Shown here: in pieces, positions 1 through 62,732 of the stretch
Position numbering within the stretch: the stretch's first letter is position 1
Layout: every line of letters begins with the position of its first letter
DNA from: a virus
Taxonomy: Duplodnaviria > Caudoviricetes
Reading direction: 5' to 3' (one strand)
IMG/VR virus record: IMGVR_UViG_3300037458_000922
Span: 1-62,732 of that record
DNA: 62,732 nucleotides
Notes under the pieces: generated by a model
What the model saw: the letters and a program-made list of their open reading frames with translations, nothing else
Database searches by the model: none
Told to the model about the DNA's origin: nothing
Position numbers and translations under genes: made by a program

Positions 1-35
1 GCAAGCAAGAAGCGGAGATATTTATCTATGATCTT

Positions 36-1712
36 ATGGCGAACAACGTCCTAAGAAAACCGGATGCCCCTATCTCTCAATACCCAAAACGGGTTCAGGA
101 TAAGCTCCCTCTGGGGAAAAGAACTGATGGTAAAGTAGCACAACAGGTTAACCGGTATGCCAATGTCAAGAAAAAAGCATATGCAGACCGGCTAACGAAT
201 CTTACTTTGGCCCACCATAAGCACAATCTTGAAATCTCGGTTGAAGGGGGGTCCAGCAAAGATCTTAAGCAATTTTCGAAGTCCTTTCTTGGTCTGAACA
301 CCGAGATTCTTGATAAGAAAACAACGGACCCGGGGGCCTGGAGAGATAACGTCGTAAACCGAGGAGACTTCCCCATCAAGGGGATGCACACCACGGATGA
401 TGAAATTGGCAAACCCTTCTATGGGACGGCATATTCTGGGTATACGACATCTCCGTCTGCAGAGAGCAACGCTTCTCCGAAAGTAGGCCCACACGATCCA
501 GGGCCACTCCCAGACGATATTCCAAGTGGGGAACGTTGGTCCCCCCCGCATCCGGACTCTCACCCGAATGCTTCGCCTGCTACCTCGGCTCCTCCAGAGG
601 AAAAGGCCGCTAGTGAGCCCTCCAAGAAGGGTAAATTTCATTTCTCTATCCGGGGAAAGAGAGATACCCAAAGGACGTATTCGCGTGCGCACGAAACAGG
701 ACTTCCCCAAGCCACCCGTTATGCTCGACGGCCAGAGCAGCTTCAATCTTGGTTTGATTCGCTGACAACAGCCCAGAAGAGGATGCTTTTTGATCGGACG
801 AAGTACAGCCCGGTCGTAAGCGAAAAGAAGGCTATGGAAAAGGCAGCACAGCTCTATTCTACGAATAACGTAGAAGATATCGCTGTCATCCACAAGTCGC
901 TACAGGAGAAGCTCGAAACGGCTGAAGCCGCTATTAGGAAAGCGGAACTCTTTGACCAGGCGGTTAAAGAGAATTACCGCCGGTTGAAGCTAGTCGCTCC
1001 GAAGAGTGCAGAATTGGCCGAGAAGATTATGAAGAGCGAGGCGGCCCGGGAGCAGACGGCTAAAACAGCTAATAAGCTGTTGGACAACGTGTTCACTTAT
1101 AAAACAAAGAAACTGCAGGTAGGAGACCAGACTGTAACGCAGTTTCTACGCGATGTTAGTGTGCCATTGTTGACAAAAGCAGATTATGAAGTCATTCGTA
1201 TGAATGAACAGATTGCTATGGCCGCTGTTCAAACACAACACCAGTATGGTCGGAAATTCGGAAAGTACAGTACCGTTCTTGCCTTTTTCCGGGACATTAT
1301 TTCCCCTCTAGTCGCTCTCTTCCTTCCCATGGATTCGGCTTCCAAGTCTGAAGCGATGAAGTACGCTCAACAACTATTCGGAGCCCCGTTCTGGACACGG
1401 CTGTACTTCAGCCATATTGAAAAGCCTTTGCCGAAGTACATGGGGTCGGATTCTCCCGTACCTTCAAAAGACACGAAGTTTGGGGCCGCTCAGAAAATGT
1501 CCAATCCGGCAGCTTCTGAAAGAATAATGGGCAAGTTCTATAATGACCCGGCTGGGGTATACTTGCCTCCGAGTAAAGCGGTTCTCCATAGCCGTTCTTA
1601 CCCGACAACAGGGGAACGCTGGGGCCAGGTCCGGGATAAGAAGCTCACCCAGAGGTTCAAAGAACTCGTTGCCCCTAAGAGCGATTGGAGAAAGGGATTC
1701 TCTCGGAGGTAA
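36..1712 (+). CDS. hypothetical protein (basic, Pro-rich linker; possible internal virion protein)
   Basis: 558-aa ORF abutting the next gene; no recognisable motif. Confidence 0.6.
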   Translation: MANNVLRKPDAPISQYPKRVQDKLPLGKRTDGKVAQQVNRYANVKKKAYADRLTNLTLAHHKHNLEISVEGGSSKDLKQFSKSFLGLNTEILDKKTTDPGAWRDNVVNRGDFPIKGMHTTDDEIGKPFYGTAYSGYTTSPSAESNASPKVGPHDPGPLPDDIPSGERWSPPHPDSHPNASPATSAPPEEKAASEPSKKGKFHFSIRGKRDTQRTYSRAHETGLPQATRYARRPEQLQSWFDSLTTAQKRMLFDRTKYSPVVSEKKAMEKAAQLYSTNNVEDIAVIHKSLQEKLETAEAAIRKAELFDQAVKENYRRLKLVAPKSAELAEKIMKSEAAREQTAKTANKLLDNVFTYKTKKLQVGDQTVTQFLRDVSVPLLTKADYEVIRMNEQIAMAAVQTQHQYGRKFGKYSTVLAFFRDIISPLVALFLPMDSASKSEAMKYAQQLFGAPFWTRLYFSHIEKPLPKYMGSDSPVPSKDTKFGAAQKMSNPAASERIMGKFYNDPAGVYLPPSKAVLHSRSYPTTGERWGQVRDKKLTQRFKELVAPKSDWRKGFSRR

Positions 1713-1713
1713 A

Positions 1714-3195
1714 ATGGCCCAGACAATGCTACGGAAACAGCCAGCCACCCGGGCTCCCTTCGGAAATGCGAAGGACGCTTCGTGGGGGGATAACAACCCA
1801 AATGGGGACCTTTTCCTCAAGGGCTATTGGCTTAACCCGAATACGAAAATCCAGGTAGAAATTCCTGTTCTCCCCCATGCTTTCGAACCAACCTTGAAGC
1901 AAACGGACACGGAGATCAAGCGGAATATCGAGTACCGGTCGATTACGCTTCCCCCGTTGTCTGTACTACGCGCTCATGGGCTTGAGGTAGAACGCGCTGC
2001 AGTTATCACTGAAGTTCTTGTGAACGATAGACACATTCGTAACTATAACTTCTTCCGAGGAGATTTCCCGGCTATGGTCAAGGGAATCGCCCGGAGGGAC
2101 AACGTTCTTTTGATCTTCCCCGCAACCGACATGCCTTCAGCACGCCTCAAAAGGAAGAAAGTATTGGGTTTGTGGCGGTTGATCTTCGCCCCCCTTTTCC
2201 TTGGAGGGAAGCACTACTATTCTGGGCGGCTGGGGATGTTCATGGCGGGGCCGCCTGAGGTGCTACGCCGTTATAGGACCGCCTTTAATCTCCATACAGA
2301 GGAGAAAGAGGTTGATCGTCAGAGTCTCATGGAATGGCATCCTGCCGTCGATAGGGTTAGGCCCCCTCGGAAGCGTGGCCCACGCCCCGCGTATACCCGC
2401 GAACAACAGCGGATTTCGGCAGAAGTGATTGCTGAAGCCTCGATGCGGTTAAAGCAGGACCTGTTCCCGATTCTTTCGGACAAGATCGACCTAAACAAGA
2501 CTTCCCCAGAGGCCCGAGAGCTGGAAGCATGGCTCGGGGCTCCTTCTACGAGTCGAGAGCTTTTGCGTAGAACCGATAAGGGGGGCAAGGGGGCTATTCG
2601 CACTTGGGTTAGTCAGGTTCTTGTCCCGAAGGTTAAGTATATTGTTAAGGACGAGGCTAGTATCGCCGCCGAGCACCTCGGGCGCTGGGTTATCCGCCAG
2701 ATGTTGGGGGCTTCGGTAGCGATGATCATCGACTCGTTGCAGCAGACTAAAATGGCGCAAGCAGAGAAGCCGGGCTTCTTCGGCCGGACTGTTCAAAAGC
2801 TAAACTATTCTCCTGGGGCGGACCCCTTTGTAGTGGGCTCCACGGCGATGCATTATCGCCAGGGGAGTTCAAAAAGTCTGCAAGAGGGTGATCTTGCTAA
2901 GATCATGCGGTATGTCCAACAGCTCTATGTCATGAAGACAGGGGACTATGCGGCGGATATTTCGCAAGTATTCAAGATCGTAGTTGACCCCAGAAGCACA
3001 GCTCTTCTGAAGATATCTCTCGCCAAAGAGCACATGAAAGCGATGGCTCAAATGACTCCGAAGATGCTCGGTCAATTCGCAACCGAAAAGAAGCTGAACC
3101 TACCCTATTGCCAGTACATCGAGAGGTCGATTATCCCACAGATTGAATCCGAGACCGCCCAGTGGTATAGAAGTTCTGCCGAGGATATATATTAA
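1714..3195 (+). CDS. hypothetical protein
   Basis: ATG at 1714 follows GGAGGT SD and the upstream stop, so the start was moved from the 1543 of the ORF track. Confidence 0.65.
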   Translation: MAQTMLRKQPATRAPFGNAKDASWGDNNPNGDLFLKGYWLNPNTKIQVEIPVLPHAFEPTLKQTDTEIKRNIEYRSITLPPLSVLRAHGLEVERAAVITEVLVNDRHIRNYNFFRGDFPAMVKGIARRDNVLLIFPATDMPSARLKRKKVLGLWRLIFAPLFLGGKHYYSGRLGMFMAGPPEVLRRYRTAFNLHTEEKEVDRQSLMEWHPAVDRVRPPRKRGPRPAYTREQQRISAEVIAEASMRLKQDLFPILSDKIDLNKTSPEARELEAWLGAPSTSRELLRRTDKGGKGAIRTWVSQVLVPKVKYIVKDEASIAAEHLGRWVIRQMLGASVAMIIDSLQQTKMAQAEKPGFFGRTVQKLNYSPGADPFVVGSTAMHYRQGSSKSLQEGDLAKIMRYVQQLYVMKTGDYAADISQVFKIVVDPRSTALLKISLAKEHMKAMAQMTPKMLGQFATEKKLNLPYCQYIERSIIPQIESETAQWYRSSAEDIY

Positions 3196-3197
3196 CG

Positions 3198-3926
3198 ATG
3201 CACCCAGAGCAGGAGCAAGAAATCCGCGTTATCGCCGAAGAGATGGACCAGTTGGCTCTTTCTCTTTGCAAACATTACGGCATTGACGAGGATGAGGGGC
3301 TGGATATCGTTCGCGAACTCCCGGGGCTCGTTGGTAAGCTTCAGGATAGAGACTATGCAGGACTTGTCCAAGAGGCTGCCAAACGGATCAGGAGACCGAA
3401 AAACCTTAAATTCGATGCTCCGGACCCCGATGAGAAGTATCCGTTTCATCCGAAGTTTCGGCCTAGGGTGACGACCCCTACTACATTTAACGAGCATTTT
3501 TCCCAAGCAGCGAAGCCTTACATCGTTGCTGTTATGCGCCGTATTGCGAAAGACCGTAATCTCGAAGAGCCTGATGCCAAGACTATTCAGGCTGTTATAG
3601 ATAACATAGACTGGGCCAAAGCGGCGTATGAGGCTCGTAGTCTACCCGAGAACCCTACCAAGCAGCAGCTAAAGCGGGTGATGAAAAAGCTTTGGGCTCC
3701 TGTGGAAAAGGTACTGGATATCGTGCCTTTCGAATGGGCATGGCATGCTCTTCTGGGGACTGCCGTAGCTATCTATTTCTTCAAAATGCTGAAGGGGGCC
3801 TTTGACCCGGACGATAAGGCTAGTGTAATCTATAAGATCATGGATAAGGGCTTTAACGTCTACGCTCGCTACAAGAATAGACAACCTGTAAAACAACAGT
3901 ACAAAGGTTTTCGTAACTGGCGATGA
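3198..3926 (+). CDS. hypothetical protein with C-terminal hydrophobic segment
   Basis: 242-aa ORF, GAGG SD; hydrophobic stretch WAWHALLGTAVAIYFF. Confidence 0.6.
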   Translation: MHPEQEQEIRVIAEEMDQLALSLCKHYGIDEDEGLDIVRELPGLVGKLQDRDYAGLVQEAAKRIRRPKNLKFDAPDPDEKYPFHPKFRPRVTTPTTFNEHFSQAAKPYIVAVMRRIAKDRNLEEPDAKTIQAVIDNIDWAKAAYEARSLPENPTKQQLKRVMKKLWAPVEKVLDIVPFEWAWHALLGTAVAIYFFKMLKGAFDPDDKASVIYKIMDKGFNVYARYKNRQPVKQQYKGFRNWR

Positions 3927-4336
3927 GTCTTCGTAAACAGCGTACCATGCTCAAACTAACTGAGCTGAAGATTTCTCCTGAAATTAGGAAGACATTAGTT
4001 GAAAGTATACTCAACAAACAATCATCTCCACTACGGTTATATGCGTGGGATATAACCTATAAGGATACCGCCCAAGAAGCCTTTTTCACTAAGAATGACG
4101 CGATCAAGGACTGGTATACGGCACAGCGAATATGGGAACAGGAAAGGGAATGCCCAGGGGTTCTCCTATACTCTTGGGAACTCCCCCCTGCTGAATTAAC
4201 GAAGTATATCCAGAACGGAAAAGTGGCCAAAATTCCCCTCAGTGAGAACTGCCAAAAAGAGATCGTTACCCCACCTAAAAACTTCCACCAAGACATGCAG
4301 CAAACGGTGAAACCACGAAGCCTGAAAAAGCAGTAG
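3923..4336 (+). CDS. hypothetical protein
   Basis: ATGA overlap with the upstream gene; 137 aa. Confidence 0.55.
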   Translation: MSLRKQRTMLKLTELKISPEIRKTLVESILNKQSSPLRLYAWDITYKDTAQEAFFTKNDAIKDWYTAQRIWEQERECPGVLLYSWELPPAELTKYIQNGKVAKIPLSENCQKEIVTPPKNFHQDMQQTVKPRSLKKQ

Positions 4337-4432
4337 TGATCCCCAATATGTGTACCTCCAACTAGCTTATTGGTTGACTGGGAACTGGTGTAAACCACCG
4401 GATTAACAACAACATCATTTAGGAGGTATAGA

Positions 4433-4705
4433 ATGGGTTACCCGAACATGGATCTCCAGAGCCTACCGAGCAGCATTGAGCTTCGTGTAGGTACTGACCA
4501 GGCGGAGAGGGCTCTCCAGCTTGCGTACTATCAGGTCTGGGCCGGAATTCAGGCTTTGAACATCATCGATGATCTTGGTCTTCGCCCGGACGTTGTAGTG
4601 GCCGCAGGAGACGAGGCGAGCTTCGACACCGCCCTGGACAATCTGCTGACTGACCTTGTGGCTGCAATGGTTCACTTTGACGAGATTTGGTCTTACGTTC
4701 CGTAA
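4433..4705 (+). CDS. small acidic hypothetical protein (possible head-associated protein)
   Basis: Strong TAGGAGGT SD; lies just upstream of the head genes. Confidence 0.65.
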   Translation: MGYPNMDLQSLPSSIELRVGTDQAERALQLAYYQVWAGIQALNIIDDLGLRPDVVVAAGDEASFDTALDNLLTDLVAAMVHFDEIWSYVP

Positions 4706-4715
4706 GGATAGATAA

Positions 4716-5081
4716 GTGCAACCTCGTCGTCTGATCGGTGCTCAAATTATCCCAGGGAAATCTATTTCTAGATTCCACCTCGCGGTAGAAAATTCGATGC
4801 TCCCGGATTCGGCGACGGAACTGCATGTTTCACACTACCCCGATGGAAATATTAATGCTGCCGCCCAGTGGTATAACGTCTACGGTCATCCGACCGAATT
4901 CGATTTTGCTCTGTTGCGGGAAGCCCTAAATATCGATGAGGAAGACTGGCGTATTCTTGACCATATTCTGGGGAGTTATCGCTGGGCTATGTATGAGCAC
5001 GCCGAAGATCCGAATCGAGCCAAAATCCGTGTAGATGTCCTGGCTATGAAGGCTAGGGAATGGACTACGACGTATTTTTAG
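4716..5081 (+). CDS. hypothetical protein
   Basis: GTG start after AAGGA; fills the gap before the protease. Confidence 0.55.
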   Translation: MQPRRLIGAQIIPGKSISRFHLAVENSMLPDSATELHVSHYPDGNINAAAQWYNVYGHPTEFDFALLREALNIDEEDWRILDHILGSYRWAMYEHAEDPNRAKIRVDVLAMKAREWTTTYF

Positions 5082-5091
5082 GAGACCTCTG

Positions 5092-6579
5092 ATGAACGAC
5101 TTAATCGAAGTCATGCCCTTCCAGTATCAGGTTGTAGAATCTGATAATGGTGGGTTTCGCGTCGAAGGTGTTTTTCAGCGGTCAGACGTAGAAAATGCGA
5201 ACAAGCGGGTTTACCCCCGCAGTATTTGGGAGAAACAGCTTCAAAACCCAGATATCATCGAGAGCATTAACAGCAGGTCGATGTACGGAGAGCTGGATCA
5301 CCCCGCAGACGGTAAGACCAAACTTCAAAGAGTGGCTCATCTTATTACTGGTCTCGAACTCAACGAGGACGGGACTGTGACTGGCTCGGCGGAAATTCTG
5401 CCCACTCCTAATGGCCAAATTCTTCGGGCGCTCTTCGAATCGGGCGCTCAGGTTGGCATCAGTTCCCGAGGCTCGGGGAGTGTCCAGAATGGCCGTGTTC
5501 AGGAGGACTTCAAGCTTAGTACTTTTGATTTCGTAGCGCGACCGTCTACTCCGGGAGCGCTCCCCCGTCCATCGGGGGGATTCAAAGGAAGCCGACACGA
5601 AGAAGTTGAAGATGCTCATGTTTCTGTCATTGAAGACGATGACGAGATGGCAACCCCTGAGGTTGAGGCCATCCTGGCAGAACTGAACAAACTTCCCCTA
5701 TTCGAAGACGCTTCCGGGAGAGACTTCAACGAGGTAGCTCGTGATGTCATCAATTTGTACAACGCTGTTCAAGATGAGGATCTCCTTGTTGACTCAGAGG
5801 TTATCCAGGCTATTGCGGAAGATACTCTAGAGTTAGACCAAGAACTTCTACGTTTGGCAGCGAATAACCCGAAGTATCAGGCTGTGGTTTCGGATTTGTT
5901 AGACAAAGTTGAAGGCACTAGACAGACCGCTATCAAGCGGTTTTCGACCAATAACACCGAGGAGGAAAGATCTATGAACAGCAGACTAGAGTTTATCGCA
6001 CAGCGTCTGCAGGAGCACGATGAAGCTGGAATGGACGAGGTCGAGACTCTCCGCCAGCAGCTAGATGAGCTGTCGGATGACGAGCTTATCGAGGTGGCTC
6101 TTGAAGCAGGCGTTATCGAACTTGACGAGGACGAAGGGGATGCCGAAGAAGTGACCCCGGAAGACCTCTACGACTACATTGAGGGCCTAGAGGGAGAACT
6201 GGAAGAGGCAACTGAACTGATTCAGAACCTGGCCGCTCGCCTAGAGGAGTCCGAAGATGTGGATGATCTGTCGCTGAAGTACGAGACCGCGCTGAACATC
6301 ATCCAGGACACCGTGAATCGCTACCAGTTCTTGGCTGAGGCCGTTGGTGGTGAGGACAAGGCTCAGTCGTTGATGGAAGCCTATCTCCAGCGGATGGAGA
6401 AGAGCCTTGAGGGCTCAGACGTTACTGAGGGCGACCTGAATGAGGATGCCTCAGAAGTCGCGGATATCGAGAAACTGCTTGGCAGCAACGGTAACGATGA
6501 GGGATCTGTCGAAGACAAGAAAATGGCACGTTATCAGGAGCTTTCTGAGGCGGCCATTGAGCGTCTCGGACTAAACTAA
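5092..6579 (+). CDS. gp21: prohead protease (T4 gp21-like) fused to an acidic coiled-coil scaffold domain
   Basis: Motifs GVFQRSDVENANKRVYP, GELDHP, GISSRGSG, TFDFVARPS; long Glu/Asp-rich helical C-terminus; directly before the capsid gene. Confidence 0.9.
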   Translation: MNDLIEVMPFQYQVVESDNGGFRVEGVFQRSDVENANKRVYPRSIWEKQLQNPDIIESINSRSMYGELDHPADGKTKLQRVAHLITGLELNEDGTVTGSAEILPTPNGQILRALFESGAQVGISSRGSGSVQNGRVQEDFKLSTFDFVARPSTPGALPRPSGGFKGSRHEEVEDAHVSVIEDDDEMATPEVEAILAELNKLPLFEDASGRDFNEVARDVINLYNAVQDEDLLVDSEVIQAIAEDTLELDQELLRLAANNPKYQAVVSDLLDKVEGTRQTAIKRFSTNNTEEERSMNSRLEFIAQRLQEHDEAGMDEVETLRQQLDELSDDELIEVALEAGVIELDEDEGDAEEVTPEDLYDYIEGLEGELEEATELIQNLAARLEESEDVDDLSLKYETALNIIQDTVNRYQFLAEAVGGEDKAQSLMEAYLQRMEKSLEGSDVTEGDLNEDASEVADIEKLLGSNGNDEGSVEDKKMARYQELSEAAIERLGLN

Positions 6580-6592
6580 GGGAGGCTATGAT

Positions 6593-7954
6593 ATGGCTGC
6601 TCAGGAAATTCGTGCTATGGGAGCAAAGGGGAAGGCTCTTGCAGAAGGCAAGTGGCGTCCGCTAGTCGAGTCTATTGATGACCAGGCTACCCGGGAGCTG
6701 ACTGCTATTCTTCTGGAGAACGAAGACTCTTTTATCAGTAACATGGAAGAGGATGTTCGGATTCAGAACATCGGTTCTTTCGAAAAGTTCGTGTTTCCGA
6801 TCGTGCGTGCGGTGTTCCCGAACCTTATCGCGAAGGATATCGTTTCGGTTCAGCCCATGACCGGTCCAACCTCGTTGGTGTTCTATCTAGACGCCGTTTA
6901 CGGCACGGATAAGGGCACCATCTCGGCGGGTGATACGATGTTCAGTGCTCGTAAGGGCCACCTTGCGGACGATCAGTATTCGTCCGAGGCCATTACGGGG
7001 GAGTCGCAGGGGACCTCGCTGGCCCAAGTCGGGCAGAGTGGTACTCTGTCTTTCGGTTCGGCCCGTCCAGGAACTGTGTCGATTGCCATTGCTAAGGCAG
7101 GTGGGACTATCACTGCTCGGGACAATGGTGTTGGTGGGTTCAGTGGTACTGGTGTGGCTTCGGGTACCATCAACTACGCTACTGGCGCGTGGACTCTGAC
7201 CCTTGACGCTAGCCCGGGTACTGTGGCGATGACCGCCAACTATTACTACAACTCGGAAGGAAGCGCACATATCCCAATCGTGGACATCAACCTGTCCAGC
7301 GTGCCGGTGCGAGCAATTCCTAACAAGTTGCGTGCCCGGTGGTCGGTTGAAGCTTCCACCAACCTCAAGGCCGTTCATGGTATGGACGCCGAGAGTGAGC
7401 TGGTGGCGCTTCTGTCTGAGAAGATTCGGTGGGACATCGACCGGCGAATCCTCAGCGACCTGTTCACCATCGCAAGCGCAGGATCGGTGACTTGGAACAA
7501 ACCGGCTCCGGCGGCGGTGTCTTATAACGACCACAAGCAGACCTTTATCGATGCTCTTATCGAGGCATCGAACCTGATCTTCCGGGCAACTCGTCGGGGG
7601 ACTGGTAACTTCGTGGTTTGCGGAACCAACGTGGCCAACGTTGTCGAGTCGCTGTACGGGTTCCATCCCGCAGCCGTGGCTGGTAACGGTGTGGTTTTCG
7701 TTGGTACCCTCCAGGGTCGGTGGTCGATCTATAAGGACCCGTACATGGATGCGGATACCTTCCTCGTTGGTTGGAAGGGCAATAGCTTCCTTGAGGCCGG
7801 GTATGTGTTTGCGCCGTACGTGCCGCTGTACACTACCCCGACCTACGTGCTGGATGACATGCTCAATCGTAAGGGCATGATGTCCCAGTACGGGACTAAG
7901 GCGATAAACGGGGACTTCTACGCCACGGGAACCGTCACCTATAACGTGGTCTAG
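6593..7954 (+). CDS. gp23: major capsid protein (T4 gp23-like)
   Basis: Motifs VSVQPMTGPTSLVFYL, KLRARWS.EA..LKAVHG.DAE.EL, AGYVFAPYVPL, KGMMSQYG. Confidence 0.95.
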   Translation: MAAQEIRAMGAKGKALAEGKWRPLVESIDDQATRELTAILLENEDSFISNMEEDVRIQNIGSFEKFVFPIVRAVFPNLIAKDIVSVQPMTGPTSLVFYLDAVYGTDKGTISAGDTMFSARKGHLADDQYSSEAITGESQGTSLAQVGQSGTLSFGSARPGTVSIAIAKAGGTITARDNGVGGFSGTGVASGTINYATGAWTLTLDASPGTVAMTANYYYNSEGSAHIPIVDINLSSVPVRAIPNKLRARWSVEASTNLKAVHGMDAESELVALLSEKIRWDIDRRILSDLFTIASAGSVTWNKPAPAAVSYNDHKQTFIDALIEASNLIFRATRRGTGNFVVCGTNVANVVESLYGFHPAAVAGNGVVFVGTLQGRWSIYKDPYMDADTFLVGWKGNSFLEAGYVFAPYVPLYTTPTYVLDDMLNRKGMMSQYGTKAINGDFYATGTVTYNVV

Positions 7955-7978
7955 GCATAAACGCTAAATCCTAACAAC

Positions 7979-8016
7979 AAGGCCCTCAGCTACATGCTGG
8001 GGGCCTTGTATTTATT
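7979..8016 (+). terminator. intrinsic terminator after the capsid gene
   Basis: AAGGCCCTCAGC-TACAT-GCTGGGGGCCTT hairpin followed by a T-rich tail. Confidence 0.7.
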
Positions 8017-8034
8017 AGTAGATTGGAGGCCGAA

Positions 8035-8739
8035 ATGGCAACAAAGAAACTGTTCAAGTACATTGGGCGTGTTCCAACCAATGTGTGTTGGAATGGCGTC
8101 TCGTTCCCTCTGGCGATGGGGGATATTATTAAGTGCTACCCGGAGTTTATCGCTGCCTTTATCCCCGCGCAACTTTACCGCGAGGTGGAGACTGGGGTAC
8201 CCCGGCATGAGTTCAATAGATCCCCCTTCTTCCTGAGGCCCGATCCAACTGGCGGGCTCCCGATGCGTTCGGACCCGACAGCGGGACCACGCCTGAAGGA
8301 CAGGATCTGGTCCCCTGCGGTCATTGACGAGATTATTGACAACCCCTATGACCTGGGAGGAGACCCCAAGCTGGAGATCTCTACTGCAGAATCTATCCCC
8401 GCTCCCCCAGAAGAGGTTGTGCCCGTTGGGACGACTGCGGTAGAAGAGACCACTGTTGAGGAAACCGTCGTCGAGGTGACTGAAACAGCGGTGGAAGAGA
8501 CCATAGTTGAAATGGCTGAGTTGCAGGTACACCAAGATCTAGCTCCGACTCGGACAGAGCTTCGGAAAAAGCTGGTAGACGAGCTGCGTTCTTTGGTTTA
8601 CGAAGTTCGCGAAGCTGGGTGCCCGCTAAACCCTGAAAAGCTCGATACCTTCAACGAAATCAATGATGACACTTCGAAGGGGATTCTCTTCTCAGCGCTT
8701 TGGGAGTACTACGGTTACGACAACGCCGAAGGAGAGTAA
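8035..8739 (+). CDS. hypothetical protein with E/T/V-rich linker
   Basis: GGAGG SD before ATG 8035; low-complexity VEETTVEETVVE stretch. Confidence 0.65.
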   Translation: MATKKLFKYIGRVPTNVCWNGVSFPLAMGDIIKCYPEFIAAFIPAQLYREVETGVPRHEFNRSPFFLRPDPTGGLPMRSDPTAGPRLKDRIWSPAVIDEIIDNPYDLGGDPKLEISTAESIPAPPEEVVPVGTTAVEETTVEETVVEVTETAVEETIVEMAELQVHQDLAPTRTELRKKLVDELRSLVYEVREAGCPLNPEKLDTFNEINDDTSKGILFSALWEYYGYDNAEGE

Positions 8740-8742
8740 ACT

Positions 8743-9465
8743 ATGCCGACTCCTAGCCAATTTGATGAGGGGTTCATCATAGACTGGGTCCGTAAGAAGC
8801 TGGGGGACCCCACTGTTTGTGTCGAGTTAGACGAGACAACTTTCACCCAGAATATTGACGATACACTGGAGCTGTTCCAGAAATACCAACCCAAGCTCAT
8901 ATATGACTCGAAGCAATATGACCGGGGCCGGTATTTGATCGAAAAACCCCAAGAAGATGCTATTGGCGTCCTTGACGTAGAATTTTCTCGGGCAGATTAC
9001 ACTTCGTACGAAAATATAGAAGGGGCGCTTTTATACGACCCCTTCTACTTTTTGTCTGCCGGTGGGATCAGTGGCCTAGACGTGACGACATACGACTTGG
9101 TGAGACACTGGACAGAAGTCATAAGCCGCGAATTCGGGGCGGAAGAGGGGTATGTCCTTTTAGACGATGGCCGTGTGTTTATCCAGTGCCCAGGCATTAT
9201 GAATGTTACGATTATTTGGTCTGTTCCTTACGAAGGGCTGTGTGATGTAAGAAGGGCGTATTATCTACTATTTCAACAGATTGTTTTGGCCAAATCCCGG
9301 CAGATATTGGGTAATATCCGGGCAAAGTACGCTGGAGTCCCCGCTGCTGGGGGAGTAGTTCAAATGGACGGGGAGTTCATGCGGCAGAAAGGGGCAGAAG
9401 AAGAGGAAAAATACGTGGATGAATTAGTCCGTTCTTGCCCGTTCTACATTCCGTCTCTGGGGTAA
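8743..9465 (+). CDS. gp13: neck protein (T4 gp13-like head-tail adaptor)
   Basis: N-terminal IDWVRKKLGDP.VCVELD and C-terminal LG.IRAKY.GVP..GG.VQMDG are typical of gp13; synteny. Confidence 0.8.
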   Translation: MPTPSQFDEGFIIDWVRKKLGDPTVCVELDETTFTQNIDDTLELFQKYQPKLIYDSKQYDRGRYLIEKPQEDAIGVLDVEFSRADYTSYENIEGALLYDPFYFLSAGGISGLDVTTYDLVRHWTEVISREFGAEEGYVLLDDGRVFIQCPGIMNVTIIWSVPYEGLCDVRRAYYLLFQQIVLAKSRQILGNIRAKYAGVPAAGGVVQMDGEFMRQKGAEEEEKYVDELVRSCPFYIPSLG

Positions 9466-9468
9466 CTT

Positions 9469-9975
9469 ATGCCGCTGTTTTCTTGCACAAAAGACCGGGC
9501 TCTTTTAGAGCAAATCAACAAGGAAATGTATCAACTATACATGCAGAAAATTGACGTGTATAAGCTGCATTTCAGGACAGAGACTTTTGATCTGCTCTAC
9601 CACGAAGATCTTAACCGGGACATCGAAGAGGAACCTACCTATTCGGTGGCCGGGTACGCTAATGTGGCGGATAATGGGACCGCTAATTTGTATAAGCAGG
9701 GGCAGCAACTTGACCGTATGCTTTTCGTCTATATGGGGCGTAAAGACTTAGAGGACGCCTTGTTAGGGTTAGGGCTTGACAAATACCGAGACGTACCTAC
9801 TGACGGGGACGTTATTCGTCTTCAGGACGGTTTTTGGGAAGTCATTACGGTAGACCCCGAGGGATACCACATGAATGACAGGAACCATCCTTTTGACTTT
9901 CAATTTTTGGTAGTTCCGTGGCAAAGAAAAGGAACACCAAAGACGGAAATTGAAAAGCCTTTTCGCAGGTATTAA
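9469..9975 (+). CDS. neck/head-closure protein (gp14-like)
   Basis: Follows the gp13-like gene; P.DGDVI...G.WEV pattern. Confidence 0.6.
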   Translation: MPLFSCTKDRALLEQINKEMYQLYMQKIDVYKLHFRTETFDLLYHEDLNRDIEEEPTYSVAGYANVADNGTANLYKQGQQLDRMLFVYMGRKDLEDALLGLGLDKYRDVPTDGDVIRLQDGFWEVITVDPEGYHMNDRNHPFDFQFLVVPWQRKGTPKTEIEKPFRRY

Positions 9976-10532
9976 TGGCTCATCGCTTTCGTATTTTCGC
10001 TAAATCCAAAAAAGCCCTTACGGGGGCTTTTAAGCTTTTTCGAATTCCATTCTTCCAGAAAGAAAAAGCGAGTATGGAGGCCCGCCAGGACCTTAATGCA
10101 AACCCCATGTTCTTGTCTATAAAGGGGGTTAGCCGAGATATGGCGGAAGAGTTCGCTGATGACCTCAAGACTATTCTTTCCCGCCAACTCATCTCTTGGG
10201 TTCCGCTAAGCACGAAGTACGCTATGAAAAAGCGGCAACTCGGGCTGGACCCTAGAATCCTGATAGCCACAGGCCGCTATGTGGCAGCCATCGCTCCTGT
10301 TCAGAACCCAGATGGGTCCTGGACAGTGGCGGTCCCGGACGAGCCACTTCGTGCTGGGAGTAAGCACACGCTCAAGGACTTAGCCCGCTGGTTAGAGTAC
10401 GGAACCCGAACAATGCCCGCTCGCCCTCATTGGCGTCCTGCCATGCAAATATGGCGAACAAAGATTTATCAAGTAAGGCGACGTGTGCGGCACGATATCG
10501 CTAAAGAGTTGAAAAAGGCCGGGTTTAAATGA
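9975..10532 (+). CDS. HK97-gp10-like neck/tail-completion protein
   Basis: WLEYGTRTMPARPHWRPA motif. Confidence 0.7.
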   Translation: MAHRFRIFAKSKKALTGAFKLFRIPFFQKEKASMEARQDLNANPMFLSIKGVSRDMAEEFADDLKTILSRQLISWVPLSTKYAMKKRQLGLDPRILIATGRYVAAIAPVQNPDGSWTVAVPDEPLRAGSKHTLKDLARWLEYGTRTMPARPHWRPAMQIWRTKIYQVRRRVRHDIAKELKKAGFK

Positions 10533-11362
10533 GCATTTATAGGGAAGACCGTTTTGCGGACCAGACCCGTGAAGTAGCACAGGAACGGGTAGAAAACTAT
10601 GATGTTATCCGGCGTCATGACCTGGCGGTAATGAACTATTTCTCTTTTTGGGTTCCCTATCAAGATCTATCTACCAATACCCTCCGGGAGAAAATGGTTC
10701 CTATGGTCTTCGCTACCCCCCGCAGGGAGGCATCGGAAAGGGACATCCATGAGATGGATGACACTCGACGGACAGCGATGGAATGGGATGGTGACTATCC
10801 ACCAACCGCTTTGGAACGCATCGTATACCCGAGTATCGCTGTAACTCGCCTAGACCTTACGTTCGACCAAGTGCGTTTTACTTACGCTCCTTGGCGTAAG
10901 TTACTGTATTCTGACGACTTAAATATGGTTCTCCAGTCGAATTTTCCCCTACCCTATAATTTCACGTATCAGTTTGACTTCTGGGTGTTAGACCAGGCTG
11001 AGTTGAACATGATGATGGAGCAGTGGGCACGTAAGTTCCCTCGCCCAACCTACTACGTGGATGTCCTCTACCCACCCCCGTGGGGGGAACAGGGCGTTCA
11101 CATGCAGAGTTCGGGGCTGTTTGCTAATACTTCTACTCTAGAGGGCGGGGAACAGCAGAGAGAACTTCGGGGCGTAGCGACAGTTACTTTATTCGGGTGG
11201 ATACCTCTCCCGACTTCTTGGGTGCGTACGGTGCAAAAGATTACGTTGGAACTTGTTGAACAAGAATCTGAGACGATCCTCCAGACCCTAGAAACTGAGT
11301 GGGCAAATAAACCCACCTTCTGGGAAACAGGGGATACCTCCCAGGTATTGGAGTGGAAATGA
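10529..11362 (+). CDS. tail terminator / sheath stabiliser (gp15-like)
   Basis: Lies between neck and sheath genes; PLPYNFTYQFDFW...EQW pattern. Confidence 0.6.
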   Translation: MSIYREDRFADQTREVAQERVENYDVIRRHDLAVMNYFSFWVPYQDLSTNTLREKMVPMVFATPRREASERDIHEMDDTRRTAMEWDGDYPPTALERIVYPSIAVTRLDLTFDQVRFTYAPWRKLLYSDDLNMVLQSNFPLPYNFTYQFDFWVLDQAELNMMMEQWARKFPRPTYYVDVLYPPPWGEQGVHMQSSGLFANTSTLEGGEQQRELRGVATVTLFGWIPLPTSWVRTVQKITLELVEQESETILQTLETEWANKPTFWETGDTSQVLEWK

Positions 11363-11631
11363 ACGACCCCCTAGAAAAGCTGCATAATGCAACTAATTTG
11401 CGTCTACGGGCTGGGGCGAAAGCCGGGAAGTACTGGCTCCTTCGTTCGGAAGAGCGCGAGGAGCTTATCCGCCGTGTTATCGAGGACACGATGTCCTCTT
11501 CTATCGGAGTTTATAATATGCCGATGGGGGTTTCTCAGAGTGACCCTGCCATGGGGGGTAGGAACCGCTTTACTAAAAAGCAATTGCGCTTTGCTATTCA
11601 GGGCCTTCGGCAAAAGAAGTCTTCTGAGTAG
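11359..11631 (+). CDS. small basic hypothetical protein
   Basis: ATGA overlap with the upstream stop. Confidence 0.55.
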   Translation: MNDPLEKLHNATNLRLRAGAKAGKYWLLRSEEREELIRRVIEDTMSSSIGVYNMPMGVSQSDPAMGGRNRFTKKQLRFAIQGLRQKKSSE

Positions 11632-11676
11632 AGATGGGTTAAAGAGCTTTATTTAATGACCTATTGAGGAGGGTCC

Positions 11677-12093
11677 ATGAAACGGTACCTCATACGCGGA
11701 TTGACGGATCAGATGCGTTCGATTTTTCTTCGGAACCCGGAGACGGGGAAGTTCTACCAGCGCAAGATCCGAAAGGGTGTCAGCTACCAAGTCACTGAAG
11801 AAGAGTTGACTTTCCATGTTCATCGGCAAGCAGGTTTCAAGGTAGTGGCTATTACGGAATGTGATCCTGAGCCCGAAGAGGAAACTCTTCTGATTGAGAG
11901 CGTAGTCCCCGCCCCGGAGGAAGCCCCGACTAAGAAGCGCGGCCCTTCTGTGTGGGATAATATCCAAGAAATTGACCTAGAAGCCAACGAGATTGTTTTG
12001 GAGGAATTTACCGAAGGAGATAGTGAGGAGGCCCCCACTTCGAAGCGTGGGAAGGGGCGCTCTAAGAAGAATAACGATGAGATTAGTGAATAA
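11677..12093 (+). CDS. hypothetical protein
   Basis: GAGGAGG SD; 138 aa with acidic/basic tail. Confidence 0.65.
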   Translation: MKRYLIRGLTDQMRSIFLRNPETGKFYQRKIRKGVSYQVTEEELTFHVHRQAGFKVVAITECDPEPEEETLLIESVVPAPEEAPTKKRGPSVWDNIQEIDLEANEIVLEEFTEGDSEEAPTSKRGKGRSKKNNDEISE

Positions 12094-12125
12094 GGCTGTT
12101 TTATAAGACCTTTTGGAGGTTAAGC

Positions 12126-13952
12126 ATGAGTGTGTATGTTTCTCCTGGCGTGTACACAAGGGAAATCGATCTTTCCCTCTACGTTCCTGCCCTTTCCACC
12201 ACTATCGTGGGCATGGTCGGCGTTTCGGCAAAGGGACCGACTCAGGAACGTACTTACATTACTAACCAGCAGCAGTTTATTGATGTGTTTGGGGAGCCGG
12301 ATAGCACAATCGGCTATGAGGCGTATGCCGCGCTTCAGTACCTTCGCCGGGGTCGTCAGCTTTGGTTTGTCCGGGTCGTTGGGGACGCCGCAGCGTCAGC
12401 AGAGGGTACTTTCTCGTTCGCAACGGCTGTAACTGGGGAGCATCCGACGCCAACTCCTGCTTTCGATAGCCTCGTAAAGAACTTCACGCTGGCTGCTTTT
12501 ACGAACCTTGGGGACGACGGAATCGTTCCTGGTTCAGTCACTATCACGGTGACGAAGAGTGATGACAGCTCCGAAGTCTTCACAGATGACGGCGCGGGCA
12601 TTCTTGACGGCAGTGTGGACGGGGCCGGAACAATCGATTACGCCACTGGCGTAGCTACCCTGGCCTGTGGAGCCCTCGCTCCGAAGACAGGGACGACTGT
12701 TAACGCGAACTATAGCTACTTGTCAGATGCTTTTGTTGCCACCGCTACCTCTGAAGGTGAATGGGGGAACAATATTGCACTGACTATCGCGAGCGGAACA
12801 CTCGCCGGTACGGTTAAGATTACCGTGCTGTATAACGGTGTGGCCGTTGAGAGCTTCAACAATGTTGATCTCGATGACACTACCGGGAACACTCAGTTCA
12901 TCGAAACCAAGATCAACGGTGTGTCTGAGTACATTACGGTAGCTCTGGACGCTGCTCTCACAGCTTCCTCAGCTCTCCCTGTTGTGGTTACTGCTTCGGC
13001 ACTGACCGGGGGAGACACGGATGCGACTGCCGTTGCGGCGGCAGACATCATCGGCGAGGCTTGGGATGGAACGCTTTCTCAGCCGACCGGTATGCAGCTC
13101 TTCGCTTCGCCGAGTGCGGTAGACATCAACCTGTTGGCCGCTCCTGGGTGGTCGGACGGTGCTGTGGCCCACGCTTTGATCGAGATTGCTGAGTCCCGTG
13201 GGGACTGCATGGCCATTATTGATCCGCCGGAAGGGCTCCGTCCTTCGGAAGTGGTGGATTGGCACAATGGTACGGGAACCTATGTTGGACAACACGCAGC
13301 GTTCAACAGTTCTTATGCGGCAACTTACTGGCCGTGGGTGAAGGTGTACGATGCCTACAACGGCGAGTATGTGCTCACTCCGCCTTCGGGCCACGTTCTA
13401 GCCGTATTCGCGTATACCGACTACTCGGCAGAGAGCTGGTTCGCTCCTGCGGGCATCCAGCGGGGTCGTGTGATCTCGGGTGTGGATGTCGAGATGGGTG
13501 CAACTCCTGGGGAGATGGACCTTCTGTACGGTGACGGTAATGCGGTTAACCCGATTGCTCGGTTCAACAAGGATGGCATGGTCGTTTGGGGCCAGCGTAC
13601 CTTGCAGCGGGCTTCTACGGCCCTTGACCGGATCAACGTGCGTCGGCTCCTTCTGTATCTACGGAAGGTCATTGCCACCGCGTCCCGGTACCTCGTTTTC
13701 GAGCCGAACGACGAGAAGACCTGGAGGCTCTTCGGGCACCTTGTTATTCCGTTCCTTAACGATGTCCGTCAGCGCCGTGGTCTGTACGACTTCCGGGTGA
13801 AGTGCGACGAAACCACGAACACCCCGGCGGTTATCGACCGGAACGAAATGCGGGCGCAAATCTTCTTGAAGCCGGTGAAGGCTGCCGAGTTCATCCAGGT
13901 GGACTTGGTGATCACTTCGACCGGGGCAAATTTCGACGAAGTTTTGTACTAA
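12126..13952 (+). CDS. gp18: contractile tail sheath protein (T4 gp18-like)
   Basis: SPGVYTREIDLS N-terminus; WFAPAG..RG, VVWGQRTL, DRINVRRL, FEPND, CDETTNTP..IDRNE, KPVKAAEFI. Confidence 0.97.
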   Translation: MSVYVSPGVYTREIDLSLYVPALSTTIVGMVGVSAKGPTQERTYITNQQQFIDVFGEPDSTIGYEAYAALQYLRRGRQLWFVRVVGDAAASAEGTFSFATAVTGEHPTPTPAFDSLVKNFTLAAFTNLGDDGIVPGSVTITVTKSDDSSEVFTDDGAGILDGSVDGAGTIDYATGVATLACGALAPKTGTTVNANYSYLSDAFVATATSEGEWGNNIALTIASGTLAGTVKITVLYNGVAVESFNNVDLDDTTGNTQFIETKINGVSEYITVALDAALTASSALPVVVTASALTGGDTDATAVAAADIIGEAWDGTLSQPTGMQLFASPSAVDINLLAAPGWSDGAVAHALIEIAESRGDCMAIIDPPEGLRPSEVVDWHNGTGTYVGQHAAFNSSYAATYWPWVKVYDAYNGEYVLTPPSGHVLAVFAYTDYSAESWFAPAGIQRGRVISGVDVEMGATPGEMDLLYGDGNAVNPIARFNKDGMVVWGQRTLQRASTALDRINVRRLLLYLRKVIATASRYLVFEPNDEKTWRLFGHLVIPFLNDVRQRRGLYDFRVKCDETTNTPAVIDRNEMRAQIFLKPVKAAEFIQVDLVITSTGANFDEVLY

Positions 13953-13958
13953 ACTCTA

Positions 13959-14546
13959 ATGCCCCGTAAATTTTCCCTCCATGAAGCCGAGACCCGGACC
14001 TGGAAACAGGCCCTGGGTTCCCATGTTCGTCAAGCAGGAAAGGCCCTTAGCGGTAAGCGTCCTGGCGTAGTCCAAGACCTTAAAATTCTTCGCCGCACGA
14101 GTAAGGCACTCACGAGCCCTAAGCAGAATGTCCGGTATGGGCAGTACGCTAATATGGTAGCTTCGGGCGTTTTAGGCGCGGGCCAGAGAGAAAAGCTCAA
14201 GGGAAAAATCGCAAATCGTGTATCCGCCGAAACCAAGCTACAGGGTGTCCGCAGGGGGGCTCAGTACCGCTTAGCTCGCAAGGCGGCAATCGGTGCTCTT
14301 GGTTTAGCGGCTGCTTATGGTGGCGCAAAAGCAATCAAAAAGTTCCGTAAACGGAACGATATTAACAACCCTAAATTCCGTCAATATGATGTCTACCCCG
14401 AACACCAGTATGGGGTAGCTCCAGTTCAACGTGTCAACCGCCCCTACTACCCAAATGACGAATTCGAGCAAGGGGGGCCTCCACGCCTCAGAGAAAGTGA
14501 GCGTGAGAGTATTATCCATTCACTTATCATAACTTTAACGAGCTAG
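13959..14546 (+). CDS. basic hypothetical protein between sheath and tube
   Basis: 195-aa K/R-rich ORF with AAIGALGLAAAYGG segment. Confidence 0.6.
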   Translation: MPRKFSLHEAETRTWKQALGSHVRQAGKALSGKRPGVVQDLKILRRTSKALTSPKQNVRYGQYANMVASGVLGAGQREKLKGKIANRVSAETKLQGVRRGAQYRLARKAAIGALGLAAAYGGAKAIKKFRKRNDINNPKFRQYDVYPEHQYGVAPVQRVNRPYYPNDEFEQGGPPRLRESERESIIHSLIITLTS

Positions 14547-14582
14547 TCTTTATTGGGAGACTCTGTGTAGGAGGGTTCTGAC

Positions 14583-15122
14583 ATGCCGTATTGGGAACCA
14601 ATTGGATCTGACCTCTTAGGAGCTAAGCATATCGCTAATCCTGGTGGTGGATATGAGCCGCAGCGCGGGCACGACTTCGAGTTGCTTATTTCTCCTCCCT
14701 TTGGTGATGCAGAAATCCTCTTGAAGTCGGTAGAAACTTCGCTAGGTATTAGCCATAACAACGAACCTCTGCCGCTGCCGTACATGAACGAAACCGTGTA
14801 CATCGCGGGTCGTCCGCTTTATGGTCCGGGAGCGGTCGTTTACCGCGACATGGTCAACATGGGTGTTTACGCCATGATCGAAGCATGGTCAATGCTGGTG
14901 TACAACCCTATCGATTCGACCATCGGGTACGCCGCAGACTACAAAAGCATGGGGACCTTGACCATGTACGATGTCAAGGGCCTACAGAGCCGGTCATGGG
15001 AACTCGTTGGTATCTGGCCGCAGGATGTTTCGCAGGAAGCTCCTTCTCACATTAACGGTGACATTATGCGGATTAACGTCACATTCCAGTTCGACAAGGC
15101 TGTTCCACTGTTTGCAATGTAA
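14583..15122 (+). CDS. gp19: tail tube protein (T4 gp19-like)
   Basis: YAADYK..GTL.MYD..G...RSWEL.GIWP..V and INVTFQFD; near the sheath gene. Confidence 0.85.
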   Translation: MPYWEPIGSDLLGAKHIANPGGGYEPQRGHDFELLISPPFGDAEILLKSVETSLGISHNNEPLPLPYMNETVYIAGRPLYGPGAVVYRDMVNMGVYAMIEAWSMLVYNPIDSTIGYAADYKSMGTLTMYDVKGLQSRSWELVGIWPQDVSQEAPSHINGDIMRINVTFQFDKAVPLFAM

Positions 15123-15161
15123 TTTAGTTGCGCTATTCGAATCTGTCTATATAAGAACTTT

Positions 15162-15203
15162 CAGCCTGCCATACTTTTTTGATAAGGGGCAGGCTGTATT
15201 TTT
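15162..15203 (+). terminator. intrinsic terminator after the tube gene
   Basis: CAGCCTGCC...GGCAGGCTG stem followed by TATTTTT. Confidence 0.55.
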
Positions 15204-15238
15204 AAATAGACAAACCCATAATACGTTAGGAGGAATCA

Positions 15239-16264
15239 ATGGGTGACTTCGATTTTCTAGAGCCGATCCCGAAAACTACTGTGTCCGTCAAGCTCCCGTC
15301 CCGGGGGGTTTTATACCCTAAGGGGACTCCACAGGCTTCCGGGCAGCTCAATATGTCTCCAATGACCATGGTAGAGGAAGCCATATTCATAAACCCAAGT
15401 ACCACAGGGAACATGAGTCCCACTGATCGCGTCTTGAAGAAGTGCATCCAGGACTCTGTAGATATTAACACCCTTATCTTGAGTGACAAGGTGTTCTTGT
15501 TCTACATGCTACGCGCCATTACCTATGGCCCGGAGTACACCTTTAATTGGACTTGTTCAGCAGCCAGCCCAACCGGGCGCGGGGTTTGCGGGCATAAGAA
15601 TTCTACTACGGTTAGAATCCCAGACGATTTCAAGATGAAGTACCTATCGGATGAGGACAAAGAGCCTTTTACCGTACGCCTTCCAGAGACTCAGCGAGAA
15701 ATCGCTTTTCGTCTATTACGTGGGTACGATGAGGCCGCAATTGAGAAGTTTACGGAGAAAATTGAGGAGAAGAAGAAACAGGGGCTCCTTATTGAAGACA
15801 CAACAATTGCTTACCGGTTGTCCCGCCAGATTTTGTCTGTAGACGGGAAAGACGTTACTAAGGCCCCGGAGGACAAGCTTCTCCGGTTCGTTCTAACACT
15901 TCCTATCCGCGATAGCCAGTTCCTTCGTAACAAGATCGCGTATTACACTCCCGGGATTAATACCGATGTTCATTTGCGGTGTGCCGCCTGCAAGGCCGAG
16001 GAAGAGGGGGACCTACCTATTACGGTGAATTTCTTTCGCGTCGTCGATGAGGACGAGGACCGACCAGTTGAACATGAAGTTCGAGCTGATGTACTACCTG
16101 GGGCTGGGGTACCAGGAGATAATGAAGATGGAGATGACGGAGCTTCAGTGGTACCACCAGAAGCTTTTGGAGACGAAGAAGGCGGAGACGGAACTAGAGC
16201 AGTTGAAGCTCGACGCAACGTTGCTCGCCGCGTCGGGCGCAGCTATACGACGCGCCGTAAATAA
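15239..16264 (+). CDS. baseplate-hub/tail assembly chaperone (T4 gp26/gp51-like)
   Basis: V.LPSRG.LY, MT..EE, LRAITYG.EY.F...C, C..C..E....LP....NFF; lies between tube and tape measure. Confidence 0.75.
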   Translation: MGDFDFLEPIPKTTVSVKLPSRGVLYPKGTPQASGQLNMSPMTMVEEAIFINPSTTGNMSPTDRVLKKCIQDSVDINTLILSDKVFLFYMLRAITYGPEYTFNWTCSAASPTGRGVCGHKNSTTVRIPDDFKMKYLSDEDKEPFTVRLPETQREIAFRLLRGYDEAAIEKFTEKIEEKKKQGLLIEDTTIAYRLSRQILSVDGKDVTKAPEDKLLRFVLTLPIRDSQFLRNKIAYYTPGINTDVHLRCAACKAEEEGDLPITVNFFRVVDEDEDRPVEHEVRADVLPGAGVPGDNEDGDDGASVVPPEAFGDEEGGDGTRAVEARRNVARRVGRSYTTRRK

Positions 16265-16304
16265 TAAGAGAGGAGGATTACCCTCTGAAGGAGAGAAATC
16301 GTGA
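16047..16304 (+). CDS. second tail-assembly chaperone ORF, overlapping in the +1 frame
   Basis: F.LMYY.G.GY.EI..M...E..WY...L resembles the small ORF that follows gp26/gp51-like chaperones; its stop overlaps the tape-measure start. Confidence 0.65.
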   Translation: MRTRTDQLNMKFELMYYLGLGYQEIMKMEMTELQWYHQKLLETKKAETELEQLKLDATLLAASGAAIRRAVNNKRGGLPSEGEKS

Positions 16305-19066
16305 CCCCGGATCTCGACCAAACACTATCCCTTAAGGCGCAGCTTAAGGACTCCGTTTCTCCGCAGCTTCGGAAGATTCAAGAGCTTGCTAGATCTACGC
16401 GAGCCAAATTTGAAGAGGCGGTTCAAGCTTTCTCCTCTGGGGGGGAGCAGATGGGGAGTTCGACCCAGAAGGCTGCCGACCAAGTGGAGCAGAGTTCGGC
16501 CAAGATCAAGCAGGGGCTCACCGAAGTAGCACAGACCTTCGAATCTACAGGCGAGGCTGCCAAGACTAACTCAAGTAAGATCGGTAAGGCCGTAGAGGAT
16601 GCCCTCTATACAAAGGGGGCGTCTTCTCGTATTGACGAGCTTGAGAAGGACCTAGGGGTTCTGAACAAGACCTTCCAGTCTATGGCTGCTTCCCAGAAGA
16701 CAGTTTCAGGAAAAGCCCGGACTATGCAGGCGGTCGCCCATGATAGCCTCCATAAAAAAGTTATCCCGGCCTTCCAAGAGCTGAATGCGACCCTGAATGA
16801 CTACCCCGAAACCCTGGAAGAGATCAACAAGCTTGAGCAGGATCGACTAAAGTATCTGGAAAAGGGGGAGGGGCTCCTTTCTAAAGTTAAAGACCGTGTA
16901 AAAGGAGTAGAGTCAGCAGTAAACACTATCCAATTGGGGGTTCAGGACGCTGTAGCCGCAGGGACTACGGGGGTGGTGGGTTCGGTAGGCATGGAGGTTC
17001 AAGAGCAACAGAGAGGGGCAGCACGCATTGCCGGGGCGGATTACTTCAAGACTTTGCCCCAAACTCTAGCGGAAGTATCTAGGGAAGCCGAGACCACGAT
17101 AGATAACGTCCAACCGATCACAGAAGCCATCATGGAGCTTCGTTCGGCCCCCAGAGAAACCTTAGGCCCGTTAGTAAAGGAGATCTATAACATTGAAAAA
17201 GCTTCCGGGCTCGCCGGGGCCGAAGTAGCCCAACTATATGACCACATGGCCCGGCTTGGGGGTATCAAGGGCGAAGATATGACGGTCCTTATGGACCAGG
17301 TTAAGTATTTCGCAGAAGAGTCTGTGGCGAGTACGGACGAGATGTTTCAAACACTCCAAAGGGCCGGGGATCAAATCTCTCTTTTCAGTGGGGAAGCTCG
17401 CCAAGCTTTTGCTCAGGCGTCTTTAGCAGCGGCAGCATCGTCAGCGAATATGGGGTTAGGTGTTAGTGGGGCCGCAGATCTACAAGATAGGCTTATCAAT
17501 GATCCAACGGCTATGGCGCGGGCTCAGGGGTTCCTGAACGCGGCAGGAATCGATAAGGATCTCCAAGGACTTTACTCCGCTGGAAAGCAAGATGAAGCTT
17601 TTGAAGCCATGGCTCAAGCCATGCGGCAACAGTTCCAGGGGGTTGATTTTGCTAATGCGGTTCAGCGGCAAGCCGTAAGTGCCCAAGCAGGGCCGCTGTT
17701 TGATGTTGATACCATTGCAAAAATCGTACAGAATGCGACTTTAACCGGGGAAAAAACAGGGGGGACTGCGCCTGAATTAGCCGCCCAAGCGAAAGAAAAA
17801 GCTCGTGGGAAGATGGCTGAAACCGCTGAAGTAACCCGGGCTACTTTTGTTGAGGAGCTGGAGAAAGCCGGAGGCGCAACCCAACAGGGGCTCCTGGAGT
17901 CTGGTAGAAAGACAGTTGAGGCTTTTTCGACGGCAACGGATAAAGCGACTGAAGCTATTTCCAAGTTTACTGATACCTTTAATATGCTGGATGAGAAACT
18001 AGGGGGGAAACTCTCTACTGGTGTAGCTGCCGGAACAACTGTTATGGCTGCTCGGACGGGGATGCGTGCTCTTGGTGCAGGAGTACAGCAGACGGGCCTC
18101 CCTGGAGCGGATGCTCTTGGGGGGATTGTTGGTGGGCAGGGGGCCTTGGGTACAATAGCCCATGTTGCGGGTGGGGCGTATATAGCTAAGGAGCTATTCT
18201 CGGATCAGGAGGATAAAACTAGCGAGGTTTCTTCCATTATTCAGGGGGACAAAGCCCGGAGAACCTTGGAGGTTGCCCATCAACAGGCTGTAAAAGCAGC
18301 TACGGAGTCTACGAATCCCGTGGAAAGAGATGCTGCTCGGCACATGACCGGAGGGATAGGGCTAATGGATGCCCCGCCCAAGAAGTCTTTTGGCCTGATG
18401 GACACGCCACCGGCCCCACCTTCGGATAAATCCTTCCGTTTGATGGACACGCCACCGGCCCCATCTTCGGATAAATCCTTCCGTTTGATGGACACCCCGC
18501 CCTCGAAGTCCCTTAGCCTGATGGAATACACGCAGCAAACCGCTGCTAGGTCCATGGGGCCAGAACCCGTGGCCCTGAGTGACCAATTGCGCCAAGCTAT
18601 AGCGCAAGGAAAAGAACAAGGCGGGCCGGTTGGGTCAGATACCGTTCAAAACGTTATGAAGGCGGTGATTGCGGCTGTAGAAGTAGGGGAGACCGTTGAA
18701 AAAATCGTCGGGAAACTTACTTCGATTGAAGGCTTTGAAGAGGTTACTAAGCCTCCTGTTTCTGTCTCCAGTACTCTGGGGGCAGCCTCCCTTACTGAAG
18801 AAGAGAAGGCTTTCCGGCAAGAGATTCGGAAAGAAATCGAAAATTACAGTAGGGCCAGAGCCGAGCAGGGTAAAGGGTTAGAAAAGCCAGACCCGAACCT
18901 CGAAAAACAAACCCAACTCCAAACAGAAATGACTACACACCTGAAAGTCATCGCTGACGGTTTCAAGGCATCTCGGGGGAAGGAAGCTACCCCACAACGG
19001 CCCGGGTACACCCCGGCATTGGAACAAAGAGATTACTTTATGGATCTCGACGAGGGGCGTAGATAA
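16301..19066 (+). CDS. tape measure protein
   Basis: 921 aa, helical A/E/K/G-rich; L.LKAQLKDSVSPQL N-terminus; follows the chaperones. Confidence 0.85.
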   Translation: MTPDLDQTLSLKAQLKDSVSPQLRKIQELARSTRAKFEEAVQAFSSGGEQMGSSTQKAADQVEQSSAKIKQGLTEVAQTFESTGEAAKTNSSKIGKAVEDALYTKGASSRIDELEKDLGVLNKTFQSMAASQKTVSGKARTMQAVAHDSLHKKVIPAFQELNATLNDYPETLEEINKLEQDRLKYLEKGEGLLSKVKDRVKGVESAVNTIQLGVQDAVAAGTTGVVGSVGMEVQEQQRGAARIAGADYFKTLPQTLAEVSREAETTIDNVQPITEAIMELRSAPRETLGPLVKEIYNIEKASGLAGAEVAQLYDHMARLGGIKGEDMTVLMDQVKYFAEESVASTDEMFQTLQRAGDQISLFSGEARQAFAQASLAAAASSANMGLGVSGAADLQDRLINDPTAMARAQGFLNAAGIDKDLQGLYSAGKQDEAFEAMAQAMRQQFQGVDFANAVQRQAVSAQAGPLFDVDTIAKIVQNATLTGEKTGGTAPELAAQAKEKARGKMAETAEVTRATFVEELEKAGGATQQGLLESGRKTVEAFSTATDKATEAISKFTDTFNMLDEKLGGKLSTGVAAGTTVMAARTGMRALGAGVQQTGLPGADALGGIVGGQGALGTIAHVAGGAYIAKELFSDQEDKTSEVSSIIQGDKARRTLEVAHQQAVKAATESTNPVERDAARHMTGGIGLMDAPPKKSFGLMDTPPAPPSDKSFRLMDTPPAPSSDKSFRLMDTPPSKSLSLMEYTQQTAARSMGPEPVALSDQLRQAIAQGKEQGGPVGSDTVQNVMKAVIAAVEVGETVEKIVGKLTSIEGFEEVTKPPVSVSSTLGAASLTEEEKAFRQEIRKEIENYSRARAEQGKGLEKPDPNLEKQTQLQTEMTTHLKVIADGFKASRGKEATPQRPGYTPALEQRDYFMDLDEGRR
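18396..18500 (+). repeat. 45-bp tandem repeat inside the tape measure gene
   Basis: TGATGGACACGCCACCGGCCCCA(C/T)CTTCGGATAAATCCTTCCGTT at 18396 and 18441, partial third copy at 18486; encodes MDTPPAP.SDKSFRL. Confidence 0.9.
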
Positions 19067-19686
19067 TGGCGGGGTATAACGGAGATACGCAGCACGCAAA
19101 GGTTGTAAGCCCCGAGGCTTATTGCCTTATCTTGGACATCGATCATGGGGACCGGTTAGAGTTCCAACTCATGCCGGATGCTATATCTGAGAATAAGAGT
19201 GCGTTCTACAACGAGACGCCCATTATTGGGAGAAGTTTACCGCTGCTGGGGTATTCCTCTTCTTCGTCCCGGACCATGGCGTTGAGTCTGACCTTCGTGG
19301 CACTTAACAGCGAAGGAAAGTACTCCCCTAAATGGGTTAGAGAGCAGGTTCGTTGGCTGGAGGCCAAAGTGTACCCGGTATACGAGGACGGCTTTAGCTA
19401 TCCTCCTCCACGGCTCCTGGTCGTGGTCGGCAAAGCCATTGGCCTACAGTGTGTTATGACTTCTGTGAACACGACATGGCTAGGCCCCTGGGCGGTATCA
19501 GATGTGGAAGCCTCTCCTTTCCGGGCGCAGGTGGACTGCCAATTCCAAGAGTATGGGATGAACGAAGACGACATTGGGCACCCCCATGATCACGATGAGG
19601 CAAAAAACGAACGCAACCAGCGATTCGAGCCCGGTGGGTTGAATGCCTATGTTGATATTCCACTCTTCCTGTCTTCGGGGGCCTAA
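19066..19686 (+). CDS. tube-initiator/baseplate tube-like protein
   Basis: FQLMPD.ISE.K.A.Y...IIGRS.P..Y and YP.Y.....PP patterns; follows the tape measure. Confidence 0.7.
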   Translation: MAGYNGDTQHAKVVSPEAYCLILDIDHGDRLEFQLMPDAISENKSAFYNETPIIGRSLPLLGYSSSSSRTMALSLTFVALNSEGKYSPKWVREQVRWLEAKVYPVYEDGFSYPPPRLLVVVGKAIGLQCVMTSVNTTWLGPWAVSDVEASPFRAQVDCQFQEYGMNEDDIGHPHDHDEAKNERNQRFEPGGLNAYVDIPLFLSSGA

Positions 19687-19688
19687 CG

Positions 19689-20051
19689 ATGCCAATCAAT
19701 AAGACGCTTTTAACCCCGCTTAGCCAGGGGCAGGTGCCCCATCGTACACGGAATATGCCGGGGCGGTATCGCAAGTCCTGGGCGTACCAAGACGATGAAG
19801 GTAGATATTTTCTTGGTACTTTTCCTGCAGTGAGCATTCCTCCCCACGCAAGTGACTCCATCTATGTCTTGGAGCCTGGGGATATCGCTCGCCCAGACTT
19901 AGTGTCCTACAAGTTCTATAAGACCCCCGCCTACTACTGGGTTATCCTTTGGGTTAACGGCATTAATGATCCTTTCGAAGAAATGTTCCCGGGTAGAACG
20001 CTTCGGGTCCCGGCCTTGCGCCGTTTGGCAGAATATGGAGTAAAAGCTTAA
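19689..20051 (+). CDS. LysM-like baseplate wedge protein (T4 gp53-like)
   Basis: RPDLVSYKFY..P.YYWVIL.VN.I.DP....PG..LRVP. Confidence 0.85.
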   Translation: MPINKTLLTPLSQGQVPHRTRNMPGRYRKSWAYQDDEGRYFLGTFPAVSIPPHASDSIYVLEPGDIARPDLVSYKFYKTPAYYWVILWVNGINDPFEEMFPGRTLRVPALRRLAEYGVKA

Positions 20052-21598
20052 TGCTTGAACAGCGCCCTTTGATGTACCAAACCATGACTCCCTTTGTGGA
20101 GATGTTCATCAATGGTGTGGACATTCTCCGCAGTTCGGATGGTCGGCCAAAGCGCCTCGTGTCTTTCCAGCACACCGATGTGATGAACGGGAACGGGGAC
20201 TGGCAAATCGAGGTATTCGACCCAGATTACACGGGAGTGGAAGAACTTCTTCTAGCCATGGTTGCGAAGAAAGACCCCGCCGCAAAAGTGGAAGGGGAAG
20301 AGAACGAGGTAGCTTCCCCCGCTCTTTTTCGCTATGGGTATATCTCCCAGGATGGAAAAGTTATCTCTGCCCCCCAGAGCGGAGAGGAGTTTTTTGTTGG
20401 GCAGATTACACATTTCGTCCCTTCCTATCAGCCACATGGGACTTTCTTTACCGTCGTAGGGAAAACGATTTGGTCGGGAGACTGGGATTGGGCGGTTGAG
20501 AAACGGGCTTTCTACGAAACCAATATCTACGACATCATTAAACGGGTCTGTGACATCCAGGGTTGGGTGTTTAAGCCTCTTGGGGAGCCGGAGGACGCTG
20601 AAGAACTTCCGGAAGGGAAACGCCCAGCAGTTCTCCTAGAGCCCCAACAGGGAGTCGATGACACGGAGGAACGACCAAGGAGTTTCCGTGTTCAAGACAA
20701 AGAAGGGCCATACGAGTTCGTAAAAAGGCTATGCTCTGAGGCTCGTACAACCGACCCTAAGTACCAGGGGTTCAGTTGCAAATTAGAATATCGGGCAGAC
20801 GGCTCTAGGACAGACACAGGAGTATCCCCAACAAAAGTAACCGGGTATCTGTACTTTGGACCGTCAGATGTCCTTGCCTCCCCTGTAAGAAAATATGTCT
20901 ACATGCGGGACCCGAAATCGGATATCCTTTCTTTCTCCCCATCGATTTCTGTTGCGGTTGCAGTAAGAACCGGGGCGGCAGGGGCGTATGTAAAGACAGA
21001 CGATCCTTTGAGAGGAGAGACTTCTTTCCACGCCTATACAGAACTTGACCGGCATATGAAGTACTTCACTAACCGGAGGCTGAAATCCGGTATGACGCTT
21101 GCGGAGCTAGGAAACATACAAGAAGGTGAGCCTGAGGAAGAGTTACCCGAGCCCAAGTATGAAGGGGCCGCAACCGGGCCGACACAGCTTGCCCCGCAAA
21201 GGAAGCCGGAGCCGGATGCCGCACAAGTGGAGATCTCTTCTCACGTAACAAACCGGTTTTTGACAGACCACCAGTATATGAATGTCTGGTTACACGCCCA
21301 GAACTTCGTTAATGAGGCCACCTTAGAGATTGTCGGAGATCCTTATTTGACTCCTCCGAATTTGATTGCCGTCTATATGTTCATCCCCGTGGAGGACAAC
21401 GAGTTTCGTGTACATTGGACCTCCAGTATTTGGAAGATAACAGGGGTAAGCCATAATATATCTTCCGGGACATACATCACACTTTTAGAGCTTGTTCGTA
21501 ACGGGTATAATGTGGAAGGCGGGATTACAACTTTGGCCTTGTACAATACCCTAGCGGACACCATGGACAAAGACGCCCTTGAGAAGTTAGGGGCGTAG
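20051..21598 (+). CDS. baseplate hub protein (gp27/late-control-D-like)
   Basis: C-terminal ATLEIVGDP.L.P ... W.ITGVSHNI..G.Y.T.LELVR; lies between LysM and spike genes. Confidence 0.75.
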   Translation: MLEQRPLMYQTMTPFVEMFINGVDILRSSDGRPKRLVSFQHTDVMNGNGDWQIEVFDPDYTGVEELLLAMVAKKDPAAKVEGEENEVASPALFRYGYISQDGKVISAPQSGEEFFVGQITHFVPSYQPHGTFFTVVGKTIWSGDWDWAVEKRAFYETNIYDIIKRVCDIQGWVFKPLGEPEDAEELPEGKRPAVLLEPQQGVDDTEERPRSFRVQDKEGPYEFVKRLCSEARTTDPKYQGFSCKLEYRADGSRTDTGVSPTKVTGYLYFGPSDVLASPVRKYVYMRDPKSDILSFSPSISVAVAVRTGAAGAYVKTDDPLRGETSFHAYTELDRHMKYFTNRRLKSGMTLAELGNIQEGEPEEELPEPKYEGAATGPTQLAPQRKPEPDAAQVEISSHVTNRFLTDHQYMNVWLHAQNFVNEATLEIVGDPYLTPPNLIAVYMFIPVEDNEFRVHWTSSIWKITGVSHNISSGTYITLLELVRNGYNVEGGITTLALYNTLADTMDKDALEKLGA

Positions 21599-21600
21599 CC

Positions 21601-22884
21601 ATGGAAAAAAGTCTTTTCCGTCGTGAATTGAAGAGGTTATCTGGACAGCAGATGACCGATTGGTTATTCCGGGAAGGGATGCACACCCCCCGGTTAGATA
21701 TCCGCCGAGGAGTGATCGAATACAACCGTGACCCACATTATCGAGGAAGGGTTCTGGTGCGGGTATTGGAAGACGGGCCTGAGATGAAAATCTCGGACCA
21801 GGATGTCTCCCGGACAGCAACTTTTGATTTGGCTTGGTGTGAGCCCCTGTTTCCCTTTGGGGGCGGGATGGGTTATGGTGCTTTCGTAGTTCCGCCCGTT
21901 GGTTCCCGGGTCTTTGTCCTGTACGAACGGGGGAATCCGGACCAGCCCCTTTACTTTGGTGGTTGGTACGCCAATTCCCCTCGGCAGCGTAGATACGGCG
22001 CTACTAAAACTACGCTTAAGCCGCCTAATACTCAGCACGAAGACGAGCCCGGGTATAACGAAAATGGGGAACCAGGAGGGGATTATCGTTACCCGCCTAA
22101 ACCTACCCCATACGGGGGGCACTGGGTTGAGGAACAAGGGCCAGAGATCCCGTTAGAGCTGTTCAACACGCTAGACCACACCCCGGATAACCAGCTCTTC
22201 TTCAAGACGCTAAAGGGGGCTGCTCTTCTCGTCCGAGAACGAGACGAAATTGAAGAGATGACGCTGATTGATCGCCTTGGGGCGGAGCTTAAGTTCGAAT
22301 CTGCTACGGAACTCCAAGAAGACGGGGTTACCCGGCGTAAGATGCAAACAGCCTCTTCCCTGCGCCCTATGGGCTTAGGGAGCCTGTATTCAGCCCGGCA
22401 TAAGACCTCGTTACTGACGCCAACAGGGGCCGGATTAGAGCTAGAATCCGGGCTATCTGGCAATGATTCGGCACTATTCCAAATTCATCCAGAAGCCCCA
22501 GGAGAGCGTAATAAGGAGCTGCAGACCACCCGTATGGCCGTTGAGCTGGACGAGGGAGAGCAGCGCCTTCGGGTACTGTATATCGAAGACGGCACTACCA
22601 TAGGGGAGATTACTTTCGATGCTGTCTCTAAGCGCATCGACATCCAAGGGCTGGAGCACATACGCCTTCAGACCGATTCTAGAATCGATTTAGAGGCCCC
22701 GGAGATTCGTATTAAGGGAGACGTAGAGATTGATGGGGAACTTCGGCATCGAGGCGGAGAACGCCTATTGTTTATTGACAACGATAACTCTCCGCACGAC
22801 TCTCCGATGCGGAATGCTTGGGCGACTCGCCCTCAAGATGTGTGGGGGGACTTTCCCGAAGATAGCTGGCACCGAGGTGAATAA
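21601..22884 (+). CDS. gp5: central spike protein with gp5/VgrG OB-fold, no lysozyme domain
   Basis: DP.YRGRV.VRV, AWCEP..P.GG..G.G.F.VPPVGSRV.V.YE.G.P..P.YFG; beta-strand C-terminus. Confidence 0.85.
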   Translation: MEKSLFRRELKRLSGQQMTDWLFREGMHTPRLDIRRGVIEYNRDPHYRGRVLVRVLEDGPEMKISDQDVSRTATFDLAWCEPLFPFGGGMGYGAFVVPPVGSRVFVLYERGNPDQPLYFGGWYANSPRQRRYGATKTTLKPPNTQHEDEPGYNENGEPGGDYRYPPKPTPYGGHWVEEQGPEIPLELFNTLDHTPDNQLFFKTLKGAALLVRERDEIEEMTLIDRLGAELKFESATELQEDGVTRRKMQTASSLRPMGLGSLYSARHKTSLLTPTGAGLELESGLSGNDSALFQIHPEAPGERNKELQTTRMAVELDEGEQRLRVLYIEDGTTIGEITFDAVSKRIDIQGLEHIRLQTDSRIDLEAPEIRIKGDVEIDGELRHRGGERLLFIDNDNSPHDSPMRNAWATRPQDVWGDFPEDSWHRGE

Positions 22885-25800
22885 TGGCTGACACTGATAT
22901 TCCGGAGACTTCTTATGGGCAGCAGCAGGATGCCAGGCTGGAGTTCACTACAGCAAAAGGCGACATCCGGGACTTGTATGCTTATTACCGTCTCTCGGAC
23001 CACGAGCTTACAAATATCACCCTAAAGGGTAAGGTCCATCAACGTGTTCCTGTCTGGTTTGAAGGACACATGAATTGGACATTTCGGAAGTGTACGTTCA
23101 AAGAATCCTTCTATTTTGGGGTAGAAGGGGACAAACTAACTGAAGACACACGAGGGACCGAAATAAACCCGGAACCTTTCCCGGAATATGGGCACAATGG
23201 TGTTAATTTTGAGCAGTGTTCTTTCGGAAAATCTTTCGAAATCCAAAACAATTGTAACGTTGTTTTTTATAACTGCTCCTTCGACCCGATCGAAGGTGAA
23301 CTCATTGTAACAATTAAAGATAGTTGTCGAGTTGAGTTCATCAATTGCTCCTTTAATTGTGCTCTTACTTTCGACGAATACTGTGATGTAAACTTCCGAA
23401 ATTGTACTTTTGAGTCATCTCAAAGCCATTTCATAAGAGCTACAAATCATTGTAAAATTATCGTCGATAAGTGTGACCTATCTACACCCCCGGAAGGCGT
23501 GTTTTTCGATATAGCTACAGACTGTTTTATGTCGGTATATGCTTGCGAAGATATCTCGTCTAATAACGACGTATTCGTAGTCAAAGACCAGAGTCATCTA
23601 AAAATAATTGATGTTGATTCCGTGTCATCCAGCCAGTCCTGTTTCATCTTGGAAGACAGTAAACTGGAGATTATGAATGCTGCGAGCCTGAGTAGCGAAA
23701 ACACGCTAATCACTAGCCTGCGATCAGAAATCCTCATCCGGGCTGTGTCGGCTATGCAAGCTATGCAGGATGTTATTTCGGCAGATAACTCAGTCCTCCG
23801 TTTGTCCGGTATCTCGAACATCCTTAGTTCGCAAAGCAATTGTTTCGCCTTAACAGAATCCAGGCTATATGGTAAGGATATCTCACAAGCGGCAGCATAC
23901 CGGGTCTGTTTCCTCGGTGAAGATTCTTCGTTAGAGCTGACCAACATCAGCACCCTGACCGGGAGAGACGGTGTATTTCATTTTTCTGGCGCGGGAGAGA
24001 TACACACCCGAGAAATCGGAACCATCTCAGCGGAACTAGGAGACGCCATTTCCTTAGCAGAGGGCTGTAAGCTATTCATACACACGCTGACCTCACTATC
24101 CGCTTCACAAGGGCAGGCCGTTGTAGCGCAGGACTCCGAGGTGCATATCCGAAATGCGGCCACCATGGAAGGCCGCCTAGGAGCGGTCAATGTAACTAGC
24201 TGCTTCCTCTCTCTTTATGAAATCGGCAACCTCACATCCGCCGAGGGGGGCGCTTGCATACAGATTACCGAAGGGTCTTACAGCCTCCGAGATATCACAG
24301 CAATTACAGGAGAAATGGGCGGTATTTTGGTCAATACCTCTCGTGGCGTAGTCGAAACCGTCGCAGAGATATCGAGCGCTTCTGGACCCGCTGTCGAGAT
24401 TGATACCTGTTCCGGCCCAACAGAATGGGAAAACATCTCTACAATCCGTAGCGATACTGCTGAAGCGCTTGTGGTTAATGGAGATGTTAACAAGCTTCAA
24501 TTCCATACGGTGTCTCAGATTCTGGGGAGTATTTCCTCGGGAATAGTGTGGGTCCAAACGGGAGGTGTAGCTTCGCTGTTTGACATCGACTATGTCTCCG
24601 CTGAAAAAGCAACTGGTGCTGATTTCTCCATCTCCGGGGACACAAGCGAGCTATACATTTCGAATATCGAAAATATCCTTTCCCAGGAGGGGGTTGCCCT
24701 GAATTTGACCGCCTCTGAGGGAAGCAAGGTACGCATCAAGGAACTTGGCTCATTGGAGAGCCAAGAAGGATCTCCTCTTGTTGTTAGTGCCAGCGGCCAA
24801 AGTACCGTAGCTATTTGGGGGATAGACGCGGAACTCCTGACGGAGGAGGCAACCGCTTGTCAACTCACTACGACAGACGAAGCCACGCTAACTCTACAGG
24901 AATTCCCCGGGGCAGTGTCCGAAAAGGGGACCGCGCTTATTATTAGCGCCCAAGGGGAGTCTTCCCTCGTCGTAAAGGATTTCGGAGACCTATCTTCCCA
25001 AGAGGGGGGCGCGGTAGATGCCACCGTTGGGGCAACTTCACGCGTGAAGATGCAAACAGCATCGAGCATTTCTTCTGAAGAAGGGACTGCGCTCACTGGA
25101 AGTGTACAGGGGGAATTCGTAGTCGATGATGTGCTTGCCATCAGCACACAAAAAGGACCTAAAGCTGTCGCAATTACTGGCTCTGGGGCGACTTCCGCCG
25201 TAGAACTGACTAGAGTTCCTAAGATATCTGGAGACGAGCCTTCCGAAGACCTCGTTAGTATCCTTGGAATTCATCGTGTTCTTCTTCAAGAAATCGACGA
25301 AATAACGGTACAGACTTCCGCCAAATATATTGTGTTTATTGAAGGCTCTTCTGCTGAAACCGGAGAAGTTAAGTTAATTGATGTCCTGGATGTGAATGGG
25401 GTTTGCCGTGGAGGCGTAGCTCTGCGGTATTACGGGGAAATTGTCTGGCATAATATTTCTGGGCCGGGTACGGTATCTTGTGAAGAGGGAGCTACTTACA
25501 GCGTCCTGCTATCTTACGCCCGAAAAGCTTTGATTAAAAATTTCTCTGAAATCGTTAACAAAGACGGTTCCATCGGCGGGGTATACGCTTACCAAGTTCA
25601 TGATATTTCCTTAGAGGACATTGATCTGATCGAAGGCAAGCGGGCGGTTAATTTTCTCCTCGGGGAAACCCGTTATCGCATCTTTAATTGCAAAGAGTTG
25701 TTGGCCCCAGAGTCTGGGGAACCGGCTTGCTCTTTAACCGGAAGAGCAATCATAGACATTAATGGTGGCGACGACCGGACAACGATTGAAGCTAAAGACG

Positions 25801-28181
25801 AGAACACGCAGGCCCTCTTCATAGAAGGTGCTATGGCGAGCGCCCCGGAAGCACGTCTTTACAGCATCACAGTTTCAGCGGATAAAGGACAGACCACCCT
25901 CAACCAGGTCACCTTAGACGCTCACGAGGTGGTCTTAAACGGATCTGTAACTAGTAGCTCCGCGTATGGACGGATGCTGAAGTGTGAGTTCAACTGTGGC
26001 CTAAATGTTGATAGTGGGGATCTCCGAATAGTGAGAAGCCCCATTAATCTTGGACAGAACTCGGGGCCGGATAAGACGCTTACGATCAATGATTCTATCG
26101 TCTTTCTCGATTTCCCAGAAATATCTGGCTCGGAAGGTGTCACTATTTCGGGGTCGATTATTGAGTTCGCCCACGCAGAAACACCTCTTACTGGTGCAGA
26201 AGAGTCTTGGAGCATCTACGATACTGTCTTCCGTGGGGATAAGGTCGCTTGGGGGAAAGACTTTCTCGCTCTCGACACCTCCGTTCTCCAGCTTACCAAG
26301 GTGGATATGCCGGACAACGATATCACCTTGGCTGGAGAGGACCAGATTATCGAGGGGCACCATGTCGCCATTGGGGCGCTTACTCTTGGAGAAGACAACA
26401 GCGGCTTTCTTAGCCACGCAGTATTCAGCGATGACATAACTGTTCAGGCCGGGGCTGTTCTTGTCCAGCTTGGGAAAGAGTACGCAAATAACATCTCTTT
26501 CGCACAGAAGGCTGTTGGTGTTCTAGCCGGGGTTTCGTCTGTAGATAACGGAGAGATCTCAACAGAGAGCGATGTCTCCCTCATGCTTCTGGGGTTGGAT
26601 GGTCTGGGTACTGATCTCGACATCGGGGCTTCCGCTGCCGTTATTGTGAACAGGGCGGTTCCTGGAGAGATTGACATCGCCAATAATGCTGCCTTCTTGG
26701 CTAATGGGTTGGAGCATGATGGTAGCCTGACCACGGAGGACGATGTAGCGCTTATCCTGAACAATTACCAATTGAACACGGGTAAGATGACCCTCGGCCC
26801 ACGCAGCGCCGGGGTATTTGTCGAGGCGTTCAGCTTACAAACCGAGATTCAACAAGACTCGGGAGCCATGATCGTTGGTTGTGACCTGCGGCAAGTAGAT
26901 ATCGATTTGAACGTTGGTATTTTGGCGGCAGATTGGGAGTGCAACGACGGGCATATAACTACGGGGATGGATACGGGGATCGTGGGGGCTAGAATGCGGC
27001 TCCCGGGAGAGTGGCGGCTCGGGCAGAATAACGGTTTCATATCTGCTTGTGGGAGTGGTACCTGGAACAGCTCAAACGCGGGTATCGGCGTCATTCTCGC
27101 CCGACATGACCGCGATCTCGACATAGGCGGCTCTGACATCGGTATTATCGGTGTGTCGTTGGACAATGACCTTGCTCTGTCTTCCGTCGAAAGCGGCGTT
27201 ATCATCGCTGGGGGTCGTGGAGAGTACAGTGGGATGGGTGCTATCGTCGGGGCAGATGTGGCGACGGTAGACAACGCAGCCACGGCCATTATTTCTTTGG
27301 GGGCAGAACTCACCGCAGACGATTTGGTTGGCGTTGGGGTGAGTTCGATAAATGACCATGATGCCGGGGTGGTCGTTGGCTCTGGTGGTTCCTGGGAGGC
27401 CACTGAAGGTTCGGTGATAGTCGGAGGGAGCTACACCACAGTAAGTACTCTACAAGGACTTCTCGCTGTGGGCGGGGCTGTTACTTCGCTGACGGGCGGA
27501 GTTAACACCGGGATCAATGTCACTGCGACAACCGTGTCTAGTGCAGTAACTGTTGGGAACTACGGGGGAATTCTTCGCACAGGCGGGATGGACACCTCTA
27601 CCTCTTCTGGAGGGACGGGAGCGGGTATCCTAGGCGCTGGCGGGAGGGTGTCTCAGCTTGTTGTTCCTCCTGGCGGCGGGGTTATAAAATCCGGGACGTA
27701 TCAATCTGGGGGAGGAACAGGATGGTCCGACACTGGAGGGGTTATATCCGCCGGGTTACCTCAGACAAGCGTTCCTATCAATTGTGGTGGTGTTTTTGCC
27801 ACAATGGGTTCTGGGGCGACGGGGATTGACGGTTACGGAGCCCGGATTGTCGCGGGAGGGTACGTGGGTAATACTGGTGTGGCTATTTGTGCAACTAGCG
27901 AGGAGGACTTCCATGCTATTAACGCTGGGGCCGGGAGCACGGGTATTTTGGCCTGTAGAAAATTCCTGCAGTTGTACAACTTCGGGGGGGCTACTGTTTC
28001 TTCTCAGTCCAACGGCTTAGTGACTGCCACTGGGGGGCTAGGAAGTGGTATTTACCTCGGGAAAGATATCTATGAGCCTTCTGTGGGCAATGCTCAGAAG
28101 CAGTCGCGAGCAGCAAAAACGGCCATTTATGACTACGCCCCGGAGATTCACCATAACTTCTATGAAGAGATCGAGCTGTAG
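22884..28181 (+). CDS. giant beta-helix/beta-solenoid virion protein
   Basis: 1765 aa; F..C.F ladders (FRKCTF, FEQCSF, FYNCSF, FINCSF, FRNCTF), roughly 22-25-aa periodic strands, Gly-rich C-terminal third. Confidence 0.7.
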   Translation: MADTDIPETSYGQQQDARLEFTTAKGDIRDLYAYYRLSDHELTNITLKGKVHQRVPVWFEGHMNWTFRKCTFKESFYFGVEGDKLTEDTRGTEINPEPFPEYGHNGVNFEQCSFGKSFEIQNNCNVVFYNCSFDPIEGELIVTIKDSCRVEFINCSFNCALTFDEYCDVNFRNCTFESSQSHFIRATNHCKIIVDKCDLSTPPEGVFFDIATDCFMSVYACEDISSNNDVFVVKDQSHLKIIDVDSVSSSQSCFILEDSKLEIMNAASLSSENTLITSLRSEILIRAVSAMQAMQDVISADNSVLRLSGISNILSSQSNCFALTESRLYGKDISQAAAYRVCFLGEDSSLELTNISTLTGRDGVFHFSGAGEIHTREIGTISAELGDAISLAEGCKLFIHTLTSLSASQGQAVVAQDSEVHIRNAATMEGRLGAVNVTSCFLSLYEIGNLTSAEGGACIQITEGSYSLRDITAITGEMGGILVNTSRGVVETVAEISSASGPAVEIDTCSGPTEWENISTIRSDTAEALVVNGDVNKLQFHTVSQILGSISSGIVWVQTGGVASLFDIDYVSAEKATGADFSISGDTSELYISNIENILSQEGVALNLTASEGSKVRIKELGSLESQEGSPLVVSASGQSTVAIWGIDAELLTEEATACQLTTTDEATLTLQEFPGAVSEKGTALIISAQGESSLVVKDFGDLSSQEGGAVDATVGATSRVKMQTASSISSEEGTALTGSVQGEFVVDDVLAISTQKGPKAVAITGSGATSAVELTRVPKISGDEPSEDLVSILGIHRVLLQEIDEITVQTSAKYIVFIEGSSAETGEVKLIDVLDVNGVCRGGVALRYYGEIVWHNISGPGTVSCEEGATYSVLLSYARKALIKNFSEIVNKDGSIGGVYAYQVHDISLEDIDLIEGKRAVNFLLGETRYRIFNCKELLAPESGEPACSLTGRAIIDINGGDDRTTIEAKDENTQALFIEGAMASAPEARLYSITVSADKGQTTLNQVTLDAHEVVLNGSVTSSSAYGRMLKCEFNCGLNVDSGDLRIVRSPINLGQNSGPDKTLTINDSIVFLDFPEISGSEGVTISGSIIEFAHAETPLTGAEESWSIYDTVFRGDKVAWGKDFLALDTSVLQLTKVDMPDNDITLAGEDQIIEGHHVAIGALTLGEDNSGFLSHAVFSDDITVQAGAVLVQLGKEYANNISFAQKAVGVLAGVSSVDNGEISTESDVSLMLLGLDGLGTDLDIGASAAVIVNRAVPGEIDIANNAAFLANGLEHDGSLTTEDDVALILNNYQLNTGKMTLGPRSAGVFVEAFSLQTEIQQDSGAMIVGCDLRQVDIDLNVGILAADWECNDGHITTGMDTGIVGARMRLPGEWRLGQNNGFISACGSGTWNSSNAGIGVILARHDRDLDIGGSDIGIIGVSLDNDLALSSVESGVIIAGGRGEYSGMGAIVGADVATVDNAATAIISLGAELTADDLVGVGVSSINDHDAGVVVGSGGSWEATEGSVIVGGSYTTVSTLQGLLAVGGAVTSLTGGVNTGINVTATTVSSAVTVGNYGGILRTGGMDTSTSSGGTGAGILGAGGRVSQLVVPPGGGVIKSGTYQSGGGTGWSDTGGVISAGLPQTSVPINCGGVFATMGSGATGIDGYGARIVAGGYVGNTGVAICATSEEDFHAINAGAGSTGILACRKFLQLYNFGGATVSSQSNGLVTATGGLGSGIYLGKDIYEPSVGNAQKQSRAAKTAIYDYAPEIHHNFYEEIEL

Positions 28182-28189
28182 GGGGTTGA

Positions 28190-28513
28190 ATGGGAATTCA
28201 TCCTTGGGGGCAGAATGGCACGTTAACTACTGTAGCAGACCCAATCAGGTACAGATTTAGTGGGTACGATGGGATCGACCCCCACACTTTTGTTGGTGGT
28301 TTTGCAACAGGAGGCCCTATAGAGGCCGCCGCAGTTGGGTCTAGAACAGAAGGACTAGCAGAAACCCTTACCGGGTCTTCGAATACGTTTATGGCCTGTA
28401 AGCCTGTTACAGGAGGACCCGGTGACGGTGGAGTAGTCACCACTCTTGATGATGCGTCTACGTTGACGGATACAGATGCATCGGAGCACACTTTTTTTGC
28501 GGAAGGGGACTAG
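28190..28513 (+). CDS. putative spike-tip protein (PAAR/gp5.4-like, divergent)
   Basis: 107 aa, Gly/Thr-rich; TGSSNTF...KP resembles the PAAR-type TGS.NVF..G.P; synteny. Confidence 0.45.
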   Translation: MGIHPWGQNGTLTTVADPIRYRFSGYDGIDPHTFVGGFATGGPIEAAAVGSRTEGLAETLTGSSNTFMACKPVTGGPGDGGVVTTLDDASTLTDTDASEHTFFAEGD

Positions 28514-28515
28514 TA

Positions 28516-29169
28516 ATGTTTTTGTATTCGCCTCAATTGCCTAACCTCAATATCCCCCACGAGTTTGTCCCGAGGTCTGTGCATAAAACTCCGGAGAACA
28601 ATTCGATCGCTGTGGATTTGTCTGTGATAGAGAACCTCCCTGTATTTCCTGCCCGGGCTCCGGCATTATCAGCCGTGATAACTGCTGCTTTTTTAAATTC
28701 TTCTTCACCGGGGGCAAAGCTTGTTCTCCCCGATCCACAAGAGATGTATGACGTGTTGGCAGCGAAAACGGGGCTTGCCAGCCCAATATACGATATTGTC
28801 TCGGAATTGAATCTACTGTCTGCCACACAATTCGTTTTACACCGTATCGCAAGTTGGAAGCAACTTCAGTTGGTTATAGCCGAGGGGCTTTCCCCGCTTG
28901 TAGGGCACACCGTTTACAGCAGTTTTATTCAGGCAGAACACACGGGTGTTGTCCCGATGCCGAAGCGCGGGGAGGGTTTATTAGGTGGCCACATAGTTAA
29001 TCTCGTTGAGTTTAACCCTGTGGATGACACACTTAAGGCCCTGAGCAATCTAGGGGGCGCGTTTGGGTATGAGGGCAAGTTGACTTATCGCGGTTCATTT
29101 ATCCGAAATCTGGCTATTTGTTGTGACTTTTTTGTGCTGGTACCGGGGAAAGTGATTTATGCCAATTAG
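28516..29169 (+). CDS. papain-like (C1A) fold protein, apparently catalytically dead
   Basis: VYSSF.....TGVVPMP..GE.LLGGH.V.LV and final DFFVL match bacterial C1A peptidases; no QG..GSC motif. Confidence 0.65.
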   Translation: MFLYSPQLPNLNIPHEFVPRSVHKTPENNSIAVDLSVIENLPVFPARAPALSAVITAAFLNSSSPGAKLVLPDPQEMYDVLAAKTGLASPIYDIVSELNLLSATQFVLHRIASWKQLQLVIAEGLSPLVGHTVYSSFIQAEHTGVVPMPKRGEGLLGGHIVNLVEFNPVDDTLKALSNLGGAFGYEGKLTYRGSFIRNLAICCDFFVLVPGKVIYAN

Positions 29170-29680
29170 TGACGAAGAACAACTGATTGCAAGATCTACT
29201 CTTGACGCGAATCTCCGGGAGATTATCGGGGAAGATATCGATTTTCCTTTTAGATTTACTGACGCTCGAAAGGTCGGGACAATTCCCCGGTCTAACGCTG
29301 GAGAGCGTATTAACGATGCGATCCATATCATTCTCTCAACACGAATTGGGGAGCGTCCTTTCAATCCAGAGTTCGGAAGTAGGCTTCCGGAGCTGGTGTT
29401 CGAGCCCAACGATGTAACTCTCCAGCGGCTTCTAGTTTTTTACACGTCTGATGCTCTGAAGCGCTGGGAGAAAAGAATTGAAGTAGTGTCTGTCACGATT
29501 ATCGAGGGGCTTAACCAAGACCGTAATGAGGTCGGGGTGCATATTGAGTATCGAATCAGGAACTCGCACATTCGGGGGAGTTATGTATATCCCTTCGTTC
29601 TTGAGGGAGACAGCACAGCTAACCTCTACACCGGAGTAGAGGCCGCTAGACTGGCTACCCGTGGTCAGATTTCGGAGTAG
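29159..29680 (+). CDS. gp25: baseplate wedge/sheath initiator (T4 gp25-like)
   Basis: ILSTRIGERPFNPEFGSRL.ELVFEP, AL.RWE.RI. Confidence 0.93.
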   Translation: MPISDEEQLIARSTLDANLREIIGEDIDFPFRFTDARKVGTIPRSNAGERINDAIHIILSTRIGERPFNPEFGSRLPELVFEPNDVTLQRLLVFYTSDALKRWEKRIEVVSVTIIEGLNQDRNEVGVHIEYRIRNSHIRGSYVYPFVLEGDSTANLYTGVEAARLATRGQISE

Positions 29681-29682
29681 AG

Positions 29683-31206
29683 ATGGCAACTAAATTCAAA
29701 GCTGACTATTTTCTAAAAGACTTCGCCACACTCCGCGAAGAAATGATCGCCCGTTTGCCTATCCTATCCGAAGGCAAGATCACCGACCTGAACGAATCTT
29801 CAGTTTCGGTCACTTTTGTCGAGGTGATGGCTGCCCTTGGGGACCTTCTCGGGTTTTACTTGGACTCCAATGCGCTAGAGGCGTTCATATCGACCGTTCG
29901 TCAACCAGAAAATGTCTATCGTCTAACCGACCTTATAAACTATCGTATTCGGGAAATCAGCTCGGCACAGGTGGGCGTTCAATTTTCTCTCCCAAATGCT
30001 TTGACCGAAGAGGTTTTTATCCCCGAGGGGACGCGAATCGGAGTAGCGGCAGGCGGGGGCGCGGGCAACGTTGGGCTCTTTCTTACCCTAGAGAACACCA
30101 CCATCCCTGCAGGGCAACTAACCAGTGAGATAGTCACGGCGCAACAAGGGTACCCGCACACAGAGACTTTTACTGCAGACGGCACAGCTAACCAATTTGT
30201 TCGGCTGGAGGCCCGGGATATCGACCCCACCACTATCGAGGTCTACACAGGGAACATCAAGTGGACTCCGGAAGAGAGCTTCCTGTACAGCGAGGAAGAT
30301 GATCTCTCTTTCGTAGTCAAAACCGATTACCTCGGGGTAACTCGTGTGTGGTTTGGCGACGGAAAATACGGTCGGGTGCCCTCCATCGGAGAGTCCATAA
30401 CCGTTAAGTACACTCAGTCTTCCGGCAGTCAAGGCAACGTCGGCGCAGGGTCTATCAGCCTTGTTTTTTCTGACATCCGAACAGTTCGTACTTCTTCTAC
30501 AGTTACGGGGATCACCGTTACAAACCCTGAAGCAGCGGCTGGGGGAAGCGACAGACAATCTCTTGAGCAGGTCAAGACAAATGCTCCTGGTTCGTTATCG
30601 GCGTTGTACCGCCCCCTTACGAAAGGAGATTACAGCTCCCTAATCGCTCGTCTCGGTGGGGTACAACACGTTAATGTTTGGGGCGAACAAGAAGAAGACC
30701 CGCCAAGCTACGAGAACATGAACTGGGCCAACGTCTGTTTGGTCCCTGTCGGTGGCGGGCTCCCTTCAGAGAATCTTCGGTCCATTGTCAGGGATTATCT
30801 CCTGGAGTACCAGCCCATAACGGTAAGAATCCGGTTTATCGACCCGGATTACGTTTACCTCAATATCGCCATGAGTGTCTATACCACTCCTGGGTACTCG
30901 CAAGAGAATGTCAGGATTCAAGTTACTGACGCAATCAGAGAGTTTTTCCAACTGGAGAATGTTCGTTTCGGTCAAGATCTCCGACAGTCTACTTTCTATC
31001 GAATCGCGATGGCGGTGGAGGGGGTAGACCATATGTTCATGTCGGACATTGAGATCTATGACCCCGATAGTGAAGAAGTTGTAACCGATGGGGAAGAGGT
31101 AGTGCTACAGAAGTGGCAGGTTCCGGTTTTGAACGAACTCACGGTAACTGTATACGAGGCTTCGGAACTCCCTGCCCCGGATCTCTACCCCGATGAAGAA
31201 GTATAG
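29683..31206 (+). CDS. gp6: baseplate wedge subunit (T4 gp6 / baseplate J-like)
   Basis: KDFATLR, FGDG..GRVP, S.G..GNV, NPEAAAGG.DR, R.LTKGDY. Confidence 0.9.
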   Translation: MATKFKADYFLKDFATLREEMIARLPILSEGKITDLNESSVSVTFVEVMAALGDLLGFYLDSNALEAFISTVRQPENVYRLTDLINYRIREISSAQVGVQFSLPNALTEEVFIPEGTRIGVAAGGGAGNVGLFLTLENTTIPAGQLTSEIVTAQQGYPHTETFTADGTANQFVRLEARDIDPTTIEVYTGNIKWTPEESFLYSEEDDLSFVVKTDYLGVTRVWFGDGKYGRVPSIGESITVKYTQSSGSQGNVGAGSISLVFSDIRTVRTSSTVTGITVTNPEAAAGGSDRQSLEQVKTNAPGSLSALYRPLTKGDYSSLIARLGGVQHVNVWGEQEEDPPSYENMNWANVCLVPVGGGLPSENLRSIVRDYLLEYQPITVRIRFIDPDYVYLNIAMSVYTTPGYSQENVRIQVTDAIREFFQLENVRFGQDLRQSTFYRIAMAVEGVDHMFMSDIEIYDPDSEEVVTDGEEVVLQKWQVPVLNELTVTVYEASELPAPDLYPDEEV

Positions 31207-31217
31207 AGGAGCACACA

Positions 31218-32477
31218 ATGTCTTTCCCTATTATTGGTTCTAAAACAGTATGGGCAGATTGGGACGGCTTTGGCCTTGGGTCTTGGCGGATGTGGTTCCT
31301 GGCCCCCTATGGTTCTTGGGTGTACGCGGGATTTGTGAAGGACAATGTGGCTATCTTCAAGAAGATAGACATTGGGTCCAGCAATACCAATTACGAAGTC
31401 TCCTCTTGGGATTTTGGGTTGGTTTCGGACACCCCTGCAGATATCTTCCCTTATGAGCGCCATGCGGGCGGCCCAAACGGCGCAATGGGCTGCGGCGTTA
31501 TTCGCGGGAGCAGTCCTTACCTTTATCTCATAGGCCGTAGTACCTCTGTGGTTTCAACCGATACGATCCTCCAGCGCTTTGATGTCCCTGGGGGGTTTGA
31601 GCAGGTAGGTTCTGGGTGTGTTCCCCTAGACACAATAGGTGGTGGTGGGGACCCTGTGGATATAAACCACATCGCGGGTATCGAGGTTGACTCAGGAACT
31701 GCGTTCTACATTGTTACTAACAATAACGATAGCAACGAGTTCCTCCTACGGAGATACGCTTACCCGGGTACTTGGTCTGGCGCAGATGTTAACCCGAGTC
31801 ACGAAGTTGACCTCTCTCCGAACTACATGGAGAACAACACCCTGGCTCGCATCCGGGGAATCTCTATAGCTTCTGACGATAACATTCTCGTGTTTCTGAA
31901 CACGGGAAACACCGCTACAGACTGCACCGTCTTGAAGTTCGACAAAGACGATCTAAGCTACTTGGGCAGGACGACTTGGGCTCCGAACATTTCTACCTCG
32001 TTGTGGGGGTATATCGTCAAGGCAGCGGAAGTCTTCTTGTATTTTGAGGGCTTGGATAGCAACAGCTCGTATGCTTGGAAGACGGCGATTTACTACGACC
32101 GGGCTACCCAGATCCCGGATGCCGCTAGAAGTAACTTCGTTATCGACAACAACCTGACCACCTTCGGATCGGATGAGGCTGTTGTCCTGGAATACCACGC
32201 TCGGGATGCCTTCAATATCGTCATTCCTGGGGTGAACACCAAGTTCGTTCTGGACGGGGAAGACCCAGATGACGAGACTACCTGGACAGACCGACTAGGG
32301 AGTATTCAGGACGATCTAGGGGACACGTTCTTCGACGCTGCCGGAGTCCCTACGGCCATTCAAGCTATTGTAGCCACAGACGTGAACGGAATAGCCACGG
32401 CGTACTACAAATCGCCCCGTTCTGGCTCGGGGACTGAGATCGACGATATCAACGTGTACTGCCCTTCGGATAACTAA
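31218..32477 (+). CDS. putative baseplate/tail structural protein
   Basis: Beta-rich 419 aa within the baseplate cluster; GAGGAG SD. Confidence 0.55.
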   Translation: MSFPIIGSKTVWADWDGFGLGSWRMWFLAPYGSWVYAGFVKDNVAIFKKIDIGSSNTNYEVSSWDFGLVSDTPADIFPYERHAGGPNGAMGCGVIRGSSPYLYLIGRSTSVVSTDTILQRFDVPGGFEQVGSGCVPLDTIGGGGDPVDINHIAGIEVDSGTAFYIVTNNNDSNEFLLRRYAYPGTWSGADVNPSHEVDLSPNYMENNTLARIRGISIASDDNILVFLNTGNTATDCTVLKFDKDDLSYLGRTTWAPNISTSLWGYIVKAAEVFLYFEGLDSNSSYAWKTAIYYDRATQIPDAARSNFVIDNNLTTFGSDEAVVLEYHARDAFNIVIPGVNTKFVLDGEDPDDETTWTDRLGSIQDDLGDTFFDAAGVPTAIQAIVATDVNGIATAYYKSPRSGSGTEIDDINVYCPSDN

Positions 32478-34324
32478 TGGCACTTCCGACTCCTCCTTCT
32501 ACGCCTCCGGTAGAAAGCTCTAACCGGGTATTCGTTATTGACCCGCTATTGGGCGGGGCTAACCGGGTATACCTTATCGAGCCTTCTCACATGGTGGGGA
32601 GAATCGCGCTTATCCCCAAGAATGAGATCGCCCGAGACCGGGGCAACGTTATTATTTCATCCATCACACAGACCTATTTCCAGGATCACATTCTGGATTT
32701 CCTCCCGTATGAATACTGGAAGATGGATCTAAAAAGTACGGAAGAGGGCGGAGGGGCAGGTTCATTGAATGCCTTCATGCAGGTATTCGCAATAACGTTG
32801 GATGAGATCAAGCAGGCCATTGACGAACTCCCCTTGCTCCTAGATGTTCAGCACTGCCCACCAAGATATCTTCGGGCCATTGCAAAAATGCTGAACTTCC
32901 CCCTAGAGGACACAGACTCCACAGCAGAACAACGCCGTCAGTTGAGCATGGCGATCGACTGGTATAGGTCTAAGGGCAGCCGTCGAGCTTTTCGTGCCAT
33001 GCTGTACGCCTTTGGGTTTGACACCGACATGGTTCCGCTTTGGACCGAAGACTATGCGGTCTTTACTGAGACCATCCCCGGAGTAGCCAAGGGAAACGAC
33101 CCCCCGAATGACTATCCGCTACTTATCGAAAACGGGGGAAAATGGTATCGCTCCCCGCACTTCGGGATTCGTCTGCGGGGGCGGGTTCAAGATCGACACA
33201 CGTTCATTGAGTGGGGGAGCACCCCTCAGGCCCTTATCGACGATTATGAAGACTTGGCAGCGATTATCGGGAATCACCGTGCTTGGTTAGAAATGGTAGA
33301 CGAGCTGTCGGAGGCAGGAGCAGCCCTCCGGTATCACTTTGATATCGCGGACTATAACTACCTACGGCGGCGCATTGAGTTTCTCCGGCCAGTATTCGCG
33401 GTGCTGGAATGGCTAGAGTTCCTGACCACGATGCAGGAGAAGGTAGAGATCCCAGACGATGCCGCTCCTATCATGACGGCGAACCCGGTTAGGAGCGAAA
33501 AGGGCTGGTATCTGGGGTATTGCGACCTAGACGACATCCAGTACACCCGCCTGGATACACGGCTTTTAGGGCTGAATCCCTTGGCAGTAGTTTCTCCCTT
33601 GGCAGGGTCGCCAACTGTTAATAACGTCACCGACGAAGTAGCTTACTCGGTTGCGTCAGCAGGGTTGGCCCATGCCAATGGTGTTTTGGCCAATCCCTGG
33701 CTGTTCACCGGAGTAACTTTCACCGTTACTATAAGCGGCTCTCCAGTAGATGTTATTGACACAGACGCAGAAGGAGTCCTTTCTGCCGAAGGGATCATCG
33801 GGGTTATCGATTACTTGACCGGGGTTTGGTGGCTGGACTTCGACTCAGGGTATGAGCCGGACAACGGAACAGATATTGTCGTAGATTACGACTATTCGCT
33901 AGAGGTCCCCCCGTGTGACCGTTCTGGCGTTTTTCCTAGAGGATCAGCGGCGCTTCCTTATCCTCATTTGAGAGATCCCCAAGAAGGGTACTGTCACCCT
34001 CCTGAAGACCTTTATATCGAGGCACACATCATTTACGACGAGCAATACCAGCTCCCTCTTACTAGAGACGGGCTTAATCTGTACCTGCCTGCAGGGCCGG
34101 TTCCGTACATCGATCATGCGGACTTCCCTTCCCGGGGGTTCACGGACCTCGGTGGGGCGAACCACGCCAATACCTTAACCCGGGAGTTTGGATACGCCAC
34201 GCGCCCCTTGTCTCTGTTGAGAGTAGAGGTTAACCCCAGTGGAGAGGTCCCGTGGGAAATGCAGTCTGATTTGTGGGAAAACGAAAATGAGCTTTGGGAA
34301 GTCTGGGGGCAAGCTCCTCCATAA
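32477..34324 (+). CDS. baseplate wedge protein (P2 gpI / T4 gp7-like)
   Basis: LDV..CP..YL..IA.ML.F ... R..L..AI.WYR.KG motif. Confidence 0.75.
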   Translation: MALPTPPSTPPVESSNRVFVIDPLLGGANRVYLIEPSHMVGRIALIPKNEIARDRGNVIISSITQTYFQDHILDFLPYEYWKMDLKSTEEGGGAGSLNAFMQVFAITLDEIKQAIDELPLLLDVQHCPPRYLRAIAKMLNFPLEDTDSTAEQRRQLSMAIDWYRSKGSRRAFRAMLYAFGFDTDMVPLWTEDYAVFTETIPGVAKGNDPPNDYPLLIENGGKWYRSPHFGIRLRGRVQDRHTFIEWGSTPQALIDDYEDLAAIIGNHRAWLEMVDELSEAGAALRYHFDIADYNYLRRRIEFLRPVFAVLEWLEFLTTMQEKVEIPDDAAPIMTANPVRSEKGWYLGYCDLDDIQYTRLDTRLLGLNPLAVVSPLAGSPTVNNVTDEVAYSVASAGLAHANGVLANPWLFTGVTFTVTISGSPVDVIDTDAEGVLSAEGIIGVIDYLTGVWWLDFDSGYEPDNGTDIVVDYDYSLEVPPCDRSGVFPRGSAALPYPHLRDPQEGYCHPPEDLYIEAHIIYDEQYQLPLTRDGLNLYLPAGPVPYIDHADFPSRGFTDLGGANHANTLTREFGYATRPLSLLRVEVNPSGEVPWEMQSDLWENENELWEVWGQAPP

Positions 34325-34376
34325 AAATTAGGAAGTTGGTATTTTATTGATTAGCGGTTATTTGGAGTTATAAACC

Positions 34377-36224
34377 ATGGCCCTTACAGGATCTCCCCCG
34401 TTAGCTAATTATTTGGACCTGCTCCAACTGGAAAACAGTGGTTCAGGGCTCCCCGTAGCCACCCCCCAAACTGTCTATGACGGCGCGGGGAATGCTTCTT
34501 TGTTGGAGCTGAGTCAACAGAGCATAGCTTTTACCGGCATTTTGAGCTGTTCTGTAGCTACCGGGCTCATCATGGACACAGGTGTCTCCCTTACTGGGGA
34601 TGAGTTGATTTCAGACAAGATCACGTACAAGACCAATACGGACGTAGGTATTTTCTTCGGTTCAGGAGATCCGGAAAGCGCTGTTGTTGCAAGTCCGGGA
34701 TCGGTGTTTCTTCGCGATGATGGAACACTCGGTTCGTCCTTCTATATCAAAGAGGCCGGAACGGGAAATACCGGATGGACGCCAGTGGAGCTTGTAGACT
34801 CGTTCTTAGACCTATCTGATACTCCGGGCTCTTATATGGCAAGCCGGTGGGTAAAAGTCAATGCTGGAGGAAATGCTCTAGAGTTTATCAGTTTTGACCC
34901 CATTGAAAAGCCGTCTGGAGCGGCACAGGGAGAAATCCTATACTTTGATGGTTCTGCTTGGGACAATCTTGGCGTCGGAACATCCGGGCAAGTTCTAATT
35001 ACTCAGGGGGCGGGGGCGAACCCTGCGTGGTCTACGCCGGGCTGGATAACGCTTCCTGCCTCCCCGGCCCAAGGACAGGTACTGTACCACAATGGAACCG
35101 CCTGGGCGGCTCTCTCTCCTGGGACTAGTGGACAGGTTTTGACCACTAATGGCGCAGCCGCAAACCCCTCCTGGGAAGATGCGGTAACTGGGGGGGCGAA
35201 TGTCTTTACTGACTTAACGGATGTCCCGGCTACTTACTCTGGCGGGACCGAATTTGTCATGGTCAATTCCGCAGGGGATGGGTTAGAATTTGTAGATCCT
35301 GCAACTGCGCTTGCGGGCTATATCCCCGATCCGGGCGCTGCCGCCGAAGGAGATCTTCTCTATTGGGATGGCGCAGCATGGGCTAACCTGGCCCTGGGTG
35401 CCAATGGGGAAGTGCTCAAGAGTACAGGAAGTGCCCTGGACTGGGGAACTGTTCCTAGTGGTGGCTCTAAAGAATATGTCACAACAGAGTACGATACGGG
35501 GGATACTTGGAGAGGCAAACCCATCTACGCTGTCATAGTTGATTTTGGGGCCGGGCCGAATAACACGACGAAGAGTGTGGACTCCGGTCTTGCCGTCAAC
35601 GATGTTTTCCACGTTGTGGACATGCAGGTCATGGCTAATGACCCGCAGTATGGCTGGCTTGCTCGGGAAGACTCAGAGAACAAAGCCTCGTTTACCTACA
35701 ATAAGCTCGATTATAAAGTATACTGTACCACCTCAAATGATTTGTCGGGGGTCGAATATCAAGTTCTGCTGAAGTATATTAAAGAGCCCGCCGTCATGAG
35801 TGGCACAGACCCCCACATTATTGCGACAATTTCTGGTGGTACGTGGGCAGGGCTGGCCCCGGGGGTGCATCTTCTTACCCCAGATAACTGGGCATATACG
35901 TATGCCCCGACAGGAACAGTACTTTCTCTGAGCAGCCTCCAGTGTACTTGGGAATGGACCGCTTCAGCGTCAGCAAAAAATTATAAAATTTCTCTGCACG
36001 CTCAGCTTAATAGCGCACTTAGAAACTCGACTGGGAGACTATCTTCTGTAGATGGGACTGTAACGGTAGCGGACAGTCGTTCATATACGGGAGCCGCTGT
36101 TGCTCCTTATACAGGAGCCATAGCCATAGGAGACCGTTTGTTTGACACCTATACTGTAGGGGGCGTTACTATCACGTTAGGGCGCGCAAGTACTTTTATA
36201 ACTAACCCACCACAGACCCCATAG
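34377..36224 (+). CDS. tail fibre protein
   Basis: Three G.(I/V/L)LY..G.AW..L..G..G.VL shaft repeats, two F.DL.D.P..Y repeats, G.GDPE..V.A.PGS.FLR and EY.TG..W.GKPIY domains. Confidence 0.8.
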   Translation: MALTGSPPLANYLDLLQLENSGSGLPVATPQTVYDGAGNASLLELSQQSIAFTGILSCSVATGLIMDTGVSLTGDELISDKITYKTNTDVGIFFGSGDPESAVVASPGSVFLRDDGTLGSSFYIKEAGTGNTGWTPVELVDSFLDLSDTPGSYMASRWVKVNAGGNALEFISFDPIEKPSGAAQGEILYFDGSAWDNLGVGTSGQVLITQGAGANPAWSTPGWITLPASPAQGQVLYHNGTAWAALSPGTSGQVLTTNGAAANPSWEDAVTGGANVFTDLTDVPATYSGGTEFVMVNSAGDGLEFVDPATALAGYIPDPGAAAEGDLLYWDGAAWANLALGANGEVLKSTGSALDWGTVPSGGSKEYVTTEYDTGDTWRGKPIYAVIVDFGAGPNNTTKSVDSGLAVNDVFHVVDMQVMANDPQYGWLAREDSENKASFTYNKLDYKVYCTTSNDLSGVEYQVLLKYIKEPAVMSGTDPHIIATISGGTWAGLAPGVHLLTPDNWAYTYAPTGTVLSLSSLQCTWEWTASASAKNYKISLHAQLNSALRNSTGRLSSVDGTVTVADSRSYTGAAVAPYTGAIAIGDRLFDTYTVGGVTITLGRASTFITNPPQTP

Positions 36225-36233
36225 GAGGATTTT

Positions 36234-37409
36234 ATGGGTTTGTACGTAATTTCCGGATGTCCTAGATCCGGAACTTCCTTAATGATGTCTTGTTTCAGAT
36301 CCGCTTTAGGGGCAGAAAGAATTCTAGGTGAAGAGTTTCCTAGGGATTATCAACGAAAAACCCTGGAAGATTCCTCCCCTATTGAAGTCTATCGAAAACA
36401 TCTTCGCGAAATCGTAGGTTCCTCTGAGGAGGAAGACGACGAAAACCAGGAACACGCCCATGATATGAACCCAGAGGGTTTTTGGGAAGACCACCGCTTT
36501 TCCGTAAAAGGGCTTCGGTACTCCAAGAAATTATCTAATTTAATCCGGGATATTATGACGGGGGGTAAGCCTTACACCGCTAAAATAGTATCTCAAGGAC
36601 TAGGAAAGACGGACCCGGTCTATGTCGAAAAATTGATTGTTATGGTTCGCCACCCGAGGGCAGTAGCAAAATCCCAAGAAAAGCTCCGGCGAGAGAAGTA
36701 CAAGGATCAGGACGGCAAGCTCATAGATTTTAACCAAGAGAAGATTCACACCCCCCAGATGTTTATCGGGGTTTCTATCCAACTTTGTGCCTGGCTCACG
36801 GATAATCCTCAAGTTCCTTGCCTATTAGTAGATTTTGATGACCTTATTGAGGACCCCTATTCACAACTAAAGAGAGTCCAAGAATTTATTGGAGAGGGAG
36901 ACTTCGAAGCGGCGGTTGGGAACATCAAACCCGAACTTCGTAGAAGCTACCCGGAAAATGTGGCTAATACCTTGTGGGGTGAAGCGGAACATACCTACAA
37001 GTTATTGAAAGAACGGGACTTCAAAGGTGTTTATGAGTATTTCGAGGACCCTAAGAGGAACTTCAACCGGGAAACCCGGAATTGGATTTGTACCCGATAC
37101 ATGGCTGGGGTCGTCGAAAATCATTGTCGGGTATGTAAAGCGAGCCAGAATTTCAGAGAAACCCTACGCGAGTTTGCAGAGCAACAAGGTATTCCTTGGA
37201 GAGATCGCCCCTGTGTGTACGAAACGACTTTTGACCTCGATAACCCACTCATCTCCATGGAAGAGAGCGTAGCCAACAACTTTTGGGAGGCGCAGCATGA
37301 ATCTAATCGATCAAATCCAAGTCCCCGAGGGGATTCTAGATCTCAGAGGCTATCACGGCATTACCGGGCAGCTACTCTATCATGTCCGAGGGCACAACAT
37401 CGTAGTTAA
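36234..37409 (+). CDS. sulfotransferase-family protein
   Basis: SGCPRSGTSLMM (5'-PSB loop), NP.GFWE, IVMVRHPRAVAKS (3'-PB), V.FDDL..DP. Confidence 0.8.
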   Translation: MGLYVISGCPRSGTSLMMSCFRSALGAERILGEEFPRDYQRKTLEDSSPIEVYRKHLREIVGSSEEEDDENQEHAHDMNPEGFWEDHRFSVKGLRYSKKLSNLIRDIMTGGKPYTAKIVSQGLGKTDPVYVEKLIVMVRHPRAVAKSQEKLRREKYKDQDGKLIDFNQEKIHTPQMFIGVSIQLCAWLTDNPQVPCLLVDFDDLIEDPYSQLKRVQEFIGEGDFEAAVGNIKPELRRSYPENVANTLWGEAEHTYKLLKERDFKGVYEYFEDPKRNFNRETRNWICTRYMAGVVENHCRVCKASQNFRETLREFAEQQGIPWRDRPCVYETTFDLDNPLISMEESVANNFWEAQHESNRSNPSPRGDSRSQRLSRHYRAATLSCPRAQHRS

Positions 37410-37785
37410 CAACGGTCGAGAGGCCCTTGCCCGTCTCCTGGGAAATGACCCCGGGGATTGGTACGTCGATACGATGAAGTTCGGGGATGGAGGACACGAC
37501 CCGCTAGACCAGACTTCCATGGTGGCTGTAGACGTTACAGACGATGATCTCTACGGCAATATCCACATTTCCAAGGCTGTAACCGTGTCCTGGCCTGCTT
37601 TACGGAAGGTTACTTTCGAAGCCACGGTAGAAACTACAGAAGGTAATGGAACAGGCTTCCTGGAGTATTCAGAAGCGGGGCTGTACTACAACAGCGGGAC
37701 TGCTATGTTCTCGCATAAAGCCTTTGGTTATATCGTTAAGAACGACACCATCCGGCTAGTGGCCACCTGGACGTTTACTTTCTAA
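37297..37785 (+). CDS. tail-fibre/baseplate attachment protein
   Basis: GGAGG SD; HNIVVN.GR..LARLL, FGDG, EGNG....SEAGL, K......L...W.F.F. Confidence 0.7.
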   Translation: MNLIDQIQVPEGILDLRGYHGITGQLLYHVRGHNIVVNNGREALARLLGNDPGDWYVDTMKFGDGGHDPLDQTSMVAVDVTDDDLYGNIHISKAVTVSWPALRKVTFEATVETTEGNGTGFLEYSEAGLYYNSGTAMFSHKAFGYIVKNDTIRLVATWTFTF

Positions 37786-39971
37786 TGCGTCTATTACAGT
37801 TATTCGAGGCGAGGAAAAAGACAAACCGTCGCCAAGTTCGCCAACAACTGGCCCACACTTATCGTGGACCAGGCGGGGCGGATCTCGATCCTCAGCAATT
37901 CGCAGCTAACGCTCCTTGGAAACACAAGGTAAACGTTATCTTCCGCGAGATGGATGTTCCTCAGCCAGACCGGAGACGAATTATGGATTCGTTCAAGGTC
38001 CTTGAGAGAACTAAAGGCCCCGAATACATGCAGCTCCTGACCGTGAAGGCGCTAACCGATGTAGTTCATCGGCTGGTCAAGGGTTATGCTATGCAGCATT
38101 CCCGCCCTGTGGCGCACCAAAGACCGGGTGTATCTGGTATATACAATTCTTCGTATGGGTTCCCTTCTCACATGAGGATGACCCCAGACAGAGAGTTGCG
38201 CCATGCTACCCTGGGCTATGAGCTGGAAACAAAGAGTGGACGAGAACTGGCCCTTCACCCAGACCCGAAAGTACGCCGTATAGCTACGGCACTACACCCG
38301 GGATCGAATAACCAAGCCGTAGTGTATGATTTAAACGATATTCCGTATTACATCCTGATCCATCCTTACAAAAAAGCTCCGGGTTCTGCCCCCAAGGGGG
38401 AGGACGGAGTAACAGAGTTTACTGCAAATATTCCACACGGAATTCTTCCTTCCGATACTAATTTTGCGCTGTACAATAAGAAACAGATTACAATAGAAAA
38501 GTTAATGAAAACCCATTCCGGGATGGAAGTTCTTGCTTCGAAAAAAGAAAAAGATTTCCAAAAAGTTATTGTTTATTTCCAGGAATTAGCCTGGGAAAAA
38601 AGCCGTAAGTGGTTTGAAGCCTATACTTATTATCGTAAGGCCGAGAAGGTTAGAGATGAGTTAGAGCTTCGAGATCAACGGCAAGGGGGCCTGACATATG
38701 AAGAGGAAATGGCCCTTAAAAAGGCACACATTGCGGTGGATTTCTATCATGACATCATAATGGGTAAAGTCCCGAAGGGGCATTTTGCCGACAAGCAAGT
38801 AGCCGACCACATCAAAGAGGTCTCTCAGAACTCTAAAAAGGCGTATAAATGGTACGTATGGCTTCTGATCTCAGAGGCAGAATACGGCATCCGGCTTCCG
38901 GAACGAGCCCGGATGTATCCGAATTTTCCTACCACCCCGAGTGCCATTAAAGGACTCCCCTACAACTGGTCTATCCAGCCGAAGAGAGAAAACCAAGGAA
39001 AGTTCGATTGGGACGTAGATGTGATAAGGGGACTCGGATACCGGGGGGGTGATTGGCAAGACTTTGAAGAGGCCCTCAAGGCGTCCAGCTACAGGTTTAT
39101 TCGAGGCGAAGGAGAAATTCAGCAGCTTTGGCTACCATTAGTAGGTAACGTCCGAGAAAAATTCGGGCTCAAACTGCACCCACAGAACATTAGTGACTAC
39201 ATTTCTTCGGCTCATCATGGTGGTGGGGCCTTTTCAACGGCTAAATATGTTGTGGGTAAGACAAGTAATAAGCTAACCGTAAGAAAAGTTATACAGGCCC
39301 CGCTGTATGTATTCCAAGCGGGGACCCAAAAACGACAGTTCGCCCTTATCCCCGCAGCTAACTATCACCAGCACTTTGACTCACCGCACCATGGGGGTGA
39401 GCGCTTAATTCATGGAGAGGCTAAACTTCAGTCCCCAGTGTCTGGGCTAGCCCTTTCGAAAGGAAAGAAGTGGGGTGACCGGCTTAAAAACCGCGCTCAG
39501 GCTTACAGAGGGGTGCGGGGAGTTTATCGTGGTACTGATCGCCGAAGAGACCAATTCGCTCCTAGAGACCCTGAACAAGAACGTCTTGTTCGGGATGCCG
39601 CTATGGCTGCCCAAAATATTGAGTTCGCACGAAAGGCGCTCTTACAGAAGAACGCCACTCAGCAACGAATCGCTGCAAGACAACAAAACCCGGCATGGGC
39701 AGGCCCCGATAAAACGAAGACCGGGCACAAACAGGGTATGTGGGTGGCCACAAAAAACACAGGCCGGAAGAAGTATGTTGTTAAACCCGTTCCTAACAAA
39801 GATTTGGAGCGGAGAATGTACAAATTTGGCGGGTTCGCCACTAAACCCCAGGACCGCCGCCTCGGGGCCAGGGACAGACCCACAACGAAAAAAGCTACCA
39901 CCAAAGTACGGTTTCTTCGTGGAGGAGAATTGGATTATTTCACCTTCCCGGAAAAACAGTCTCGCTCGTGA
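37785..39971 (+). CDS. large basic hypothetical protein (possible internal head protein)
   Basis: 728 aa, K/R/H-rich; begins MRLLQLFE. Confidence 0.6.
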   Translation: MRLLQLFEARKKTNRRQVRQQLAHTYRGPGGADLDPQQFAANAPWKHKVNVIFREMDVPQPDRRRIMDSFKVLERTKGPEYMQLLTVKALTDVVHRLVKGYAMQHSRPVAHQRPGVSGIYNSSYGFPSHMRMTPDRELRHATLGYELETKSGRELALHPDPKVRRIATALHPGSNNQAVVYDLNDIPYYILIHPYKKAPGSAPKGEDGVTEFTANIPHGILPSDTNFALYNKKQITIEKLMKTHSGMEVLASKKEKDFQKVIVYFQELAWEKSRKWFEAYTYYRKAEKVRDELELRDQRQGGLTYEEEMALKKAHIAVDFYHDIIMGKVPKGHFADKQVADHIKEVSQNSKKAYKWYVWLLISEAEYGIRLPERARMYPNFPTTPSAIKGLPYNWSIQPKRENQGKFDWDVDVIRGLGYRGGDWQDFEEALKASSYRFIRGEGEIQQLWLPLVGNVREKFGLKLHPQNISDYISSAHHGGGAFSTAKYVVGKTSNKLTVRKVIQAPLYVFQAGTQKRQFALIPAANYHQHFDSPHHGGERLIHGEAKLQSPVSGLALSKGKKWGDRLKNRAQAYRGVRGVYRGTDRRRDQFAPRDPEQERLVRDAAMAAQNIEFARKALLQKNATQQRIAARQQNPAWAGPDKTKTGHKQGMWVATKNTGRKKYVVKPVPNKDLERRMYKFGGFATKPQDRRLGARDRPTTKKATTKVRFLRGGELDYFTFPEKQSRS

Positions 39972-39987
39972 ATCTCGGAGGTAATAA

Positions 39988-42900
39988 ATGGCTGTTTTTA
40001 AGCCTGTAATTTCGACAGTTGGGTACGGTGTAGGGAACGGGTTAGAACTCTTTGTTCAGACAGATATCTACCGTTACGACATCGATAACCGGCCCCTGGA
40101 AAACTTGGCTGCAAATGATGTCGCGTTGAAAGACGCGATTGATGCCCTCGTGGACGAGATAGAAGACTCCTACGACGGTAAGCAGTGGCCAACTGGATCG
40201 GACTATACCTGGGCCTCCCTAGACACCCGTCTGGATAACATGGACCTCTTCCTCCAGGAGTTGTTCGATATCCGGAATGTGCAGTTTTCCGCTTTCCAAC
40301 AGTCGGCGAACTTCCTTCGCGAGCGGTACACGAGCGGGTTTATGAATGGCCCCTTCCCGGATAAGTTTATCCGGTCGAATTACGCGATGGAGAATAACGA
40401 GTTCATGCCTTCGCCCTTCGGGGGATTCTTCGTTCCTGAGAGCGCCCAGAAGCAACAGAACCAAGATGTCCCGAGCGAAGAGAAGCGCAATACCTTGGCA
40501 ATTGAAACTCGTATTGAGCAGGACGGTGTCTCTCGCCCGGCAAACACTAAACCTCTCTATGTTCTGATGAATGGATTTGTGGTTCCTCTTTACAACAGCC
40601 ATGGAGGAACTGCGGACGCGGCACAGACGACCGATTGTAAGATTGCCTTTGGAAACTTTGGCCAAATCACGATTAACTTCCCTCCGCCGCCGAGCACCGG
40701 GCATCGGTTTGACTTGGCTTTCTTGGAGATGTGGCTTGAGCCCATCAGTGCTTCCAATGAGGTTTTCTACCCATATGGTTCTCGGGATTATGCGATCTGG
40801 GCAGTAGAAGATCTCGCAACAGTCAACGGCACAGATGAAGCATGGTCCGGACAAGTCGTTGGCCGGGATATCGTTAAGATCACCGAAATCCGGAATTCCT
40901 GGGGGATGCAGGTCTATGTCCGGGATGACTCGGCCTCGGTTTCTTGGCCTTCCTGGACCGGAGACACTCCTGTAGCGCGAGATAATGGCTCCGGGGCTCT
41001 GGTAGAGGTTTCTAGCTCTGGCTGGTCGGGGACAATTGACTATGAGACCGGGGAATGGACACTCAACGCCCCCGCCGGTTCTCCTCCTGCCGCAGGGAAG
41101 AATCTCGTGGTTGTGTACCGCTACCAAGCGATCACTGACGCTTCCGACCCTCGGCTGCATGGGACACTCTCCTTCCTAGGAGACGGCAGCTACGTTCAAG
41201 TGCAGTACCGTATCCGCGTTGTACCAGACGTGGACTACGAAACCTATCATGACTGGATGACAGATACGGCAGTCGAAGCGCGAGGACCAAATTCCGCGCC
41301 TGTTGCTACCTATAACTTCCAGAATGCGCTCAATGACTTCCACGACGGGTCTCTCTGGTTTGCCGGTAGCGGAAACAGCGCCTCTAAGACGGACTTGGGT
41401 ACTTTCGACGGTTATATTTATGCCCTTCCGCTGTGTGTATGGTCTCGGTTCAATACTACTGCCTGGTCGTATACAAACCAGAATGGTGGGGTTGACCGCC
41501 CGGATGGTTTAGTACAGTACATCCCTGACGAGCGCCACGTTCTCGATCTTCGTCCGGTCGTCTTCTCCGAACGGTATGACCTCTCGGCGGCGGCAGAAAA
41601 TACTCTCGACAGGATCATTCGAGGGGACCACCGGTCCATCATGGGTCGGCCTTCTGTAGACGCCAACGACGATGGTACTTTTACGGACATTAGCGTTTGG
41701 GGCGTAGAGATCCCTGAACTATGGCGGGTGTACCAGTATTCAGGGCTAGCCATTAACGACAACATCGCGACAGTGAGAGACATCGGGCTCTCTATCAGTT
41801 CTGACCCGAGCGATGGTGCGGACTTTACGGCTCCCGTAGCCCACCACGATGGTATCCGTCGCGTGTTCTCCCCGCAGGAGGAAGTGCAGGAAGTTCCTGT
41901 CACAATTACTGATGTGACCTCTTCGACTGCAGCTAATCCTTCTCCGCTTATCACATACAATAACTCTACGGGGGTTATTACTCTGGCCACCACCAACGCG
42001 CAGTTGTCTGGATACTCGGCAGTGTCTGGCAAGGGCGCGATCATTAACGACTCTTATCCGCGCCTCTGGTGGAGAGGTTCTCGCCAGCCGGTTATTTACT
42101 CCGTCGTGTGGTCAGGGCTTGGCACCAATACGGCAACGGCAACCATTGACACTTCAGCGGCAACGTACGAGCCGAACGGTACTATCGACGGTATCGTTGA
42201 GGTTCTTTACCCGGAATGCACGGGAATCGGGCGTCCTCTGAAGTATTGCGATCACGTACTGTTCCACGATGGTGTAAATAACTATGAGACCGCGATTGCT
42301 GGAAACGAAGACGGTTCTCCGGACGACCGGGACACCATTCTTTGGAAACTCGACAACAGTTTGGAGCCCGGGTTCAACCTCCCCGCTGGGATGTGCTTCG
42401 ACCCAACAGACACATATATCTACGTTTGTGACTCGGCCAATAATCGTGTAACTCGTTTGGTTGCAGCTACACTGGCTTACGACGCTCAGTGGCCGACTCC
42501 TGCAAACTATGACGCAACCTGGGATTTGTCTACGCATTTGCGGTACCCCGCTGATGTGGCCTGTGACGCCGCTGGTAATGTGTACGTGGCAGACCGGGAT
42601 ACCCATCGCGTAGTGAAGCTCAATGCTGGGCTGACCGCCCTTCTCGGGGCTTTTGGGGACGGCACGGGGGCGAACAGCGCGACACACACAACTAGGCTGC
42701 TCTTCCCAGAGGGCGTAACCGTCGATAGCTCCAGTAACGTTTTTGTCGCGGATACGGGGCTCTATCGTCTGGTTAAGCTAAACAGCTCCTTAACCTATGT
42801 CTCCCAGCTCGGCGACGGGACAAGCGGTTCGAGCAAGAGTCAGTTCATTCAGCCTATGGGGTTGGATTGTGGTTCTGTGGGTGGCGACGAGTATGTCTAT

Positions 42901-44997
42901 GTCGCTGACGAGAGCCGTGTAGTTCTAGTAGACCCCACTCAGATGACCATGGAGTCGATTCTCGGGTCCATGATGGGTGCGGACATGCAGGCGTTCTTCC
43001 GGAACCACAACTGGATGTCCATTGATGAAGACGCTTCGGGGAACAAGTACTGTGTCTCTGCTGAAAGAAAGCGGATCTTTAAGTTCAACAGCGGCTTCCA
43101 GCTCATAGCAGCTTTTGGTGAAGACGGGATTCTCGGGTGGGATAACCTACACGTAGCTAACCCCCGGGACGTTGCGTATGACCCTGACGCGGGGCTGGTG
43201 TACGTAGCCGATCACTTCCAGTCTGGGTCTGGGCTCGTTGGCCGGGTACTCATCCTGGACGCAGCGGATCTCTCTTACGTAGACGAGTTCACCTTGACTG
43301 GACCTGGGACGGGCATGGCTTTCTTCCCAAGCGCATCAACTACCGGGAAGCTTTATGTGGCCGGGCAGAACCGCCTGACTAAGATCGCGCTTCCGGTTCC
43401 CGCTTCCCGCTCCGATGCCACGAACTGGACTACGGATTGGAGCGTGACAGCTCTGAGCGGTACCAACCTGCTGCACTGCCATGACGTGGAGGTTAACTCC
43501 GCAGGGACCATCATTTACGTTGGAGACTTCCTGGCTGGGAAGATCTTCAAGGTTGACCCTTCGGGCGGGACTCCTTCGGTGACAGCGACCGCCAACCTCG
43601 TTTCTCAGGGTAAGACCGCTGTTTACCCTGCTGCAATCGGGGTGACCGCGCCGTACGGCATGTGCCTAGATTCCACCGGTAACCATCTGTACGTTTGCGG
43701 TGGTTCGATCGACGGGACAGAAACAGCCGGTGTCATCCGGGATATTGATACCGCGACGATGAACGCAGCGACAAACGACCTATTCGACAATCAGAACTGG
43801 CCGAGTGGCGCTTGGCCGTTCAATATCCGTCTGGCAGCGAATGGGGATCTTTACCTCAGCCTGGCGAACTCGGACACTTTCCTTGTGTACGAACAGCCGT
43901 TCACTCCTGCCACCGGGAACATCTCAACGAACTTCCTGTATGACATCGCGGATCTCCCGCTGGATATCGACCTGGATCTCGCAGTGGAGTGGGAGAACGT
44001 CCGAGCCGTACACCTTAAGGATGACATTCTCTACGTAGCCGACTTGACTACTAACACTATAACTTCTGTGAACGCCGAGAGCCTCTTGGTTCTTGGACAG
44101 ATTGGTTCTCCTGCCGTGGTAGGCCGGGGCAAGGCGTCGATGGCAGGCCCGGGCGGGGTTGTTGTGGACGGAGACGAAATCTGGTTTGCAGACACGTATA
44201 ACAACCGAATTGTCCGGGGTTACCGGCATTTCCCGAACGTCGAAAAGGGTACTGGGCGGATCACCTACCTGATTGCCCCGCCTGCGACGATTACGTGTAC
44301 CTACCAAGCGCGGTATGCTCCTTATCAGGGGTACTGGCGCTTCCTTGATTCCGCAGGGATCTATGGACGGCATTTCGTTTCGGACAACAACCTGCTCTAT
44401 ATCACCACGCTAGGTAGAGGTACTCCGACAACCGTTACTCAGGACGGAGGTATGGGCTTCTACGCGAACATGCTGGCTCACCTTCCAACACCTATTGACT
44501 CCCCGAATAAGTCTCCTCGGGTTACGGACGAGTATATCTTCGCCCCTGAACCCCTCCCGATCACTGGAGAAACCGGAGGTACGCCATTCGTCCGTCTGCC
44601 GGTCATCAACCGGTATCCGGCGTCGGCCCAGGAGATCAATCCTTATTACGGCGGTGGGTCTCGCTTCGACTTCAATCGGGTACTCTTCATCCAGGGGCCG
44701 GGGCGGGCAGGAAGCACTGAGTGGGGCGGAAGTATCCCGCTGGATTACTCACAGCGCGGATTTGAAGCAACAGGGACTTTCGCGGGGTTTGACACCTTAG
44801 AAACCTTCCCGCTGAAAACGCTGTCCATCCCGCGTGTCATCTTCTCGACGGCGATCGTAGAGATTAATGGTGAGGGATACCTCGTAATCTTTGCCACGTA
44901 CAAGGCCGAAGAGCGCAACAGACTTAATGACGGGACGCCTGTTGTGGCGGATCTCTTCCGTCTCTACGGCAACCCTGGGATCAAGACCCGGTACTAA
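39988..44997 (+). CDS. large virion protein with NHL-repeat beta-propeller region
   Basis: Repeats such as FNLPAGMCFD..YIYVCDSANNRV, LRYPADVACDAAGNVYVAD, FPEGVTVDSSSNVFVAD; fibre-like N-terminus DNRPLENLA.ND. Confidence 0.8.
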   Translation: MAVFKPVISTVGYGVGNGLELFVQTDIYRYDIDNRPLENLAANDVALKDAIDALVDEIEDSYDGKQWPTGSDYTWASLDTRLDNMDLFLQELFDIRNVQFSAFQQSANFLRERYTSGFMNGPFPDKFIRSNYAMENNEFMPSPFGGFFVPESAQKQQNQDVPSEEKRNTLAIETRIEQDGVSRPANTKPLYVLMNGFVVPLYNSHGGTADAAQTTDCKIAFGNFGQITINFPPPPSTGHRFDLAFLEMWLEPISASNEVFYPYGSRDYAIWAVEDLATVNGTDEAWSGQVVGRDIVKITEIRNSWGMQVYVRDDSASVSWPSWTGDTPVARDNGSGALVEVSSSGWSGTIDYETGEWTLNAPAGSPPAAGKNLVVVYRYQAITDASDPRLHGTLSFLGDGSYVQVQYRIRVVPDVDYETYHDWMTDTAVEARGPNSAPVATYNFQNALNDFHDGSLWFAGSGNSASKTDLGTFDGYIYALPLCVWSRFNTTAWSYTNQNGGVDRPDGLVQYIPDERHVLDLRPVVFSERYDLSAAAENTLDRIIRGDHRSIMGRPSVDANDDGTFTDISVWGVEIPELWRVYQYSGLAINDNIATVRDIGLSISSDPSDGADFTAPVAHHDGIRRVFSPQEEVQEVPVTITDVTSSTAANPSPLITYNNSTGVITLATTNAQLSGYSAVSGKGAIINDSYPRLWWRGSRQPVIYSVVWSGLGTNTATATIDTSAATYEPNGTIDGIVEVLYPECTGIGRPLKYCDHVLFHDGVNNYETAIAGNEDGSPDDRDTILWKLDNSLEPGFNLPAGMCFDPTDTYIYVCDSANNRVTRLVAATLAYDAQWPTPANYDATWDLSTHLRYPADVACDAAGNVYVADRDTHRVVKLNAGLTALLGAFGDGTGANSATHTTRLLFPEGVTVDSSSNVFVADTGLYRLVKLNSSLTYVSQLGDGTSGSSKSQFIQPMGLDCGSVGGDEYVYVADESRVVLVDPTQMTMESILGSMMGADMQAFFRNHNWMSIDEDASGNKYCVSAERKRIFKFNSGFQLIAAFGEDGILGWDNLHVANPRDVAYDPDAGLVYVADHFQSGSGLVGRVLILDAADLSYVDEFTLTGPGTGMAFFPSASTTGKLYVAGQNRLTKIALPVPASRSDATNWTTDWSVTALSGTNLLHCHDVEVNSAGTIIYVGDFLAGKIFKVDPSGGTPSVTATANLVSQGKTAVYPAAIGVTAPYGMCLDSTGNHLYVCGGSIDGTETAGVIRDIDTATMNAATNDLFDNQNWPSGAWPFNIRLAANGDLYLSLANSDTFLVYEQPFTPATGNISTNFLYDIADLPLDIDLDLAVEWENVRAVHLKDDILYVADLTTNTITSVNAESLLVLGQIGSPAVVGRGKASMAGPGGVVVDGDEIWFADTYNNRIVRGYRHFPNVEKGTGRITYLIAPPATITCTYQARYAPYQGYWRFLDSAGIYGRHFVSDNNLLYITTLGRGTPTTVTQDGGMGFYANMLAHLPTPIDSPNKSPRVTDEYIFAPEPLPITGETGGTPFVRLPVINRYPASAQEINPYYGGGSRFDFNRVLFIQGPGRAGSTEWGGSIPLDYSQRGFEATGTFAGFDTLETFPLKTLSIPRVIFSTAIVEINGEGYLVIFATYKAEERNRLNDGTPVVADLFRLYGNPGIKTRY

Positions 44998-45007
44998 GGA
45001 GTCATAG

Positions 45008-45868
45008 ATGCCTTACGCTGTATTTTCCAAGCGCACTGGGATCATCTCACGGATCGTTCATGATCTGGCGAGCCTTCTCCCCAGTGAATCGTCTATCGAA
45101 GTCACGGATGACATTGCCTTCCCGAAGTCTATCAAGACCAATGTCATCGGGCAGCGGATTAACACCAAGGGCCTTCGTCTCTTTGACGAGGGGGGCGGTG
45201 TCCCTACTATTAAGCCTTATCACCGTGCTTATGATGCCGCAGACCGTGTTATTCATGTAAAACACGAGCCGCTGTTTATTAAAACTTCGGACTTGTCGGG
45301 AGACCCGGTAGAAGAGTTCGTGGACGTACCGATCTACACTCACCCCTTTGCCTGGACCGCCTCCGATCTTGCACAGGTTAAGTATGAATCCATTCTCGCT
45401 GAGAACTATCCATATCAGGTAGTAATCGGAGAAGAGTTCATCACTACTGACCACATCAGTTCGGGCAACTCTTCCGGGTATATCTTGAGCGAAGGGAAGT
45501 GTCTGTTGTCCCCTGGGGGCATCTTGGAGACGGAGGAGTTCTCTTTCGAAGCTCCAAAACGGATTAGCACTTCCCCAACAACATACAACTCCGCGATGCA
45601 GTACGTCTTCGACACTTACTACTTTTCGACAGAACCCGACTTCCCAGCCGGAGTTCGGGTTTATTGGAAGGGGCGGAAGAATTCGGACGGGAACCTCATG
45701 GGGTCCTTCCAGACGATGATAACTGACGAAGAGATGCCGACTACCCAAGACGGGGCCTCTACGGTTACGCCCTGCACCGGGATCATTGTTCGCATCCAGA
45801 ATTTGACAGCCGATATGTTCGAGATCGAGAATTTCATGCTCTTTCTGCGCTTACGTAATGTGCCTTGA
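45008..45868 (+). CDS. hypothetical (probably virion) protein
   Basis: AAGGAG SD; 286 aa. Confidence 0.65.
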   Translation: MPYAVFSKRTGIISRIVHDLASLLPSESSIEVTDDIAFPKSIKTNVIGQRINTKGLRLFDEGGGVPTIKPYHRAYDAADRVIHVKHEPLFIKTSDLSGDPVEEFVDVPIYTHPFAWTASDLAQVKYESILAENYPYQVVIGEEFITTDHISSGNSSGYILSEGKCLLSPGGILETEEFSFEAPKRISTSPTTYNSAMQYVFDTYYFSTEPDFPAGVRVYWKGRKNSDGNLMGSFQTMITDEEMPTTQDGASTVTPCTGIIVRIQNLTADMFEIENFMLFLRLRNVP

Positions 45869-45879
45869 TAGGAGGTAAG

Positions 45880-46284
45880 ATGGCTTTTATTGCTACTGTT
45901 GTGGATATGCCTCAGCTCCGAAGATCAAACTGGAGCCCGCGTAACCCGAAGACCCCGGAACCGCCTATTATTGAGCCCCCGGGTAGAGTTCCTATCAAGC
46001 CCAAGGCTTCGTGCGGGTTTGACCACACTTTCGTCAAAAACATGCCCGCTGGCCCGAGTGGGAAGGGGCGGAAGGCCATCCTATATCGTTATCCTTGCCG
46101 CCGCACTACGGCCCGGCAAGTACGTGTAGCGCGGTATACGAGAAATGCCCCGGCACAGCGCGGAGTTCCTCGGCAGAACCTCCCGGTTTATCGTGGGGAT
46201 CGTCGTATGCGAGCCGTGACTCCTGCCCAGCGCGGGACTCGGGCTATCAATCCGAAACAGACGGTTCCTGAGGATCTGTCGTAA
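45880..46284 (+). CDS. basic Pro/Arg-rich hypothetical protein
   Basis: AGGAGGT SD before ATG 45880. Confidence 0.6.
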   Translation: MAFIATVVDMPQLRRSNWSPRNPKTPEPPIIEPPGRVPIKPKASCGFDHTFVKNMPAGPSGKGRKAILYRYPCRRTTARQVRVARYTRNAPAQRGVPRQNLPVYRGDRRMRAVTPAQRGTRAINPKQTVPEDLS

Positions 46285-46439
46285 TGGAAGGCTCTGCTGT
46301 TGAAGCCGTTCTAGAGGATGTCATTGACCGGCTCATTGAAGAGCACGGTATGGAAATTACTGTTCTGGATTGGGGCATCCTGGAAGACATAAAGGATGCC
46401 TTTGATCGCCCAAAGGATACTTCTGAAAATTCACTATAG
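46284..46439 (+). CDS. 51-aa acidic hypothetical protein (not in the ORF track)
   Basis: TAATG coupling with the upstream stop; MEGSAVEAVLEDVIDRLIEEHG... Confidence 0.55.
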   Translation: MEGSAVEAVLEDVIDRLIEEHGMEITVLDWGILEDIKDAFDRPKDTSENSL

Positions 46440-46462
46440 GGATCTTTAAATAGGAGGAATCA

Positions 46463-46999
46463 ATGCCAAGATGGTCGCACGTTGTTGTCCACCATTCTTG
46501 GACGGGTGATACGACCTTACCCGATGCAGTCGCAATAAGGAAATTTCACACGTCCTACCGCCAAGGCGGAAACATAATTACTGAAACCCAATACAACGCC
46601 CTGAAGGCGGAGGGAGCTTCGGGTCTGGTCACTCCCTGGGCCGATATCGGTTACCATAAGATCGTCGAATACCTTTCAGACGGGCGGCCTTGGGTTCTCG
46701 ATGGCCGGAGTCTCATGCAACCGGGGGCGCATTGCCCACAGCAAGGGATGAACCGAAAAGGAATTGGGGTCTGCTTGGTGGGTAACTTCGATGACGCACC
46801 CCCACCAGAAGACCTCTTCGAAAAAGCTGCTGATCACGTAGCTTGGTTGTGCCGGATGTACAGGATTCCGGTTGAAAACGTTCATGGGCACCGGGAGTTC
46901 GCTTCCTTCAAGAGCTGCCCAGGGACAAAATTCAATCTTGTCTTTTTCCGTGAGCGGGTGGCGGACTACTTGAGTCTCTGGCAACCGCCCGGGAGTTGA
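46463..46999 (+). CDS. N-acetylmuramoyl-L-alanine amidase (Amidase_2; endolysin)
   Basis: HVVVHHS, W.DIGYH, GAHC, N..GIGVCLVGNF, V.GHRE...KSCPG. Confidence 0.93.
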   Translation: MPRWSHVVVHHSWTGDTTLPDAVAIRKFHTSYRQGGNIITETQYNALKAEGASGLVTPWADIGYHKIVEYLSDGRPWVLDGRSLMQPGAHCPQQGMNRKGIGVCLVGNFDDAPPPEDLFEKAADHVAWLCRMYRIPVENVHGHREFASFKSCPGTKFNLVFFRERVADYLSLWQPPGS

Positions 47000-47014
47000 T
47001 ATTAGGGTAGCACT

Positions 47015-47404
47015 ATGGATGTTCTCTTAACGCCATTACTCGCTTTTACGAATCACATCGATATAGTTCACGTACTAGCGTTGAACTTAATTGGGTGGTC
47101 GCTCAAAGGGTGTATGCGTCACCATAATGTTCTATCCCAATGGCATGACACAATTCCTGTGGGTCTGGCGGGGTTTGGGATACTTCTAGCCACAATAGAC
47201 CCCGGGCAATTCGCACGACACCCTATCATCCAGGGATTGGCCGAAGCGGGCATGGCGTGGGTACTGCATCAGGGTATCAAGAGAACGCCCGAGCGGATCA
47301 AGAAACAAATCAGCATGAAGCAGGCAGGGGATAAGGTTAAAGAGGTAACCCAAGGGGTGACTCAAAAAATTAAGTCCTTAGGAGGCTATCGTGCCCAAAA
47401 ATAA
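47015..47404 (+). CDS. putative holin-like membrane protein
   Basis: About three hydrophobic segments and a basic C-terminus; directly after the endolysin. Confidence 0.5.
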   Translation: MDVLLTPLLAFTNHIDIVHVLALNLIGWSLKGCMRHHNVLSQWHDTIPVGLAGFGILLATIDPGQFARHPIIQGLAEAGMAWVLHQGIKRTPERIKKQISMKQAGDKVKEVTQGVTQKIKSLGGYRAQK

Positions 47405-47897
47405 GAATTCTGTTGGGCTCAGTAAAATCGATTTGCTGCTTCTACTCTGGTCGTTGAGACAGAAACTCAATAAAGCCGGAGTTAAAAATCAGGATAAGGT
47501 AGCCCTCGATAAATTATTTAAAGCGTTTTCTGAATTTATTAACAAAGTAGGCCGTAAGGCCAATGAGCCGTGGCAAGAGTTTTTTAGTGCTCAAGCTCTC
47601 GCCATGATGTCCCTGAGCACAGTGATGACACATCATGGAGGTGTGGAAATGGCAAAGATCGATCTCGGAATTACGACCAAGGAGCTGTTGGCTCTCATTC
47701 CTGGCCTTATCGGGGATGTGTGGCCGCTCTATAATGACGACCAGAAGATTTCGGCAGACGAGGGTATTATGATCGCGGCAGTGCTCTTCCGGGCGCTTGC
47801 AGAGCCAACAGACGATCAGTATGCGAAGGCTTTTTTCCTTGCGCAGGCTGAGGCTTTCGAGTCGCTCGCTCCGCTATTTGCTTCGACCGTAGAATAA
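47391..47897 (+). CDS. hypothetical protein (alternative start at 47649)
   Basis: AGGAGG SD before GTG 47391; a second GGAGGT SD before the in-frame ATG 47649. Confidence 0.55.
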   Translation: MPKNKNSVGLSKIDLLLLLWSLRQKLNKAGVKNQDKVALDKLFKAFSEFINKVGRKANEPWQEFFSAQALAMMSLSTVMTHHGGVEMAKIDLGITTKELLALIPGLIGDVWPLYNDDQKISADEGIMIAAVLFRALAEPTDDQYAKAFFLAQAEAFESLAPLFASTVE

Positions 47898-47929
47898 GCC
47901 GGCAATAGTCTCTAATTTCTTTGGTTCTC

Positions 47930-47953
47930 AACCCCGCGCTGCGCGGGGTTTTT
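47930..47953 (+). terminator. intrinsic terminator
   Basis: AACCCCGCGC-T-GCGCGGGGTT palindrome followed by TTT. Confidence 0.7.
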
Positions 47954-48060
47954 GATTTATTATGGGACTGCGCACACTGCGCGAGTGGGGAGTCCTAGAA
48001 ACCAAAGGAGACAAATCGTTATGAGTCTTTCAATAACTATAGCCCTTGGTCTATCTGCTC

Positions 48061-49290
48061 ATGAGTAATCAAAAAATAACTAGAGAGGTTTCGGAGGACG
48101 GCACCATCTCGGTCAGCGTCACTCCTATCGTTAAAAAAGAGATCACGGCGCGTTGGGTGGACTCTGAGGGGGTTCGGCACTATGGGCACACTACAGAAAA
48201 AGAACTTCGTGCGCTGGCCGATATTCCTGATAATTACGTGTGCGTTAGTATCCGCCCTAATACCTGGGCGGCTATGGACAGCATCGGCCCTTTCATATGT
48301 CATCAGATCCGGGGCTTATTCATACCCCCAGATCCTCGACTTACATCCCTGGAGAATCTGCTAGAGCTTATCTCCGGGGCCTCCCCGAAAGTTCCCTACC
48401 TGTTTTCAAATCGTCCTCCTGCTCCAGACAACGAGCGCCGAATGTTAGAGCTTTCTGTTGCAGACCCTCACCTGGGAATGCTCTGTTATGCCCCACACGC
48501 AGACTTGGACTATGATTTAGAGACTGCCGAGAAGACATATCTGTGGGCGATAGAGAATCTCCTCCATAATGGGTTGATGTATGGCCCGGTCGAGAAGATC
48601 CTGTTCCCGATTGGGAACGACTATTTGCACGCGGCCCCCACTCCTTCGGCAGGGAAGGGAAATAACTACACCACTACCAGCGGTGTTGCTCAGCCCGAAA
48701 TGACGGATTGGCACCATGCCTATGAGCGTGGTGAACGTCTTTTGATCCAGGCCATTGACATGCTGAAGTCGGTTGCTCCTGTAGTGGTTCTCGAAGTCTC
48801 GGGAAACCACGATACGTATACCTCCTTTACCATGGCCAGGGTTATGAGGGCGTATTATCATAATGACCGTAATGTCACTGTAGACGCTTCCCCAAACCCC
48901 TACAAGTTCGTTCACTATGGGTGTAACCTGATTGGGTTCAAACACGACGCCAAACCTAACCAGCAGGTACGTCTGGCGGCTCTCATGGCCAACGAGTGTG
49001 CTGCCGCTTGGGCGGCAACTGATAATGGCTACCGGGAGTGGCATATTGCTGACCAACACCGTAAGGGCGTTGGGAGCATCGTGGCAATGGAGGAACAGGG
49101 CGTTTCAGTTGAATTCCTCCCGAGTATTGTCTCCCCCAATGGATGGCACCGGGAGATGACCTTTAACCACCAGAAGCGCGGGGCCATGGGTTGGGTATGG
49201 AACTATGCGACCGGCCCTGAGGCGAGAATCCAGGTCAACCTAGCGCGAAAGAAGACCCTTCAGCAGATGGGCGGAGCCTGTATCCCTTAA
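48061..49290 (+). CDS. calcineurin-like metallophosphoesterase
   Basis: Motifs ADPHLG, GNDYLH, SGNHD, FKHD, HIADQH in canonical order. Confidence 0.8.
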   Translation: MSNQKITREVSEDGTISVSVTPIVKKEITARWVDSEGVRHYGHTTEKELRALADIPDNYVCVSIRPNTWAAMDSIGPFICHQIRGLFIPPDPRLTSLENLLELISGASPKVPYLFSNRPPAPDNERRMLELSVADPHLGMLCYAPHADLDYDLETAEKTYLWAIENLLHNGLMYGPVEKILFPIGNDYLHAAPTPSAGKGNNYTTTSGVAQPEMTDWHHAYERGERLLIQAIDMLKSVAPVVVLEVSGNHDTYTSFTMARVMRAYYHNDRNVTVDASPNPYKFVHYGCNLIGFKHDAKPNQQVRLAALMANECAAAWAATDNGYREWHIADQHRKGVGSIVAMEEQGVSVEFLPSIVSPNGWHREMTFNHQKRGAMGWVWNYATGPEARIQVNLARKKTLQQMGGACIP

Positions 49291-49317
49291 TGCCTTCGAC
49301 AAAGAAAGGACAGTAAT

Positions 49318-49740
49318 ATGACGTGGACAGATGTTTTGTGGTTGGTTGTGCTAATTCCGGTGGCGTTTATCCAGAATATGGTGTTTACTGCGGTTTCGCG
49401 CTCTAGAAACAGCGGAGACCCCCATTACCACAGGTGGTGGGCCTATGCTTCTAACGGCATCTGGCTAGTTTGCCAGTTCTTTATCTGGAAGCACTTTTGG
49501 GCAGCCTTCAGCGAAGCAGACTACTTGGCAATGGCTTGCATGGCTGTCATCTACACCATTTCTACCGCCGAGGGTTCTGTCTTCATGATGCGAGAGATGC
49601 TCAAGCAGGAATCTGGAGCCCGGAAGGTTGGGGCAGACCAGAAGCGAGAAGAAGAGTTCGCGGTAATGAAGAAAGAGCTAGGAGAGCTTAATAACATTAT
49701 GGCGCGGTTTAAAGCTCGAATGGATGGCGCAGGTTTGTAA
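49318..49740 (+). CDS. small membrane protein
   Basis: Three hydrophobic helices; AAAGGA SD. Confidence 0.65.
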   Translation: MTWTDVLWLVVLIPVAFIQNMVFTAVSRSRNSGDPHYHRWWAYASNGIWLVCQFFIWKHFWAAFSEADYLAMACMAVIYTISTAEGSVFMMREMLKQESGARKVGADQKREEEFAVMKKELGELNNIMARFKARMDGAGL

Positions 49741-49813
49741 GCCTAGTTCGCAACGTTTATGTACAACCCCGGATATTATCCGGGGTTTATTGTCTGTAGA
49801 AAGGAGTTTCAAA

Positions 49814-50137
49814 ATGGCTATTGGATGGGTTTCAGTTGTGTCGTTCGCCTGGCAGTACGTTATTCCAGCCCTTAAGGACTGTGCAGACGTGCTGATGAAG
49901 GGCACCTATGGTTATGTCAAGGACCGCGTGGATGACGTTGATGTCCTGGAAGAAAAGGGCCTGGGTAAGAGAACCCTGGTCTATGACGGGGCGCTGGAGT
50001 TCCTTGAGGAGAAGGGAATTGACACCAGCACAGTCTCATCGGCGCTTATCTATCTCCTGATCGAGATCGCAGTCGTCAATCTGAAGAAGCGGAAGAACAA
50101 GCTCCGGAAGCCTGCGAAGACTTCGATTTCGTCCTGA
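49814..50137 (+). CDS. hypothetical protein
   Basis: AAGGAG SD before ATG 49814. Confidence 0.6.
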   Translation: MAIGWVSVVSFAWQYVIPALKDCADVLMKGTYGYVKDRVDDVDVLEEKGLGKRTLVYDGALEFLEEKGIDTSTVSSALIYLLIEIAVVNLKKRKNKLRKPAKTSISS

Positions 50138-50150
50138 AATACTGATAGGG

Positions 50151-50179
50151 TTGACCTTTTTATCCTACTCCTCTATATT
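50151..50179 (+). promoter_or_regulatory. sigma70-like promoter for the HU gene
   Basis: TTGACC-N17-TATATT. Confidence 0.65.
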
Positions 50180-50218
50180 TCAGAGGTGTCGCAGGTGTTT
50201 GTGTAGTCTGGAGGCGAA

Positions 50219-50563
50219 ATGAACACATCTAAATTACGTGAATACGTATACAAGAAGGCGCTGAAATCGTTTAGTACACCCTTGACCCAGGAGGACACCT
50301 CGGCCTTCCTGGACACCGTAATAGACGCTATTATGCAGGGACTAGTGGGAGAAGAGAGCGAGGATATCGAAGCCCCTGGGAAGGTAATGCTGCGGTCCTT
50401 CGGGACCTTCACGGTTATTACCCGTAAGGGCAGAACGTATAGTGTCCGGGGTAAGCAGGTGACTGTCCCAGACCGGAAGACCGTAGTCTTTAAACCGGGG
50501 ACTGATCTTGCCCGAGCCCTGGCTAAGTTAAACGGCCAAGAAAAAATTGACGATACCCCTTGA
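50219..50563 (+). CDS. HU/IHF-family DNA-binding protein
   Basis: V.LR.FGTF.V..RKGR......G..V.VP.RK.V.FKPG..L. Confidence 0.9.
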   Translation: MNTSKLREYVYKKALKSFSTPLTQEDTSAFLDTVIDAIMQGLVGEESEDIEAPGKVMLRSFGTFTVITRKGRTYSVRGKQVTVPDRKTVVFKPGTDLARALAKLNGQEKIDDTP

Positions 50564-50588
50564 CAAGTGCATTCGGAGGGTATATCTT
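50560..50588 (+). promoter_or_regulatory. sigma70-like promoter
   Basis: TTGACA-N17-TATCTT. Confidence 0.75.
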
Positions 50589-50594
50589 ACGGGG

Positions 50595-50699
50595 TAGTTA
50601 GGTAGAGGGTTCTCTTTGGTGGTACTCAGGGACTCTTTACCACTAATCTCCTCTCGAAGGGCCACGATCCCCCCCAATTGTCGTGGCCCTTCCTTTTTT
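50595..50699 (+). ncRNA. candidate ~105-nt small RNA
   Basis: Lies between a consensus promoter and a strong terminator, no ORF; 5' hairpin, CUCCUCUC linker, terminator hairpin with C7 loop. Confidence 0.55.
50656..50699 (+). terminator. intrinsic terminator
   Basis: GAAGGGCCACGA...TCGTGGCCCTTC stem followed by CTTTTTT. Confidence 0.85.
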
Positions 50700-50708
50700 G
50701 TCTACCCC

Positions 50709-50737
50709 TTGACAAATGAGCTAACCGGGATTATGCT
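50709..50737 (+). promoter_or_regulatory. sigma70-like promoter (near-leaderless mRNA)
   Basis: TTGACA-N17-TATGCT, with ATG 10 nt downstream. Confidence 0.75.
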
Positions 50738-50746
50738 GATAATATC

Positions 50747-51322
50747 ATGAAGTTCAAACGCTCTTCCGCTGGAACGATAGTGCGTACCGGGAGGGTTGAG
50801 CCCCCCAGGTACAGCGGTTATAAACCAGGCGACCCGGTCTCTATCGGAGTAGGGAAGGACAAGTGCCAGTTCCTTACCCCTTTCCCACAGGAGATAGAGC
50901 AAGCTCTCACAGTCCGGTATCCCGGGTATTTTTTCTCCCCACAGTATAAGTCTGGATCGTGGGACGGGAAGAAGCATTTCATAACCCGGAATGGAGTATT
51001 CCCTACGGGGCTACTACCTTTCGTCTACCACATCTTGACTACCGGGTTCATGCCTACACTAAACAGCACTAAAAAGCGGGAAAAGGTGTTAGGTACTTCA
51101 TCGAAAAACGTATCCCTAAAAGTGGATAAAGACTTCGAAAATGACTTCTATCCAGGGGTCTTAAATTCGATGGAAAATGTGGGTCTATTAGAAAGCTTAA
51201 ATACCGACACTGGAATTTTCGCATATCCAACTAAACAGCTTGTTTTGTGGAAGAAAATACAAGATAAAAATCCCCTTGCTAAATCTATTCTAAATCTATG
51301 TCGCTCACTCCTCTCTTCTTGA
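50747..51322 (+). CDS. stand-alone N-terminal domain of a UvsW-like SF2 helicase
   Basis: PGYFFSPQYKSGSWDGKKHF....FPTGLL matches the UvsW N-terminal signature. Confidence 0.75.
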   Translation: MKFKRSSAGTIVRTGRVEPPRYSGYKPGDPVSIGVGKDKCQFLTPFPQEIEQALTVRYPGYFFSPQYKSGSWDGKKHFITRNGVFPTGLLPFVYHILTTGFMPTLNSTKKREKVLGTSSKNVSLKVDKDFENDFYPGVLNSMENVGLLESLNTDTGIFAYPTKQLVLWKKIQDKNPLAKSILNLCRSLLSS

Positions 51323-51868
51323 TACTATTCCAGCTAGAATAATAGATCAATTTGAACCCCCGGGAGGGGGTTCAACCACAAAAGCCAAAGACCTACCCTC
51401 CCCGTCAGGGGAGGGTTCTTTGGCTTTGAGGAATCGCAGAAGACTAAGAGAGACGCCCTCCCCCGTAAGGGGGAGAAGGCTCTCGCATGTCTTCGAGAAA
51501 AGGTGTAGCTAGTCAAGCCAACCCTTCCAGAAAAATGCTTTTGGCTAGTCTCATTTAGGGGTATCTCAGTCTCAATTTCCGTGAAATTTGGCTTGGGGAA
51601 GGGGGGATACGAAAATTTTAATTTACGAACGAAGAGAGTAAATTATAAATTTTGGGGGTAGGGGTTATAGATAGGGGGGGTGTCTTATATATATAGTCTA
51701 GTATTGCGTGGGGGGGAAAGAGTTGAGACCAGGTCACCCCTATAAGGACATTGCCCATTTTTCGGTTCGGCAACTTCTTTGTTATCAGCTACTTAATTTT
51801 TTGGCCTCGGTCTCATTTTCTCACCCTCGTGTCTCAGGTAGCCGGGAAAAAAATTTTGGTTCGGGGGC
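51323..51868. other. structured non-coding region, candidate replication origin
   Basis: Three GNNA-loop hairpins, AT-rich palindrome, G-tracts, TA run, repeated GTCTCA; inside the replication module. Confidence 0.5.
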
Positions 51869-51897
51869 TTGACAAGAGACCAGCCCTCGCATATCTT
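51869..51897 (+). promoter_or_regulatory. sigma70-like promoter
   Basis: TTGACA-N17-TATCTT upstream of ATG 51946. Confidence 0.75.
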
Positions 51898-51945
51898 GGT
51901 TCTCCCCTGAGAGACCTCCGGGGGGAAAGGAACAGGAACTCGCCC

Positions 51946-53235
51946 ATGAGTACCACCCAACTCCAAATCACTTCCTGGCAGCAAGTAGCAGATCACTTCC
52001 CAGGACTTCAACATCTGGCTAATTTGGAGAAAACAGGGAAGTTAGAGTTTCGATCTTACCAAGCACTGGCAGTCATGTCGGTGCTTTTTTCAGGTTTTGG
52101 GGGGGTTATTCGTTCTGCCACGGGAAGTGGTAAAACCCTGATAGCAGCCGCTATTTGTGGGGCCTTCCTCCCTAAGACTTCAGTGGTCCTGACCTCGGGA
52201 CGTGCTCTCGTGGAGCAAACGTATAATGAGTTCGTAACTCTTCTAGGTAAAGATGTTGTGGGTTACATTACGACCGAAGGTTTTTGCCCGAAGGAGGTAA
52301 CCGTTGCGTCCATCGACACCCTCTCTTTCTACACCGGGACCGTGCCAAAGCGGCGGGGAGTCCCGGTCATGGACCCAAAAAAGTTCAACGAAAAAAAGAA
52401 AATCTTCCTCGATTACCTAGCTAACAACGTACAAATGCTAGTATTTGACGAGTGTCACCATTCTTCCGCAGATAGTTACCAGGACATTGGAAAGTACTCG
52501 AAAGCACCGCATCGTGTTGGTTTAAGTGGAACTCCTCTCAAGCAAGACGAATTAAGTGACATGCTTCTTCTCAGTCTCGTGGGGCCGATCACGTTCGACC
52601 TGAACGCTCGGTGGCTGCAGGACAAAAAGTATCTCGCAAAAGCAAGACTCGAAATTCGCGAACTAGATTACACGTCAAACGTAACAAGAAAGTATTCGTA
52701 CAACGACGCAAGAACAAATCTTTTAATCAAAAATCAAGATAGAACTGTACACATTGCAAGTGACATTGCAAAAGCCTTAGAAGAACCGGAAACACGTTTA
52801 TTAGTTTTAACTGGAAATTCCGTAGAACTCGCAGAGTCTCTCGCAGAAGAACTAGATGCATTAACTAAGCCCCTTCAGAAGCGTTTAGGCTTCCGGCCTT
52901 TCGCTCTTGCAACGGGGAAGATGAATTCCAAACAAGTAACACGAGCGTTCAACCAACTTCGGCGAGGAGATCTTCAGTGTGTCATCACCACGAAGATCGC
53001 TGATGAGGGGATTGATGTTCCGGACGTTAATACCCTCTTCCTCGTCGGGGGCGGGAAGGCGTATGTGGCTGCCGTGCAACGAATCGGACGTGGTCTCCGA
53101 AAGAAGAAGGGCAACCAGGAGCTGTGGGTTGTTGATTACTTCACGCTCGGAAACAAGTATGTCGAAAAGCATGACAGGCAGCGCCTAAAGACTTACGAGG
53201 AGGAAGATTTCTTTTATGAAATCACTCGGGTATAA
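51946..53235 (+). CDS. uvsW: UvsW-like superfamily 2 helicase core
   Basis: RSYQ, ATGSGKT, DECHH, GLSGTP, EGIDVP, QRIGRGLR. Confidence 0.9.
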   Translation: MSTTQLQITSWQQVADHFPGLQHLANLEKTGKLEFRSYQALAVMSVLFSGFGGVIRSATGSGKTLIAAAICGAFLPKTSVVLTSGRALVEQTYNEFVTLLGKDVVGYITTEGFCPKEVTVASIDTLSFYTGTVPKRRGVPVMDPKKFNEKKKIFLDYLANNVQMLVFDECHHSSADSYQDIGKYSKAPHRVGLSGTPLKQDELSDMLLLSLVGPITFDLNARWLQDKKYLAKARLEIRELDYTSNVTRKYSYNDARTNLLIKNQDRTVHIASDIAKALEEPETRLLVLTGNSVELAESLAEELDALTKPLQKRLGFRPFALATGKMNSKQVTRAFNQLRRGDLQCVITTKIADEGIDVPDVNTLFLVGGGKAYVAAVQRIGRGLRKKKGNQELWVVDYFTLGNKYVEKHDRQRLKTYEEEDFFYEITRV

Positions 53236-53238
53236 GTC

Positions 53239-54324
53239 ATGTACGGGGGTTATGATTTCCCGCCGTGGGCATACGGGGAAGACGCCGAAGACTACACCTT
53301 TTGTGAGAGCAGCCTAGAGTGTTTCGTGCTGCGGATGCTGAAAACCTACTGTTCTCTCGTCCGCCAGCGTTACTCGGCTTCCCTCCCTTCAAAACGAACT
53401 ACTCTGGTCCCGGGAGCCACGGACTTTCGGAAGACTCCTTACTACGAGGCTTTCTGCGAGATCGCAGGAAAACTCCAGGAGGCGGGAGTAGAGGACCCCG
53501 AGGATTTCATCGTTTACCTCTTCGAGCGTTGGTTGGTCGAGGGGAAACACGACAAGTACCTTGGGGTGTCTTTCTCCCGTCGTGGGGAGAAGGTAGAGGC
53601 GTCTTCTTCCTCGGGGTATGGCTACCCGAGTCTCCGCTTCATCCAGGAAGAGGGCGAAGAGTTTCTGGCTGACTTCCTATCGGTGTTGTCCCGAGGGTAC
53701 CGCCCCAAGTATTTTATTACTCAGGGTAACCTAGAAGAGCTTTCCTCCGGGAAGATTCTCGACGAGAAGGTAGCCCAATGGGCCGCTTTGATGGAATCCA
53801 CCGAAGAGGAATACTGGCGTAGAGGGATGCACTGGCACTATCCGTATCTCACCTATAACGCGGCTAAAGGCTCCAAGTCTCTCCAGAGGTGCATTCATGT
53901 GATCCGGGATGTCCTAGTGGAGCAGGGGTGCTCGGCGTTGCAGGACGTATCCTTAGAGGAGGTTTATGAGGGATTTTTGACCACTATCAGCTTGGCTGAG
54001 AAGGCATCTGCAGAGGAGACGCGAAAGAGTGTAGCCCGCTATGAGGCTGCCCGTAGAGCCGGGCAGCCCCCGGAATATCAAAATCTTCGTGTCCTCGATC
54101 CCGACTATGAGTTACTATCAGAGGTGGATCGAGAACGAGTACTGGCATACCGAGATGCCGTCCTCCGTGGTGTGGACGTTACCGCGCCCAGGGTACAGCG
54201 GGAAATTGAGGATCGGGTGAACCCTGTTGACACAGAGCACCCTGATACAATTCTCCACGCCTTGTACGGGGTTGGTTGTCCGAGGAGAGTGGACGGGTCT
54301 CGTGTTGATGTAATTGAATCCTAG
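53239..54324 (+). CDS. hypothetical protein in the replication operon
   Basis: 361-aa ORF between the SF2 helicase and DnaB. Confidence 0.65.
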   Translation: MYGGYDFPPWAYGEDAEDYTFCESSLECFVLRMLKTYCSLVRQRYSASLPSKRTTLVPGATDFRKTPYYEAFCEIAGKLQEAGVEDPEDFIVYLFERWLVEGKHDKYLGVSFSRRGEKVEASSSSGYGYPSLRFIQEEGEEFLADFLSVLSRGYRPKYFITQGNLEELSSGKILDEKVAQWAALMESTEEEYWRRGMHWHYPYLTYNAAKGSKSLQRCIHVIRDVLVEQGCSALQDVSLEEVYEGFLTTISLAEKASAEETRKSVARYEAARRAGQPPEYQNLRVLDPDYELLSEVDRERVLAYRDAVLRGVDVTAPRVQREIEDRVNPVDTEHPDTILHALYGVGCPRRVDGSRVDVIES

Positions 54325-54333
54325 GGGGGATAA

Positions 54334-55746
54334 ATGGTGCTTCAGGTCGCTCGTAAAAATCTCAAGCTTCTAGAACCCGCTTTCAAGAAGGATGCCCTGG
54401 CCTACCTTTTTCAGGACAAGTTGGCTGCCCGCTCTGTGGTGGAGAACATCCCAGACGACTTCTACGAGGAAGACCCTGATTTGGGTATCGTCTTCCAGAT
54501 CTTCAAGCATTTTGTCGTGACCTACGGGGATCGCCCTCGGCGGCATGAGATGGAAGACGAGATCCTTTCGTGGTGTAAGAAGTTCAAGTACGACGATACT
54601 CGCACTAAGGCCGTTCTGTTGTCGTTCAAGGAGATTTGGAACCGGAAGAACTACACCGCCTCGCGGGTAAAGGACAAGCTGTTCGACGCCATTACCGCTC
54701 ACCATATGTACGTGGTAGCGACACAAATCGACGAATACGTTGATGAAGGCAAGTATGACGAGCTTATCCAGGCCTTCTCCAGGGCGCGAAATACTGGTTC
54801 CGAGGAGCCGGAGATCATAGAGTATTGGGGAGATGCGACTGAGCGGGCATTGCGGAGGAAGCTCGGGATAGGGCGGGTCATCCCTACGGGCATGGCGGCG
54901 CTGGATAAGCTTATTTCGGGTGGTGTTCCTCCTGGGGCGTTGGCGATGCTCATGGGGGCGTCGGGACACGGGAAGAGTGCGCTCCTCGGGCAGTTCGCTT
55001 TGGCTTCGTCGCTCGCGGGGTATAAGACCGCATATATCACGCTGGAGCTGAGCCAAGACCAGATCATGGGGCGGATGGACGCTCATAACTCGGGTATTCC
55101 GCTGGATGCCATCCCGGTCAAGGGGGCGAAAGTGGTGTCCGAGATCGCGGGGGTGTTCGCCACCAATAGCGTCCCTCCGGGGGAGCTTTACGTACAGTAC
55201 TTCCCCACGAAGAGTATCTCCATCACGCAGGTAGAAGAGTATCTCGACCGGTTACGGCGGGAGCGGGGAGTCACTCTGGATGCGTTGTTCGTAGACTATC
55301 TGGGGCTGATGCGGATGGTGGGTTCCTATCAGAGCCAGTGGGAGGCCCTCCAGGAGAACTGCTCTCTCTTGCGAGGGGTGGCTGGGAAGTATCAGATGGT
55401 TATCTGGACCGCGGATCAGACCAATCGTGGGGGCATGGGGAAGGAGATTGTCGATATGGATGACATCTCCGGGTCCTTCGGGAAGGTGTTCCCCTTGGAT
55501 TTGATGATCAACATCTCACAGACCAAGGCCGAGAAGTTGAATGAGGTGTTCCGCCTTAACATCGCTAAGTCCCGGCTTGGCCCGGCCAACAAGCAGGTCT
55601 GGGTGGAGCCTAACTTCGCGCTGATGCGCTTTGAGGGCGTAGACGAAGATGAGGCCAAGCGGCGTGGGCTGGTGGTTCGTGCTGTCGGGAGTAAGAAGAA
55701 GGCTGGTGGCGGTCTCCATCAAATGATGGGGACACAGGGGCCGTAG
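54334..55746 (+). CDS. dnaB: replicative DnaB-like helicase (T4 gp41-like)
   Basis: IPTG..ALD, GASGHGKS, YITLE, FVDYLGLM, WTA.Q.NR.G, IAKSR.G. Confidence 0.93.
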   Translation: MVLQVARKNLKLLEPAFKKDALAYLFQDKLAARSVVENIPDDFYEEDPDLGIVFQIFKHFVVTYGDRPRRHEMEDEILSWCKKFKYDDTRTKAVLLSFKEIWNRKNYTASRVKDKLFDAITAHHMYVVATQIDEYVDEGKYDELIQAFSRARNTGSEEPEIIEYWGDATERALRRKLGIGRVIPTGMAALDKLISGGVPPGALAMLMGASGHGKSALLGQFALASSLAGYKTAYITLELSQDQIMGRMDAHNSGIPLDAIPVKGAKVVSEIAGVFATNSVPPGELYVQYFPTKSISITQVEEYLDRLRRERGVTLDALFVDYLGLMRMVGSYQSQWEALQENCSLLRGVAGKYQMVIWTADQTNRGGMGKEIVDMDDISGSFGKVFPLDLMINISQTKAEKLNEVFRLNIAKSRLGPANKQVWVEPNFALMRFEGVDEDEAKRRGLVVRAVGSKKKAGGGLHQMMGTQGP

Positions 55747-55747
55747 T

Positions 55748-56791
55748 ATGGCTAGAGCAACTCGTCCTGCGATCTTTGTACGCTTGATCCACCGGCTGTG
55801 GCCCGGGTATAAGCTGGAGAAACAGGGGCAGGAGTACATGGTCCCGTGCCCCTTTTGTGCTTCGGAGAAGCTGAAGTGTGCCATTAACCCGGGCAAGGGC
55901 GTGTTCCAGTGCTGGGTGTGTGGAGAGCGGGGGCCTACCTCTAAGTTTCTTTACCACCTCAAGGATCTTCAGGTTATCCGGCAGAGGGACATCGACGCGA
56001 TCATTTTAGGCTCTAAAACGCCCTCTAAGCTCTCGGACCTCGCCCCCATGGAGATGCCTGCCCCTCCCCCGCAGGAGATACTGTGGACGCCACAGCGCCC
56101 CTGCGTGTTCCCTCCTGGTGTTTTTCCTCTCTATGTCGATGAAGAGCGGGATAAACTTCAGAACCAGATCTACGCGAAGTCTCTGGAGTATCTGGCTCGA
56201 CGAGGGGTGGGCCGGGGGGACGTTAGGAAGTATAGGTTGCATACCTGTTCAAACTTCGGGTCCCCTTACCACGGGCATATTTTCATCCCGTGCTTGGGGC
56301 AGTTTGGGCGGCAGGTGACCTTCTGGACGACGAGATCGATCCTCCCCAACCCCCAGCCCAAGAGTTATCACGCCAGTTCCAAGTACTCTCGGTTCTCTGC
56401 GAAGAGCATCATCATGAACGAGCATCTTGTTACAGGGGACACGGTGGCGTTGTGCGAGGGGCCGTTCGATGCTTTTTCGATCATGAAGAATGTTGGAATC
56501 CCGGCCATACCGCTTTTGGGTAAGACGTTTCATGCCTTGCATAAAACCTTCTTGGAAGAGAGAGGGGTTAAAACCGTTTATGTCTGCCTCGACCCGGATG
56601 CCGTAGCCAGCGTGAATGGTATCGTGACCAAGATCAGCGTAACCCCCAAGATCGTGTATCTCCAGGACGGAGACCCGAATGATGTCTCGGCAGAAACATT
56701 AAGGGCCGCATTCGAAAATGCGACCCTGTCTCCTAGGAGCAAATTTAGTCAGTTAGCGGCTACCTTCCTGCCAGAGATGCCCCAATCTTAG
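55748..56791 (+). CDS. dnaG: DNA primase (zinc-binding domain plus TOPRIM)
   Basis: CPFC...CWVC zinc finger; CEGPFDA and CLDPDA TOPRIM motifs. Confidence 0.9.
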   Translation: MARATRPAIFVRLIHRLWPGYKLEKQGQEYMVPCPFCASEKLKCAINPGKGVFQCWVCGERGPTSKFLYHLKDLQVIRQRDIDAIILGSKTPSKLSDLAPMEMPAPPPQEILWTPQRPCVFPPGVFPLYVDEERDKLQNQIYAKSLEYLARRGVGRGDVRKYRLHTCSNFGSPYHGHIFIPCLGQFGRQVTFWTTRSILPNPQPKSYHASSKYSRFSAKSIIMNEHLVTGDTVALCEGPFDAFSIMKNVGIPAIPLLGKTFHALHKTFLEERGVKTVYVCLDPDAVASVNGIVTKISVTPKIVYLQDGDPNDVSAETLRAAFENATLSPRSKFSQLAATFLPEMPQS

Positions 56792-57797
56792 ACGGGCTCA
56801 GTTTCCCCTGAGCGGCTTTCGTGGTGGACTTAGCGGCGCTAATAAGCGCTCTATGTGGGGCAAATCCGATCTTGGACCCCGCGTGGATGGTCATCGCTGT
56901 CCCAAGACCTTCGGCTATTCTTGTGGCGTACTCACGCATATCCTCGGATACCCGAGTGTTGGTCTTGGTCGGGGATTTAAGGCTACCGAGCTTCTGAGAC
57001 TTCTTAATGTCAAAGGGTTTTGACCCAAACCTCATGTTGGCAACATGAGCGTTGGCGAGGGCGCTTTTTTTGTAGGCTGCCCGGGCGGCTCCCATATCTT
57101 TCGGGGAGAAGGTGTTATTGCTTTCTCGGATGTCTTCTTGGGCATAGGTTTGATACGGATAGCGGGCTTGTTGCGTCATCTGCCGTTGCTTTTCCCAACG
57201 CTGTTCCTGCTTCTGTTGGATTTTATGGTTAATGGTGTTACCCACAGCGCCAACAACAGCTCCTCCGGCGATGGTTGCGGCAGCGCCCTTAGCGAACCCG
57301 AGGGTTGCTGCCTGGAAGGGCTTATTACGCTGAAGTGCTCCCATTTTGATGCGGCTCAGGCGGAAACGAGCATTTGCGGCCTTGAGTGCCTGAGACCCCG
57401 CAGCTTTTAGCCCCCCGGTCTTGAAAGCGCCACCGACTTTCCCGGCTTGCCGAGCAATAGTGGCTCCCTGGCTCTTAAGAACAGTCCCGGCCATTTTTGC
57501 ACCACCTACTGCTATTTTGGCAGCGGTTGCCCAGATCTCGGTCAGGTCTGTGGGGTCGTAATAGTCTTCCTGGGTTTCTGGGGAGGTATTCTTTCGGTTG
57601 ATCATTTTGTTGGATAACCTGTCCGCTATACGATTAGTAGCGTGGTTAACTAGAAGATTTCCCCCTAGAGCGAGGGAGGAACCGCCAAGATACTTGGCTT
57701 GTTTGAGCTTTCTGGGCCAAGAGTTGGGCTCAGCTTGGTATGCAGCACGGCTTTTTCCGAGCATGTTGGCGATGTGTACGCTGTTTGGTAAGGCCAT
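56760..57797 (-). CDS. basic K/A/G-rich hypothetical protein (possible internal head protein)
   Basis: GGAG SD before ATG 57797; the only convincing minus-strand gene; converges on primase. Confidence 0.7.
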   Translation of the reverse strand: MALPNSVHIANMLGKSRAAYQAEPNSWPRKLKQAKYLGGSSLALGGNLLVNHATNRIADRLSNKMINRKNTSPETQEDYYDPTDLTEIWATAAKIAVGGAKMAGTVLKSQGATIARQAGKVGGAFKTGGLKAAGSQALKAANARFRLSRIKMGALQRNKPFQAATLGFAKGAAATIAGGAVVGAVGNTINHKIQQKQEQRWEKQRQMTQQARYPYQTYAQEDIRESNNTFSPKDMGAARAAYKKSALANAHVANMRFGSKPFDIKKSQKLGSLKSPTKTNTRVSEDMREYATRIAEGLGTAMTIHAGSKIGFAPHRALISAAKSTTKAAQGKLSPSKIGASLAGR

Positions 57798-58295
57798 ATC
57801 AGATTCTCCAATAAGTATCCCGGAAAATAAAGCGTTTTTCCCAGAAACGTTTGTGGGATAGGTAATTTGCACCGCCCCAGAAAACTTTCTGGGCGTCCCA
57901 GAAGTGCTCGTGGGACGGTTTTTGGGGTGTAAATACCCTGTTTCTGGGATTTTACGATCAATTGCGTTACACATGCAATAATAGGGGGTACCCCCGTAGG
58001 GATATTCGGGCGGATAGTCTCTCCGGGGCGAGATCCTGAGACTACCTGAGACAATCAATCGGGGTAGGCATGTTGACGGGAGCGTTAGGGTTTACGCGAG
58101 CCACGAGGTGTGCGCGTGGGCGCACGCGCCTGGTAGATACCCCGTGTCTCTCTATGTCTTACCGGTAAGATACTTTTTTCCTGCGGTGATTTCACCGTTT
58201 CTATCAACCGATGTCGTTTGCCCCTACTGCGTGCGGATTATTCACTCCTGCGCTGGTAGCGGCGGCGGCGAAACCGCTCTCGAAAGGAGCCTCCA

Positions 58296-58703
58296 ATGGC
58301 ACGTAAGTCCCAGAAGCAGTCCGCGACCGTTTCCATCTACCTGACCCTCGAAGTTTTCGTGGCTCGGGGCGTCAAGCACCTCCAGAACATCTTCCTCGAC
58401 CCCGGGATGCCTCTCCTGACCAAGGCCGCCGAGACCGCCCGCGCCGAGGGCGTCCGGGACTGGGTCGGTTTCTCGGACGAGAAGGTGACCGAGCTGGTCA
58501 ACCACCTCCTGGAGGAGGCGAAGGCCGAGAAGGACATCTACCGCCGCCGGGGCATGTACGGCGTCGCCCGGCAGATCAAGGGCCTCCAGGCGTACAAGGC
58601 CAAGGCCGGGAACAAGGCCCAGTACCGGCTCACGGCGGTGCTGCAGGGTCACTCGCGCCGTAACCAGAAGCCCGTGGCCGAGGCGGAGTCCGTGGCCTGC
58701 TGA
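58296..58703 (+). CDS. hypothetical early protein
   Basis: AAAGGAG SD; strong GC3 codon bias. Confidence 0.75.
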   Translation: MARKSQKQSATVSIYLTLEVFVARGVKHLQNIFLDPGMPLLTKAAETARAEGVRDWVGFSDEKVTELVNHLLEEAKAEKDIYRRRGMYGVARQIKGLQAYKAKAGNKAQYRLTAVLQGHSRRNQKPVAEAESVAC

Positions 58704-58707
58704 AGCC

Positions 58708-58755
58708 TAGTGCTACCTTTAAGCCCTCCTGCGGGAGGGCTTGCTAGGTGTCACT
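58708..58755 (+). repeat. 48-bp stem-loop direct repeat, copy 1
   Basis: TAGTGCTACCTTTAAGCCCTCCTGCGGGAGGGCTTGCTAGGTGTCACT. Confidence 0.9.
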
Positions 58756-58802
58756 TCGCTCCAATTACCAACAGTCGTAACCGCTCTCGAAAGGAGCCTA
58801 CC

Positions 58803-59135
58803 GTGGAACATCACAAGCACTCCTGGACCAATGGCAGCTCAACCCACGTTTTCGTAATCTGCGGCCTCACCCTGGCCTTCGGCTGGATCGGTAACTGCGT
58901 CAAGAAGCCCGCCCTGGCGTTCATCCGCAACTTCCACCACGACTTCGAGGTCGTCTACTTCGGGAAGCGGTTCGAGACCCGCTTCGCGTTCCCGAGCCTC
59001 GACCCCCGGTCCTGGTACTGGAACAGCGAGTGGCTCGCCTACAAGTGGGGCGAAGGCCCGTCCGACGAGGAATTCGAGCGCACCGGGTGCGATATGTTCA
59101 TCTACCGAGGATGGCTCGGGCAGCACGTCTGGTAG
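58803..59135 (+). CDS. hypothetical early protein
   Basis: AAAGGAG SD before GTG 58803; GC3 bias. Confidence 0.7.
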   Translation: MEHHKHSWTNGSSTHVFVICGLTLAFGWIGNCVKKPALAFIRNFHHDFEVVYFGKRFETRFAFPSLDPRSWYWNSEWLAYKWGEGPSDEEFERTGCDMFIYRGWLGQHVW

Positions 59136-59180
59136 TGCCACCTTTAAGCCCTCCTGCGGGAGGGCTTGCTAGGTGTCACT
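59133..59180 (+). repeat. 48-bp stem-loop direct repeat, copy 2
   Basis: Identical to 58708-58755 except for one T/C change. Confidence 0.9.
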
Positions 59181-59214
59181 CCGGTACGACGATCAATCTT
59201 GCGACGAAAAGGAG

Positions 59215-59535
59215 ATGGAGTATGCGATGGTAGGTATCGAGAAGATTCGCCTGGGAGACCGCACAGTCATGGAGTTCTTCAACGAGTGCCGACAGCTCAT
59301 CGTGGGTCGAGGAGATAAGGTCCTCGATTACCGGGAGCAACCTCCCCAGGAGATGTATCTCCTGGAGACCGAGTCGGCGAGGATGAGTCTGTCCATAAAG
59401 AGCAAAGGTGGAGAGACCATCAGGATCGAGAGCCTTGTCCCCGATGGCCCCCGTGAGCGGAAGTCCGTTTTCACGATGGCTACCTACGGGGATGGGGGGC
59501 TTCTGTCCGTGGGGCTCACGTACTTCCCGTTCTGA
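59215..59535 (+). CDS. hypothetical protein (start 59215 or 59227)
   Basis: SD-like AGGAG/GGAG upstream; ORF fills the gap. Confidence 0.6.
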   Translation: MEYAMVGIEKIRLGDRTVMEFFNECRQLIVGRGDKVLDYREQPPQEMYLLETESARMSLSIKSKGGETIRIESLVPDGPRERKSVFTMATYGDGGLLSVGLTYFPF

Positions 59536-59607
59536 GTCAGCGTCGATTCACGCGTATCTTGTCAATGCTTGGTAGGAACCCAACCTGCTCACGAAAGGAG
59601 CACTCGT

Positions 59608-60438
59608 ATGTTCACCACTCTCACCCCGGCCCAGATCGCGATCTTCGGCGAGTTCCGCAACCACATCGAGGAGACCCTCAAGAGCCACACCAAGGGCATC
59701 AAGGGCGGCAACCGGCTCGCCAAGGACAAGAAGGCCGTGTCCTTTTTCCTGGACCTCCTCGTCAACGTCTCGCGGCAGTCGAAGCTCAGCCGGGTCCTCA
59801 ACAGCCAGAAGGCGCTGGAGGAGCGGGGCTTCACGAAGTCGAACATCCAGAAGGCCCGCACGACCACCCGCTGGGGCAAGCAGGTCCGGGAGCTGGTCAC
59901 CCGGCCCGATGGTTCCCCGGACTACCTGTTCACCCCTCGGTGTGCCGTCATGTACACCACCGAGGCGTACCGGAAGCTCCGTGCCGAGGAGACCGGTTCC
60001 ACCACCCCGGAGACGGTGTACGTGCTCCCCTGGAAGTACGTCCCGAGCGACATGCAGGAGAAGATGGGGAACCAGTTCCCCCGGCCCACCAGCAAGGACG
60101 GCAAGCCGTACCCGGTGTTCACCCCGGTCGGCATCGGCGTGGTCGTGAAGCAGGGCAAGGTCGTGGACGGGGTCCGTCGTCAGTGGGCGCGGCTCCAGTT
60201 CCTTGTCCTCGCCAAGTACGGCGAGCGGAGCGTCGTGATCCCCGACATCATCATCTGGGACCGGGAGGCGTGTGACGGCAAGAACGTGATCCAGCGTCTC
60301 GCCGAGGTCACCGGAGCCCCCGAGAATGTCATCCCGTACTGGCCCGAGGAGGCCGAGACCGAGCAGGCCCCGGCTCCCCTGGCGCAGGCGGCTTCCACTC
60401 AGGCCGTTCTCCAGAACGACTTCAACTTCGCCTTCTAG
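59608..60438 (+). CDS. hypothetical early protein
   Basis: AAAGGAG SD before ATG 59608; very strong GC3 bias; followed by a terminator. Confidence 0.8.
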   Translation: MFTTLTPAQIAIFGEFRNHIEETLKSHTKGIKGGNRLAKDKKAVSFFLDLLVNVSRQSKLSRVLNSQKALEERGFTKSNIQKARTTTRWGKQVRELVTRPDGSPDYLFTPRCAVMYTTEAYRKLRAEETGSTTPETVYVLPWKYVPSDMQEKMGNQFPRPTSKDGKPYPVFTPVGIGVVVKQGKVVDGVRRQWARLQFLVLAKYGERSVVIPDIIIWDREACDGKNVIQRLAEVTGAPENVIPYWPEEAETEQAPAPLAQAASTQAVLQNDFNFAF

Positions 60439-60450
60439 GCTAATCTAACG

Positions 60451-60477
60451 GGAGGGGCTTCGGCCCCTCCTCTTTTT
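60451..60477 (+). terminator. intrinsic terminator with UUCG loop
   Basis: GGAGGGGC-TTCG-GCCCCTCC-TCTTTTT. Confidence 0.85.
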
Positions 60478-60519
60478 CGAAGCCCTCCTGTACGGAGGGT
60501 TTCGGAAAGGATTTGAACC

Positions 60520-60801
60520 ATGAAGTGGTACGACAAGCTCAAGTACAGGGACTTCATCTCCAAGGCCCTCGACCCCGAGGTCGAGTGCCCGCCGAACTGG
60601 CGTGAGGAGGTGAAGGGCATCCACGCCATCATGCAGCCTCTCTTCGAGTTCTTCCTCGCGTCCATCCCCCCCGAGGAGCGCCCCGAGGACAAGCATGTGT
60701 TCTACGGGTTGCTCACCCGTTGGGGGTCGGACACCGGTCTCCTCACCGACGAGGAGTACAGCAAGGTGCGCTATTGGCTGACCAACTTCGAGTTGGGCTA
60801 G
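60520..60801 (+). CDS. hypothetical protein
   Basis: AAAGGA SD; GC3 bias. Confidence 0.7.
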   Translation: MKWYDKLKYRDFISKALDPEVECPPNWREEVKGIHAIMQPLFEFFLASIPPEERPEDKHVFYGLLTRWGSDTGLLTDEEYSKVRYWLTNFELG

Positions 60802-60814
60802 AAAGGAGCACGCT

Positions 60815-60997
60815 ATGGCGAAACCGATCTGCAAGTGTGGTGCTGTCCTCGAAGAAGGCTGCTTGGGGATGCTGTGGTGCTCCAACTGCGGGTGTGACTA
60901 GGAGATGCCCGAGGAGGCTACCCCCGAGACTCACCCGGAGTACTACATGACGATGACCGTTCTGTCCAAGGAAGAGGCGGACGAGATCCGCGAGTAG
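60815..60997 (+). pseudogene. small Cys-rich (zinc-ribbon-like) ORF interrupted by an in-frame TAG at 60899
   Basis: MAKPICKCG...WCSNCGCD*EMPEEATPETHPEYY...; strong SD at the start, reading frame continues past the stop. Confidence 0.45.
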
Positions 60998-61021
60998 TTT
61001 TCCGTCAAGGAGGAACACGAC

Positions 61022-61420
61022 ATGGAAGACCCTGTCAAAGAGCTGACCGAGCAGGAGTTCCTGGAGGAGTTGCTGTGGCAGCTCGTCTCGGACGGGAAGA
61101 TCCACCCGGAGCACGGCCCCGAGTGCAACTGCATCTACGGGAAACTTCGACGGCGGATCGGAGTGGAGCGGGCGAAAGAGGTCGTGGCGAGCGCCAAGCC
61201 GAACGCGCCGTTGCCGATGGACGAGTCCATCAGCGTGTACGCGATGACGCCTTTCCCGGCGAAGGCCAACCCGTTCCACCATGACAAGGCCCGCATGGGT
61301 ATTCGTCTCGGGACCAACGTCATCGTCATGTTCTCGAACCACCCGACCGAGCGGATGCAGGATCTCGTCGTCTACAACCAGTCCACCGGGGCGAGAGCCC
61401 TCATTCAGTTCTGGCAGTAG
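61022..61420 (+). CDS. hypothetical protein
   Basis: AGGAGG SD; GC3 bias. Confidence 0.7.
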   Translation: MEDPVKELTEQEFLEELLWQLVSDGKIHPEHGPECNCIYGKLRRRIGVERAKEVVASAKPNAPLPMDESISVYAMTPFPAKANPFHHDKARMGIRLGTNVIVMFSNHPTERMQDLVVYNQSTGARALIQFWQ

Positions 61421-61425
61421 CGACC

Positions 61426-61635
61426 ATGCGCTGCTCCATCGTTGAGGCAACTTACGGGGTTATCGGCCACCATAACGGGGACAGTGGCGTCCTGTACTGG
61501 CACGACAATGAGTTCGCTGCCTACGCAGAGGCGAGACGAATCCGTCTCGAAGGGGGGGATGTCCGCGTCGAAAAGTATGATAATATTAACTTCAAGACAG
61601 TTCAGGATGCGCTTTGGGGAAAGGAGCCGTTATGA
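61426..61635 (+). CDS. hypothetical protein
   Basis: Tightly packed between neighbours; stop overlaps the next ATG. Confidence 0.55.
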   Translation: MRCSIVEATYGVIGHHNGDSGVLYWHDNEFAAYAEARRIRLEGGDVRVEKYDNINFKTVQDALWGKEPL

Positions 61636-61874
61636 GTGGAGAGCCCGTGAAAACGTTCTTTTCGGACAAGGAGCTGGAAGACCTCAAGAAGCACGCCTAC
61701 AAGGCGGGGGCCGAGAAGTTCAAGGAAGAACTCCTGGCCGAGCTGCGCTGTCGGCAAGCCGCCTTTCTGAGGGAGATCCAGGACCTGACCGTACGTGAGG
61801 CCACCGTCTCTCTCGCCATCGACGACATCCGTATGGTGTGGGAGGAAGACTTCGAGGAGAAGGAGGATGTGTAA
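61632..61874 (+). CDS. hypothetical protein
   Basis: AAGGAG SD before ATG 61632. Confidence 0.65.
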   Translation: MSGEPVKTFFSDKELEDLKKHAYKAGAEKFKEELLAELRCRQAAFLREIQDLTVREATVSLAIDDIRMVWEEDFEEKEDV

Positions 61875-62037
61875 CTACCCCACAGTCGGGTCACTCACTC
61901 AGTGGGCTTGGGAGGCGTATTGGTCTCAGCCCTTTTTCGATTTCGCCTTGGAGGCGTAGGACCCAATCAACCCTCCTGTACGGAGGGTTGTTCGGATCAC
62001 TCGCCAAAGTGGTCTAATACAATCTTGGAGGCACGAT

Positions 62038-62238
62038 ATGGCATTCGTAGGACGTATTCACGCATCCATCAACCGGTACGGACAGGAGACGATTAAGTCA
62101 CTCCGTCCTCTCACGCGGGTGGAGATCATTCATCTCCGGACGTGCCACAACGCAGTGAGCGAGACGCTTTACCCGGAGCGTTCGCCCATTCGGAAGCTCG
62201 TGACGGTGTCTCCGGAAGACCTCAATGGGAAGAAGTGA
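62038..62238 (+). CDS. hypothetical protein
   Basis: GGAGG SD; 66 aa. Confidence 0.55.
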   Translation: MAFVGRIHASINRYGQETIKSLRPLTRVEIIHLRTCHNAVSETLYPERSPIRKLVTVSPEDLNGKK

Positions 62239-62319
62239 CATTATGACCCACAGTTCAGATCCTCGTGTTCGAGTGAGGCTTTGTGCCCGATACACAGTTT
62301 CCAAGTGGGGGGTGGCGTC

Positions 62320-62732
62320 ATGACCGACAACTTTGGGCGGATAACCAGTTACCCGAAGGTATATAACCTGGGGCACCCGGCCATCGCAAACCTATTTGAT
62401 GGCCCTGATGTGGTCGTCGAAGAAAAGATTGATGGCAGCCAGTTTTCCTGGGTCTTAATCGACGGCGTTGTCTACTTCAGAAGTCGCAATAGCCCTCTCT
62501 ATCCTGGTGCCGCTGGTATGTTTGAAAAGGGGGTCCAAGCCGTGCTGGGGATTCAGCACAAATTGAACCCCGGTTGGGTTTATCGCGGAGAGTATCTCAG
62601 TAAGCCCAAGCACAATTCCCTCAAGTACGACAGGGTGCCTAAGAATTACGTTATCCTGTGGGATATTATGATTCAGGAAGAAGCCTACCTTGCTCGCTCA
62701 GTGAAAGAGACTATGGCCGAGCAAATAGGTTT
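62320..62732 (+). CDS. RNA ligase (Rnl2-like nucleotidyltransferase), truncated by the window end; not in the ORF track
   Basis: My translation: MTDNFGRITSYPKVYNLGH...VVVEEKIDGSQFS...FRSR...YRGEYL..PKHN.L.YDR.P...VILWDI (motif I KxDG and motif III GE). Confidence 0.85.
   Translation, partial: MTDNFGRITSYPKVYNLGHPAIANLFDGPDVVVEEKIDGSQFSWVLIDGVVYFRSRNSPLYPGAAGMFEKGVQAVLGIQHKLNPGWVYRGEYLSKPKHNSLKYDRVPKNYVILWDIMIQEEAYLARSVKETMAEQIG

Follow-up and report, generated by a model that had tools for sequence, protein, structure and literature searches.

To our knowledge, targets are known for only a few small RNAs of lytic or large phages. The c4 RNA of phages P1 and P7 (immI) is processed from the operon transcript that also carries its target. 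Its action is described in PMC12197685 as loop pairing that blocks translation at the ribosome-binding region of the downstream message. According to PMC6486639, the mycobacterial 6C RNA uses its C-rich loops to repress panD and dnaB at G-rich sites, and PMC4485353 reports that RNAII of plasmid pMV158, a small RNA ended by a terminator, inhibits translation of the replication gene repB at its initiation region. Plasmid counter-transcripts are cis-antisense RNAs, made from the opposite strand and fully complementary. Early messages of phage T4 are inactivated by the nuclease RegB, which acts at GGAG within the Shine-Dalgarno site. T4 is also described as withholding UvsW until late, after which UvsW unwinds origin R-loops (PMC3016281).

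The locus considered here lies in a 62,732-base IMG/VR virus record (CheckV completeness 45%), the whole of which was analysed and is called the window. Nearly all of its genes are on the + strand, and no tRNA genes were found in the 62.7 kb. Between an HU gene and a gene for a UvsW_N domain, it carries a predicted small RNA with a candidate partner 1.25 kb downstream on the same strand, at the start of a gene for a UvsW-like helicase core. The features needed below are the following.

50219-50563, + strand: HU gene (PF00216, E = 3e-12)
50560-50588, + strand: P1, small RNA promoter, TTGACA-N17-TATCTT (pattern match; conserved in 9/9 versions)
50595-50699, + strand: predicted small RNA, about 105 nt (fold, with promoter and terminator positions)
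50595-50645, + strand: 5′ hairpin (fold)
50618-50631, + strand: segment GGUGGUACUCAGGG of the apical loop, complementary to the region around the helicase start (complementarity scan)
50646-50655, + strand: single-stranded linker AUCUCCUCUC, anti-Shine-Dalgarno-like, containing CUCCUCUC (fold)
50656-50692, + strand: terminator hairpin (fold; compensatory stem changes among relatives)
50693-50699, + strand: tail, C plus U6 (sequence)
50709-50737, + strand: P2, promoter of the UvsW_N gene, TTGACA-N17-TATGCT (pattern match)
50747-51322, + strand: UvsW_N gene, 191 aa (PF21241, 25.7 bits against a cutoff of 25.3)
51869-51897, + strand: P3, promoter of the helicase gene, TTGACA-N17-TATCTT (pattern match)
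51943-51957, + strand: predicted target site CCCAUGAGUACCACC, covering the helicase start codon, the next three codons and two bases of the fifth
51946-53235, + strand: UvsW-like helicase core gene (ResIII and Helicase_C domain matches), candidate target
54324-54331, + strand: possible second target of the C7 loop, GGGGGGAU, at the ribosome-binding site of a DnaB-like gene (rank 5/57; low-complexity)

The predicted small RNA is bounded by a consensus promoter and a terminator. P1 is formed by TTGACA at 50560-50565, a 17-nt spacer and TATCTT at 50583-50588, with its −35 element overlapping the TGA stop codon of the HU gene, and P2 begins 10 nt after the U6 tail. Four consensus sigma-70-type promoters with 17-nt spacers cluster here (50151, 50560, 50709 and 51869). 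The pattern TTGACA-N17-TATNNT occurs three times in the 62.7 kb, always on the + strand (50560, 50709 and 51869), where 0.07 would be expected and where none of 100 shuffles contained at least three. The RNA start was placed at the seventh base after the −10 element and its end at the last U of the tail. This 105-nt RNA has a minimum free energy of −43.2 kcal/mol (z = −5.17), which none of 200 shuffles matched. In its 5′ hairpin, 50601-50612 pairs with 50630-50641 in a 12-pair stem with three G-U pairs, extended by 50595-98 with 50642-45. The terminator stem (50656-50668 with 50680-50692) has 13 pairs, one of them U-G and 12 perfect, and closes an 11-nt loop, CCCCCCCAAUU (50669-50679), that holds the C7 run. 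This terminator is absent from our automated terminator scan because the scan permits only loops of 8 nt or fewer. A first-pass annotation, made from the letters of the window, had described a promoter, 5′ hairpin, linker, C7-loop terminator, T6 tail and following promoter, and all of these are present. It had also held that the transcript encodes nothing else, and this stands: on the + strand the RNA overlaps a single ORF, a 44-aa TTG frame crossing the terminator and the next promoter, and no ORF shared among nine versions of the RNA was found, on which ground a small-peptide reading was rejected. In wetland metatranscriptomes (four runs, contigs only, from libraries ill-suited to small RNAs), contigs match pieces of the neighbouring genes at 100% identity and none covers 50611-50711, which counts neither for nor against expression.

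The unit recurs in relatives. Comparison of 50100-51400 with cultured phages by blastn gave no match, tblastn of the helicase and of its 414-aa neighbour against cultured phages returned only matches below 32% identity, and a scan of bacterial and archaeal genome contigs with the UvsW_N alignment gave no relative. Relatives were instead found among viral and metagenome contigs by protein-guided scans with HU, helicase and UvsW_N alignments; a second helicase-alignment scan of viral contigs added no further close relative. Merging of copies (L014 = L017 = L022; L023 = L024; L012 and L026, 97% alike) left nine distinct versions, namely the window, L021, L012, L023, L013, L014, L027, L028 and L043. 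L025, in which the upstream DNA is absent, was left out of the count, as were the remote L018-L020 and L083 (22-25% helicase identity) and partial matches to the UvsW_N core. In all nine versions the order is P1, 83-143 nt of non-coding RNA, a GC-rich terminator, P2 and the UvsW_N gene. The phages that keep this unit are uncultured, come from wetlands and have genomes of roughly 200 kb. P1 has a perfect TTGACA, a 16-17 nt spacer of unrelated sequence and a −10 element in the same place throughout. The unit is kept in L014, L023/24, L027 and L043, where a separate terminator ends HU ahead of P1, and also in L012, where a 132-aa ORF intervenes between HU and the unit; this argues that the unit is not merely the 3′ UTR of HU with an unconserved hairpin, the possibility that the first-pass annotation had named as fatal to its proposal.

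The nine RNAs are too divergent for a single MAFFT alignment. All of them fold better than shuffles (z −2.5 to −6.4) and all have 5′ hairpins. The linker contains CUCC or CCUC in 8/9 versions (not L014), where 10-14-nt windows of this strand do so at a base rate of 5-8%. Large C/U-rich terminator loops of 9-15 nt occur in six of the nine; those of L027, L028 and L043 are small and not C-rich. Compensatory changes, which the earlier annotation had suggested looking for, are present: RNAalifold on two subgroups finds double changes in 9/17 and 6/12 pairs, and the 14-nt terminator loop of L012 is identical to that of L023, whereas their stems differ on both sides at 4 of 11 pairs. This conservation of loop and linker while the stems drift indicates selection on the loop and linker sequences and not on termination alone. 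Taken together, the comparative evidence makes it very probable that a conserved, stand-alone small RNA gene exists here.

This RNA reaches no Rfam family. Judged from its sequence, it is probably one of the known kind of trans-encoded base-pairing RNAs. The Rfam search that the first-pass annotation had proposed returned no match in the window at the gathering score. The 6C model (RF01066) scored 28.1 bits against a gathering score of 47, from the terminator hairpin of the window alone, and matched 0/8 of the relatives' RNAs; in E-value mode, no Rfam row fell on any of these eight. Yfr1 (RF01116), in which two hairpins flank a single-stranded CUCC-containing motif, did not match the nine RNAs, its only row (20.8 bits) lying on the other strand elsewhere in L043. 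For c4-type RNA there was no Rfam match at the gathering score in the window and no row in the E-value lists, and no description of this small RNA family was found in the main texts of the literature searched. The 6C RNA of Actinobacteria is similar in its long GC stem, which closes a UCCCCCCC-type loop. It has two C-rich hairpin loops, whereas here the C-run is confined to the terminator loop and the best-supported recognition element is the G/U-rich loop of the 5′ hairpin. As a functional analogue, the c4 RNA of P1 and P7 comes closest, likewise a phage RNA upstream of its target on the same strand. In contrast to c4, the RNA described here comes with a promoter and a terminator of its own, it is separated from its putative target by one terminator and two promoters, and the target message, which has its own promoter 1.25 kb away, encodes a helicase and not an antirepressor. 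It differs from plasmid counter-transcripts in being trans-encoded on the same strand, with complementarity of 11-16 nt. T4 UvsW control and RegB resemble it only by analogy, in a shared proposed aim, the timing of replication-gene expression; the means in T4 are a late promoter and a protein nuclease, whereas here the helicase promoter is of early type and an RNA would do the timing.

The link to the helicase came from a k-mer scan of the 62.7 kb for perfect + strand complements of the RNA, which yielded four 11-mers against an expectation of 1.4. One of them pairs 51947-51957, on the start codon of the helicase gene (ATG 51946 by alignment with relatives), with apical-loop positions 50618-50628 of the 5′ hairpin; a sequence search confirmed this match, which a repeat search had not listed. 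Extended to 14 pairs, with a single A bulged out, the duplex has a hybrid energy of −26.1 kcal/mol and spans −3 to +11 of the helicase gene. With correction for accessibility it scores −12.9 and ranks first among 57 gene starts in the window. A hybrid-only scan across all 62.7 kb, a less selective method, places its sites of rank 1 and rank 4 in the helicase 5′ region (51904 and 51942). The energy model was an in-house substitute for IntaRNA, and ranks are among each phage's own gene starts. Since the match in the window was found post hoc, after six other comparisons of own with swapped RNA-target pairs, it was tested in other phages.

Strong complementarity to the helicase is present in three of the seven phages with helicase sequence: the window, L014 and L012. 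L014 has a different 11-nt perfect match, to helicase codons 3-6 (+8 to +22; hybrid −24.3, corrected −17.3), which ranks 1/77 among gene starts in 80 kb after accessibility correction and only 8th in the hybrid-only scan of those 80 kb; its pairing segment is a 16-nt apical loop in the centroid fold. The window and L014 sites are homologous, with a common UGGUAC/GUACCA core and flanks changed on both partners. In L012 the first hairpin pairs with helicase +1 to +18 (16 pairs, a 2-nt bulge, −26.5), and the site ranks only 13/56 after accessibility correction because both partners are hairpins; cofolding adds pairing of the linker to the helicase Shine-Dalgarno sequence. The best helicase match of L013 is an 8-nt linker match on the Shine-Dalgarno sequence (rank 3/31) and that of L028 is 7 nt at the level of the Shine-Dalgarno sequence, matches that any anti-Shine-Dalgarno motif would give. 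The L023 match is weak, and L043 has no helicase match of note (rank 17/61). When RNAs and helicase starts were exchanged among phages, 6/720 permutations were as good as own pairs for hairpin-1 loops (six phages), 31/5040 for the 5′ module against helicase −6 to +32 (seven phages; own mean −22.1), and 39/5040 for cofold ddG (seven phages; own −10.1, swapped −6.4), three tests that overlap and are not independent. The first-pass annotation had treated the 5′ hairpin as plain structure and drawn attention to the C7 loop; the apical loop of that hairpin is instead the best-supported recognition element. Its idea of antisense control over a replication function was roughly right with a different target, the helicase start in place of downstream G-tracts. 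In the accessibility-corrected ranking given above, a target prediction of the sort that it had suggested, the helicase start is on top and the DnaB-like site of the C7 loop fifth.

On balance, we lean towards a trans-acting regulatory small RNA that pairs with the initiation region of the UvsW-like helicase. Host RNA polymerase would transcribe the RNA from the consensus sigma-70-type early promoter P1, and its own intrinsic terminator would end it at about 105 nt. The apical loop of the 5′ hairpin would then base-pair with the helicase translation initiation region on a message initiated at another early promoter, the third, which lies 1.25 kb farther along this strand; further contacts, to the Shine-Dalgarno sequence or a G-rich leader, would come from the CUCC linker and in certain relatives from the C/U-rich loop of the terminator. 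Since the predicted duplex covers the helicase start codon, it would keep the 30S subunit off, and helicase synthesis would be lowered or delayed. Sequence and comparison establish the unit with its conservation and fold, and the complementarity; transcription of the small RNA, the repressive direction and its purpose are parts of this explanation that we infer. The candidate brings with it a concrete partner in the form of two short complementary segments, and suggests that target prediction for phage small RNAs is feasible from covariation across metagenomic relatives alone. If confirmed, the pairing would represent RNA-level control of a replication and recombination helicase in phages and offer a handle on how these ~200-kb phages time replication.

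Other explanations account for part of these observations. The linker and C-rich loop might belong to a general anti-Shine-Dalgarno RNA that binds many phage and host ribosome-binding sites, its helicase match being incidental, which we regard as unlikely though well worth considering. The frequency of CUCC/CCUC in the linkers, far above the base rate, and the C/U-rich terminator loops of most versions are what such an RNA would have, many genes of the phage use GGAGG-type sites, and the top predicted target in L012 is a GAGGAGGAGG site paired to the terminator loop. The C7 loop also matches GGGGGGAU at the DnaB-like gene, a site that recalls 6C RNA acting on dnaB through C-rich loops at G-rich sequences, as PMC6486639 describes; this match carries no weight because the same 8-mer occurs six times in the window. 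Motifs this short confer no specificity on a strand with 34 runs of at least six G and 108 copies of GGAGG, L014 lacks the CUCC linker, and L027, L028 and L043 lack the C-rich loop. The first-pass annotation had called the linker anti-Shine-Dalgarno, and its recurrence in eight of nine versions agrees with that description, yet the adjacent strong GGAGG of HU shows no preference for its own partner as a target (99/120 and 117/120 permutations as good). A general anti-Shine-Dalgarno function would also leave the long hairpin-1 matches unexplained. A direct role of the linker at the helicase site (21/720) was dropped, its duplexes being heterogeneous and one lying in an untranscribed promoter spacer, and the UvsW_N message was rejected as a target of hairpin 1 (140/720 permutations as good).

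It is also conceivable, and in our judgement improbable, that the locus is transcriptional punctuation with no function in trans, its terminator ending HU and upstream read-through transcription and insulating P2, with P1 a further early promoter of the cluster whose short product is a by-product. The clustering of four N17 promoters fits such an arrangement, as does the lack, in four versions (the window, L013, L021 and L028), of any terminator after HU other than that of the RNA. What speaks against it is that P1 and a second terminator are kept where HU has a terminator of its own, that loop sequence is conserved while stems drift and the linker motif is conserved too, and that own-pair complementarity to the helicase start is significant in the two seven-phage tests. 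Finally, the first-pass annotation had proposed that the C7 loop pairs with G-tracts near 51601. An RNA that primes or controls replication, as RNA or at the DNA, through a conserved G-run/AT-rich/G-run module between UvsW_N and helicase (51596-51722) would use that contact, and the pyrimidine-rich loops of the RNAs would suit it; this we consider very improbable indeed. The pairing with G-tracts did not hold up, as 682/720 permutations were as good as own pairs for the C7 loop and 154/720 for the linker, so that neither shows an own-pair preference, and the matches are of low complexity, GGGGGGAT occurring six times in the window.

Pairing with the helicase start admits a more specific reading by analogy with T4, which is speculative and which we think improbable, namely that the small RNA is a timer of replication mode that holds back the R-loop-unwinding helicase core despite its early-type promoter. 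An origin-like module between UvsW_N and the helicase core, consisting of G-runs on the non-template strand that flank an AT-rich stretch, would favour R-loop-primed initiation, and the helicase would appear only as the small RNA is outrun. If true, this would be the RNA equivalent of the late-promoter control of UvsW in T4 and a counterpart of its switch from origin-dependent to recombination-dependent replication.

The module at 51596-51722 lies just upstream of the helicase promoter and could be a replication origin or unwinding element. Runs of 6-7 G flank a stretch of about 25 nt that is AT-rich (TATATATAG) and are followed by a GAAACCAUWAGG-like box, an arrangement conserved in all relatives reaching it (L013 ~4113-4165; L014 ~3268-3320). 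Non-coding DNA of 200-620 nt separates UvsW_N from the helicase core in every such relative. Directly 3′ of the UvsW_N stop codon, at 51352-51480, the window has three strong nested hairpins rich in CCCUCCCC/GGGGAGGG, two of which score as terminator-like in the terminator scan.

The UvsW homologue itself is split into a gene for the N-domain and one for the helicase core, each with its own consensus promoter, an arrangement common to the window, L012, L013, L014, L023, L028 and L043. Matches to the helicase core at about 27% identity include cyanophage genes annotated 'RNA-DNA + DNA-DNA helicase', and a DnaB-like helicase (ATG 54334) and a primase are encoded farther downstream. In the window, the −10 element of P2 ends 9 nt before the UvsW_N ATG at 50747, and across the nine versions this distance is 6 or 9 nt, in every case with no Shine-Dalgarno sequence; the UvsW_N message therefore appears leaderless or nearly so, whereas GGAGG-type sites serve many of the phage's other genes. 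More distant is L029 (39% UvsW_N identity), which lacks the small RNA unit: at 900-1040 a single terminator and a single promoter come after HU, and the leader of the gene that follows contains AAAGGAG, a Shine-Dalgarno-like sequence. L027 (1571-1581) and L043 (2335-2345) share an identical G/U-rich apical loop, UUAGGUGUUGU, on stems changed on both sides, and this sub-lineage may have another target because its best predicted one is not the helicase. A 10-nt string, CCUGAGAGAC, appears in the same sense in the helicase leader of the window (51909-51918) and in the small RNA linker of L012 (3884-3893), which may be chance. Upstream, a 414-aa protein (48046-49290 in the window) with no Pfam match is conserved beside HU in all relatives, and phage genes related to it, at about 25-32% identity, carry the annotation DNA repair exonuclease or phosphoesterase.
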